DNA of 64,000 bases from Camelus dromedarius (lineage: Eukaryota). Below, in pieces: positions 1-64,000 of the stretch. Every line of letters starts with the position of its first letter. Position 1 is the first letter of the stretch. The notes under the pieces were generated by a model. The model was not told the DNA's origin. It worked only from the letters and a program-made list of their open reading frames with translations, and made no database searches. The position numbers and the translations under genes were made by a program. Location: assembly GCF_036321535.1 (NCBI RefSeq), contig NC_087447.1, forward strand, positions 13,020,001 through 13,084,000, read 5' to 3'.

Positions 1-208
1 TATTATTTATGAGAATGCTTTGTATATTCTGGCTGCAAATTCTTTGTCAGGTATATGGTTTGCAAATAGTTTCTTCAGTTTAGCTAGCTAGCTAGCATCT
101 ATCTATACTACACAATAGTACATAGTAGTAATAATGATTTTATAAAATCATATAATGGTAATAAATGATTAGGGAAAACATTTCTCTCTGATTATCTTTT
201 ATTCATAC

Positions 209-662
209 TGCTTCAGTTATCTTTTGTGATACAAACACTATCCCAAAATGTCTTGGTTTAAAATAATAAACACTGGGCTATAGTCTACCTTTCTCACGTT
301 GACTGAGGAGGTCACGTAGTATGCGGGAGAGGCTGTGCTGTGCTGGACAGTCTCTACAATAGCACAAGCATAAAAACAACTAGAAGAGTTGGTTCAACTG
401 GTCCCCTTTCTCTGTCCATTTAGTCTCGTGGCCGTTCACATGGTCTACCCAGAAGATTAGTTGAAATTCTTACGTGGCAGCTCATGGCTTTCAGAAACTG
501 TCTTCATAAAAGCTAGACTCAATATACAATTTTCATACAAACTTCTGTGGTTATAGCCACTAAAGGCCAGTAACAGTTCAAAGAAGGTATAAGTAGTCAC
601 TATCTAAGGAAAATGTGTTAAAAAAAAAAAAAAAAGTACTGCCATCTTTATCAGCCCAAACT
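209..662 (-). mobile_element. Ancient MLT1-type (ERVL-MaLR) LTR
   Basis: Resembles remembered MLT1J/K consensus (ends gccatctttatcagccc); paralogous copies in units 2 and 3. Confidence 0.5.
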
Positions 663-1513
663 ATCATCAGCCTGTTGCAGAACTCTATTTTATATATCCC
701 AGGTTTTTTAATGTATAGCTTCTTAATTAATAGTTTAGGTAAATTAATGACTGTGTGTGTGTGATCTGTTGTTTTTTGCTGTGCACGTACTTAGCAAACC
801 CACTGAAGGAAGCAGCATTTGAACGGTGTGCATACAGTAAGGAGAGTGAAGACACACTTAGCATCCAGGTCACTAGGTCCAGGACCTTCGGAAGTACGCA
901 AATGAGACCAGATACCAAGATGATACCAAGGTTCGAGAAGTATGGAAAATGTATTGCCACCTCTTGGGAAGGATTTGGAGAGGGTATGGAAGTAAAACTT
1001 CCAGTATTTCTCAGTTTTGCAAAGAACTAATATAGATAACAGCAAGTTAAAATTATTTTTAGGAAAAAAAAAACAGCAGAACTCTGATTTTTTTAGAAAA
1101 AGTAATATCCATTCCAAAAATCATAAATGAATCATCCTTGCACATATGAGCTATCCTATTAGGGAAAAAAAAGTCCTTCATTCCAGTGTATTTCCATCCT
1201 TTTCCCATCACCCTCCATTTCTAGTAGCTTTAAATGCTTAACAATAAATATTTAGCAAGAATTATCTTTGTAAATCTTTTGTGCTAGGGACCTTGGAGAA
1301 TACCAAAAATAGACATTGATACTCCTAAAGCCTTAAATGTTGTAGAGATATTCTTTTATGAATAAAATAAACGTAAGTCAAGAAAAAGTGCATGAAGTGT
1401 AGAGAATGTGATAGAATCATAAAGTCAGTGACATGTCCCTGGATGGGATGTGGCTGGAGGACGGGAATAAGACAATGTTTGGTGGTGAAAATGGCATTGA
1501 AAAAAGAATAGTT

Positions 1514-1975
1514 ACAGCATCATTATTTGTCACATCCCAAAAGTGGAAACAACCCAAATGTTCATCCAATTGATGAATAGATCAAAAAAAGTTCATAAAT
1601 AAAATATGTTTTCAGCCCTAAAATGAAAAAATTTTGACACATGGAACAATATGGATGAAACTTGAAAATATTATGCTGAGTCAAAGAAAGATGACACACA
1701 CGAAACCACACATGCTTTATGATTTTGCATGTATGAGACGTCTGGGATAGGGAAACACATAAAGTAAGAATGTAAATTAGTGGTGACCAGGGGCTGAGAG
1801 AGGGGAGAAACAGGAGGGATTGCTAACCAGCATGGGTCCCTAACTGGAGTGATGAAAATGTTCTGGAATTGGATAGCCCTGATGGCTGTAAAACCTTGAA
1901 AACATACTAAAAAAAAAAAAAAAGTATACATGTTCAAAGGATGAATTTTATAGCATATCTATTATATTAAAAAAT
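1514..1975 (+). mobile_element. L1MB-type LINE-1 3' end
   Basis: aaaagtggaaacaacccaaatg...ggatgaaacttgaaaatattatgctgagt...gtgatgaaaatgttctggaatt, with an A-rich end. Confidence 0.75.
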
Positions 1976-2246
1976 AATAATACTGAAGGGAAATAATACT
2001 GATAAATATGGTGATGAAGGAGAATGTCTCAAAAACAGAAGGAACAAAATAAATACTACTAAAGTGCTGGAAATGATGGAGCAAGGTTCTACTGGAATTT
2101 CATTCGATTTCTGCTTTGACCAGAGAAGGAGATAACTGCGAAGCGTATTATAAAAATCATTTGCAGTTTCCCTTCCCTGTGATCATAATGGTTACCAGAG
2201 TAACCATTTAGGAAAAGCACAGCTTTTCCTAAAGTTGTCTCTGTAA

Positions 2247-2411
2247 TCCTGGGGGAATATACAGAACCCGAAATATAATTAACGACATGTTTGTATAACA
2301 ACAAACCATAAAGGCAGTACCTTCAGGGACTGAAGTCCCAAAAGTAGCCGGTAAAATAAAATGCCACCCGCCCGCTGTTCAGCGACCCAGACCTCCTCAT
2401 CTCAGGTAGGT
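2247..2411 (+). promoter_or_regulatory. OR promoter module and first non-coding exon of gene 1
   Basis: EBF(O/E)-like TCCTGGGGGA 2247-2256, homeodomain TAATTA 2276-2281, ATAAAA at about 2356, donor CAG|GTAGGT at 2406. Confidence 0.6.
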
Positions 2412-2927
2412 TCCTGAGTCTCCAGATTTAAATACTATAGGAGGGGAAAAAAAAGCTTACCTTTTTAGAAAAAAAAAAAAAAAGTGAGAGATTTATAAAT
2501 GAATCATTGATGCCTGCTTACTCCAGTTAACAAACACTGCAGTTGGAGAGTCACAAAGGACACCGTCTACTCAGAGCTGAAACACTTCGATTTATTAGTA
2601 TCTGCAAAATTACATTGAAATAATTATTCTCATCTAGTTTACTGTGAAGACTTTGCTCCTGTTCTCACTGGGTAAGTATCAGTGCAAGTTTAAGGGGTCT
2701 TGCTGTTGTTGATTTAATTCAAAAGTTGTTGAGGTTCCACATTACAAGTAACAATGTGTGAAAATCAGACCATCATGGGAACCACAGGCCCTGTTTATTT
2801 AAGTACAAAAATATATCTGTCACCTAATATTCCAATTCTTGTACATCCGCAGAGACATACACACGTGTAAGCATATAGCACACACATAAATACACAAAAC
2901 CACAAGTGTGAGAAGCCTATCTACTTC

Positions 2928-3057
2928 TTTTGTTTTTTAAATTTTATTATTGGGGGTAATTAGGCTTATTTATTTATTTTAATGGAGGTACCAGAGATTG
3001 AACCCAGGATCTCCTGCACGCTAAACACATGCTGTACCACTGAGCTAGACCCTCCCC
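2928..3057 (-). mobile_element. tRNA-derived SINE, Vic-1-like (camelid)
   Basis: The reverse complement starts ggggagggtctagctcagtggtacagcatgtg...ctgggttcaatctctggtacctcc (A and B boxes), followed by an A-rich tail. Absent from units 2 and 3. Confidence 0.8.
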
Positions 3058-3896
3058 TTATTTCAGAAGCATTTACTATCCATCATCCCATTTTCATTTA
3101 ATAGCATAAAAGTGCTTTTAAAATCCAAAGACATGTAAAATTACGTGCTAAACAAGGTTGTTTTCTCTTCTATTTAGCGTTTTCCTTCAACAAGTCAAGA
3201 GATTCATCTTTTGGCATCAGACAGTTCGTGCAAATAGATAATGGGTATTGTGGCAAAACAGTAATAAATGTCTAGAGAAAAGGTTGGTAGTTCTTATTTA
3301 ATGTTTCACCAAATGCTGAACACAACATAAACCAAAACCAGGAAAGATCATTACTTTCATTATGATTAGTCAATGATACGCGCATTGTCTCTGCATCTAA
3401 TACCGGCACTCAAACCAATTACGTTTTTGAGAGACAAGAATATTGTGATCACTTTCTGTATGCATCTGAATATTTTCAAGCACAGAAAATGCTCAGAGCA
3501 GCGTCTTACAGCCTGATAGGTCTCATGCTGGTGTCTCTTCCCTATTGTTTTGAAGAGAAGAAGAGAAACAAATTTATCCAAACCTACTCCATGAAATAAG
3601 GAAATTAAGACTCCGAGAAGGGCTTGTAGAAAGTAACACACCTCATGAATGACATGCAGATTTAGATCTCAGTTTCCCTACTGTCTACCCGGGACAGTTT
3701 TAATTAGCATTGACTAGACAGCAATGCCTCTTTAACGCACGGGTGCAGGGCTGGGTAATTCCCTGTGTACGAAAAGACAATTACACAAAGAACTCATGTT
3801 CTACTTCACGATATTGTGCAGATGTCTGGAAATGTTACACATACATGTATCATTTTCTTAGAATTTTCTCAAATGCTTGGACAAGAACCTTGAAGA

Positions 3897-4829
3897 ATGG
3901 ATAGAGGGAATTGCTCGTCCTTGACTGAATTCATTTTCTTGGGAGTCACTGACAACACTAAAAACAAAGTGACCCTATTCACCATGTTTCTACTTGTTTA
4001 TCTCATTAGTCTCCTGGCCAATCTTGGAATGATCATCCTAATTAGACTGGATTCCCAGCTGCACACACCCATGTACTTTTTCCTCAGCCACCTCTCTTTC
4101 TGTGACCTCGGCTATTCCACAGCAATTGGCCCCAAGATGCTGGTGGACCTATTTGCCAAGAACAGATCAATCCCCTTCCTTGGCTGTGCCCTGCAGTTCT
4201 TGGTCTTCTGCATCTTTACAGATTCTGAGTGTCTCCTGCTGGCAGTGATGGCCTATGACCGGTACAAGGCCATCAGCAACCCCCTGCTCTACACAGTCAG
4301 CATGTCCAGCAGAGTGTGCTCCCTGCTCGTGGCGGGGGTGTACCTGGTGGGGATGGCGGATGCTTTGATACACACGACGTTAGCCTTCCGCTTATGTTTC
4401 TGTGGCTCAAATGAGATTAACCATTTCTTCTGTGATGTTCCTCCTCTCCTACTGCTATCTTGCTCAGATACACAGGTCAATGAGTTAGTGATATTCACCG
4501 TTTTTGGCTTCATTGAACTGAGTACCATTTCAGGAGTCCTTGTTTCTTACTGTTATATTATCCTATCAGTGTTGAAGATCCACTCTGCTGAGGGGAGGCG
4601 CAAAGCTTTCTGCACCTGCACCTCCCACTTAACTGCTGTGGCCATTTTCCAGGGGACTCTGCTCTTTATGTATTTCCGGCCGAGTTCTTCCTACTCTTTG
4701 GATCAAGACAAAATGATCTCACTGTTTTACACCCTTGTGATTCCCATGTTAAACCCTCTAATTTATAGTCTCCGGAACAAGGATGTAAGAGAGGCTCTGA
4801 AAAAACTGAAAAATGAAAGGTGGTTTTAA
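3897..4829 (+). CDS. OR5W2: Olfactory receptor, family 5 subfamily W (OR5W2-like), gene 1, 310 aa, intact
   Basis: Intronless ORF with OR motifs [45 protein letters not shown]. The diagnostic [12 protein letters not shown] and [11 protein letters not shown] match human OR5W2 as I recall it. Orthology is many-to-one. Confidence 0.95.
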
Positions 4830-5489
4830 AGGTGTGAACTATACACACACATTGTTTGTTGTTTTTGTAAAATCATATTGCATGATACAAAGTGAGGTTG
4901 TCTTAAATACTTTAAATTAATGAATATTTGTTATAAAGCCCGATTTTAAGAAATGTTACAGTTCCCAAACAGAGCGTTCTTCATTATATGTCTACAATTT
5001 AAATAAGACACTTCCTCTTCGTTGAAAACTTTTCAGGAGTTTGGTAATTTTGCTAAAATTCATTGTTCATTCTTTCATTCAAACAATATTTCAATTACCC
5101 AGATACATATTGTGGGTTTACTAGGAGATCTTTGAACTTTAGGTCATTTATAGTCTATGATACACAATGTAGTTTTCATACTAATGAATAAAAGATAGTG
5201 CTAATAACAAGCATTAATTAACTAAACAGCCAAATAAGTCATAATAAGTCTCAAAGTCATCATGAAATTAAAAAAAAAAACAAACAAACAAACATGAGAG
5301 CTGTGAATCCAAAGTAAAATTTCTAAAACTAATGAAAAAGAACAGACTTTTTGGATAGAGATATTCAATCTTAAATCTAAAGAAGTTTCAAACTGGGACA
5401 TAAAAGCTATAGTAGGCATTGGATCTGACAATTAGGCAAGTCCTGAGTCAGATAAGCCCAAGTCTTTCAGGAAGAAAGAGGCCATGTTT

Positions 5490-5880
5490 GCCCCAACAGG
5501 GAGGAGCCGTGGGCACTGTGCTAAATGAAGTACGTCAGACAGAGGAAGAGAAGCACTGTCCGGTCTCATGTATCATTTGATTCTAATACAGACTCAGAGA
5601 GAGTGCACACACTTCCTGTTATATGATTAATATGTTCCGGTGATCTAATGGACATGTGACTCTAGTTAACAACGATTTATTAAAATTTGCTAAGAGTAGA
5701 TCTTACATGTTCTCATCACACACACACTAAAAAGGGTAACTATGTGAAGTAAAAAAAATGTGCTAAGTAATCTTATTGTGGAAATCATTTCATAATGTAT
5801 ACATTTATCACATCATCACATTGTATATCTTATAGATCATTTGTCAATTTTATGTGAATAAAGCCAGGAACAAAAGAAGA
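5490..5880 (+). mobile_element. L1MA9/10-type 3' end
   Basis: aaatttgctaagagtagatctta...aatcatttcataatgtatac...tgaataaagc; paralog at 14905-15390. Confidence 0.7.
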
Positions 5881-6266
5881 AAGGCTTCAAAGTTGAGGTT
5901 AGAAGGGCCAATGGAAGGCTCCTGGTAAATTCCTCTTTGCGTGTAATTACCAACTATTAATTCTTCTGTCACTTCCCCCAAGATAACTGCCTTCCCTTCT
6001 TTCCCCTTCTCAGCCTTGGTTGAATGTCCCTCTTTGTCTCTTTCTGTTTCACAACCATCTACTTAAAGCATTGTATCAGCCTTTTTGTGAGCATGCTTTG
6101 CAAAAGGGCTGAGCATTCCATCCCTGTTTCCAAAACACTGCATGTGGTCTGGGAAACAATGGGAAAAAAATCAAATACAGAATAAACTGAAAACACCAGA
6201 TAATACTTTTGAGTGATTGTAACTCATGAACACAATATTAAGACTGATGGTATACCTTAAAGTTAC

Positions 6267-6273
<7 letters not shown>

Positions 6274-6326
<53 letters not shown>
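6274..6326. repeat. (TA)n microsatellite
   Basis: Perfect TA run of about 26 units. Confidence 0.98.
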
Positions 6327-6329
<3 letters not shown>

Positions 6330-8099
6330 ATATAATACAGCATATAAATAGTATGCATATACACAACAGTTTTTGGGATTGTACATAAAGTGATGGAGAC
6401 CCTAAAATAAAGGATCTGTAAAGATATGCACATTAATTACAAACGAGTAAAGAGGTGTGTATTTTTGGTATTTTATTATTTGATCAGAATTTAATCTTGT
6501 TTCCTGAAGGCTAAAGCACTCAATCTGTTTGTTGAGGAAGTGTGGACGTGGCCATATATTTGAAAAATCACGTAAGACTGAAGGACATTAATTACCCATC
6601 ACAATTGTAAAAGCTAAAAGCCACTGAAGGCCTTAGGTTTTCCAGCTGCCACTGTGAAACGTCCTTACGTGGAAATATTTTGTAATGAGAATAAAGCCTA
6701 AGAAAGTCCTGTGTCATTCAGGGTGGTATTTGTGAGACACTGTGACATATTTGGGAAAGATTTTATGGTGGAAAAAAACCTACAAAGAATTCTTGTTTTA
6801 GATAAAAGTTGTTAAAAGTCTCTCTCCAGCACATTTCATCAATTCTCCCAAACTCTTTAGGAACTGTGGCTTATGAGCAACTATAACACGGCAGAAGAGC
6901 ACTGTCTGAAACATACTGAAGTCCAAGCAAAATAGGCTGTGAAGAGATTGCCATGAATTTAAAGATTATAACATGTTATTCAATTAACCATTTCCATCAT
7001 ATAAATGACATTTACTACATCAAAGACTGATTTGATCTAAATATTGGCCCATTTTATTACATCTAGTTGTAAGCTGCAAAAAGCCAGTCATGGAAGTATT
7101 TTTAAGGAATTCATAACTCAAATAAAAGTTTGAGCAGGTATGTGTAATAACTACTCTATCTTGGGATTCTACAAAACAGGAAATCCACACTAAAGACTTG
7201 GATGCTTTCTAACCTGCCTACTTCACTCCTCATTAGCATTAGTGTCTCCACATCCCATCCTTCTCATACACCCACCCCTGTCTGATGGCAAATACTGTCC
7301 AAATGCAACATCACCAATGACCTTGTGTAGTGGGTTCATGCTACAGGCAAGTTCCTATATCCTGACCTCTTCCTACACCCTTCCCATTGAAATACTTAAG
7401 TACAAATACAGCATAACAATGGTAGATGTGAGTCTATATCTAAGGCAGAGAACAGAGTGATATAACAAGGTTAATAGGCTGTGTAACTATTTTTTGTGGA
7501 AAACAGGGTAGCAAGGATTTTCAATAACCCACTAGGTAGGAAGTTCTGTGCTAAAGTCAGAGACAGCGACATTTAACCTCCCTGGACATCTCTCTCTTTA
7601 GAACCGTGCTGGGAACGAGGTAGCACGGCCACTCTAAATTTAACTCATCCCTCTTCCTTTCTATCTCTCAGATTCCCCCAAGTGAAATAGAAACTTGTCA
7701 ACCACATTGTCTGTTTCCTTCCAGCTGACACAATCTGTCCCTATAAAATATGACTCTACTGCTGTGTAAATACATCCAGGCATTGGAAACGGTATGAAAA
7801 ATGTAAAAAAAAAAAAAAAAAAAGTCACTTCATTCTCAAAGAACACAATGTGCTTTCATCTAGGCTGTGTTAACTTGAAGCAGTGTTGCCGGGAACCCTT
7901 CTTGATAGTATGCTTCAGAAAGTCAATCCCCCTTATACGTGATCCTTTTGAGTGGCCTATTATTCAAATTCAGAATCTTACAAACTCTCATAGAGGTGAA
8001 TTATCAACTTTATTAGCACTGCAGCAAAGAAAACTTAAATAAAATGTTATTAGTAAATAAAAGTAGTATTATGACTCATCTAAAGAATGGCAGGTTGTA

Positions 8100-8960
8100 A
8101 ATAATTGAATTATCAGTTGTTGGTGACGATGCGGAACCACCATGGCTTTTACACTTTAACACTAGAATGAGATTTGTCACTACATTTTGTAAAACTCTAA
8201 GCTGAGTTCACTAGAGCTGGACATATAAATACCGTCTGACTCAAAAATGCCATTGTTAGAATTAAACCCAAGAGAACTGAGTGATTATGACCACCCAAGG
8301 ACATGCACAAACGTATCCTCCATTGCATTATTTGCGATGATATAGACCTGGAAACAACTCAGATTTTTTCAACACATTAGATCAAGACTTGACAAACTTT
8401 TCCTTAATGTGTTAAACAGTGTATATGTTAGGGTTTTTAGCTTATAAACTCTGTCACATCCTCTGCTGTTTGCCCTGTGTCACAAAAGCAGCCATGAATA
8501 TTATGTAAACAAATGGTGTGTCCCAGCTCCAGGAAAGTTTATGGGTCACTATTACTGATCACGTCTCTAAATTAAATAACTACATGTGAAGTTTGTACCT
8601 AGGAAATCTACAGAACAATGAGGATGAATGAACTGCTTTGACATACAAGAGTATAGAGAAATTTCAGAAAAGAAATTTTTTGTATATGACTTCTTTAAAA
8701 ATATAAAAGATGTATGATTTTACTACAATATACCTCAAAAAATTTACAAACTAACATATCATATTAGACATCCATTTGTGATGGGTGTGGGAGTAATTTC
8801 TGAGATGATTATAATCGTCTTTCTTTGATCTGGTTCTGGGTGCAGGAATCTTTTCATTCATGAAAATTTTCTTGCAGTGTACTTTTACAGATGAAAGGTT
8901 TCTGTATGGGTATTACACTCAAAAAAGGGTTTCTAAAAACTAAGTATATTCACTATTGGG
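8100..8960 (+). mobile_element. Old L1M 3' fragment interrupted by MER58A
   Basis: Degenerate L1 ORF2-end/3'UTR motifs (ccattgttagaattaaacccaagagaact, acctggaaacaactc). Confidence 0.5.
8383..8545 (-). mobile_element. MER58A-like hAT-Charlie DNA transposon
   Basis: gacaaacttttcc...aaaagcagccatgaatattatgtaaacaaatggtgtg matches the remembered MER58A reverse strand. Confidence 0.65.
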
Positions 8961-10065
8961 GTGTAAGCAACTGTTAATTTTTTTTAATCTAATAGTTTCC
9001 TGTACCAGATTAAGTATTGATTATATATTTGTGAAATTGGTGTAGTGCATCATTTCATAGAATGTCTCAGTACATAATTAACCTATGTAATAGGATCCAA
9101 AATCCATAATTTTTGGATGAGGGTAGATTGAATGGATGTTAGTCCACAGGGTCTTGAGGAGAAGCACTGTTAAAAACGGAAAGCTAGGTTCCGGCTAAAC
9201 AAAATGCAACTCAAATGGATTTCTGAGTCTCAGAAGACAGAGAAGTTCATGAGGGAAAAATAACTTTGGATGGGAATAGAATTAGGTGACCAAGGATAAT
9301 TCTACATACACCAAATTTGTACCAGAGAGGTAAATAATGATAGTGAAAGTTTGTTGTAACACAAATGCATCAGTTTCTCGATTTTAACTGGTGGAAACTT
9401 ATTATCAATGGGTTATGTATTTTGAGCTTTGCCTCAACAATATCACCATAGGAGTACATTTATTTTAGTTTTGGGAAGATCACTGGGATGATCACATCAA
9501 GAATGGCAATGATATGTAAAAAGACATTGAAAATTGTCATTGACAATCATTTAGACAAAATTTAAAATGTAATGTTATATTAATTTTAGCTTGATGAGTT
9601 TCCTAGTTTTACAGAAAAAAAGGTAGGAAAAAACAAGAAACAAATAAAAGAAATAATCAGAAAAATAACCAAAACAAATAAGAAGAAAACCTGTGTCCCT
9701 GTTAAATCCTAAGCAGATACAGATGAAACAGGAAATTATGTATAGTAACTATTTTTAATTTTAGTTCATTTAACAGATGTTGTCACTTTATTGTCATTAT
9801 CCAAATAACTAAGGATGCTGTGCAAGTTTTTACACATCAACTTACTGTTTATACATCTTCTTGATGAGAGTATTTGTTTAATTACTTTGTATAATTTTTA
9901 TTAAGTTGTTTATTTTCTTATAATTGATGAGAGCTCCTCATATATTTGGGGGACAAGATATATGGTTTTCAAATATTTTCTTCACTCTTTGGGTTATATA
10001 CGTAACAGTTAAAAAAAAACAAAACTCCTGAACATAGTTTCTCTGATGTATTTACCTACACTGTT

Positions 10066-10517
10066 CCAGTTTTCTCTTGCCATGTAAATAGTACTCCAAA
10101 ACAGCATAACTTAAAATAATGACCCCTGACTCAGAAATTTTTCACTTCCTCACGTGGACTGAGGTAGAGTACTCAGTGGAAAGATGGGCTCGACTGTCAG
10201 GTGACTCAGGTCTGGCACAGGATGAGGGTAGGTAGACAGATGGACTCAGATTCTCCCCTTCTCCCTCCATGGAATCTCAGAACCCATCACATGATATGTG
10301 TTCCGATGGTTAGCTGGATTTCCTACATGGTAGCACATGGCCTTCAGACACTGTCTTCTTCAAAGCTAGATAGACTCAGAAGGGACTTAATAATGGTTCT
10401 GCCAATTTCTGTTGGTCAAAGCAGGTAAAGTATGGCAAGTATTCAAGGGAGGAGAAATAGGCACTGTCTCTCTAAGGAAAAATGTGTAAATAGCGTACAG
10501 TTATCTTTAAGCTGCCC
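10066..10517 (-). mobile_element. MLT1-type LTR, unit 2 copy
   Basis: Paralog of 209-662. Confidence 0.5.
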
Positions 10518-11319
10518 TGTCATTAGCCCATTGTAGAGCTCTGTAATTACTAATTTCAGATTGGTTTATTCCAGCTTTTAATATTCTAATTAAATTCATG
10601 AGCATGAGCACAATCTTTTTTAGTTTTGTTGTGCATATACTTACAAAGCCAGTGAAAGAAGCAGTACTTGAACAGTGCACATATAGAAGGGAGAGTGACA
10701 GACATTTTAATCCTTTAGGTCATGGTGAAGGAGGATTTGCTCTGAGGTCTTGGGGAGTAGCCCAGTCTCACCAGATACCAAGATGGCAGACCGAAGTTTG
10801 AGGAGCGTGGAGAATTCCACTGCTAGCTGTTGGGAAGATTAGAAGACACAAAACGGTGTTTCTAATGTTTCTTGATTTTGTATAGAACTAACATGGATAA
10901 CGGCAAACAAAATATTTTGAGGAAAAAAATGGAACTCTGATGATTTAGAAAAATCCTCACCCATGCAGTTTTTTAAATGAGTCATCTATGCACATATGAG
11001 CTATCTCCATAGAAAAATCCCCAAATTGAGTACATTCTATTCTTTGTACATCATTCTCCTTTTTAATAGACAGAAATACTTAACAATAAATATTTATAAA
11101 GCACTACCTTTTCAAAGCTTGTACCAAGGAGGCCTGCAATGTAGTAAAGAGATTCTGCGATGAAAAAAATTAACATAATTAAGAAAAGATTGCATTATTT
11201 AGAGAATGAGAGGGAGTCACAAAGTAAATGAAATGTTTATGGATGGTGTACGGTGGAAGGATGGGAATGAGATGACGTTTGGTGATGAAAGGTAACGTTG
11301 AAATGAACGTCATAGCGTG

Positions 11320-11655
11320 ATTATTTACAGCAGCTAAAGAGTAGAAGCAACCCAGTGTTCATCCAAGTGAATCAATAAAATGTGCTATATCCATAAAATG
11401 AAAGGTTATTGCATCATTTAATGAAACAAAATTCTGGTATGTGCAACAACATAAAGGAAAGTTGATAACATTTTACTGAATAAAAGAAGCCTGATTGGGA
11501 AAAACAAACAAAAAACAAACAAACAAACCCAAAAAGCCAACCAAACAAAACCCTTATATTGCATGATTCTGTTTATGTGCAATGGCTAGAATAGGAAACC
11601 GCATAGATCAGAATGTGGGTAAGTAGCTGTCAGGGCTGGGCTGGGGGAGTTGGGG
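11320..11655 (+). mobile_element. L1MB-type 3' fragment, unit 2 copy
   Basis: Paralog of 1514-1975, truncated. Confidence 0.65.
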
Positions 11656-11875
11656 AGAGGGAAGGAGAATTTTTCAAAAACACAGTGAATGATCCAAAGG
11701 AGCTGGGAAGATTATATCTGAGTGCCATTAGGTGTCTTCTTTGAGTTGAGAAGGAGATAGTTTCAGGGTCACTGTGAAACATACCATAAGAACAAACTGC
11801 AGTTTTCCCACTATAAATAAATTTGGTGACAACAGTGAAGCATAAAAGCTCAGCCTTGGGTAAGTTGTTCTGAAT

Positions 11876-12042
11876 TCACGGGGGACTATCCAGAAGCAGA
11901 AATATAATTAATGAAGTGTCTGCATAACACCAAAGCCTAAGGGCAGCAGTGTCTTCAGAGATTTAAGTCCCAGTGTGCCTGCTACAATAAAGTGCCACCT
12001 GCCTGTTGTTGGCCTACCCAGACCTCCTCATCTCAGGTAGGA
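11876..12042 (+). promoter_or_regulatory. OR promoter module and first non-coding exon of gene 2
   Basis: TCACGGGGGA 11876-11885, TAATTA 11905-11910, donor CAG|GTAGG at 12037. Confidence 0.6.
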
Positions 12043-13323
12043 TTCAAGGTCCTATTTTAAAGAATATAGGAGAAAAAAAACTAATTTTTTGAGGAAAAAA
12101 ATTGGTAAATGATGAATTTTTTTGCCGGATTACTCATTAATATCTGCACTTAATGGCTCAAAATATTTCCTTCTCAGAACAGGAACATCCACCATCTAAC
12201 CTTTTACTTATTTTATTTTGTTGTTGGTTCACAGGAAAGCTTTCATTCCTTGTATCATTGGGTAAGTATGTCCATGAATTAAGGTGTGTTTTGTTTTGTT
12301 TTATTGAAAAAAATTAATGAGGGAACCACATTAAAAATACAAATGTGCAAATTCATCTACATTTGAACCATATGCCGTATTTACTTAGGTCGAAGGAAAA
12401 TTTCCATTACTTGCGTTCTATCCTTATATACATCAAGAATATACGCACATGCAAACAGGGCACACAGATAAATACAAATACACATGAGAGAGAGAAATCT
12501 ACGTATTTTAACATCATTTATTGTCACTCATCTCATTTCATTTTATAGTATAAAAGGCCAGTTACAATCTAAAGTGAAGTAGATGTATGTGATAAATTCT
12601 ATTGTTTTCAATTCCTTTTAGCTCTTTTTCTTCCACTGGTCAAGAGACTCACCTCTGACAACAACCACTCCACAAAGAGGCAATGAATATGGTGGCAGAG
12701 CAATAATAAAATTTGAGGAAACAAGTCAATAATACTAATTTCCTGCCTCATCAAACAATAAACACAGCATAAACTAAAACTAGTAATAAAATAATTTTTT
12801 ATTATTGCTAGTCAGTGGTGTAGTCTCTGTTTCTGGAACTAAGACACAGATTTATAAACCAATTGTGTGTGTGTGTGTGTGTTGAAATATATAAAAATTG
12901 TTGTCTCTTTTTGTATTCCAGTAAGTATTTTCAAGCATGGACAATGTTTAGTCCTATACCTTACAGCTCAGTATCTCTAACATTGGTGTCTTTTCCATAT
13001 TATTTTGAAGAGGTGAAGAGACGTAAATTCATCCAAATCTCCTCGCTGAGATAAAGAAAATAAGACATGACATCTAGACGTCCAGATTTAGATCAGAGTT
13101 TCTCAGCTGTCTGTCCCAGACACTTCTACTTGTGTGGCATAGATAGCAATGCCTCTTTAAACAGTGTGTACAAGACTAGATAATTTTCTGAGCATGAAAA
13201 GACAATTTACACAAAGAAGTTGTGTTCTACTTGACGATATTGTGTAGATGTCCAGAAGTATTACACATACATCTATCATTTTTTGTATAACTTTCTCAAA
13301 AATTTGGACAAGAACCAAGAAGA

Positions 13324-14256
13324 ATGGATAGAGGGAATTGCTCGTCCTTGACTGAATTCATCTTCTTGGGAATCACTCATAACACTGAGAACAAAGTGAC
13401 CCTATTCTCCTTGCTTCTACTTGTTTATCTCATTAATCTTGGGGCCAATCTTGGAATGATTGTCCTAATTAGACTGGATTCCCAGCTGCACACACCCATG
13501 TACTTTTTCCTCAGCCACCTCTCTTTCTGTGACCTTGGCTATTCCACAGCAATTGGCCCCAAGATGCTGGCGGACCTATTTGCCAAGAACAAATCAATCC
13601 CCTTCCTTGGCTGTGCTCTGCAGTTCTTGGTCTTCTGTACCTTTGCAGATTCTGGGTGTCTCCTGCTGGCAGTGATGGCCTATGACCGGTACAAGGCCAT
13701 CAGCAACCCCCTGCTCTACACAGTCAGCATGTCCAGCAGAGTGTGCTCCCTGCTCGTGGCGGGGGTGTACCTGGTGGGGATGGCGGATGCTTTGATACAC
13801 ACGACATTAGCCTTCCGCTTATGTTTCTGTGGCTCAAATGAGATTAACCATTTCTTCTGTGATGTTCCTCCTCTCCTACTGCTATCTTGCTCAGATACAC
13901 ACGTCAATGAGTTAGCGATATTCACCATTTTTGGCTTCATTGAACTGAGCACCATTTCAGGAGTCCTTGCCTCTTACTGTTATATTATCCTATCAGCGTT
14001 GAAGATCCACTCTGCTGAGGGGAGGCGCAAAGCTTTCTGCACCTGCACCTCCCACCTAACTGCTGTGGCCATTTTCCAGGGGACTCTGCTCTTCACGTAT
14101 TTCCGGCCGAGTTCTTCCTACTCTTTAGATCAAGACAAAATTATCTCATTGTTTTACACCCTTGTGATTCCCATGTTAAACCCTCTGATTTACAGCCTAC
14201 GGAACAAAGATGTGATAGAGGCCTTAGAAAAATTGAAAAATAAAATATGGCTTTAA
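13324..14256 (+). CDS. OR5W2: Olfactory receptor OR5W2-like, gene 2, 310 aa, intact
   Basis: Paralog of gene 1 with all OR motifs; carries E111G in TM3. Confidence 0.95.
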
Positions 14257-14904
14257 ATATTCATATTAGGCATTTTTTTACACACGTACACCCACACACA
14301 CATAGTGGTTTCTGTTTCATTAAAATTATACAATATGCTAATGAGAAATATACTTTTCTCAAATTCTTAAATATAGTAGTATTTGCATTAAATTCCCATC
14401 TTAAGTATACTGCTGTTCCCCACAAATGTCCTACTTCATTATGTGTCCAGAATTTACAGATGGTACTTCTAAGTGAAAACATTTCTAAGTTTTTTATTAT
14501 GCTCATTTTTTTCAGTTTTTACTCAAATGTTTTTTCAATTACACTAAGACTTATTGTGTATTTTTGAGTGACCTTTGAGCATTTAGGTCCTTTATGTACC
14601 ACAATGCATCTTGTAGTTTCTATACTAATGAATAAAAGCTAGTATTAGTAATGTATTAACCAGACATTCAAGTAATTCATAACAAGCCTCAAATTCATCA
14701 TGTAATAAACAATTGAGGGCTATACATCCAAAACAAAATACCCAAAACTAGTGTAAAAGGAAGGCATATTTGGATAGAGAATTTCAATCTCAAATCTAAA
14801 AGAGATTCAAGTAGAGAGAAGAAAGGATACCAGGCAGAAGGTCTGACAACTAGACAAGACTTGAGTTGGACAAGACCATGTCTTAAAGGTAAAGATGTCC
14901 TGTT

Positions 14905-15390
14905 TGCCATGACAAGGAAGAACTGTGAGGGCAATATGTTAAGTGAACTAATTCATACAGAGAAAGACAAGTGCTGTATTCTCACATATTTGTAGAATCC
15001 AAAAAGGTCAAACTCATAGAAACAAAGAGTAGATTGGTGGTTGCTAGGGGCTTAACTATGGGGGAAATGGGTGATTTTGATCAAAGTGTACAAGCTTTCT
15101 CTCATTTTATGAGTAAGTTATGAGGACCTAATATACATCCGTGCCTCTAGTTAACAATGCTGTATTCTACACTTGAAATTTGCTGAGAGAGCAGATCTCA
15201 ACTGTCCACACCATGCACACATTAAAAGTGCTACCTCTGTGAGGTGATGAATGTATTAACTAACCTTATTGGGGTAATCATTTCACTATATAAACATATA
15301 TAACATCATCGCATTGTATACTTTATAATTTTACATGCTACTTGCCAATTATATTTGAATAAAGCTAGACAAAAAAGAAGAAGAAAAGAA
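14905..15390 (+). mobile_element. L1MA9/10-type 3' end, unit 2 copy
   Basis: Paralog of 5490-5880. Confidence 0.7.
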
Positions 15391-15783
15391 GTCTAAAGGT
15401 TAGATTATACAGAACAATGAAACGAGCCTTGGTAAATTACAGCATTGTGCTGTCATCATCAACTATCAGTTCTTCTGTCATTTTCTTCAAGATAATTTTC
15501 TTCCCTTCTTCCTCATCCTCAGCCCTGGTAAAATGCTCCTCTTTGTCTCTTTGTGGCTCACAAATACTCATCTACATAAAGCACTATTTTATATCACCCT
15601 GTTTGTGAGAATTCTTTGCTAAAGGGTTGAGCTTTCCATCCTTTTATCCAAAGCATTGCATGTTGTCTGGGATACAATGGGAAGATAAACAAATGCATAA
15701 TAAACTAAAAATACCAGATAATATTTTTGAGTGTTAATTTTTTTGAGTGTTAATCTTAGTAACTTAAAATTAACTGAGCATTT

Positions 15784-15927
15784 NNNNNNNNNNNNNNNNN
15801 NNNNNNNNNNNNNNNNNNNNNNNNNNNNNNNNNNNNNNNNNNNNNNNNNNNNNNNNNNNNNNNNNNNNNNNNNNNNNNNNNNNNNNNNNNNNNNNNNNNN
15901 NNNNNNNNNNNNNNNNNNNNNNNNNNN
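15784..15927. other. Assembly gap (144 N)
   Basis: Run of N. Confidence 1.
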
Positions 15928-17879
15928 ATTCACTTACACAACAGTTTCTTGGAAGGCACATAAAATTGTTATGGACACTAAGATAGTGGATCTATAAAGA
16001 CATGCATATTAATTACTCTAAAAGTAAAAGCTATAAATTCTTGATATCTATTTCATCTGCCTTTGATCTTGTTCCCTGAAGGCTAAAGCATTGAATCAGT
16101 TTGCTGAGAAAGTGTGGTATGGCCATATATTTGAAATACCATTAAGGATTGAAGGATACTCTTAATTAAAAATTAAGAGCCACTGATGGTCTTAAGTGTT
16201 CTAGCTACCATTATAAGATGCCCTTATGTGAAAATATTTCAGAATGGAAGTAAACCTACAAACTTCCTCTGTTATTCAAGGTGGTACTTGTGAAGCACTG
16301 TAGCATGTTAGGAAAAGTTCTCACAGTAGAGAAAAAAAAAAACTTGCAGAGAATTCTTGTTTTAGATAACAGGTTTAAAGATTTCTACTCCTATTCTATT
16401 CCTAGAATTTTTTATCAATTCACCCAAACTTTGTATTGTTGCATATGATCAGCAGAAAACAGTGGCTAAAATATATCAAAGTTAGGCAAAAGAGGGTGTC
16501 AGTGGATTGCCATGAATTAAGAGATTAATAAACACATTGTCTAATTAATCCATTGATGTGTGTATGATAGATACTTATTTCAACATCTAAAGACTGAGTT
16601 GATAAAAATATTGGCTCATTTTATTGGATCTGGTGGATGTGCTATAACAAAAGGAAATTTAATCTCATTAAATTGAAGACCAAAAATCAAACTGACTGAT
16701 TTAGTTAATTGTAGGCTTCCTCTCATAGAATGGGAGAGGTTTAATGAGAAATTATGGAATTTTTTATGGAATTCATAACTTAGAAGTTTGGGCAATGTTG
16801 CAGTGTTGCATAATGACTATTCTTTCTTGACATTCTACAGAAAAGGGGAACACTACATCAAAGGACTTCAGTGTATTTTAGCCTGTCTACTTCAATCTTC
16901 TTCATTCTTTTCCCTTTTAGTCTCTTCATATCACATCCCTCTCACATATCCACCAGTAATGGATGGAAAACTTCCTTGTCCAAATACAGATTTATCAATG
17001 ACAGTGTGTAGTGAGTTAACACTATAGTCAAATTCCTATATCTTGACCTCCTCCTTCATCCCTGCCACTGAGATACTTAAGCATAAATATGGCAAAACAA
17101 TGTTAGATTTGGGTACATGTCCAACACAGAGGACAGACAGATATATACTGGTCATAGGCTGTGTAAGTGCATTCGTTATAGATAGAACAGTAATGGTATT
17201 CAATAACCCAGTAAATAGGAAGTTCTGTGTTAAAGCCAGCAGCAGCGTTTTTTCATCTCCCTGGACATCTGTCTCTTTAGAACCATGCTGTGAACCAGGT
17301 AGCACGGCCACTCTAAATTTAACTCAGCACTCTTCCTTTCTATCCCTCAGACCCCACTATGTGAACAGGACTCCAATTAGATAACTCTAATCTAGTTCCT
17401 TCCAGCTGATACACTCTCTCCCTATAAAATATGACAGCTGCCATGTAAATCCATCCCTAGTGTTGGACAGGATTATGACTCATCTACAGAATGGTGAAAT
17501 ATAAACAATTTAAATATCAACTAATGGTGAAGACGTGGAACAATTGTGGCTTTTACATTGACAGTAGAATGAAAATTGGTGAAACTCCATGGCTCAGTCT
17601 ACTATAGCTGGACATATAAATGCCCTTTGATCCCAAAATACCATTCTGGCTAGAGCCGGGTTCTGACTAAACAAAATGTAACCCAAGCCCAGAGGATGTC
17701 TGCATCCCAGAAGACAGGCTGCTCCCCAAGGCCACATAGACTAACATCCCTTCAATCTACCTCCACTCAAAAGTTTGAACCTGTCGTGTATATGGATTTA
17801 AGATTTCAAATAGTTTCTTCACATATATATATTTGTGTTTCTATTTATAAACACAAATATATGTGTAAATATTTCTCCC

Positions 17880-18071
17880 CTGATGTATTTACATGGTAGC
17901 TCATGGCTTTCAGAGACTCTCTTCTTAAAGAAAAGACTCAGAAGTGATATTTTGCCAATTTCATTTGATCAAGCAATTTAAGTACTACAAAAATTCAAAG
18001 GGAAGATGTATAGGTACTTTATTTCTAAGGAAAATATGTAAAAACCTGTATAGCCATCTTTAATCTGCCCA
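17880..18071 (-). mobile_element. MLT1-type LTR, partial unit 3 copy
   Basis: Paralog of the 3' part of 209-662. Confidence 0.45.
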
Positions 18072-18418
18072 AACTATCATCAGTCCATTAGAAAACTCTG
18101 TAATTTCTAATTCCAGATTATTTTATTAGTAATTTTAAAATATTTTAACTAAATATATGAGTTGTGTTGTAATCTCGTTTTATTTTTGGTGTAGTCATAC
18201 CTACCAAAGCAATCAAATTAAGCAGGACTTAAGCAACACACATGGGAACGGAGAGTAACAGACATTTTAATCCTTCAGGTTATTGTGAAAGTAGAGTTTG
18301 TTCTGGGACCTTGGGAAATGGGCCAATCACATCAGATGCTAAGATGGTAGACCAAAGTTCAAAGAGTGTGGAGAATTCCATTGCTATCTGTTGGGGAGGA
18401 TTTAGGGAGGACATGAAA

Positions 18419-19102
18419 TCTAATGGTACAGCCACCAAGGAAAACAGTATGGAGTTTCCTCAAAAAATTAAAAATACAACTACTATATGGTCCAGCAATT
18501 CTACTCCTTGATACATACCTGAAGCATATGAAAACAATAATTCCAAAAGATATACGCACTCCAATGCTCATAGAGCATTATTTGCAATAGCTGAAATATG
18601 GAATCAACCTATGTGTTCATAACAGATGAATAGATAAAGAAGAGGTGGTATATGTATGCAATGGAATGTTACTCAGCCCTACAAAAGATTGAAGTTTGCC
18701 ATTTACAATGACATGAATGGCCCTGGAGAGTATTATGCTTAGTGAAATAAGTTACACTGAGAAAGACAAATACTTTATACTTTCACCTATATGTGGAATC
18801 TAAGAAATAACACAAATGAATAAATATAAAGGAACAAAAATAGCCTCACAGATAGAACAAACTAGTGGTTGCCAGTGATGGGAATGGTGGGGGAGAGGCA
18901 AGACTAAAGGGGACTAAGGGGTACAAAATAATAAGTATAAACTAAGTAAGATGCAAGGATGTAATACATGACACAGGGTTATAGCCAATATTTTATAGTA
19001 AGTTTATACTGAGTATAATCTCTAAAAATATAGAATCATTAATCTGTACACCTGTAACTAGTATAATACTGTAATTCAATTATACTTCAATGAAAAAAGA
19101 AA
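18419..19102 (+). mobile_element. LINE-1 ORF2 end and 3'UTR (L1MA9/artiodactyl-type), specific to unit 3
   Basis: ggaaaacagtatggagtttcctcaaaaaatt...tgcttagtgaaataag...ttatacttcaatgaaaaaag; empty site in units 1 and 2. Confidence 0.85.
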
Positions 19103-19604
19103 CTTCTGGTATTTCTCAATGTACAAATTTTGTGCTGATAATAGCAAACACATTATTTTAAGAAAATAAAAATCAAACTCTGCTTATTTAGAAAAATCAT
19201 CAAAAATACAAAAAATTTTAAATGAAGCATCCTTGCACATATGAACAATAGCATTAGGAAAATTCCCAAACCCAGTGCATTTCTATTCTTTGTACATCAT
19301 TCCCCACTTTAATAGACAGAAATACTTAGTAACTATCTAGAAAGTGATTATCTTTGCAAATTCTTCTATTAGCAATTTTAGGAAATACAAAAAAAGGTAC
19401 AGAACTTTTTCCTAAAGTCTTAAATGTAGTAGACACATTCTTAGAGAAATAAAATAAACATAATGGAGAAACAGTGCACTGTGTAAAGAATGTGGTGAAG
19501 TCACAATTTCAGTGAAATGTCTCTGGCTGATACATGGACGGGGAACGAGAACAAGACAATGCTTGGTGATGAAGGCTGCCCTGGAAGGTAGCATTAACGG
19601 GAAT

Positions 19605-20095
19605 GTTACAGCATCATTATTCACAACAGCTAGAAAGTAGAAACAACCCAGTGTTCATCCAAATGAAGAGTGGATCCACAAAATGTGCTATATCCACAAA
19701 ATAAAATATTATTCAGCCATATAATGAAACAGAATTCTAACACATGCAACAACATGGATGAACCTTTAACACATTTTACTGAAGAAAAAAAGCCTGGCAG
19801 GAAAAACTCATATTGCATGGTTCTGTTTATATGAGATGTCCAGAAGAGGAAATCACACAGAATCCAGAAGCAAATTAGTGGTTGCCAGGGCTGGATGGGG
19901 GGGAGGAGGTTGGGCGTTGGAGGGAGAGCTGACAGGCAGTAAGTATGGGTTTCTTACTGGAGTGATAAAAATGTTCTGGAATTAGACAGTGGTAATGGCT
20001 GAACAACCTTGAAAATACATTAAAATCCAAAGTAATGTATACATTAAAAGGGTGAGTTTTATGGTATATGTATTGTATTTCAATAAAAAAGAAAA
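19605..20095 (+). mobile_element. L1MB-type 3' end, unit 3 copy
   Basis: Paralog of 1514-1975. Confidence 0.75.
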
Positions 20096-20184
20096 TATGA
20101 TCAAAAGGATACTAATGTTCCTAAATAAGGGAGTGAAGGAGAATGTTTCAAAGACACAATGAACAAGGGGTAGGAGTGGGAAAT

Positions 20185-20743
20185 TGTTCCCCCAACAGGT
20201 AAAGAGCAAAGACTCCAATTCTTGTCATACCTGAAAGATAAAATTACAATCGGGTGACAATGTGTTGTGTAGCAGAAGATTTTAAAAGATTTATTTAGGA
20301 AAGAAAAAAGTGCACCTCCAAGAATGGGAGGCGGGCTGTCTCAAGGGAGGAAGAGCGGAGGGTTTTGTCTCCCCTTCCTCTTATACCCTCGGTTAGAGGT
20401 GGTCTTTTGATTGGTTGATGGCTCTTGTCCCTGGAGTGCTTAGTCATGTTTGGCCCCCTTTGCACACGTCCTTACTCATGGTGCACACAGAAGACCCCAT
20501 GGTGGGGGGGATGCTAAACTGCAGTGTTAATTGAAATACACTGAGCATTGGGTCAAGTCTAGTTAAGTCCTTTCTGCTACTGCACAGTCATGGCTGTCAG
20601 ATTCTAACCAATTCCTTGCTGGCACTCATTTAGAAGAAGTAAAGTCCATTTATGCTGGAGATGGGCATAATGTCATCTTCTGGACCCTCTTCCCTCTCCT
20701 CCACTTGTACACCCAGTGCCCCCACTTATCTAACTACCTAAAA
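20185..20743 (-). mobile_element. Solo ERV1-type LTR with 4-bp TSD (AAAT)
   Basis: TGT start and ctaactaccta end; AAAT at 20181-20184 and 20744-20747; AATAAA, TATAAG and CCAAT on the minus strand; empty site in unit 1. Confidence 0.8.
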
Positions 20744-20924
20744 AAATGATTAAAGAGGGATCTATTTGAGTTTCATTAGATTTCCTCTGACTTGGGCAGA
20801 GAGTTTCAAGGTCACTGTGAAACATACCATTAAAATAATCTGCAGTTTTCTTCCCACTGGAGATCAATTTGGTGATAATAATGAAGCCATGTAAGCTCAC
20901 CCCTTCCTAAAGTTGCTTCTCAAT

Positions 20925-21084
20925 TCACAGGGGAAGATAGAAAAGCAGAAACATAATTAATGATGTTTTGCATAACATGAATGCCTATGAGCAGTAGCAG
21001 AGATTTAAACCCCAATGTACCTGGTAAAATAAAAGACCATCCGCTATTGCTCAGCTACCCAAGACTTTCTCATCTCAGGTAGGC
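20925..21084 (+). promoter_or_regulatory. OR promoter module and first non-coding exon of gene 3
   Basis: TCACAGGGGA 20925-20934, TAATTA 20954-20959, donor CAG|GTAGG at 21079. Confidence 0.6.
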
Positions 21085-21117
21085 TTCAAGGTCCTAATTT
21101 AAAGAATATAAGTCAAA

Positions 21118-21392
21118 TAGAATACTAACCTGTGGTTGCCAAGGGGGAGGGGGGTGGGAAGGGACAGACTGGGAGTTCAAAATTTGTAGATACTGACAGG
21201 CATATGTAGAGTAGATAAACAAGATTATACTGTAGAGCACAGGGAAATATACACAAGATCTTGTGGTAGCTTACAGTGAAAAAGAATGTGACAATGAATA
21301 TATATGTATATTCAAGTAAAACCGAAAAATTGTGCTCTACACTGGAAATTGGCACAACATTGTAAACTGACTATAACTCAATTAAAAAAAAA
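21118..21392 (+). mobile_element. Young camelid L1 3' end
   Basis: tgtggttgccaagggggag...cacagggaaatatacacaagatcttgtggtagc...ctataactcaattaaaaaaa. Confidence 0.9.
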
Positions 21393-21748
21393 ACTGTCAA
21401 AGTCACTAAAAACAAGGAAAGTTTGAGAAACTGTCACAGTGAACAGGAGCCTAAGGAGGCATGATTCCTAAATGTAATGTGGTGTCCTGGATGAGATCTT
21501 GGACTAAAAAAGAGAAAAGGTAAAAACTAACGAAATCTAAATTAAGTATGGGCTTTAGTTAATGATAATGAGTTAATATTAGTTCATTAATTGCAATAAT
21601 ATGTCATACTAATGTAAGAGGTTAATAATAGGAGACACTGGGTATGGGGTATATGTCAACCTCTGTAATATTCTTCTATATTTTTTGCAAATCTAAAACT
21701 GTTCTAATAAATAAAGTTTATTTTAAAATATCACACACACACAAAAAT
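21393..21748 (+). mobile_element. L1MC1-type 3' end (probably transduced with the preceding L1)
   Basis: aacaaggaaagtttgagaaactgtcacag...aaatctaaaactgttctaataaataaagtttatt; lies inside the TATAAGTCAAA TSD. Confidence 0.75.
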
Positions 21749-23052
21749 TATAAGTCAAAAAAACTTACCTTTTTGGGGAAAAAAGAAATTTGTAAATAAA
21801 ATATTTTATGTCTGTTTATTTAGTTAAATAAGCTCTGTAATTTCATGCCCAGAAATAATATTTTCTTCTCAGAACTGGAAGAACCTGTCTGCCCTTGGTG
21901 GTATCCATGACACAACTTTTACGTTCATTTATTTTGATGTTGGTTCACAGGAAAGACTTCACTCCTTTGATCATTAGAGAAGTAGACATGCAAATTTAAG
22001 GGGTTTCCTTGTTTGGTTTTATTTAAAAGATAATGTAGGTACCACATTAAAAATTAAAATGTGCAAATTCATCTTCATGGTCACGTTTACTTGCAAAGAA
22101 AAAGTTTCTTAACCACATTCTATTCTCATGTACACCTGAAACATATTGTAAATATGCAGACACATGACACACACACGACACACACATGCACAAGGGAGAG
22201 AGACCACGTATGTCAGAAGCACTCGTTCCTCTTCATCCTGCTCCAGTTTTTTAATATAAAACTCCATTTAAAATCCAAAGAGATGCAGACACATGTATTA
22301 AATCCTGTTGTTTTCACTTCCTTTTAGTATTTTGCTCTGGCTGTTCGAGACCCCTCCTTTGGCACCAGATACTCTACAAACAGGTAATGAATAGTGTGGC
22401 AAAGCCATAATAAATTTCTAGAGAAAGGTCGATGTTACTTATTCCATGTCTCACTAAATCCTAAACAGCAGGATCGATAACATAATTGTTTTCATTGTTA
22501 TTAGTGTGTGATATGCCAATAGATTCTAAGACTAATACACAAATATTTCAAATCATGTTTTTTTGAGGAACACAATAATTGGCATCATTTTTTTCTGTAC
22601 CCATGGAATTTTTTCAAGCGTAGAAAATATTTGGTCCTATATCTTACATAGCCTGGTGTCTCTAACACTGATGTTTCTTGCACACTGTTCTGAAGATGTA
22701 ATGAGATGTCAATTTACCCACGTGTCTTTCTTGACACAAGAAAGGTAAAGCTCAGGTAAGTCAAAGAGCTTGTAGAAAGTAACACAGCTCATGAAGAGCA
22801 TCTGGATTTAGACGGAAGTCTAAAGTCTCGCACGATCCATCCCAAATAGTTTTTATTACCTTTGTGTAGATAGCAATGCTTCTTGCAGAAGTGATTATTG
22901 ACCAAGTACTTTTCTGAGTTTAAAAAGAAAATGGCAGAAGTGAACCGTGTTCTTCCTTACAGGTGCTGCATGGATGTACAGACATGTTATACGTGTGTGT
23001 GCCATTGTCTTGATCATTTCCTCAAAAGTTGAGACAGGAACACTTTAGAAGA

Positions 23053-23985
23053 ATGGAAAGAGGAAACTGCTCCTCCTTCACTGAATTCATATTTTTGGGA
23101 ATTACTGACAACCCTGGGATTAAAATGACCCTTTGTGTCACGTTCTTTGCTGTGTATCTCATTAGTCTCCTGGCCAATCTTGGAATGATCACCCTAATTA
23201 GACTGGATTCCCAGCTGCACACACCCATGTACTTTTTCCTCAGCCACCTCTCTTTCTGTGACCTCGGCTATTCCACAGCAATTGGCCCCAAGATGCTGGT
23301 AGATCTTTTAGCCAAGAACAAATCCATCCCCTTCCTTGGCTGTGCTCTGCAGTTCTTGGTCTCCTGTACCTTTGCAGATTCTGAGTGTCTCCTGCTGGCA
23401 GTGATGGCCTATGACCGGTACAAGGCCATCAGCAACCCCCTGCTCTACACAGTCAGCATGTCCAGCAGAGTGTGCTCCCTGCTCGTGGCGGGGGTGTACC
23501 TGGTGGGGATGGCGGATGCTTTGATACACACGACATTAGCCTTCTGCTTATGTTTCTGTGGGTCCAATGAGATTAACCATTTCTTCTGTGATGTTCCTCC
23601 TCTCCTATTGCTATCTTGCTCAGATACACACGTCAATGAGTTAGTGATATTCACCATTTTTGGCTTCATTGAACTGAGCACTATTTCAGGAGTCCTTGCC
23701 TCTTACTGTTATATTATCCTATCAGTGTTGAAGATCCACTCTGCTGAGGGGAGGCGCAAAGCTTTCTGCACCTGCACCTCCCACCTAACTGCTGTGGCCA
23801 TTTTCCAGGGGACTCTGCTCTTCACGTATTTCCGGCCGAGCTCTTCCTACTCTCTGGATCAAGACAAAATGAGCTCACTCTTTTACACCCTTGTGATTCC
23901 CATGTTAAACCCTCTGATTTACAGCCTACAGAACAAGGATGTGAAAAAGGCCCTTGAAAAATTGAAAATTAAATTGAGAAATTGA
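23053..23985 (+). CDS. OR5W2: Olfactory receptor OR5W2-like, gene 3, 310 aa, intact with altered C-terminal tail
   Basis: ATG at 23053 aligns with the paralog starts (the track's 23029 start is TTG). All OR motifs are present; SLQNKD replaces SLRNKD. Confidence 0.93.
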
Positions 23986-24400
23986 AAAATGAACGATGGT
24001 TTTTAATATTTATGTTATACATATACACATATATAACAATTTTTATAAAATTATATAATACATGAGAAACATGATTTTCTCAGTAGCAATACTAAAGCTC
24101 CGTCATAAGAAAATGTTTCAGTTTCTCAAACTTATGCTTCATTATGTGCCTTGAACTTATCTATGAAACTCCCTCTTCCTGTACAACTTCCTGACTCTTC
24201 TAATTTTGTCATATTTTATTTGTTAATGTGTTCATTCAAACATTATCATTTCACATATATTAAGGTTTGTGAGTGTTCACTTTTTTTTTTGCATTTAAGT
24301 GCTTTGCATTTCATGAAGAATCCAGTAGTTTGTGCACTAGTGAATCCTAAAGCCTAGAGGAATAAACAAACATTGATTAGGCAGACAAATAATTCCTAAT

Positions 24401-24709
24401 AAGAAAAAAAAAAAAAACAGAAATACAAAACAGGAACAGACTCATAGACATAGAATACAAACTTGTGGTTGCCAAGGGGGCGGGAGGTGGGTAGCGACAG
24501 ACTGAGATTTCAAAATGCAAAATAGAGAAACAAGATTATACTGTATAGTACAGGGAAATATATACAAGATCTTGTGGTAGCTCACAGCAAAAAAGAATGT
24601 GACAATGAATATATGCATGTTCATGTATAACTGAAAAATTGTGCTCTACACTGGAATTTGACACAACATTGTAAAATGACTATAACTCAATAAAAAATGT
24701 AAACAAAAA
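24401..24709 (+). mobile_element. Young camelid L1 3' end
   Basis: acagactcatagacatagaatacaaacttgtggttgcc...ctcaataaaaaatgt; possible TSD aa(t/g)tcctaat. Confidence 0.88.
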
Positions 24710-25211
24710 AAGTCCTAATGAGGTTCAAAACTCCCATTTAGTGAAAAAGGACTTCAGGTTAAAAATCTAGAAACAAATGTCAAAATCTAGTGTGCAGAAA
24801 AAAAGGCTTTTTTGGATAGAAGTATTTACTCTCAGATCTAAGAAGTGTTAAGATGGGGAAGTAAAGGATTCTAGGCAGATGGTCTGACAGTTACAGAGGT
24901 CTTGAGGGGAACAGTTTTATACCTTTTTAGAATTAAGAAATTCAACATGGATAGGTGATAGTAACATAAAGTGCCTTGGCGAATTACATCATTTGCTGGA
25001 ATTATTAGCTATCAATGCCTCCCTCTTCTCAGCTCTGATTAAATGTCCCTGTTTTGGGCTCACATAGAACCATCTTCTTCAGTCATTCTTTTTCATGTAA
25101 CCTTGTTTATTACATCATTGCCTACAATATGAGACTGTGAGCAATCTTTGCTCAAGGACTGAAAATTCCATTCCTATTATCCCAAACACTTACGTAGTCT
25201 GGGACAAAAAA

Positions 25212-25631
25212 NNNNNNNNNNNNNNNNNNNNNNNNNNNNNNNNNNNNNNNNNNNNNNNNNNNNNNNNNNNNNNNNNNNNNNNNNNNNNNNNNNNNNNNNN
25301 NNNNNNNNNNNNNNNNNNNNNNNNNNNNNNNNNNNNNNNNNNNNNNNNNNNNNNNNNNNNNNNNNNNNNNNNNNNNNNNNNNNNNNNNNNNNNNNNNNNN
25401 NNNNNNNNNNNNNNNNNNNNNNNNNNNNNNNNNNNNNNNNNNNNNNNNNNNNNNNNNNNNNNNNNNNNNNNNNNNNNNNNNNNNNNNNNNNNNNNNNNNN
25501 NNNNNNNNNNNNNNNNNNNNNNNNNNNNNNNNNNNNNNNNNNNNNNNNNNNNNNNNNNNNNNNNNNNNNNNNNNNNNNNNNNNNNNNNNNNNNNNNNNNN
25601 NNNNNNNNNNNNNNNNNNNNNNNNNNNNNNN
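25212..25631. other. Assembly gap (420 N)
   Basis: Run of N. Confidence 1.
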
Positions 25632-26619
25632 TTTGAGGTTTTTAGACATCAGTCACTAACAAAAATTAACTGAAGGTATGGTATGTGGCTTGAATATATA
25701 TACTTTATAAATTTTAAGAAAGAACATAAAATTGTTGTGGCTAGTAAGATATTGATCTACAAAGACATACGTATTACTCTAAAGTAAAGAGCACTGATCT
25801 GTATGCATTCTTAATATTTACCTATTTCATGTGTCTCTGCTCTGGATTCTGCTGTTTAAACCACTGGACCAGCGTGCCGAGACAACACAGATATGGCCAT
25901 ATATTTTAAAGACCGTGTAAAACTTGTATAATTACTCATTACAATCATAGAAGTTAAAAGCCACTACATATAGATTTTCTGGCTGTCATTGTAAAATGCC
26001 TTTGTGCAAAAACATTTCAGGATAGAATTAAAGCCCAAGAAGATTCTCTGGCTTTCAATGGGGCATTTGTGGGACGCTGTGACCTCACACATAGTATCAC
26101 GTTGGAAAAAGACCTATGAAGTATTTTTTTAATAAAAGGTTTTAGAGGTTTTCACTTGTGCTGTTTTCTCACTTCACACAGGGTAACATGGTGGAAACAT
26201 TGCAGAAAATATTTTTTTTTTTAAATACGTTGTCCAAGAAAAATGGGGGATCAGCAGATTGCTGCTAGTTCAGAGGATATAAACACGTAATCTGATTACA
26301 TCTCTCCTCCTTTTGATCGCTATATATTATAGCATCTAAAAACTGACTTGATCTACATGTTGGCTGTGTTATGAAATCTAGTAGATGTGAACTAAAAGCA
26401 AGGAAATTTTAAACCCTATAAATAAAATTTCAAAAATAGAATTGACTGATTCAGTTTATTTTGGGCCTCCCACCCCGATTCACCAAGCACCCCCTGAAAG
26501 GAGCTGATAAACATAGACGCACCCCAGCTTTTGAGGCTGCCCTGAGGGATGTGTCCCCAGATCATCTGACTCTGATAGCCAGCGGGACTTCCACTCAGGA
26601 ACGCCACAGAAGGTTGAAA

Positions 26620-26910
26620 GCATGTCAAGCCCCTTTTCCAACCACAATGGAATAAACTAGAAAACAGAGGAGTAAACTGGAAAAATTCACAAATATGTGG
26701 AGGTTAAACAACATGTCCCTGATTAACCAATAGGTCAGAGAACAAATCAGAAGAGAATTCAAAAGCGATCTTGAGGCAAATAAAAGTAGAATCATGGCGT
26801 ACCAAACAACAGGGGATGGAACAAAAGCAGCTCTAAGAAGGTTTACAGTGAGAAACGCTTACATAATGGGAAAAAAATCAGATAACTTTATACTTCAAGG
26901 GACTAGAAAA
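26620..26910 (+). mobile_element. L1 ORF2 (endonuclease-adjacent) fragment
   Basis: Encodes degenerate NHNGIKLE...GKFTNMWRLNNM...NQ...REFK...LEAN, a recognisable L1 ORF2p segment. Confidence 0.75.
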
Positions 26911-26971
26911 TACTAGTCCAGCATGTAAATAATAATTATGTGGTAAAGCAGTTATATATCCCTAGAAAAAA

Positions 26972-27204
26972 TGTGTATATATATTTACTGAAGTGTGGCC
27001 AGTCCACAATGCTGCGTCAAGTTCTGGTGTATGGCACAATGCTTCAGTCATGTAGGAACATACATATATTCATTTTCATATTTATTTTTCACTGTAAGTT
27101 ACTACAAGACACTGAATATAGTTCCCCGTGCTATACAGTATAAACTTGTTGTTTATCTATCTTATGTATATTAGTTAGTATCTGCAAATCTCGAGCTCTC
27201 AATT
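26972..27204 (-). mobile_element. Camelid/artiodactyl L1 3' end with 15-bp TSD
   Basis: TSD tatccctagaaaaaa at 26957-26971 and 27205-27219. Confidence 0.85.
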
Positions 27205-27805
27205 TATCCCTAGAAAAAAATTTATTGAAATGTATCTCATGTCACAAAAAATACTAAAAAAGATGCAGACCAAGAATAGTGATATCATACTGTTCATTAT
27301 TTTTAAATCTGAGAAATGTTCATTGTTTCTGAATTTAATACAGTGTCTTAAACAAATCATGATTCTTAAAGAACTCAGCAAATGTAATCATTTTCATGCC
27401 CAACTGGGTATTTATTTTACGAGTGTAAGACTATGTACATATTCCAGCTTTGTCTTTAGGTTAAGTGTTGTTTTCATACCATATTGACCTGCAGTCATCT
27501 TTTGGTTCATGACTGATTACTGAGATAAAGCGGTGAAGGTTCACACAATCCACAGTCCTCATGGATAACATCCAAATTTAGAGCCAAGCTTACTCAAACT
27601 CCTGTTCCAGGCACTTTAACTTTTGTCAACAACGTAACAATGAAACTTGTCTGGGCTATTTTATAAGGATAAATCACACAAAAATATAATGTACTGTAAT
27701 AAATGCTTTCTGATTTACAGATTATATTTTTCTGAATCTCAAGAGGTGTTAAAACTTTCACATTTTCTTGATCATTTCTGTAGCATGTTAGAAGAAGAAT
27801 GAAGA

Positions 27806-27919
27806 ATATGTGGAGAAAATGAATCTTCTTTAAGTGAATTCCTTCTCTTGGGAATTAGTAATAACCCTGGGATCAAAGTGACGCTATTTACATTTCTAGT
27901 TGCCTGTGTCATTATTGTT
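27806..27919 (+). pseudogene. 5'-only OR5W remnant (gene 4-like); start codon ATG>ATA; rest of the CDS deleted
   Basis: Reads [38 protein letters not shown], matching the gene 4 N-terminus. Upstream 27.2-27.8 kb aligns with 42.15-42.64 kb. Homology stops at about 27919. Confidence 0.85.
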
Positions 27920-28619
27920 AGTGAAAAATACAATGTCCAAGTAAGACATCATCAGTGTCTACATGTAATATCCACGTATAATGCAGTATTACACGTCAGT
28001 TCCTTCATCCTAGTTCTGTCCACCTGCCCAGGCAACGGCCTCCCTAAACACGAGCATAGCCAGTGGTGACACATTAGGGTACATGTGCAATTAGCCACAT
28101 ACAAAAAAAAAAAACTACTATTCTTCACTCTTTTAATAAGCGTGTGACTCTTTCTTAAGAGGCAGCAAATATAATCTAGCTTGATATCTTCTTTAGAAAC
28201 ATGCTATGACCTAGAAAAACAATGACAACAATACGGTGTTGGAATGTTCCTTCAACTCACCATAACTGTGGCTTACAACACACCATTTTTACTTTTTTGG
28301 CTTCAGTTTCCACTCTGTCCCAAGAGGGATTTGAACTGGATAATCTTTATTGTACATTGTAGCTACCACATACTGTATCTATGTTGATTTGATTTTATCA
28401 ATGAATAATGCACAAACCTACATTTGGGGAGATAAAAGAGAATAACAGATGGGTGGGAATTTATTTATACCAAAGGACTGCATTACATTTCTAGGCCAAT
28501 TTGACCCAAAATGGAAGTGGTAATGATGATAGAAAAAAATAGCTTAGGCTGCATGAGCCTTAATGCTATCAAGATGTATCTGTTCTGCATTTTGATTTTA
28601 AGAGACACTTCGTAAAAAT

Positions 28620-29330
28620 GGATATCCACATTTTTCAGTCATCAGGGAAATCGTGTAATCTACACAATGGCTGAAATTAAAATGACAGACAACATGGAGC
28701 ACTGGTTAGGATGTGAAATAGCCAGAACACTCACTCACTGAAAATGTGATAGTGGAAGCATGCGTTTCTATAATTCTTTGGAAAACAGTATGGTGATATT
28801 TAAACTTTATACACACACGGGTGCACACACGTTTGAATCCTAGTTTTATACACAAGATAAATGACTGCATCTCTAACAAAAGACAAGTACAAGAATATTC
28901 ACACTAACATTATTAGTAATACAAAAAAGGGGGGAATATCCTCAACTGCCTATCAACATTAAAGTAGATAAATAAATAATGATATATTTGTACAAAGTTT
29001 TACTATTCAACAAGAAGCATGAATGTCCTGAAATTCAAGCAACAGCAGGGATGGTTTGCACAGGTATGTTGTTGAGTGAAACGGTACATTCTATAAGCAT
29101 CCACTTTTGTGTGGTTCAAAAAAATACAAAACTAATCAATCATAATAAAAGTCAAGAAAGTGTTTACTTCTTGGCGATAAGAGATCAGCAATTTAGGGAG
29201 GGACATATAGAAGGCTTTGTTGATTCTGGAAATTTTATATTTTTTGGTCTGGGTCCTGACTACAAGGCTAATTTTTTTGAAGATGTATGTGTGTTAATTT
29301 AAGGATTCTCTGCAAGTACATTACACATCA
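28620..29330 (+). mobile_element. Old L1M(E) fragment
   Basis: Degenerate L1 3' motifs (ggaaatcgtgtaat...atggctgaaattaaaatgacagac...ttggaaaacagtatgg). Confidence 0.5.
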
Positions 29331-29899
29331 GAAACATTTTCCAAAAGCAAATATTCACCATTAGATTACAAGTGACTTCAGAATTTTGTTAATATAAACT
29401 ATTATCTTTAGATATTCTTTATACATAAAAGTGTATATTTTTAGAAAATGAACAGTGTGACTTTCATATTTAGTTAGTGAATAATGATCTCTTTTGTTAT
29501 TGTAAATGCAAAAATATCTTATTTGACTCATGAGCACTCAATATTTTTTCCAGCAACACGAAGTCTTAATGAACTTGTTTGCCTTGGTACCAATTATCAG
29601 GCCCAGAACTCAGGGCCACACAATTATTTTCCAAAGGTCGGTGTTCAGAAGTAGACAGTTACGTATAAAGTGTTCCATGTAGAGGCACAGTGGCACAGGG
29701 GAAATCATACAGACACAGATTTTTTTCTCCCTTGCTTGTCTCTGATGTATTAAATTCCAACTATGTGATTCTCTCCTGTGATGTAAGAAAGCCAACTTCA
29801 AGTCAAACTAAAACCCTTTAAGAAGTTAATTATCCATTTTTTAAAAAAAATAATAATACAGCTACTGCAGCTCATTCCCCCATAATGGAGGAAAGTCAC

Positions 29900-30650
29900 C
29901 CTAAATGGTCTGCAGGGGCAGTCATGTTTAGGAAGCTAAATTTAGGTGCTGTCTCAGCAGAGTGAAACCCAAAGAGATTTGTCATCCCTGGAGACAGAGA
30001 AGCACCTGATGCAAAAATGAGTTTGAAAAGGAGTCAGAATAAAACTACCAAGGAAACCCCATCCTTCAAACATGCAGCCAGAGAAGCAGTTAACGGCAGG
30101 AAAGCCCTTGGGTGACACAAACATATCAGCACCTTCAGTTCAATACGTGTCAAAGTATTATAATTACTTAGTTTGAGTTAGGTCTCAACAATGTCACTTA
30201 TAACAGTCAATTAAATATATTTGTAAAGAAATTGTCACTCAAATAATTACTCTAATTAGTCATCACTCTAATTAACTGCAATTAGGCAACAATTAATATA
30301 TCACGAAGGTACCCTTTACCACATATCAAGAAGACTTTATTTTAATGATTTTGGCCAACAGTGTGTTCTACCTTTATAAGATCTCGAAAAAAATCTAGGT
30401 CCCTGTATAGCTCCCAGTGAGGTTTCAGAAGAAACAAATTCCCTGGAGTATTTGTAAACACACTCTAGCTTAATACTCATCCCTTCATCAATTACTTTGT
30501 GCACATTCAAAATTTCACTTTACCTCTTTTTCTAGTAAAGAAATTAATTAACTGCAGTAAGGCAGAACCCATAGTAGGAACACATTATTGTGTGTTTCAT
30601 TCAGGAGTAGAAATTAACAGATACATAGAAAGTTGTGCTTCTCAGCATCC
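29900..30650. promoter_or_regulatory. Candidate OR enhancer (dense homeodomain and EBF sites)
   Basis: Five TAATTA/CAATTA sites in 30244-30295, further sites at 30161, 30208 and 30545, TTTTAATGA 30340-30348, EBF-like TCCCTGGAGA 29985-29994 and TCCCTGGAG 30440-30448. Confidence 0.4.
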
Positions 30651-30794
30651 TGAAATGATTCATGTATTTTAAAGTATCACTCAGAATGTGGCCAAAAAAA
30701 TAGTGTATCCCCTAAGGCTGCCATGTTGCACAACTTCAGGGGCAACATTTTACTTATTTCCTTGTCCTCCCTGGATTTGGGCGGTACAGTGTTT

Positions 30795-31087
30795 ACTTGA
30801 TACATTTATACATTGGAATTTAATTACCACCATATCTTTAGTTAACACCCACATCAGTCACATAATTATTGTCCATTTCTTGTGATGAGAACATTTAAGA
30901 TCTAGTCTGTTAGCAACTTTAAGGTATATAATAACAGTATTGTAACTAATCACAACGCTGTGTGTTAGATCTCCAGAGCTAAATTCATCTTACAACTGCA
31001 AGTTTGTACACTTTAACCAATAGCTCCTCAATTCCTCCACCCCCAGCCCCTGGCAACCACCATGCTATACTCCGTTTCTATGAGATC
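30795..31087 (-). mobile_element. L1MA-type 3' end
   Basis: gtgatgagaacatttaagatcta...ttagatctccagagc...cccagcccctggcaaccacc. Confidence 0.75.
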
Positions 31088-31392
31088 GTCACACAGAAGT
31101 TTTTTCCGAAACAAAGGAACCTTGGCTTTTCTTTTTTTTAAACCGTATCCCAACACATTTTTTATAGACCATCCTTGTACTTATCAACTATATTAGTAAA
31201 GCGCCTTCAAAGGCTATTTATTTCAATTTTTTTTGGAACTTCTACCAGTGTTATCACCAGAGATAGGGGACATCCCCTATCCAAACAACATTATCAAGTA
31301 ATAATGTTAAAATACTTAATAACACTCATTTACTGAGTTGTTACTCATGGAAATCTTATGCTAAGGATGGCTGAAATGTACCAAGACACGGA

Positions 31393-31857
31393 CAGTCATA
31401 CCTTGGAGATACCGCAGGTTGAGTTCCAGGCCACCATGATAAAGTGAATATTCCAACAAAGAGAAGCAGGCAATTTCTGGTTTCCAAGTACATATGAAAG
31501 TTACATTTACACCATACTGCAGTCTATTCAGTATGCAATAACACTAGCTCTAAAAAAAAAAGGTAATACTATAATTAAAAAATACTTTATTGACAAAAAA
31601 AAAAGCATTTGAGCTTTCAATGAGTGGTAGTAATAACATCAAAAATCACCAATCACAGATCACCATTACAAATATATTAATGATGAAACAGTTTGGAAAT
31701 TGTGACAATTAGGAAAATGTGACACATTGCCATGAAGTGAGCAAATTCTGCTGGACACGCAGTGCTAACAGACTTGCCTGACATAGGGCTGCCACAAGCC
31801 TGCAATTTGTAAAAAACCACAATTATCTGCAAAGCACGATAAAATGAGGTATGCCTG
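31393..31857 (-). mobile_element. Internally deleted Tigger1-type DNA transposon
   Basis: Terminal inverted repeats CAGTCATACCT and AGGTATGCCTG; internal Tigger1-like sequence. Confidence 0.8.
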
Positions 31858-31918
31858 TGAATGAATGAAGTACATTGTTCAATAAAGAGTGTGCTGTGTG
31901 TGATGGATGTTTTACAGT

Positions 31919-32410
31919 TGAAGGAGAACAGAATACGCCCCTCCAAAATATGCCACTTTGGCTTAATAATTATTTTTAATTCACAATCCTTAAGAAACAG
32001 CTGGTGGAAAAGGGACCCCCTGACCCTCCTCTGTGTCTCTGAAGGCAGGAAATCAATGTCCTGTGTGAAGTTTCCCCTCCTTGTGCCAGAAAGGTAGAAA
32101 GCATTCATAGCACCAGAAACAGGGAATTAAGGGCCAAGAAGGCTGCATAACCAAACCTTGTTACTACTTTACTGGTAGTAACCAGCGTAATCCCCTTTGT
32201 CCCATCAATTCATCACAACTTTAATGTTTTCTTGTCTAAAAGGAATAAAAGCTGCCTGCTTTGGGCACTTTGCATGTCATTCTTTTTATGAGACCCCTAT
32301 ATGTAGAAAATTAAACTCATTTTTCTCCTGTTACTTTGTCTTATGTCAATGTAATTATTAGGCTAGTGAGAGAACTAGAAGGAAAGAAGGGAATGTCTTC
32401 TGTACCTACA
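31919..32410 (+). mobile_element. MER34-like solo LTR
   Basis: Starts TGAAGGAGAACAGAATACGCCCCTCCAAAATATGCC and ends tacctaCA. Confidence 0.7.
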
Positions 32411-32721
32411 TAATCAAAAAAATCATTGAAATAAGGGTGATTGACATGTACTCAGGGGAAAGACTCAGACAATGACTAATGGTCAAATCAGTATGTAAGA
32501 TGATCAAATCTCGGAATGAGAACTGAAGTTTCAGAAATGGAGGAAGTTGGATGACAAATGAAAAGGAGAAGAAAGTCATTAGCACAGAATCTAGCTTCAC
32601 TGGAGGAGAGATTTACAGTAGCCATGAAGCATGACATTAAACTCTGGTAAATTTCTGACATCGATTTGGTGAAAAGAATAAAGAATTAAAAGGTCAGCCT
32701 TTGCTCAAGTCACTGCAGCAG

Positions 32722-32903
32722 TCACAAGAGAAAATACAGAAACAGAAACCTAATTCCTCATGTTCTCATAACACAAAAACGCAAGGATGGAGGCTCTAGA
32801 GATTTAAGTCCCAACAGTCACTAGACAGAAATAAAATGCGATCTGCCTACTGTATACGGACCGGAGAAAAAAGGACAGAAAGCCTCGCTCATTTCAGGTA
32901 GGT
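32722..32903 (+). promoter_or_regulatory. Orphan OR5W2-type promoter module (no own CDS downstream)
   Basis: Homologous to 41.14-41.40 kb. TCACAAGAGA 32722-32731, TAATTC 32751-32756, donor CAG|GTAGGT at 32898. Confidence 0.55.
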
Positions 32904-33339
32904 TTCTAAATGGCTAAATTTAAAGCATATGGGAAAGGAGGTAAACCTCACTTTTATGGAAAAGTGAAGAATCAAGTATTGGGGATGTGTAAATGAATCA
33001 TTTTATGCCTGCTTACTTAGTTAGTTAAATACCACAATCTAGTAACCAAATACAATGGCAACTTCTGAAATTCCTCTCCAGAAATTTGCTTATGAACCAG
33101 ACACCCAGTGCCACTCTGAGTCACTGTAGCATTTAACAACTCACTCTTCCCTGCTAGACTTCAGCCCCTTCTCTGTAAAAGAAAACCTGTCTCTACGTAT
33201 CTGTGATCTACTCCTGTGCAAACCTACCCCCACAATCGGAGGTATTAAACACATAAAACTTTTAAAAACACCGAAAACAGACCTCTTTCATCACCACACA
33301 AAAGAATTGCTTAGTATCTCAAGGCTGATTTGACTTGAA

Positions 33340-33470
33340 ATGGCAATAATAATGGTATTATATGTAATAATAATCATGATAATAATGTATGTTATAATAT
33401 GTAATAATATGTGATAAGAATAATTATAATAACAATAATATAATATATATGTTATTATAATAATGCTATA
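33340..33470. repeat. AT-rich low-complexity (TAA)n-like tract
   Basis: Degenerate ataat repeats. Confidence 0.8.
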
Positions 33471-33521
33471 AATGAGGAAATGAGCTGTAGAAGACCAAAT
33501 ACTCTTAAACCCAACACCTTT

Positions 33522-33564
33522 TTTTAAAAACATTTTTTTTTTATTGAGTTATAGCCATTTTACT
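33522..33564 (-). mobile_element. Extremely truncated camelid L1 3' tip with 10-bp TSD
   Basis: ttttattgagttatagccattttac flanked by caacaccttt at 33512-33521 and 33565-33574. Confidence 0.7.
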
Positions 33565-36315
33565 CAACACCTTTAACTGGGCCCCAATTTGACACCCAGA
33601 CTTTAGTAGACTTATCATAGAAATGCGTGTACAACTTTTTTCTGTATGCAGGTAAATAAAACTGTAAAACTCAGTCAGATTGTAGACAATGGCAGCATTT
33701 CATTCTTTTTCACTCTTTAGCAGATCCTGGTACGCAGTGTTTTTCAATATATTCTTGTAAAATTAGTAAAGCATATAATTTTCATAGATTTATGAGTTTC
33801 AAATAGCAATGAGTATGCTTTATGTTACTGAAAAGCACTGTTTTACTTATAGAACAGAGATGTTTAGCAAGCCAAGCAATGTTGTCTTGTTTTAGGCAAC
33901 AGGGACCTAGTAAACCTAGCTTTTCTGGGTTCCATTATTACGCACTGAATTTATAGGATAATGGTCCATGCCTCTGGGCCAGACAACCATTTTCTGGAAG
34001 AAGGTGAGCAAAAGCAAACCTTTGCCTGCTTAGTGTTAGGTTTAGGAGCACCAATGAGACCAGAACAAAACACATAGACACAGATTTATTTCTAGTGTCT
34101 TAACTGCTACCTAATGTCTTCCCCTGAGCTATTCTCTGTTAACATACCAGCTTTGGGGAAGTAATTTATAATCTGATTTTTCAGCGATACATTACTACCC
34201 ACATTCCAGATTGAATGGCGAGTGGGAGATGAACTACGTGGTTCATGAGATTGCAGCCTGCGCCCTGCTAACAAGGACAGCCTGGGGGACTTAGCGCCCC
34301 TCGGGATGCGGAAGCACCTGAGGGAAACATGAGTGTGGGAAGGCACCAGAAGGCGGTCACCAAGGATGACTCTGTCTCCTTCAAATATGCACCAGAGAAG
34401 AAGGGAATGACAGTACAGTTCTGGGCATCACAAGTCTATCATGGGGTTATGATTTCCTGATGGAAAATGACCAGCAATTTCTTAGGTAATTTCAGAGTTG
34501 CCGCAACAATTTCTCCCACAGGAGGACATTAGGTATTTTACTATTGGGCACATCACTCAAAAAATAACAATGCGTTAGAAAAAGACGTTAAAACTGGTAC
34601 TAGAATCATTTTTCCAAAAATTAAAAATATACTAATTTCATCAAATTTTGCCTGAAGAGTATTCTGACTTTATAGAAAGCAGAAAGAAAGTCCATAACAG
34701 CAAACAATACAAATTAGTATACAGAAGCAGCTGCAAACCTGCGTTTCTGTCTACTCAAAGCTAATCTTTGGGGGAAAAAAATGAAACTACCTGACATATT
34801 ACAATACATAAACTGCATGCCCTGCACACTGTTTCTTGTGTTTTTTTTTTTACACAAATTTTAAATTTACAGGTCTGTGGCAGTTAAATTAACTGCAGTA
34901 AGATTAAAGATGCGCAGCTAATGTACATGGTTATTGTACATTTCGGGGAACATTTATCCACTGTGTTCATTTAAAGAACACACAGCAACCTATGCTTGTA
35001 CGTGTAGTGCAATGATTTATATATAATAAAACATTTTCAATAAATGGTCAATACAGTGATTATCCCCCTAACATCAAGGGATTCCAGCTTGTTCAGTTTC
35101 TATCTGATTCCTGAGACTTTCCAGTGAAGCCAGCCCCCCACAGCATCTTCACTTCACACTGACATTTACTATGTTCCAGTGTCCAGGTGATATGAATAGA
35201 GCAGATCACCTCCCAACGTGAACATCTTTCCTATTTGCTCCCCTCTGCCATCAGCCAGTCAAAGCTGGGATCCCACCTTGGTTTAGAAGTGGGACTTGAA
35301 TGGTCTCTCAGTTCTCTAAGAAATCTCAGAGTCTATGGGTTATTAATTTTATGAGTTTTCAAAGTCACTTTAACATAAACATACCGCAACAGTCTATGAG
35401 GCTTTTTAGGAGAGTTGTATTGTAAGACAGATTTGTTTACTGCACTGTATTCAGGAATCCGTTTTGAGTAATTTTGATGCGTCAGAGAAACAATGTCTAC
35501 AGGACTACAGAAGTTTAGTTATCATCTCTGGGTTTCAGTTTCTCTATCATAGAGTGAGGTTGTCAGAAACAACTCAGGACATATGTGATAACATAAAATA
35601 CATGATGTATGAGGTGATAATTAAATATGAGTTGGTAAAAAGGCCCAAATTGCCTCTATTTAAAATCAAATCTCTTTGCATTTAAAAGCCATTGCTTAGA
35701 GTTATTTTAAAGAAAGACCAGATAAATTGTGTATGTATAATTTTACTCATATCAGGAGTTTTATGATATAAAAATTGTATATTAATCAGATGCTCATTAG
35801 CAAAGGACAGAATGAATAAATGCATGTACATCAGTAGAAAGACTACATCGGCTATGTTCATAATATCTATATGTATAAAATATGTTTGTTTTGATGTCAA
35901 TTTTGTTTAAAATGTTAAAATGTCATAATATAGAAAATAAAACTAGTTATCCCTAAGAGCTGTATGTTTATGATTATTTTCTTGCTGTGTTTACAAAAAA
36001 ATGTTTTACCTGTAAATGTGTTTAATGGGCTAGAGTTTGTGCATGTGTGTCCACGGAAGTGTGAGTGTGAGTGACCGTGGCTTTGTTTTTTAAATTATGG
36101 AATTAAAACAAAATGTCTGTATAGAGATTTCTGAGCTGAAAATAAGGACCACTCATTGACCGGACTCATTTTACTATTGTTAAATAAATATAATTGGGCA
36201 GGAAGGTAGAGAGGACAAAAGTAATATTTTCTGAGTTCTGGTTTTTTTTTTTTCTCAGTCACCCTGCCTGTAAGAGATAACAGATGATAGACATACTATT
36301 ATATTTGTCACTTAT

Positions 36316-36370
36316 TCCCCAGAGACCAAGTGCTCGACACCAGGGAGCAGATGCAGAGGTGGTTATATAC
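36316..36370 (+). promoter_or_regulatory. Candidate promoter of OR copy A
   Basis: EBF-like TCCCCAGAGA 36316-36325 and TATATA 36364-36369; conserved in the paralog at 48.7 kb. Confidence 0.45.
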
Positions 36371-36790
36371 GGTCCAGCTCAGTCAGGAGAAGATGCTGGA
36401 TCTTCCTGCAGATAGAGCTGCTCGCAGCAAACAAGTCACGGGTTCTGGTTCAGTTACTATCATCTCTTTCTTGTTTTTCAGACTCAAATTTTAGTTTCCT
36501 TTACCTCTCATTCTTTTTTTTTTAACTGAAAGCATGTTACAAAGCCAAAGTAGGATATGAAATATTATACAAACTTTTATTTCAATTACATTTTTCAAGC
36601 TATTTAATTAAAATACATATATACACAGATAGCAGGGGCTACAAACAAGAGCGACTATGTGGTGGTCAGACATTTTATTTTCTTTTAAATGTCTTACCTG
36701 TACTTTTATACATTTTTTAAGTTTTCATTTTTAAAGGAAAACTTTTTTTTAAAATAATGTATCTACATAGATTTTTAGGGGGGGCATGGC

Positions 36791-37030
36791 ATTTTTTTTT
36801 ATGGAGTTATAGTCAGTTTACAATGTGTCAGTTTCGTACAGCACAGTTCTTCAGTCTTACATGAATATACACATATTCATTTTCATATTACTTTTCACTG
36901 TGAGCTACTATAAGATATTGAATATAGTTCCCTGTGCTGTACAGTGTAAACTTGTTTATCTATTTTATATACACCAGTCAGTATCTGCAAATCTCAAACT
37001 CCCAGTTTATCCCTTCCCACTCCCTCCCCC
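36791..37030 (-). mobile_element. Young camelid L1 3' end
   Basis: T-run, then gagttatagtcagtttacaatg...cccagtttatcccttccc; absent from the paralog at 49.17 kb. Confidence 0.88.
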
Positions 37031-38182
37031 TCGGATGGACAGATATTTAAATGAATTTAAGCCAAGGGTTTGGAGACCCGCACTTTGAACTCTAGACCAT
37101 TATTTGGATACTCATTTTCAGCTCTTCATCTGTCTTCAGCTTCACTTGAATATTCTCAAAGAACAGAGGAGGACATGAATGACATTAATAACATCATTGG
37201 TTGGGGAGAGTATAACAGTGGGGCAAAGAATTCAAGAAACACCAACTTATTTAAGCTAGGAGGAGGCAGATTTCAGCAACATTCACGAGAAATCGTGATC
37301 AAAAGAAACAATAAAACAACGTTCAATTTCTGGGGAATGGGGATGGGGTGGGGTTCAGATGTGACTCTCTCTGAGTACTCTTACCAAGCGTCTTACACAT
37401 CTGATCTGCGGGTGAATAGATCCTGTGGGTGCCGGTCCACCGTGGCAGAAGGACTCAAGCACAAACCACACTGCCTTTCCTGCCTCTGCGTCACTTGTGC
37501 ATCCAGTAACCCTTACATTAGGTCCCGTTCATTCTTCAGAAATTCTCCTGAGTGACAGCCAGTGTCAGGGGGAACGTGGTCAGCCCTGGCGTATTTCTGC
37601 CCGTGCTCTCCAGAATATTGCTCATGCTTCCACCTTCTTTAGCTCTCTCCCTGCCCCAGTGGGCCCTGAATCACAGAATATCTCTATCCTTTGTTGACTG
37701 ATACTGGACCTGAGGGGGTTAATGGGGAAGTGGGGGCGTGTTATATCCAGGAAATTGGCAAAGCAAAAGTCTTGTCAGAAGACATGGGTTATCTGGACCA
37801 ATTAATTTAAGAACTGTTGTCTCAATGCTGAGGACATTAATTTATTGATATGAGATAGAAGTAGCAAAAATTATCATAAATGCAATGAGGTTGGTGTGTA
37901 AATAGCATGACTTAATTTAGATAGAAGTATGCCACAGATGGTACAGTGCTAGACAAATGTAAGTGACATTATTATCATTACCATTGATTGTTTTACACTA
38001 AACTGGATATAGTTTCAGGGAGCCAGTGTACCTCATGCAGCCCTAGCATTCTCTCTTTTCCTAGTTATTGAGATAGAGAAAGAACCAGCAGTTTAGCTGT
38101 GAAGATAGTAAGATGATGTTAACCCTCCACTCCCACCACCTCCGTTTCCTCTACCCCAACCAGGGGTTCCCAGATCTGAGTC

Positions 38183-39121
38183 ATGGCTGCGGAGAACTGC
38201 TCTGTGTCTGCTGACTTCACGTTCCTGGGACTTTCTGGCAGGAGAGATGTGCAGCTGGGGCTCTTCGTGCTCTTCCTGCTGGTTTACGGCATCACTGTGA
38301 TGGCCAACCTAGGGATGATCCTGCTGATCAAGGTGGACCCCAGACTCCACACGCCCATGTATTATTTCCTGAGCAACCTGTCCTTCTGTGACATCTGCTA
38401 CTCCTCCACTGTCTCTCCCAGGATGCTGACTGATTTCCTATCGGAGCAAAAGAGGATTCCATACAATTTGTGTGCCATCCAGATGTTTTTCTTTGGAACC
38501 CTTGCAGATGTGGAATGTCTCATGTTGGCTGTCATGGCTTATGACCGCTATGTAGCCATTTGCAACCCACTACTGTACACAGTCACCATGTCCAGGAGAA
38601 TCTGTACCCAACTTGTGGCTGTCGCCTACATTGTAGGCTTGGTGGATTCGGCAATCCACACCTGTTTCACATTTCAATTGTCTTTCTGCCAGTCTAATAT
38701 CATCAATCACTTTTTCTGTGATATCCCGCCCTTGCTAGCCCTCTCCTCCTCAGACACATCCACAAATGAGATCGTGATGTTCACTTTTATTGGCTGTGTT
38801 GTGGGCTGCAGCATCATCACCGTCCTCCTTTCCTACGGCTACATCATCACCACCATCCTTAGAATGAGCTCGGCACAGGGGAGGCGCAAAGCCTTCTCTA
38901 CGTGTGCCTCCCACTTGACGGCGGTGGCCGTGTTTCACGGCACCCTCCTGTTCATGTACTTCCGACCCAGCTCCAGTTACTCCATGGACACGGACAAAGC
39001 GGCCTCTGTTTTCTACACGGTTGTCATCCCCATGCTAAACCCGCTGATCTACAGCCTAAGGAACAAGGATGTGAAAGGTGCCCTGAAAAAAGCAATCAGC
39101 TCTGAATTATGTTCTGGGTGA
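38183..39121 (+). CDS. Olfactory receptor, second 5W-type subfamily (probably OR5W1-like), copy A, 312 aa
   Basis: [47 protein letters not shown]. Likely splice acceptor ccccaaccag ends at 38163. Confidence 0.93.
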
Positions 39122-40687
39122 TACAATGTTTTCACCTTAAAGTATTTATTTTGAGATTCTGAGAGTGAAATGGCAGGTGTTTTGACACAGATTCTTATAG
39201 TCTCACCAATAGACTTTCTAGATACTTTCCATTACTTATTTTTGTGTGCCCAAACTGAGTAGGGGGGTCAGTGATTTTCTTTTTTAATCTTAATCTTTTC
39301 TCAAAACTAAGGAGGAGTAGCTATAGCTTCGTTTTGCTGTTTGGCACAGAAGGCCTGTGCACGTGTCCGCTCACCCTGTGCTTGTTCCATCACAACACTC
39401 AGAACTGCACAAGTAAGAAATAAATAAATCAGAATAAATTAAAAGCAAAACATCATGCCCCGAACTCCAGGTTCCATAAGTGCGAGGCCCCTGCTTATCT
39501 TGTTCACTAGTATTTCTCATTTGTTGTTTAAAATGCTTGACGTCAGTATGCCATTCAGAGATACTTAGTGAATAAATCTACAAGCCCCTTGCGAACTGAT
39601 GCAAAAGGAAACATTGTCTATTTTTGAAATAAAATAATTCCCTTTATCCTATTTTATCCCAGAACATCCATCCTAGAGAAAATCCCTCTATGATTCTGTC
39701 TTTTGGCTTAGGCTGAATAAATACCAGCGGCAGGGATCGTTGGATGTAGGGAGCTTCTTGGATCCTCTGTTTCTCATCATTCTGCCCAAGTTACATCAGC
39801 AGGCAACCCCAGGATCAGCAGCTCAGCATTTAGATTGCACCTCACAGTCTTCGCATCAGCCTGTGGAAGTTCCTTTTCGCCCTCACTCCAGAGAACAGAT
39901 ACGGTGCTGCTGACACCAGCCCAGAAGCTGCACGAATGACAGTTGGAGGTTATGTACCTAGACCTTCTCTAAAAGCCACTAGAAATGAAGATTCCATCTT
40001 CTTTGGTGTGTTAAAAGCACTGTACTTATTAAAATTAAAAAAAAAAATGAAATGCACAACTGATACACTTTGAGTTGTATAGGAATAGTTATTAACAAAA
40101 ATATATATTCAAAGGGAAAAAGAAGTCATATTTACATTCATATTCTGTTTGTGAATAATTGTATTCACTCTCTGTGTATCTGTCAAATAAATGGGAACTG
40201 TATTCTAAACAATTTTAATAGTGGTCATTTCCTAGTAGCTGGATATCAAGTAACTTTCACTTTACGTAATTAACTCACGTTAATTGCTTATGCTGTTCTC
40301 ACTGTAATAAATTAGTGATTAGTCCATTTCTGACAAACATAGCACTAGATCAGGTTGTCAAAACTACACTTTTTATTTTATGTTGTGCAAGAAAGGAACA
40401 TGGAGGCAGTTTTTTCTGGTTCCAGGAGGACAGCAAAATGAGTTATACATGGATTTCAGTGTTGCTTCTTAATTATATATATGCCTTTAGACATAAAATG
40501 TGCTGAATATTATGTACTTCAAAACATTATGAAAATGAAACAACACATTAAAACATGCAATTTTTAGCATGAGAAGAAATCCTGTCTTTCTGTTAACTCT
40601 CAGGTGATGTTTCTGAATAAACAGAAAAGTATCTGGAGTCCTCAAGAGAATAAACTGGTGACACAGGAAAATGGGACACAGAAGAAT

Positions 40688-40800
40688 GTCCACATTCCAG
40701 GTCCCAGGAGAGTCCCTGGGATGCAGCCTAACAAGTGAGGGTCCTTGGCTTCATTCAGGAAATAATTCAGAGCAAGCCATAGTTGAGTAAAAGTAGATTA
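40688..40800 (-). mobile_element. Short ERV LTR fragment
   Basis: gggtccttggcttcattcaggaaataattcagagcaagccatag is typical of an ERV1 LTR U5 read in antisense. Confidence 0.4.
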
Positions 40801-41211
40801 TGTGGCTGGAGAAAGAAAATCACACATGCTTAATGGAAAAAAAAAGAGCATTTAGCATAGCAATTGAAAAATTGTTATATTTCTAAGTGAGAAAGGGAAG
40901 GAGATTTGTTTCAGAAACAAAAGAACAGGATAAAAATCATTAAGGATAAACAATAATTAAATACAATAATTTTTATTTAATAAATGCATTAATTTCAAAA
41001 AATTTATGGTAGAAATAATAACAGGTGAAATTATTAAGTGGAGGGGCCATCTGAGTTTCGTTCGATGTCTGATTTGAGTGGAGGAAGAGGGTGTAGACTA
41101 TGGGTAACAATGAATCGTGCTTTACACAGCATTTTCCCTTCCTGATGTTAATCAATTTGGTGCAAGTGTGAAGAATTGAAAGTTCAGCCTTTGCCGGAGT
41201 TGTTACAACAG

Positions 41212-41390
41212 TCCCAGGGGAAAATACCAAACTAGAAATCTAATTAATCACGTTTGCGTAACACAGAAGTGTGAGATCAGAGGCTTTAGAAATTTAAGTC
41301 CCAAATGTCACTACATAAACATAAAATGTGATCTGTCTAAACCCATCTACGGGAGCCAAGAACAGAAACCCCTGATCATCACAGGTAGGT
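41212..41390 (+). promoter_or_regulatory. OR promoter module and first non-coding exon of gene 4
   Basis: Perfect EBF site TCCCAGGGGA 41212-41221, TAATTA 41241-41246, donor CAG|GTAGGT at 41385. Confidence 0.65.
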
Positions 41391-42645
41391 TTCTGAGCTG
41401 TCAAATGTAAAGAGTGAAAAATAAGGAATCAAATATTTAGAAAATTGCAAGTGAAGATTTTATTGACTTCCTTTGGTTAGTCATCTGCAACCTAGTGGCA
41501 AAAATTACATTTCTCATCAAAGCAGGGTAAGTCAGATTCATTCTGACTAGCAAATGAACAGTTTTGCTTACTTATATCTTAATCAAATTTAAGGAAAAAA
41601 TAGGATTTTTAAAATCTCTGTGAAAGGGTATATGCAAATATAAGACTTTTTTTTCTAATTTTTTAACCAGTAAAAATTGATGTATCACAATACAAATAAA
41701 AATTTGTGTAAATTCAAACCCATATGAACCATGTATCATATTTACTGAGGTCTAATACAAAATCAGACCATCGTTCATATTCCAATTCTTATATATTGAC
41801 AGAGAGTCATGGTGCACATCCACACACACATGCGCACACACGCAGAAGCTTATATCAAAGATGTGTTCATTACTCCAGTTCCCCTCTCTGTGTTTTTAAT
41901 GAACAAGTCAGGTTAAAATCCTAAAGGGCTGTAAATGCATTGGTTAAATTCTGTTGTTTCCACTTGTTTTTAGCATTTCTTTTTATCTGGTCAAGAGACA
42001 TGTCCTTTGGCACCAGAGCACTCTTGAATGTAAGTAATGATCATTTGGCCATGCAGTAAAATAGTAGTAGAGAAAATTTCACTAAAATATAGCTAATGTC
42101 TCAGTAAAACATTAAAACGTAGACCAAAAACAGTAATACCATATTGTTCATTATTTTTAAACCAGAGATAAGTTCATTGTGTTTTTAATATACAGTAATA
42201 AATAAATTATGATTCTTAAGAATTGAGTAAGGATATGAATTTTTATGTTTAATTGGGGATATATATTTTTAAAATATGAGGCTGAATATTCCAGCTTTGT
42301 CTTTAATTTAGGTATTACTTTTATATTATATTTGACCTGTAATGAGCTTTCAGTTATGATTCATGGCTGAGATAAAGCAGTGACGTTTCACACAATCCAC
42401 ACACATCATGGATGACATTCAAATTTAGAGGCAAGCATTCTCAAAATCCTATCCCAGACACTAACTCTTTCCAGTAAATAGCAATGAAATTTGTACGGGC
42501 AATTTTCTGAGAATAAAGTATTTAATGTACTGAAATAAATTATATCTGACTTACAGATTATATTTTGTGTCAAAAAGAGAAAAAACTTGGATCTATCATT
42601 TTCTTGATCATTTCTGGAGCATTTTTAGAAGGAAAATAAAGAAGA

Positions 42646-43581
42646 ATGGATGGGGGAAATTGCTCTCCCTTGAATGAATTCCTTCTCTTAGGAATTAGCA
42701 ATCGCCCTGTGATCAAAGTGACTCTATTTACCACCTTTCTACTTGTTTATCTCATTGTTCTTGTTGCAAATCTTGGGATGATCATTTTAATAAGAATGGA
42801 CTCCCAGCTTCACGTGCCAATGTACTTTTTCCTCAGCCACCTCTCCTTCAGTGACCTCTGCTATTCCACAGCAATTGGACCCAAGATGCTGGTGGACCTA
42901 TTTGCCAAGAACAAATCCATCCCCTTCCTTGGCTGTGCTCTGCAGTTCTTGGTCTCCTGTACCTTTGCAGATTCTGGGTGTCTCCTGCTGGCAGTGATGG
43001 CCTATGACCGGTACAAGGCCATCAGCAACCCCCTGCTCTACACAGTCAGCATGTCCAGCAGAGTGTGCTCCCTGCTCGTGGCGGGGCCGTACCTGGTGGG
43101 GATTATGGATGCTTCTATAAATACAATATTAATGTTCCGCTTATGTTTCTGTGGGTCCAATGAGATTAACCACTTCTTCTGCGATGTCCCACCTCTGCTT
43201 TTGCTCTCTTGCTCAGACACACAGGTTAATGAGTTGGTGATATTTATCATTTTCGGTTGCATTGAACTGATCACCCTCTCAGGTCTTTCTGTGTCTTATT
43301 GTTATATCATCCTAGCAGTGCTGAGGATGCGCTCAGCTGAGGGGAGGCGCAAAGCTTTCTGCACCTGCACCTCCCACCTAACTGCTGTGGCCATTTTCCA
43401 GGGGACTCTGCTCTTCATGTATTTCCAGCCGAGCTCTTCCTACTCTTTGGATCAAGACAAAATGACCTCACTCTTTTACACCCTTGTGATTCCCATGTTA
43501 AACCCTCTGATTTACAGCCTACAGAACAAGGATGTGAAAGAGGCTTTGAAGAAACTTAAAAATAAAAAGTGGTTCCATTGA
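42646..43581 (+). CDS. OR5W2: Olfactory receptor OR5W2-like, gene 4 (mosaic), 311 aa, intact
   Basis: OR motifs are present. The N-terminus and TM4-TM5 are diverged from genes 1-3, but two tracts are near-identical to gene 3. Confidence 0.92.
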
Positions 43582-43978
43582 AAATTTATATGTATATGTT
43601 TTTCCCCCAGTCTTACACTGTAATTCACGGAAATCAAAACTGCTTCCACTACCGTGGTGTGATCTAGTAACTAGGCCCTGTTCCAGCCATGTCAAAATGT
43701 GTCATTCCCGAGAGGCCATGTGCTTCATTTTATGTCTTAATTTATAGTTGATACTCATTATTTATGGAAATGTTTTGGAGTCTTGGTTTCCCAAAATTGT
43801 TTTTCTTCAATTTTCATATGTGCATTCATTAATTTTTCTGAAAGTAATTGAGTACTTTCTAAGGTCTTGTTGCACTTCTATGTGCTCTGTATTTCATGGG
43901 GAGTCCATCTGTTTTTATACTAATTAACCTTGTTATCCAACAGAAGTGACAAATATTAATTATTCTAGCGGTATAGCC

Positions 43979-44259
43979 TGTGGCAGACTGGAAACATCAG
44001 AGTAGGCCAGACCAAAAAAACTTACAAAACTGTCTTAGGCTGTGCACAAAACATTAAAAAAAAAACAAAAAAAAACACCAAAACTCAGTCTTCCTTCCCC
44101 AGCACTGACTGAGTCAATAGGACAGTGAAGACAGAGTGAGAATTCTGGCTGAACAACCACCAGCTGGGCCTTTCACAGAGATTCCCGGCAGGAAATCCAC
44201 CCACCCACAGAGGGGCTGAAAGAAATCTAGGCATTATGATTTGGCCATTGTCTAAAACA
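43979..44259 (-). mobile_element. Possible LTR fragment
   Basis: TGT...ACA termini; family not recognised; no TSD found. Confidence 0.3.
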
Positions 44260-44269
44260 TCAGTTTTAG

Positions 44270-44952
44270 ATTCCACACATAAGTGATATCATGTGATATT
44301 TGTCTTTCTCTGTCTGACTTATTTCACTTGGAATGATAATCTCTAGATCCATCCATGTTGCTACAAATGCCTTTATTTCATTGCTTTTTATGGCTGAGTA
44401 ATATTCCCATATATGCCACATCCTCTTTATCCAGTCATCTGTCGATGGACATTTAGGCTGCTTCTATGTGTTGGCTATTGTAAATAGTGCTGCTAAGAAC
44501 ATTGAGATGCATGTGTCTTTTCAAGTCAGAATTTTCTCCAGCTATATGTCCAGGGGTGGGATTGCTGGCTCATATGGTAAGTCTCTTTTCAGTTTCTTAA
44601 GGACACTCTATACTATTCTCCATAGTGGCTGCACCAGTTCACGCTCCAGCCACCAGCAGTGTAGGAGGGCTCCCTTCTCACCACACCCTCTCCAGAATTT
44701 AGTATTATTTGTAGGCTTTTGAATGATGGCCATTCTGACTGGTGCGAGGTGGTGCCTCATTGTGGTTTTGACTTGCATTTCTCCAATAGTTAATGATGTG
44801 GAGCATCCTTCATGTGCCTATTAGCCATCTGTGTGTCTTCTCTGGAGAAATGTCTTTTTAGACTTTCTGCCCATTTTTTGACTGAGCTGTTTGTTGTTTG
44901 TTTTTTTGTTTGTTTTGTTCTGATATTGAGCTGTCTGAGCTGTCTGTACATT
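44270..44952 (-). mobile_element. LINE-1 ORF2 C-terminus/3'UTR fragment
   Basis: ttttagattccacacataagtgatatc...ggattgctggctcatatggtaag...ttggagaaatgtc; well-preserved L1. Confidence 0.9.
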
Positions 44953-45629
44953 TATTAGTGAACTCTATAATATAGTGGAAATAAGAAACATTAGTTAACT
45001 AATCTTACTAATAATTATAATAAACTAAATCACCAAAACAAAAAAGCAGGATACTCTCAATGGACGCAAAAGGTCTCCATTTAGAGTGCAGAGAAGAAAA
45101 GATTCTTTGGAATTCAGCTTCAGATCTAAATGATGAATAGAGATGCAATGGATGGTGAGGAGAAGAAGGGGTTCTAGATAAAGAGGGTGTAAACTAGAGA
45201 TCGGAGGGCAATCCCATCATAGAGGACACGAAGTCCAAGATGAGGAGAAAAGAGCAAACTGGAGGCACCTGATGAAGTACGTCTTGGTCTAAAACTCTCA
45301 CTGTCACTTCCATTCTGCTCTCCTTCCCTTCTTTCTCCTTCTCAGTCCTGATTAAATGTCCCTTATTGTGAATTACACATAATACTCTCCTCACAGCATT
45401 ATTTTATCTCTCACTCAGTTGATTAAACCATTGCTTCAGTGTGAGACTTGGCACATTCTTTGCTCAAGGACTGAGTGTTCATATTTCTGTCATCCCAGTA
45501 CCTACGTCATGTCTGGGATGCAAATGGGAAAAAATAAGTAAATAATAAAAATCAACATACCAAATAACATTTTTGAATACACAACAGATGTCACTGAAAC
45601 CATAATTAAATGAACTTATGACACGTGCC

Positions 45630-45675
45630 TGTATGTACATATATATACATATGTGTGTGTGTGTGTGTGTATATA
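45630..45675. repeat. (TA)/(TG) compound microsatellite
   Basis: atatatatacatatgtgtgtgtgtgtgtgtgtatatac. Confidence 0.9.
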
Positions 45676-48600
45676 CTTAATAGTTAATAGAAAGTACACA
45701 CAAGGGTTGTAGATAGTAAGGTAATGCATCTATAAAGATATTTATGTTTATTACTCATAAAGTGAAAATTATCCATCTGCATACTTTCTTGATGTGCTCT
45801 GCTTCATCTGGCTTTGTCAGGTTTTTTCTGATGACAAAGCATGTAAACACGGACATGGACGTATAAATGAAGGACCGTGCAAGACTCAGTGACATCCTTA
45901 TTACCCATTAGAATTTCACCTCTTTAGTGATTTTAAACACCCTGTGTGAAATCGTGTCAGAATGGATGTAAAACCCAAGACACTTCTTGCTACTGATGTT
46001 GGCATTTATGGGAAACAAGTGACAATTAGGGGTAAATACAGGGTTGGGAAAAATTATGGGGAATACCTCTTTTAAAAATATGCTAAGATTTTCCATCTGC
46101 ATCATCTTTCATCAGTTTACCCATAGTCTTGTTAATATTTCTTAATAGCTCAGTATGGCAGAAAAAAGAGTTTGAAATATATTAAAGTCCAAAAAATCAT
46201 ACAACTTTCATGGAATATTTAATTAAGTTATTATTCCTTATGTTAGGGAAAAATGCCTAGCTTAGAGAACAGAGATGTTTTTAGCAACTCACAGGTGCTC
46301 CTTTTCTTGTTTCCTGCAACAGGAAGACACGGTAAACCTAGTTTTCCTTGGCAGCATTAACGTGCACTGAACGTGTATGACAACAGCTCATGCCTCAGGG
46401 CCACACAGCCATTTTCTAGAAGAAGGCATTCCTAAGTACAGCTGCCTCGGTGGTATCATATTTACATGAACCAGTGCTACCAGGAAGTCCATACACATAG
46501 AGATTTTTTTTCACTTGTTTTTCTCTAACATCTTAAAACCCACCTTACGTCTCCCTTTCATAGTTAAAGCCATTCTCATTAACACGCAAACGTTTTGGGA
46601 AGCAATTTACTATCCAATGTTCAGTAATATACTGCTCCTCATTTTCTGGATTTGATGGGGGTGGGAGTTAGACTAAATGGCCCCGAGGGGCATCCATGCT
46701 TATGAAGTTACGTTTGGATCCGAACCAAATAGTGTAGCTTGAGGAAGTTCGGCATCCCTGGAGACGGGGACACATCTGAAGGAAAAGTGAGTCAGGAAAG
46801 GAATCAGAGGATGGGGACCAAGGGTATCACTGCCTCCTTCAAATATGCCGTGGAAGTAGAGAATGGAAGTAAAACTCTTAATTACAACAAATATGTAATT
46901 TTCTTATGTGTACCTGATGGATAATTACTAGCAACTTCTTAGTGGCTTGAAAATTGCCCCAACATCTCCCTCAGGAATGCATTTGATAGTTCAGTACTGG
47001 GACCATGACTCAAAGAACAGCAACACATTATGAAAAGGCAGTAACAGTTGTCACTAAAGTCACTTCTCCCAAAATCATAAATATATTGATTTCATTGAGT
47101 TTTGCCTGAAGATTATTCTAGCTTTATAGAAAGCAAGAGGCAACTGCATAACAGCACACAACAAAAAGTCAACAAAAATAGCTTCAAAAATCTAAGTCCC
47201 TGTTTACTCTAGGCCAGGTTTCAGAAGAAACAGGAGACCACCCGGAGTACTGGAGTGCCTAAACCCAGCATGTCTTGTACATCTTACTTTTCTTGTTTGT
47301 TTGCACAAGTTTGGCATTTCTGTGACAACTAGGTGCATTAAGACTCAAGATGTATGGCTGATATGTGATTATTGCACATTTTTGGGGAAAACGTTTATCA
47401 ACTGCAGGCATTTAAGGAACACGTGGCACCTGCACTTACAAGTTTACAGCCGTGATTCACACACGTGCTAAAATATTGCTCAATAAATGGACAGGGCAGA
47501 TATTATTTCCTATACTGCCAGGTTGCACGATGACAAAGAGCCCCAATTTCCTTATTTTCTATATGATTTCTGAAACTGGGCAATGCAGCCTCCCCCTCCA
47601 TACGTCATTCTTCACACCAAGGCTAACTGTGTGCAAGTGTCCAGGTGACATAAATGAAACAGATCACCTCCCGATGAGACTCCCTTCCTCTTGGCTCCCC
47701 TCTGCCATCCGTCGCGTTGGGACCCCACACTGGCTTAGAAATGGGACTTGGGTGGCCTCTCAGTCCTCTCAGAAGTCTAGGCATCTACAGGTTCCTGATT
47801 TTGTGTGTCTTCAGTTGTTACTTTAACATAAACATAGTCCAACATCCTATAAGAACATTTAAGGGAGTTATCTTTTAAGACAAATTTGTTTCAATAAAGT
47901 CAGTAAAGCTTAATGTCTAGGAGACCCTGGAATTTTACTTATCATCTGTGGGTCTCAATTTCTATCTCAAAAACAAGATCATTAGAGACAATTCAGGACA
48001 TCTATGATTATATACATATATATAACACATGATAGCATGTGGTCATAATTTGATAAACATCGTATTGTATGAAACATCATACGGTGAAAAGGCCAAAATT
48101 GCATTTGTTTAGGTAAATCTCTTTTCTTTTAAAGGTCATTTATGGAATTTATTTTAAAGATATGATAAATTATGTAAGTATAATTTTACTCACATCAGCA
48201 TTTTATGATACGAAGTATTGCATATAAACCAATGGCCTTTGGCGGGTATGCTTAATACTTATTTATATGCACAAAGCATATTTATTCTGACATCATTTTG
48301 TTTAAAAATTAAAAATGCAAAAATATAGATAACAGAATATGGTTACTCATAGGCATTGTGATTCAGGACTTTTTTTTTTTTTTTTGCTCTATTTACAAAA
48401 ATCTTTTCTTTGTGAATATGCTTAATAGGAAAGAGTTTGTATATGTGGGACTCTGTCCGTGTGTTAAAGTGAGTGGGTGTGGCTTTTTGTTGTTGTTGTA
48501 AATTATAGAATTAAAAACAAAGTGCCTATATGTAGTTTGGTGAAGGGACGTAAGGAATGCTGGTTTACTGGAGACACTTTACTATTGCTAAATACGTAGA

Positions 48601-48727
48601 CTATTGGGCAAAAAAACAGAGAGAAACAAAATACAAGAAAAAAAAAGTAAAGGACTATTTTCATTCTCAATCACCTTACGTGCATGAGTATCAGATGATA
48701 AACCACATTATTATTTTTGTCACTTAT

Positions 48728-48783
48728 TCCTGAGAGACAAAGTTTTCAACTCCGGGGGACCAGATGCAGAGAGGGTTATAAAA
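48728..48783 (+). promoter_or_regulatory. Candidate promoter of OR copy B
   Basis: TCCTGAGAGA 48728-48737, TCCGGGGGA at 48751, TATAAAA 48777-48783. Confidence 0.45.
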
Positions 48784-50345
48784 CCCAGGTCAGTCCGGAG
48801 ACGAGGCCAGATCCTCCTGCAGATGGAACCACGTGTAACAGACACGGTCTGGACTGGGAACTGGTATCTCTGGCTGTTTCTCTGATTTGTAATTTAGATG
48901 CCATTAGTTCTTTTATCCTTTTTTTCAGCTGAAAGCATGTTGTAAAACTAAAGAGGTTGTGAAACATTATACAAACCTTTATTTTAATTATATTCGTTAA
49001 TCTGTTTATTTAAATACACACCTATATAGGTAACAAGGAATATAGTGAAATGCACGTGTGGATTGTAGAGGTGGTTGGCATTTTTACTGTTTGAAATCTT
49101 TTACCTGTATTTCTATATAGTTCGTAAAATGTTTTCATTTTTACAGGAATTTTTTTCAATTATGTGTTTACAGGGACAGATATTTAAAAGAGGTTAAGCC
49201 AAGGGTGTGGAGAGCTGCACGTTGGTCACTGGACTGTTATTCAGATTTTCATTTCCAGTCCCTCAGCTACCTTCTCTTCCCACAGAGCAGAGGAGGTCAC
49301 GTACGATACAATATATGATACGCTTGCTTTGGATTAAAATATAAGAGTGGGTCCCAGAATCCAAATGACCTCCCAAGAACCACCCGTTCTTTTAAATTAA
49401 AAGGAGGCAGATTTCAGAGATACCAAGGCGAAATTGGGTTTAATGAAAACAGTAAACCTATTACATTACTAGGGATTGGAACAAAAGCAAAGTCAAACAC
49501 AAAGCTTTCTGAGTTTGGGGGGCTGTGGGCTTAAGATTGCTTTTACATTGTGCTTTATACACCTGATCACGTGGATTCAGCAGATTAAGGCAGAGTGACT
49601 CACACTCCCTTTTTTTCCTCTTTCTTACCAGCATCCCCACAGTTAGGTCCCAAACGGTCTTCATAATCTCCCTGAAAACAGCAAACACCAAAGCCAGCAT
49701 GATGGGCTCTGGCACATGCCTGCCTGTGCACTCCAAAGTGTAGGCACTGTGGAGACCCTTCCACCTTACTATCCAACAACTGCCGCCCTCCGCACCCCAG
49801 TGGGTCCTGGATGACATATATCTCTATCCTATGCTGACTGAGGCTCTGTTGGTTCAGAGGGGCTCACAGGGAAGAGGGGAATGTTACATCCAGCAACCTG
49901 CCAGAGCTCTGTCTGCACAGTTTTAGATGATGAGGAGATAACAAAGGAATATATTCAATACTATGTCTCTTATGCACTTATGTTTTTCTATATACAAGAT
50001 ATAATAACATTTCTGAGAAAAACAAAACAAAACACAACTAGCATCAATCTTGTCAGAAGGCTTGGTTTATCTGGACCAACTAATAGTAAGAACTTATTTC
50101 CTTGACTCTGAGGACATCAATATCTTAATATTACATAAAAATAGGAAGAATTATCTTAAATACATTGTAGACTGGTATGGAAACAGCGGGATATTATTTA
50201 GATGAAATTGTGTTAGAAAAAAAAGTATGGTGTTAGACAAATGCATGTGACATTATGATCATTTTATCAATTTATTTTAAATTGGATGTATTTCCCAAAG
50301 AGCCAGCTAACCTCAGGCAGTCCTAGCATTATTTATCTCTTTTCT

Positions 50346-50544
50346 TTTTATTTTTAACATTTTTTATTGAGTTATAGTCATTTTACAATGTTGTATCAAA
50401 TTCCAGTGTAGAGCACAATTTTTAAGTTATACATGAACATATATATATATATATAGTCACATTTTTTCTCTGTGAGCTACCATAAGATCTTGTATATATT
50501 TCCCTGTGCTGTACAGTATAATCTTGTTTAACAAGATAATAGAC
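50346..50544 (-). mobile_element. Young camelid L1 3' end with 13-bp TSD
   Basis: TSD ttatctcttttct at 50333-50345 and 50545-50557. Confidence 0.88.
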
Positions 50545-50676
50545 TTATCTCTTTTCTAATTACAGAAATGTAGAAAGGACTAGCAGTTTCACTCTGAAGA
50601 TAGTAAGATGATGTTAACCCTCCACTCCACCGCCTCCATTTCCTCTACCCCAACTAGGGGTTCCCAGATCTGAGTC

Positions 50677-51615
50677 ATGGCTGCAGAGAACTGCTCTGTG
50701 TCTGCTGACTTCACGTTCCTGGGACTTTCTGGCAGGAGAGACGCGCAGCTGGGGCTCTTCGTGCTCTTCCTGCTGGTTTACGGCATCACTGTGATGGCCA
50801 ACCTAGGGATGATCCTGCTGATCAAGGTGGACCCCAGACTCCACACGCCCATGTATTATTTCCTGAGCAACCTGTCCTTCTGTGACATCTGCTACTCCTC
50901 CAATGTCTCTCCCAGGATGCTGACTGATTTCCTATCGGAGCAAAAGAGGATTCCATACAATTTGTGTGCCATCCAGATGTTTTTCTTTGGAACCCTTGCA
51001 GATGTGGAATGTCTCATGTTGGCTGTCATGGCTTATGACCGCTATGTAGCCATTTGCAACCCACTACTGTACACAGTCACCATGTCCAGGAGATTCTGCA
51101 CCCAGCTAATATCCATTGTCTACGTGGAAGGCTTGGTGGATTCGGCAATCCACACCTGTTTAACATTTCAATTGTCCTTCTGCCAGTCTAATATCATCAA
51201 TCACTTTTTCTGTGATATCCCGCCCTTGCTAGCCCTCTCCTCCTCAGACACATCCACAAATGAGATAATGTTGTTCATTTCTAGTAGCTGTGTTGTGGGC
51301 TGCAGCATCATCACCGTCCTCCTTTCCTACAGCTACATCATAACCACCATCCTTAGAATGAACTCGGCACAGGGGAGGCGCAAAGCCTTCTCTACGTGTG
51401 CCTCCCACTTGACGGCGGTGGCCGTGTTTCACGGCACCCTCCTGTTCATGTACTTCCGACCCAGCTCCAGTTACTCCATGGACACGGACAAAGCGGCCTC
51501 TGTTTTCTACACGGTTGTCATCCCCATGCTAAACCCGCTGATCTACAGCCTAAGGAACAAGGATGTGAAAGGTGCCCTGAAAAAAGCAATCAGCTCTAAA
51601 TTATGTTCTGGGTGA
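50677..51615 (+). CDS. Olfactory receptor, second 5W-type subfamily (probably OR5W1-like), copy B, 312 aa
   Basis: Paralog of copy A with 19 aa differences by hand count. Confidence 0.93.
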
Positions 51616-52751
51616 TACAATGTTTTCACCCAAAAGTGCTTAAAGATCCTGAGATCTGAAGTTCACGTGCTTTGATACAGATGCAGTCTCACCAGTACAA
51701 CCTTCTGGATGTGCCCCATTACTTACCCTTGTGTGTAAAGCGAGTGGTGAAAGGGTTGTTACTGATCTTACTGCTCTCTCCAAGCTAATGAAGCGTAGTA
51801 ACATGTTCACTGTGCTGTTTTGCAGAGAGTGTCTTTCTGTTTCTTTTTTCCCTGTTCCTGGTTAGTCCTGTGAGATGTCCTGGGCAGAGCAACCCCTCCA
51901 CCTGCCACTTCAACTTACTCTCCTTAAATCTCCAGGTTTAATAAACTTGTTCAGCCAGAAGGGAGGTCAGTGGGTTAAATTAGGTTTGTTTGTATCCTTT
52001 TTATGTACCTATAGCACCCCATAAATGTTCCATCATAACACTTAGAAGTACATGAGTTGTAACTAAATAAATAAGACAAATAAGAAATCCCCCCAAGACT
52101 AAATATTCCATAACATCACAGCCCTTTCTGTCTTGTTCATTATTATTCTTTGCAATTTACAAGGCTTAGCCTTAGAAGGCAATTCAAAAATATTTATTGA
52201 ACTAATTAATGAGTGTAGCCTGAAAAAGTCATACAAAATGGAGCCTTTGTAAACCCACCAAAAAGAAAAAAAAAAAACAACTCCAAAACAAACAAACGAA
52301 AACCCCTCCATTCTTTAATTTCATTCTAGCTTGTTCTCTTTAAGTGAAATTCATCTGCGTGCTTTCTTTTGCCCTCGGCAGAAGTGAGTATCTGGAGCAA
52401 GGATTATCTGATGTAAAGCTCTTCTCAGAGCAGTCCTCTTCATTCTGCCTCAGTTATATCAGCAACCGCCCTGTGATCTGCAGCTCCAGGTTTACATCCC
52501 ACCTCGCAGTGCAGGTCAGCCTGTGGACTCCCCTTCTGGTCCTCACTGTGGAGAACAGATTCGTGTGATTGACATCTGTACAGAAACTGCATGAATGGCA
52601 GTTGGGTGTTAGGGTCCTGGACCTTCTGCAAAGGCCACTGGAGAGGACTCAACTCCCCGATGGGTTCATGGCATTATATTCATTACAATTTAAAAATAAA
52701 TAAACTGAAATGCCCCCACTGACATAGCTTAAATTGTAAAGAGGGACTTAC

Positions 52752-52823
52752 TAACAAAAATATATCTCCTTTGGGAAAAAAAAAGAACAATTAACAAAAA
52801 TATATCTCCTTTGGGGAAAAAAA
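52752..52823. repeat. 40-bp-period tandem duplication
   Basis: taacaaaaatatatctcctttggg(g)aaaaaaa occurs twice; single copy in the paralog at 40.09 kb. Confidence 0.85.
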
Positions 52824-53699
52824 GAGAAGAAAGTAGCACTTATATTAGTGTGTCATATATTGGGTCTCCATGTATCTGTGAACTAAATTAGAATTGTATT
52901 CTAAATAAAATTTTAATAATAGTCATTGCTGTTGTGCTGAATAGTTGAATTAGTTAATCCTGTAATCTTTTCCAAAAGCTTAATTAATTGCATATGTTGT
53001 TTTTCCCTGTTTTCAATTAGTTATGAATCCCCAGTTGTGAAAAACATAACACAATTTCAGTTTCTCAAAAGGATTTATTTTCTCTTAGGTTGTTGCCATG
53101 GAGGGAAGGGGGAGGTACTCTTCTCGGTTCCAGGAGGAGAGATTAATGGCTTATTAAGGGTTTCTCATGTAGATCCTCTTCCTTAATTTTAAATAGTCCC
53201 TTCATTGTATAAAATGTGCTGTAGTCAAAACATCATAGGAAAGAAACAACATATTAAATATATGCAATTTTCAGCAGGTTATGTGTGTTGCATTAGTGAT
53301 TAAACTGAATTTTACATAAAAATATTCCATTACTTCTTAAATATATCTCTTCAGTTTTGTTTTATAATCTTCATTTTTTTTTGGTTTATAGAATATATCA
53401 CATATCAGGAACCCTCAATCAGTGTCCATGCCTCTTCCCAACCCACTGTACTTTATTAAAAACATATTAAAATATTCATATCTATGCAAATTAAACCCAT
53501 TCATATTATGTAAAATTAGCTTCACTGGCCATATATGTGTAATGAAAAAATATATTTCCCCTTTCTTTTTCTTTATGGTTTTATTTCAAGATTTTGATTT
53601 AATTGTCTTTACACATAGTCAGGAAACCCAGGGTTTTTGTTTTATCTTCATTTTAAGAAATAAAAAAGATGGAAGAGAGTTTAAGATAATAACTAGACT

Positions 53700-53790
53700 T
53701 TGAAATGAGACAGACCTGAGTACAAATCTGTAAACTACCATTTACTTGTTAGATCTGTGACCTTGGCCAACTAACTCCCCATCAAGGACT
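53700..53790 (+). mobile_element. MIR fragment
   Basis: gacagacctgagtacaaatc...ctgtgaccttggccaa. Confidence 0.55.
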
Positions 53791-54650
53791 CATCCCTTGG
53801 TGCTGGAAGAAAAGACGGTATCGTTCACGGCACCACGTCATGAGATGGAGTCTCCAGGATCCATCTTTATGCACTTTACAGCCTGCTCACCCAGTCTTGC
53901 AGATTCCAGCTCACATCCCAGCCTCCGGTCATGCTTGGAGCTCTCCGCCCAGCAACCTCAGGGCTTGTTTTCCCTGCCCCTGCTGTGTCATTCCTGGTTA
54001 GAGCTGAGCGGAGACTTCTTTGCAATGACCCATGCTGGCCACATCTTTCCCAGTCCAGACCACATGCCTGCAACCGTGCCAATGATCTAATTCCCAGACC
54101 CTGCATGGCCAAGAAGGGAGTTTAGATAATTAATCCCACAGCACCTCCTTTTCTGTTCTTCTAAATGGCACACACAGCTGCAAAGGAAACACTGTCTATT
54201 GTGATGAAGCCATGCACCTCTGACATTTCCTGCTCCGCATCTAGGACACAGGGTTCGCACCACCCTCAGGCTTCCATTCCTTTCTTCCTCACTGAAAGCC
54301 TGCCCTGGCCATGCCCTACCTCACCCCTGATCTGCCTGGACAAAACCCTCCTCGTAAAGTCAGTGTCCACTGCAGTGAATGGAACTGAGGTCTGGATTTA
54401 TAACCCGGCGCATGTTCTTTAGTCTCAGAAGGCTTCCTCTCTAGCCTATCCTCTCTCCACCACTCAGCTCATCTTAGAGTTTATCACTCACTTCAGACGT
54501 TCCCCCCATACGTTCTCTGCTGGCCACGCCCCAGCAGCCGACCAAACTATCCTCTCACCATCCACCAAGCCCAGTTCTCATCTCTCAGAGGGCCTCCTTC
54601 CTCAGAAATTTTAGCTGCTTACTAATCAAGGGATTTCAGACTAAATATAT

Positions 54651-54858
54651 ATATATATATGATATATACACTTTACAATATTTATTATTGAAGTCTAGTC
54701 AGTTTACAATGTTGTGTCAATTTCTGGTGTATAGCATAATGTTTTGGTCACACATATACATACATATATTTATTTTCATATTCTTTTTCATTATAGGTTA
54801 CTACAAGATATTGACTATAGTTCCCTGTGCTATACAAGATAAATTTGTTGTTTATCTA
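54651..54858 (-). mobile_element. Camelid/artiodactyl L1 3' end
   Basis: TSD agact(a/g)aatatat at 54638-54650 and 54859-54871. Confidence 0.82.
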
Positions 54859-55331
54859 AGACTGAATATATTTTTGAGAAAATATGTTATGAGCCAGACT
54901 TGAACATAGTCAATATTGGCAAGTTGTTTTTAAGAAGCCACCATACTTGATAAAATCTTAAAATAGGCACATGTGTGTAATGTGCCCCTGTGAAGAGCTA
55001 ATCAAATACACTGCAAGAGAAAGTTTCACCTATTACAGGCATATGATGTAAATGAAAAAATCATCAGTAGTAAACTTATGTTCATTTTATAAAAATTTTC
55101 TCAGTATATACACTGGGGAAGATACTGTGATAGAGAGGCAAAGATTCAAGTAAATCTTAATTATTAATGAGTAAGTTTAGTAGAGGGACATAACAACTAT
55201 ATGATTAGATAGAAGGTGGTAGAAATCTTAGAAGCACACTTAAGATTCTAGCGAGGTTTAAAATATGAGTCAATTATATTGAAGGAGGTTTCAGATGAAA
55301 AATCATATAGGAGTTAATCTTTGAAAAAGGA

Positions 55332-55486
55332 TTTTTTTTCCTTAAAGTATAGTCGATTTACAATGTTGTGTCCATTTCTGACAGCATGTTTCATTCATAC
55401 AGGCACATACACATATATTCCTTTTCAGATTCTCTTTCATTAGAAGTTACTACTAGATATTGAATATAGTTCCCTGTGCTATACAG
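55332..55486 (-). mobile_element. Camelid/artiodactyl L1 3' end
   Basis: aagtatagtcgatttacaatgttgtg...gaatatagttccctgtgctatacag. Confidence 0.8.
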
Positions 55487-56192
55487 ACAAAAGGCTACAA
55501 TGCATGCATATTTACATGGAAATAAAATGAATTAACAAAAACTCTCAATGAACTGCATTTATTTTCTTTCACAAAATGAGGGTGGTGATATACGTCAATG
55601 GCTTATCCAATGTTGAGACTACATGTGATAATATTTAGGCTGAGGAGAGAAAAAGAGTATGAATGTGAAACATGGGATATTATATGAAGAATTGATGTAC
55701 CCCTGGGATAAATATTTAAAAATTCAAACTTATTTTATTTAACCCGTCCCCAACTAATAGGCATTTAGATTGTTTTCAATATTTGCTACTACAAGCTATG
55801 ATGCAAAGAACACTTTTGAAAGTAGTGAACTTTTATAGGTTCAATTCCTAGAAGTAGATGTGCTGGTTAAATGATATATGCATATTTAATGCCAGGTGAA
55901 TTATAGCCCATAATGAACGTTAGCTAGTTATCTTCCATAAACAACACTAATTTACACTTCCACCAACAATGAATGAGTGTGATAAAAATTTTGACTTCAA
56001 AATGATAAAGAATTAGACATAAGTGATGTAAGAGGGCTTGGTTCTAATGTTGGGCTCTGGCCCTGTTTTGTGGTCGGGGCCTCATTGCCTATAGAATCAG
56101 GGAACATCCATATTAAACTGACTTTCCCATCAGTTAGAACCAAAGGTCAAGAAACGGTGTAGGAAGGTTGTCAGGCCCAGTTTCATCCTTCC

Positions 56193-57125
56193 TTAAGAAA
56201 GCAATATTCTGCCAATCATTTTCCTAAAGGCATTTTTTACATCTTTGTTCCTTAGACTGTAAATTAGGGGGTTCAGCATAGGTATGATCAATGTATAAAA
56301 CACAGAGGTCACTTTGTCAATACTCAGTGAATGACCAGTACTGGGGCGCAAGTAAATGAAGATCAGGGTACCGTGGTAGATCATGACCACAGTCAGATGC
56401 GAAGCACAGGTGGAGAACCCTTTTTTCCTTCCCCCGGCAGAACCTGTTTTAAGAATAGCTGCCATGATGCACACATACGAGAGAAGAACTGTTAGAAGGC
56501 AGAGAGCTTCCACCAGACTAGCGAAGACCACCAGGACAATGTCATGGACGTAAGTGTCAGTGCAGGCCAGAGAGAAGAGCGGGGAGATGTCACAAAAGAA
56601 ATGGTTAATTTCCTTGGAGCAGAAAGACAGATGAAAGGTATTAGTGGTGTGAATAATGGAGCTCACGGTACCCCCCAAAAAAGCCCCAAATGCAAGCCGG
56701 CAGCAAACCCTCTTGGACATAACAACAGTATAGAGCAGCGGGTTGCATATCGCTATGTACCGGTCATAAGCCATGGCGGCCAAGAGGAAAGATTCCGTGT
56801 CAACCAAACAGCAGAAAAAATATAACTGTGCCGCACAGCCATTGTAAGAAATTGTCTTCTTGTTGGAAACCAAGTCCACCAGTAACCTGGGGGCAATGAC
56901 CGAGGAGTAGCATGCATCTATGAAAGACAATATGCGGAGAAAAAAGTACATAGGGGTGTGCAAGTGGGGACTGGTTGTGATGAGAAGAATCAGCCCAAGG
57001 TTCCCCATCAGGGTAGCAGAGTAGACGGAAAAAAACATGGCAAAAAGAGCGCTCTGAAGCTCTGGACGGTCACTAAATCCCAGGAGAAGGAACTCCGTCC
57101 TCACAGTGCTGTTCTCTGGCTCCAT
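56193..57125 (-). CDS. Olfactory receptor (class II, family 5/9 type; possibly OR9M1-like), 310 aa
   Basis: MEPENS start at 57125; [43 protein letters not shown]. The OR9M assignment rests on my recollection that OR9M1P neighbours OR5W1P/OR5W2 in human, so it is tentative. Confidence 0.92.
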
Positions 57126-57714
57126 TCTCTGCAGAGCTCCTGGGCTTCTGAGGTCGCAACAGAGTGATGACGCCAGTATGGACAATAACCTCAACATCAA
57201 CATGGTTAAGATAATTAGAAGAGTAATTCTCAGTCCACTGGGGCATCCTGATAGCACCTAGGCACATCTAAAGTATAATATAATACGTAGAATTTCAATT
57301 TTTTTGAATAAAATTGATAATTACTTACTTCTATTCCTTGAAGCTATTTTCTACATTGACTGATGCACCATCAAACCAGCAGGTGAACTCCAATGCTGGG
57401 CTTCACTCTTACTGACTTTGACCCTCTCCACATTCACCAATGTCAGGTGATGGCGGTTCGCCACATTGGTGTATAGCGAACTCTGAGCAACTAGTCTCTG
57501 TTCCCCTTTGTGGTTTTTGTTTTGTTTTTGTTTTTAAGTTTACTAATAAAAGCATGGCCATTCCAGGTGAAGCCTTGTATAGATAGAGCTACGGATATTC
57601 TATATTTCTCACCTTGAGATGTGGCTTTGCCTCAGAGGATAAAAGGAACTTCTTAGAGTTGCTTGAAATCCACTGATAGAAAGAGGAAAGACTCGGAGTT
57701 AGTTCTTTAAGGAG

Positions 57715-57810
57715 CTGCCTCCCAGCCGTGCCACTCAGTAGTCATGAAAGCTTGGGCCAGCCACATGGTCACTGAGTTCAGTTTCATCATCTATCATATG
57801 GGAATGGCTG
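57715..57810 (+). mobile_element. MIR fragment
   Basis: tcccagccgtgccactcagtagt...cttgggc...cagtttcatcatctat...atgggaatg. Confidence 0.55.
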
Positions 57811-60207
57811 TGCCTTTCTCATCAAATTACATGTCAAATGAGTGTCTTCCCACAGCTCACTAGCTTCACCATCTTGTTCATTCACTGTTCTAACACTGGC
57901 GACACAGTCATTCTGAGTCAATCCATCCATTATTTTATCTGGAATCCAGGCTATAGGACACAACTAGAGAAATCCTGCTGCTTACATATTTATCAAATTC
58001 ATCTACAAATGATCTTTTGTAATATTTATAACATCCTAATCAATAAAATAAGTAAAATCTTTTACACATGTACACTTTATATGTATATGAAAGTCATAAT
58101 TAAGTTATACATGTATGTGTATATATGTTATGTATACATATATGTCATTTTTCAAAAAATTAATTACACCCAGCTCCAACAGGTTCAGCATTTAAATACA
58201 TTCAGATTTGAATATATTTTCATTTCATCTCATATTCTCCATCTCAGAACATGATCTAACAGCATGACCAAAATCTTAACCTCTACCTTTTCCTCAATTC
58301 TTTCCAGGTTCTTAATACAATTAGATGTTTTTATTAAATGTTTTATACATTCAGTATTAATAAGCATAATACAGCTGTATGAGAAGTCTAGGATTAAGGT
58401 AAGAACACTTACCAGATCACTATCTTTTTCATTTACCTTCTTACAATGCTGTCATCAGCATCCGTTCATTTTCCACTGGAAAAATCAGTTTTGACACTTT
58501 AAAAAATTGATTCATTGCAAGATGTTTTATAATCCATTTGAGCATGCCTTCTGTGTTTATAGAAGAAATTTGTGCCTCCCTTAGGAAAGCTGTAGTTCCT
58601 GAACATAATGCAAGGCGTTTTATATTTTGCTTTGAGGCTTTTGAGATTAGCTTTCTGATCTCACATCGGATCCCAGGAACACACTCTCTGATATCCAAAT
58701 CCCAGTGGGAAAATTTACGTGAGTAATTGCAGTTCTACCTACGTGTTGGTTAAGCACCAAAGGAAATAATTTAATGTGTTTTTCTGCATCTTAAGAATAG
58801 CTCAAGGAAAAATACATTGTGGATCTCAAAATAGTGGATTATTATATATAAAATTGGATTGTAATATTTGCTATCTAATTTGATTTATCCTGCTCAAAGC
58901 AAATTATCAAACAATTAATAGAATGTTCTACGTGATAAGATAGTGGAATAAACTGGAAAGAAGCAAAAATGTATCTGTCTAGGTGTTGAGAATTAGATCT
59001 TTAAGTCAACATGTAGGTGGAAAATCAATTACAAATGAAGTTAATGACTCAAATATGTGCTATAGGTGCATTATATTCAAATGGAATTTTGGCCATCCAT
59101 GGCCAGAATCTGAGAGTCTTAATTCAATAAGAATGTTTCCTCTATGAACGTGAGCCAGGCAGTGCTCTAGGTGCAAAACAGAGAAAAGGAGGATAAGTTG
59201 AACTTGGCATGAAGAATTTTGTCAAATACAGAATAATGACTGAGAGATGATAGAGGGGAAAAAAAAAAATAAGGAATCGAATAGAGTTTGGAAAGTCCAT
59301 GGCATGATTAGAGACTTGAAATAGATTTAGAGAGATGTTGCCTAATGAAAAAAAAAATACATATATATGGGGAAAAAACATGTATATCTTGACAAAGAGA
59401 GCTCTGAGCAGTTTTGACCTTCTTTCTGCCCAGAGGATTAACCTTAGCAGAAAGAAACTCTTCTTTTCCAATAATTCCAGCAAAACCCCACTTAAGTCAC
59501 TAGCTCACCTGTGTCCTCAGAAGCCAATCCCTGGATCTTTTGGTGACTGGCCACGAACACTTCCCCAAATGCCATTGGGTACAAACACAGGGACCCACTA
59601 ACAATAGGGGAGGCTGAGTCCCCACCAGAAAATCAAGACACTATTGGTAAGAAAATGAGAAATACATATTAACCCCTATAATTTGCAAGTAAGGGAGTGG
59701 CCAGATTATACATGTAAAGCAAAGCCTCTTAAAGAAATACAAGACACCTTTCTGTGTTTTTTTTTTTTCAGATATGTTTGAGGAGAACTCAGTGTTCTCC
59801 TCCATTGTTCTCAGACACCTGGGGTGTTACCTGTGAGATAACTTGGGACGGGAAAGAGAACCTGATATTTAAAGGTTTTTATTTTTGTTTGTTTGTTTTG
59901 TGAAGCTGAAGACTAAATTGACTTCCTTTTTGCTAAAACAAAGCAATGAGTCTTTCCATACAAAAAGTATGCCTGTGTCTAGCAGGACATAGGGGTCAAT
60001 ACTTACGCACGCTGAAGTAATTCTGTGTCCTTGAAGTCCCAGAGCCCGCAGTCTCTGAAGGGACAGTGCGGATTCTGGAGAGAGATCAAACTGGTAACTG
60101 GAAAAACTATGAGCCCGGGTAGCTGAGAAGTCTCTCAGTTACAGGGAAGCGCGGCACTGAAGGCTTTTCCGAGGAGACTAGAGCTCTGGTGTGTTGATGC
60201 TGTCTAG

Positions 60208-60426
60208 TCTAGTGGTTTCTGGCTGCGGTGACTTTGCCTTCCAGGGCAGATGTGACAATGTCCGGAGACATTTTTGCTTGTCACAGATGTGTTTGGCAAT
60301 GGTGCTGTCATCTAATGCGCAGAGGCCAAGGTTGCTGCTAAACATTCTATAATGTGCAGAACGGACTCTCACAGCACAGAATTTTCTAGCCCAAAATGTC
60401 ACTAGTGCTAAGGTCAAGAAACCCTG
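60208..60426 (+). mobile_element. MER20 hAT-Charlie DNA transposon
   Basis: caatgtccggagacattttt...gctgctaaacattctataatg...cccaaaatgtcactagtgctaaggtcaagaaaccctg. Confidence 0.8.
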
Positions 60427-62234
60427 TTCTTGTTGGAGGACCAAAGGTGAAAGATGCTTCTCTTAACTTCATCTTAAAATACAAAGTCTCCTGGATAATA
60501 TGGGAAATTCACTCTATTTAAAACATTTGAAACTTATGGATAAAGCCACCTGGCTCCCTAAGGTTGACTTTGATAGTTTGTGAGATTTATTTAGCTGATT
60601 TGGTCCAGTTCTCTGCGGGGCCATGGGTGAGGTCAGCTCTTCAGGTTGGTCTAATCCTGCTCATCAGATGAATTTAGACAGGGAGTTTGAGAAAAGGGAG
60701 GACCCAGTGCCTTTGACTTCTGGTTTTATTTATATGGAAAATATTGGACAGTAAAGCCAGGATTGGTGGAGAAGTAATAAAGAGCCTAGCACTGGGCAAG
60801 TTACATGATTGATGTGACTGATAAATATTTAGCTAGAGGTATAAACTAGTCAGGAGAATGTGAAAGTTTGGAACTCAGAGGATGGATCTCAGGATGTAAT
60901 AAAAATTCGGGAATCCACAATATGTAGATGGTATTTAAGGCATGAGAATAGATGATTTATTTAGGGAGGAAGTATAGAATTGGAATAACTTGGGGCAGAT
61001 CATTCACTTTGCCAGTAGCCCCACCTCCACTCGACTGGCTTCACTCCTTCAAATTATCCACTTGGCTCCCAAAGACACTTGAGTTTGTCAGCCTTAATGA
61101 CAGAAGATTAAACAAATGGCAAATATAATTATTGCTTTGATTACTCCGTGGAGTTTGTTATATGATGGTATAAACTTAATTTGCACAATGTTTATTTGAA
61201 AATATGCTCTTAGGATCGGGACTTCATATTCTGATGTGGAGAGCCCATTAGTAACCTGAGTAAGCAGGCTGCTATAGTTTGTGGTAGCTATTTACTTTTT
61301 AATCCCTTATGGTCTTTTTCAAAACAGAAATTTGGGATCTTATTCTACATATAGAAATTTTAAATTATTTTCTCTCCCTTGTCTATGATTCTTTCGTTGT
61401 CAAAATTGTAGTTTTATACTTTGGGTTTTCCTTTGTTCTCCCATGTTGACTCTGTTTTACCTCTTAATTCTAATATCTCTCTTTGGAATCTCTCACAAAA
61501 CTGTCTTGCAGTTAATTAGCCAATAATGGAAAGTGGCAAGAAATGATATAAAGAATCTGCAGAAATTTTATAAATTTGGAGAGGGGTTTAATTGATCACT
61601 GTATATTCTAGGTAAGTGGGATCAACCCTTTAGACATCTCCTTAAGGAAAAAGCAAATGGAAACTGAGGAATTTTATCCTCTGCTCTCCTTCCTGGTCAG
61701 CAGGAGGATTATGTGTGCCTTCATATACACAGCAATGAAATTGAGTCAGGAGATTCTGTACTTGAAACGTTACCTGGTATGTGCTCCATATGTTTAATTT
61801 TAAAGAATTGGAAACACATCACTCTCCGGAAGTCACATTCTTTCTCATTGCCTTACCAAAAAATAAAGCAAAACAAAACGAAGACAAAGACAAAGAACAA
61901 TAAAAACAACAAAACTTGAGTTATTTGCCTACCTCAGAGTTAAAACAGAAAAAGCAACTTGGAAAATCCCCTTCCTTAAGTCCTAGACTGATAGTAAGAA
62001 ACTAGTTTATAGTAAATCCATAATTTCAACATTTTATGGTTTCTTTATGCTTACTAATCTTTCTTGCTCTAAAGTCTACTTTGTTTTATATTAATATATC
62101 CATGCATGTGATATTTTGTATCCTTTTATGTTTATCTCAATATGTCTTTATAATTTAAGAAGATTTCTTTACAAAGCACAGAATATTGTTTTATGTCCAA
62201 AGTGATGATCTCCATCTTTAAGTTGCTGTGTCTA

Positions 62235-62754
62235 TGTTACTGAGTCCAAGCTGGTACTTACTGCTTTCCCTGTGACAGGCTATTAAACCAAGAGATGACT
62301 TGCTGGGGCAAGGAATAGCGACTTTATTCAGAAAGTCAGCAGAACAAGTAGATGGTGACCTAGTGTCCCAAAGAACCATCTTGTCCTGGTTAGGATGCTA
62401 GTTTCTTTTATAGAACAAAGATGGGGAGATATGGGGGTTAAGTAAAAAAGGCAATAAATTGCTGCAAATATTTCCTGGTTCTGGCCAGACTCCAGAGGGC
62501 ATGTGTTAACTTCTTCTTTCCTGCAGCCATTCACAGGTGGGCCTGGTCAGGATGTTTCCTGTGTGCTAAACAAAGGTATTTTAGCTTAATGCCCACGCAC
62601 GGAAAACAGGGTTCCCAGAGAAGGACAATTATGTATTCTGTAGGCTACAGGCAACATCCCTTAGTGATTAACTTGTAGCCAAAGCAGCAGAATACAAAGT
62701 TTAAAGTAAAAGAAATGGATCCAATGTGGAGTCAGATTTGTTCTCCCTAGTACA
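62235..62754 (-). mobile_element. Solo ERV1-type LTR with 4-bp TSD (TCTA)
   Basis: TG...CA termini; TCTA at 62231-62234 and 62755-62758; AATAAA on the minus strand near 62311. Confidence 0.85.
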
Positions 62755-63500
62755 TCTATACTATTTATAGTCAATGTAATTATTTATACCATTGAATATA
62801 ATCTACTGTCTTGATATATTATCTCTATTTGTTTAATCTACCCTTTCTTTCTTTCATTTCTTTTTTTTCTGTCTTATTTTGAAATATTTTTGTGATTCTA
62901 TTTATTTTGCCTCATCTATTGATGTATCATTTTTACTACTTTGAAAAATTGTAATGGCTTTCCGGGAGTTTACAATAAACTTATCTCATAAATTAAAGGT
63001 CTTCTGTGGGCCATAAATTGTCAGCTTCTAAGTCCTCGCTTATTCATCTTGCTTTTATTATCTGTTCTACTTTTACAGACTCTATAAAAGCTATTTCATT
63101 GCTAATGTTATTCTTTTTTTTTTTTTTGGCCTTCAGTCTGCTGTGTTTTAGGAAAATTAAAAATTTTAAAAATGAACAGATTTACTCATTATTCAATTAC
63201 TCATTTATCTCTTCATGAAACCTTCAATTTTCTCTTCAGTAGTATTTTCCTTCTCTCTGAGTAACTTATTTTAAGATTTCTGGTCGTGCATGCCTGCAGG
63301 TAATAAATTCTCTTGGTTTTTATTTCAATCTCAAAAAGGTTGTTTAGTCTTTCATTTTGAAAGATATTTTTATTTGTATACAATTCTGGGGTGACTGGTT
63401 TGTTTAAGATTTCAATTTTCTATCCATTTTTTCTGACTTGCATGTTTTCTGCTGAGTGGTTACCTTTTTCCCTTGAGATCAGTTGTTCTGAAGTAGAGAT
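62755..63500 (-). mobile_element. Old L1M fragment (continues at about 62040-62234, split by the LTR)
   Basis: T-rich degenerate L1 ORF2 antisense (cattttgaaagatatttt...acaattctggggtgac). Confidence 0.5.
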
Positions 63501-63564
63501 GGTTTTGTACCCAGTTCCACCTCCTTCAATACACACACACAAACACACACACCTATACACACAA

Positions 63565-63747
63565 CCAGGACTTTAGGCAATGCGTGGAATATTTTTGATT
63601 ATCACAACTGCAAGGGAGGGCTGCTGGCAGCATCCAGTGTATAGACACTACGGATGCTGCTAAACAGCCCACAAGTATAGCATCATGTCCTACAACAAAT
63701 ATTACCCAGTGCAAAATGCCAGTAGTACTGTGGTTGGAAAGCCCTAC
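63565..63747 (+). mobile_element. MER20 DNA transposon (degenerate)
   Basis: ggcaatgcgtggaatatttttgattatcacaactg...ggatgctgctaaaca...caaaatgccagtagtactgtggttggaaagccct. Confidence 0.7.
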
Positions 63748-64000
63748 TCAGCGTGTAATTGTTTTGCATTCAGTATTTTCTCTTTTACTTTATTTTCTTC
63801 TGAGGTGTGTGTATGTTATGTGTGTGTGTCTATTTGTGGTGTGTGTGTCTGTGTGTGTGTCCATTCTACTTGGTGTCCTCTGAGCTTCTTGGATCTGAGT
63901 TTGCTGGCTTTTAGTTTCAGAATAATTCTCAGCCATTATCTTAGCACATTTTTCCTCTGCCCTGATCTCCTTTCTCTTTTACTTCTAGGTCTGAAATTAT

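What the first reader, a model, noticed from the sequence alone, without database searches (positions are those of the whole stretch)
29900..30650. Gene-less homeodomain/EBF-dense block: candidate OR enhancer derived from an orphaned upstream region
Seen: five Lhx2-type cores in 52 bp (TAATTA 30244, 30253, 30269; CAATTA 30279, 30290), partly built from a repeated actctaatta unit. More lie at 30161, 30208 and 30545. There is a TTTTAATGA core at 30340-30348 and EBF-like sites TCCCTGGAGA (29985) and aattCCCTGGAG (30440, directly after AATT). The flanks align with the upstream regions of ORs A and B (34.1-34.95 kb, 46.6-47.4 kb), but those copies lack the homeodomain cluster, and this copy has no CDS. 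Established: OR enhancers (H, P, Greek islands) are short Lhx2+EBF motif clusters inside OR arrays; the P element resembles an OR promoter; AACTTTTTAATGA is the H/P homeodomain motif. Inference: an upstream region that lost its gene may have become, or kept, a cluster enhancer.
Basis: partly seen in the sequence, partly recalled or inferred. Interest (0 to 1): 0.7.

Follow-up and report, generated by a model that had tools for sequence, protein, structure and literature searches.

The report
Orphaned smell-receptor promoter copy with homeodomain array
This gene-less stretch in a camel smell-receptor gene cluster is an old leftover copy of the control region that normally sits a few kilobases upstream of such genes, and a small camelid-only tandem duplication gave it an unusually dense row of homeodomain binding sites; whether it still regulates anything is untested.

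Summary
All the motifs are at the stated coordinates. Five Lhx2-type cores in 52 bp is the densest such cluster in 264 kb of this OR cluster, and it never arose in composition-matched simulations.

The block (29882-30662) is a collinear homolog of an ~800-nt module lying 3-6 kb upstream of OR5W2-like coding regions in camel, hippo, cow, zebra and stoat. It has no coding region of its own, so the "orphaned upstream region" reading is supported.

New here:
- **Age.** The orphan is old. Alpaca, wild camel and warthog carry an ortholog at the same position, 8.3-8.5 kb upstream of the same OR.
- **Conserved core.** The best-conserved part is a 5' GC-richer core (29903-30011) with an O/E-like site and an E-box. 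It is 92% identical to warthog, against about 75% for neighbouring DNA.
- **Origin of the cluster.** The eye-catching TAATTA cluster comes largely from a 29-bp camelid-specific insertion, a degenerate tandem duplication absent in warthog and all paralogs.
- **No composite motif.** No 1-bp-spaced Lhx2-Ebf composite motif, the Greek Island hallmark, is present.

Camel-alpaca conservation is compatible with neutral drift. No RNA or chromatin data could be brought to bear. Enhancer function remains possible (about 40% for any cis-regulatory role, about 10% for a true Greek Island) but is unproven.

The parts
29882..30662 (+). Block C: orphaned copy of the OR5W-family upstream (promoter-type) module
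   Evidence: nhmmer profile hit, E 1.5e-193. Collinear alignment with A-up and B-up and with hippo and cow modules. Orthologs in alpaca, C. ferus and warthog.
29903..30011 (+). Conserved 5' core and local GC peak. Holds a MEF2-like CTAAATTTAG (29936-29945), an O/E-like TCCCTGGAGA (29985-29994) and an E-box CACCTG (30003-30008).
   Evidence: Four camel-warthog identical runs of 20-27 nt. 92% identity over 100 nt, the best non-coding window in 11 kb. It is the only part of C that BLAST aligns to the gene-linked modules. GC is 44-52% here in all copies.
30161..30166 (.). TAATTA core conserved to warthog
   Evidence: Lies inside the 15-nt identical run 30159-30173.
30240..30297 (.). Homeodomain array: five Lhx2-type cores (30244, 30253, 30269, 30279, 30290) forming a degenerate tandem array
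   Evidence: sequence. TRF period 26, 2.3 copies, score 56. Identical in alpaca and C. ferus.
30248..30276 (.). 29-bp camelid-specific insertion carrying cores 30253 and 30269 and completing 30244
   Evidence: Absent in the warthog ortholog and in A-up, B-up, hippo and cow modules. The boundaries depend on the alignment by a few bases.
30286..30301 (.). GCAACAATTAATATAT: the CAATTA 30290 core inside a run conserved to warthog
30337..30352 (+). TTATTTTAATGATTTT: a TAATGA-type homeodomain site matching 9 of 13 positions of the H/P extended motif, conserved to warthog
   Evidence: The H/P and J motifs are quoted in PMC7804114.
30373..30381 (+). TATA-like TTTATAAG, shared by most copies of the module
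   Evidence: Alignment A3, columns 503-510. Function is inferred.
30440..30449 (+). Second EBF-like site TCCCTGGAGT, overlapping the preceding AATT
   Evidence: 2 mismatches to TCCCNNGGGA. Conserved in alpaca but not in warthog.
30545..30550 (.). TAATTA core: one overlapping core lost in alpaca, a TAATTA retained in warthog
34276..35020 (+). A-up: gene-linked paralogous module, 3.2-3.9 kb upstream of OR A (38183)
   Evidence: nhmmer, E 1.8e-197.
46656..47470 (+). B-up: gene-linked paralogous module, 3.2-4.0 kb upstream of OR B (50677)
   Evidence: nhmmer, E 2.1e-227.
9130..9743 (+). More distant copy of the module, 3.6-4.2 kb upstream of the X-type OR at 13324
   Evidence: nhmmer, E 5.6e-58.
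27812..28033 (+). OR pseudogene fragment (X-type, residues 3-78) of the same decayed duplication unit
   Evidence: tblastn. 27211-27927 aligns to 42068-42770.

Best explanation
**What it is (shown).** The block is an orphaned copy of the promoter-type module that lies 3-6 kb upstream of OR5W2-like coding regions.
- Its own receptor gene was deleted before camelids and pigs diverged.
- The copy has stayed at the same place, 8.3-8.5 kb upstream of OR A, ever since.
- Its 5' core is the best-conserved part. That core is the local GC peak and carries an O/E-like site and an E-box.
- In the camelid stem lineage a 29-bp tandem duplication, plus a few point changes, turned a stretch with one strict core (as in warthog) into five Lhx2-type cores in 52 bp.

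**How it most likely works (inferred).** If it acts at all, it acts like the P element, as a promoter-derived local cis element.
- Ebf would bind at the conserved O/E-like core, and Lhx2 or Emx2 at the homeodomain sites.
- This would raise the choice probability of nearby receptors, chiefly OR A 7.5 kb downstream. It could do so as a local enhancer or as an alternative distal promoter or first exon.
- The camelid array would add Lhx2 valency, much as synthetic multimerised homeodomain sites do.
- It is not a canonical Greek Island, because the composite motif is missing.

**Odds.** The origin story I hold at about 0.85. Any present-day regulatory activity I hold at about 0.4.
For: **Homology and orphan status:**

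**Orthologs:**
- Alpaca: 96.4% identical over the block, with the cluster 52/52 identical.
- C. ferus.
- Warthog at the same distance from the A-type OR.
- The C clade has 100/100 support in the trees.

**Conservation against warthog:**
- The 5' core is 92% identical over 100 nt and 84% over 171 nt, against 0.745-0.757 in the flanks.
- Identical runs coincide with the MEF2-like site, the O/E flanks, the E-box, TAATTA 30161, CAATTA 30290 and TTTTAATGA.

**Promoter-like architecture:**
- The GC peak falls at the core in every copy.
- This fits the published description of OR promoters: AT-rich, GC peak at the TSS, with O/E, HD, MEF2 and TATA motifs (PMC12547500).

**Origin of the array:** tandem, lineage-specific.

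**Precedents in the literature:**
- The P element was found by its similarity to an OR promoter (PMC12547500).
- Multimerised homeodomain sites raise the number of OSNs choosing a linked OR about 40-fold. The H core has 3 TAATGA sites in 92 bp (10.1101/2022.05.05.489571).
Against: - There is no transcript, accessibility or binding data. No RNA run holds the block, and the single read-laying run gave only same-species DNA contigs.
- That the gene-linked module is a promoter is inferred from position and motif content. It is not shown.
- Camel-alpaca identity of the block (96.4%) is only in the top ~15% of non-coding windows. Twenty longer identical runs exist in the same 21 kb.
- Adjacent DNA that looks like an old L1 fragment reaches 86-89% identity to warthog in 100-nt windows. 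Neutral identity is therefore overdispersed, and the core's 92% is suggestive rather than decisive.
- Only 3 of 9 strict cores are conserved in warthog.
- The O/E-like site itself varies: TCCCTGGAGA in camel, TCCTTGGAGA in alpaca, CCCCAGGAGA in warthog.
Confidence: 0.45

Rival explanations
1. Inert relic. The block is a decaying fossil of a duplicated OR upstream region. The motif cluster is a by-product of replication slippage in AT-rich DNA, and the conserved runs reflect a locally low substitution rate.
For: - The cluster is a tandem duplication specific to camelids.
- Camel-alpaca conservation is compatible with neutral drift.
- The whole 29.2-31.6 kb neighbourhood, including repeat-derived DNA, is more conserved than the DNA nearer OR A: 8.6-11.5 identical runs of 13 nt or more per kb, against 4-5.
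- Six of the nine strict cores are not conserved in warthog, three of them because the insertion is absent there.
- No composite motif is present.
Against: - The 5' core reaches coding-level identity to warthog and is the top non-coding 100-nt window.
- The same core is the part retained across all gene-linked copies in five lineages.
- Three of the five longest conserved runs 3' of the core contain homeodomain motifs.
Confidence: 0.42
2. Greek Island-type enhancer. The block would be an intergenic Lhx2+Ebf-bound element that escapes heterochromatin, joins the interchromosomal enhancer hub and activates ORs in cis and in trans.
For: - It is intergenic, inside an OR array.
- It has the highest Lhx2-core density in 264 kb.
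- Two EBF-like sites lie within 750 bp.
- It is an old element with a conserved core.
Against: - The composite motif (Lhx2 site, 1 bp, Ebf site) is the family hallmark. It scores above 5 in 55 of 63 islands and is depleted from promoters (PMC5608512; PMC11643329).
- Here only the very loose published pattern hits, and at background frequency (4.2 per kb). Its one hit with a good Ebf half has a degenerate Lhx2 half.
- A spacing-aware scan finds none in the block.
- The nearest strict Lhx2 core to the better O/E site is 170 nt away.
- The second EBF-like site is not conserved in warthog.
Confidence: 0.1
3. Interspersed repeat, low-complexity DNA or assembly artefact.
For: TRF reports a short tandem array. 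Repeat-like DNA starts about 100 nt downstream of the block (depth spike at 30766-30847; inverted copies at 5602-5720 and 15013-15213).
Against: - The whole-genome DNA search finds only the block itself.
- The profile finds copies only upstream of ORs.
- An independent run and three other species carry the same sequence.
Confidence: 0.03

Closest known systems
P element of the mouse P2/P3/P4 OR cluster (promoter-like OR enhancer)
   Same: [quoted passage not shown] Here the similarity is true homology to gene-linked upstream modules.
   Different: Only 9 of 13 positions of the extended H/P motif AACTTTTTAATGA are present (TTTTAATGA). There is no deletion or reporter evidence. The promoter status of the parent module is inferred.
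Greek Islands (Lhx2/Ebf/Ldb1-bound OR enhancers, Monahan et al. 2017)
   Same: Location in an intergenic stretch of an OR cluster, a size of a few hundred bp, and Lhx2-type and Ebf-type motifs.
   Different: No stringent composite motif. The homeodomain sites are far denser than usual, and most are lineage-specific. Binding and accessibility are unknown.
Synthetic multimerised homeodomain enhancer (x21, 4x21/5x21 transgenes)
   Same: Four to five closely spaced homeodomain sites produced by tandem repetition of a short unit. In transgenes this raises OR choice probability about 40-fold (10.1101/2022.05.05.489571).
   Different: The natural array uses TAATTA/CAATTA cores in a degenerate ~26-bp (or 16-bp) unit, not the 21-bp TAATGA unit. 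Its spacings are 9, 16, 10 and 11 bp. It lies 7.5 kb from the nearest intact OR rather than next to a promoter.
OR proximal promoters (Clowney 2011, Plessy 2012, as summarised in PMC12547500)
   Same: AT-rich context with a local GC peak, an O/E-like site, homeodomain sites, and MEF2-like and TATA-like motifs.
   Different: There is no linked coding region and no mapped TSS.

Membership tests
Greek Island OR enhancer | Intergenic position inside an OR gene cluster | tested here: met
   ORs flank the block for at least 100 kb on both sides. There is no coding sequence between 28033 and 38183.
Greek Island OR enhancer | Composite Lhx2-Ebf motif with about 1-bp spacing (strong in 35/63 islands, permissive in 55/63) | tested here: not met
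   A spacing-aware scan (TAATKR followed, 0-3 nt later, by a site with at most 2 mismatches to TCCCNNGGGA) finds none in the block. The loose fuzznuc pattern of PMC11643329 hits at background rate. The HOMER matrix itself was not available, so no score could be computed.
Greek Island OR enhancer | Close juxtaposition of separate Ebf and Lhx2 motifs | tested here: inconclusive
   The weak EBF-like site at 30440 lies 40 nt from CAATTA 30489. The better O/E-like site at 29985 lies 170 nt from the nearest core. Published island distances range from 0 to 638.
Greek Island OR enhancer | Lhx2 and Ebf co-binding, and accessibility within H3K9me3 heterochromatin in mature OSNs | not testable with these tools
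   No camelid olfactory ChIP or ATAC data could be reached.
P-element-like promoter-derived enhancer | Sequence similarity to an OR upstream or promoter region, including HD and O/E motifs | tested here: met
   Collinear homology to modules 3-6 kb upstream of OR5W2-like coding regions in camel, alpaca, hippo, cow, zebra and stoat. That these modules are promoters is inferred.
P-element-like promoter-derived enhancer | Extended homeodomain motif AACTTTTTAATGA | tested here: not met
   Only TTTTAATGA (9 of 13) is present at 30340-30348, and the 5' part differs.
P-element-like promoter-derived enhancer | Deletion lowers expression of neighbouring ORs, or reporter activity in OSNs | not testable with these tools
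   Needs an experiment.
OR proximal promoter | AT-rich region with a GC peak, an O/E site, and HD, MEF2 and TATA motifs | tested here: met
   against the criteria in PMC12547500.
OR proximal promoter | A transcription start and a linked OR transcript | tested here: inconclusive
   No RNA run holds the block. No coding region follows within 7.5 kb.
Interspersed repeat (transposable element) | Many dispersed copies in the genome | tested here: not met
   The own-genome DNA search returns only the block. Profile hits occur only at OR-upstream positions. No Dfam or RepeatMasker library was available.

The most novel reading that the evidence does not exclude
A naturally multimerised homeodomain array, created by a 29-bp tandem duplication in an orphaned OR promoter module, acts in camelids as a high-probability choice element. 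It would be a natural counterpart of the synthetic x21 multimer, and it would bias olfactory neurons towards the neighbouring OR5W2-like receptors. That would show how new OR enhancers are born from promoters of dead genes.
Probability: 0.12. Interest if true: 0.65.

Novelty: new member of a known kind. Interest (0 to 1): 0.38.

Why it matters
OR enhancers are known almost only from mouse, and how they originate is unsettled. The P element hints that they can derive from promoters. This locus offers a dated, stepwise example:
- a promoter-type module that lost its gene at least as early as the common ancestor of camelids and pigs,
- a 5' core that stayed well conserved, and
- a homeodomain array gained later in camelids through one small tandem duplication.

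If the block is active in olfactory neurons, then comparing the camel version, the warthog version and a version with the array deleted would test directly whether homeodomain valency tunes receptor choice in a natural element. If it is inert, it is a caution: striking Lhx2-site clusters in AT-rich OR clusters can arise from a single slippage event.

Tried and rejected
- **Cross-species check through public reads.** Both sequencing-run runs returned only same-species or near-identical holders. The single read-laying run gave short same-species contigs for two runs and only repeat-derived pieces for the other two. This gave no divergence information and no RNA evidence.
- **Own-genome DNA search** for further copies found only the block itself. 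It is too insensitive for ~68%-identical paralogs, so a local nhmmer profile replaced it.
- **Rfam scan** of 28000-35500 found nothing.
- **Direct look-ups** of the alpaca OR A ortholog (P0007) and of an unannotated alpaca ORF failed. I reached the alpaca block instead by walking gene to gene.
The real-DNA background is therefore 264 kb of OR cluster plus about 125 kb from other species.
- **Conserved splice donor.** I looked for one that would mark a first exon (GTGAGT after the E-box, CAGTAAG at ~30556). Neither is conserved across copies, so no exon model is offered.
- **'aattCCCTGGAG' as a composite motif.** Rejected: the homeodomain half overlaps the Ebf half instead of lying 1 bp away, and the site is not conserved in warthog.
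- **My first dinucleotide-shuffle script** hung. Markov simulations replaced it.

Full report
**Setting.** The window is a camelid OR5W2-like receptor array.
- The best protein hits are Camelus and Vicugna "olfactory receptor 5W2".
- Intact ORs start at 3897, 13324, 23053, 42646 ("X-type", 83-92% identical to each other), at 38183 and 50677 ("A" and "B", 94% identical), and at 57257 on the minus strand.
- No OR coding sequence lies between 28033 and 38183. A fragment of an X-type OR (residues 3-78) lies at 27812-28033.

**The observation.**
- Counting TAATTA, CAATTA and TAATTG on both strands, the window has 110 cores (1.7 per kb). The five cores at 30244-30295 are the densest cluster.
- Five in 52 bp never arose in 5000 Markov simulations of the block or of its AT-rich centre. 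The maximum in 300 whole-window simulations was four.
- In 264 kb of real DNA from this cluster (window plus 100 kb each side) it is the only place with four or more cores in 52 bp.
- The cluster is real sequence. An independent run carries 30118-30459 without a difference, and C. ferus and alpaca have it unchanged.
- The statistical surprise is smaller than it looks, because the sites are not independent. TRF reads 30240-30297 as a degenerate period-26 array of 2.3 copies, and a 13-nt direct repeat recurs at a spacing of 16.

**What the block is.**
- It aligns collinearly over about 800 nt with 34276-35020 and 46656-47470, which lie 3.2-4.0 kb upstream of the start codons of ORs A and B.
- A profile built from these copies finds the same module upstream of A-type ORs in four other species. 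It lies 3.1-3.9 kb upstream in hippo and zebra, 5.5-6.3 kb in cow and 4.1-5.1 kb in stoat.
- A more distant copy lies 3.6-4.2 kb upstream of the X-type OR at 13324.
- It finds nothing else in 264 kb of camel DNA. The whole-genome DNA search finds only the block itself. The block is therefore a family-specific upstream module, not a transposon.
- The surrounding order shows a decayed duplication unit in which the receptor gene that once followed the block was deleted. In sequence it reads: X-upstream and X fragment (27211-28033), the block, a piece of X-upstream DNA (32660-32925), and then the A-linked module from 33814.
- The "orphaned upstream region" inference is supported.

**Is the parent module a promoter?** This is inferred, not shown. 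In every copy the 5' 200 nt is a local GC peak (44-52%) in AT-rich DNA. It carries an O/E-like site and is followed by homeodomain-type and TATA-like motifs. That matches the published description of OR promoters: AT-rich, a GC peak at the TSS, an O/E site within a few hundred bp, and HD, MEF2 and TATA motifs (PMC12547500). I found no conserved splice donor and no RNA data, so I offer no exon model.

**Age and conservation.** I reached orthologous DNA by looking up OR orthologs and walking along the alpaca chromosome.
- *Alpaca.* Alpaca is collinear with camel 28215-49150 at 94.7% identity.
  - The block is 96.4% identical and the five-core cluster is 52/52 identical.
  - This is only the top ~15% of non-coding windows, and 20 longer identical runs exist in the same 21 kb.
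  - Within camelids the test has little power, and the result is compatible with neutral drift.
- *Warthog.* The informative comparison is warthog.
  - An ortholog of the block lies 8.5 kb upstream of the warthog A-type OR, against 8.3 kb in camel, in an 11-kb collinear alignment.
  - In trees the warthog copy groups with the camelid copies at 100/100, apart from all gene-linked modules.
  - The orphan therefore predates the camelid-suid split.
- *Other species.* Hippo, cow, zebra and stoat show only the gene-linked type within 10 kb of the genes I sampled. Whether they lost the orphan or carry it elsewhere is open.

**Camel versus warthog in detail.**
- Well-aligned non-coding DNA is 74.5-75.7% identical. 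The block is 77.5%, its 5' core (29930-30100) 84%, and 29912-30011 92%. That last window is the best non-coding 100-nt window and equals the best coding windows.
- Identical runs of 20-27 nt tile the core around the MEF2-like CTAAATTTAG, the O/E-like site and the E-box.
- Further 3', three of the five runs of 13 nt or more contain TAATTA 30161, CAATTA 30290 and TTTTAATGA.
- Against this, DNA just downstream (30.7-31.0 kb) reaches 86-89% in 100-nt windows. It behaves as a high-copy repeat, has inverted copies, and from memory I recognise it as an L1 3' fragment.
- The whole 29.2-31.6 kb neighbourhood is richer in conserved runs than the DNA nearer OR A.
- I therefore rate constraint on the core as suggestive, and on the homeodomain sites as weak. 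Three of nine strict cores are conserved.

**Origin of the dense cluster.**
- Warthog, camel A-up and B-up, hippo and cow all lack a 19-29-nt segment present in camelids (30248-30276 relative to warthog). That segment carries cores 30253 and 30269 and completes 30244.
- Core 30279 is CAATAA in warthog. Only 30290 is shared.
- Hippo and cow have one TAATTG at the corresponding place.
- The stretch thus went from about one core to five through one small tandem duplication plus a few substitutions. This happened after the split from pigs and before camels and llamas diverged.
- Core counts per module are 9 (camel C), 8 (alpaca C), 3 (warthog C), and 0-4 in gene-linked copies.

**Comparison with known OR enhancers.**
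- Greek Islands are defined by Lhx2/Ebf co-binding and are strongly enriched for a composite motif with the two sites 1 bp apart. That motif is depleted from promoters (PMC5608512; PMC11643329; PMC12547500).
- The block has no such motif.
  - The loose published pattern hits at background frequency (4.2 per kb).
  - A spacing-aware scan finds none in the block.
- The better O/E-like site (29985) varies at core positions among camel, alpaca and warthog while its flanks are invariant. The alpaca form TCCTTGGAGA equals the Ebf half of the validated Sfaktiria composite.
- The closer analogies are two.
  - One is the P element, which was found through its similarity to an OR promoter.
  - The other is the synthetic multimerised homeodomain enhancer, which raises the number of neurons choosing a linked OR about 40-fold. 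The H core has three TAATGA sites in 92 bp.
- In the 2017 mouse list the large chr2 85-90 Mb cluster has only one island, at 90.4 Mb. From memory, that cluster holds the OR5W relatives. I could not test synteny.

**Verdict.**
- The enhancer reading is neither confirmed nor refuted. I put about 0.4-0.45 on some present cis-regulatory role (local enhancer or alternative promoter of OR A), about 0.1 on a true Greek Island, and about 0.42 on an inert relic.
- The feature that made the block conspicuous is a young, single-event tandem duplication.

Noticed in passing
about 5060 bases before the window start (G000:C12, near 13014940): GCTAATTGTTCCCTAGGAGTC: a TAATTG followed, after one base, by an Ebf-like TCCCTAGGAG. 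It is the best 1-bp-spaced composite-like site in 264 kb of this cluster and lies about 3 kb upstream of an OR of another subfamily.
   Followed up: partly
window 25212-25631 (N run) and L002:10921-20213: Between the sequences flanking this N run, the alpaca assembly has about 7.6 kb more DNA than the camel assembly, including an intact X-type OR (L002:17599-18528). I did not read or fill the camel gap.
   Followed up: no
window 30700-31084, also 5602-5720 and 15013-15213 (inverted): A high-copy repeat fragment directly downstream of the block. Read depth spikes 10-fold at 30766-30847. From memory it looks like an L1 3' end. It is orthologous in warthog and unusually well conserved there (86-89% in 100-nt windows).
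   Followed up: partly
window 38183-39121 vs 50677-51615: ORs A and B are 91-99% identical per 200-nt step over the first 800 nt of the coding region (82% in the last step), but their flanks are only 65-87% identical.
   Followed up: partly
window 29576-29596 (minus strand): TAATTG G TACCAAGGCA: a near-composite site 300 nt upstream of the block. It fails the published loose pattern at one position. It has one change in alpaca and is poorly conserved in warthog.
   Followed up: yes
L007:12086-12170 (hippo): A second natural cluster of four Lhx2-type cores in 52 bp, about 1.1 kb downstream of a hippo A-type OR. It shows that such clusters recur in OR-cluster DNA.
   Followed up: no
window 29936-29945: MEF2-like CTAAATTTAG inside a 23-nt run identical in camel, alpaca and warthog. 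It is absent from the gene-linked copies of the module.
   Followed up: no
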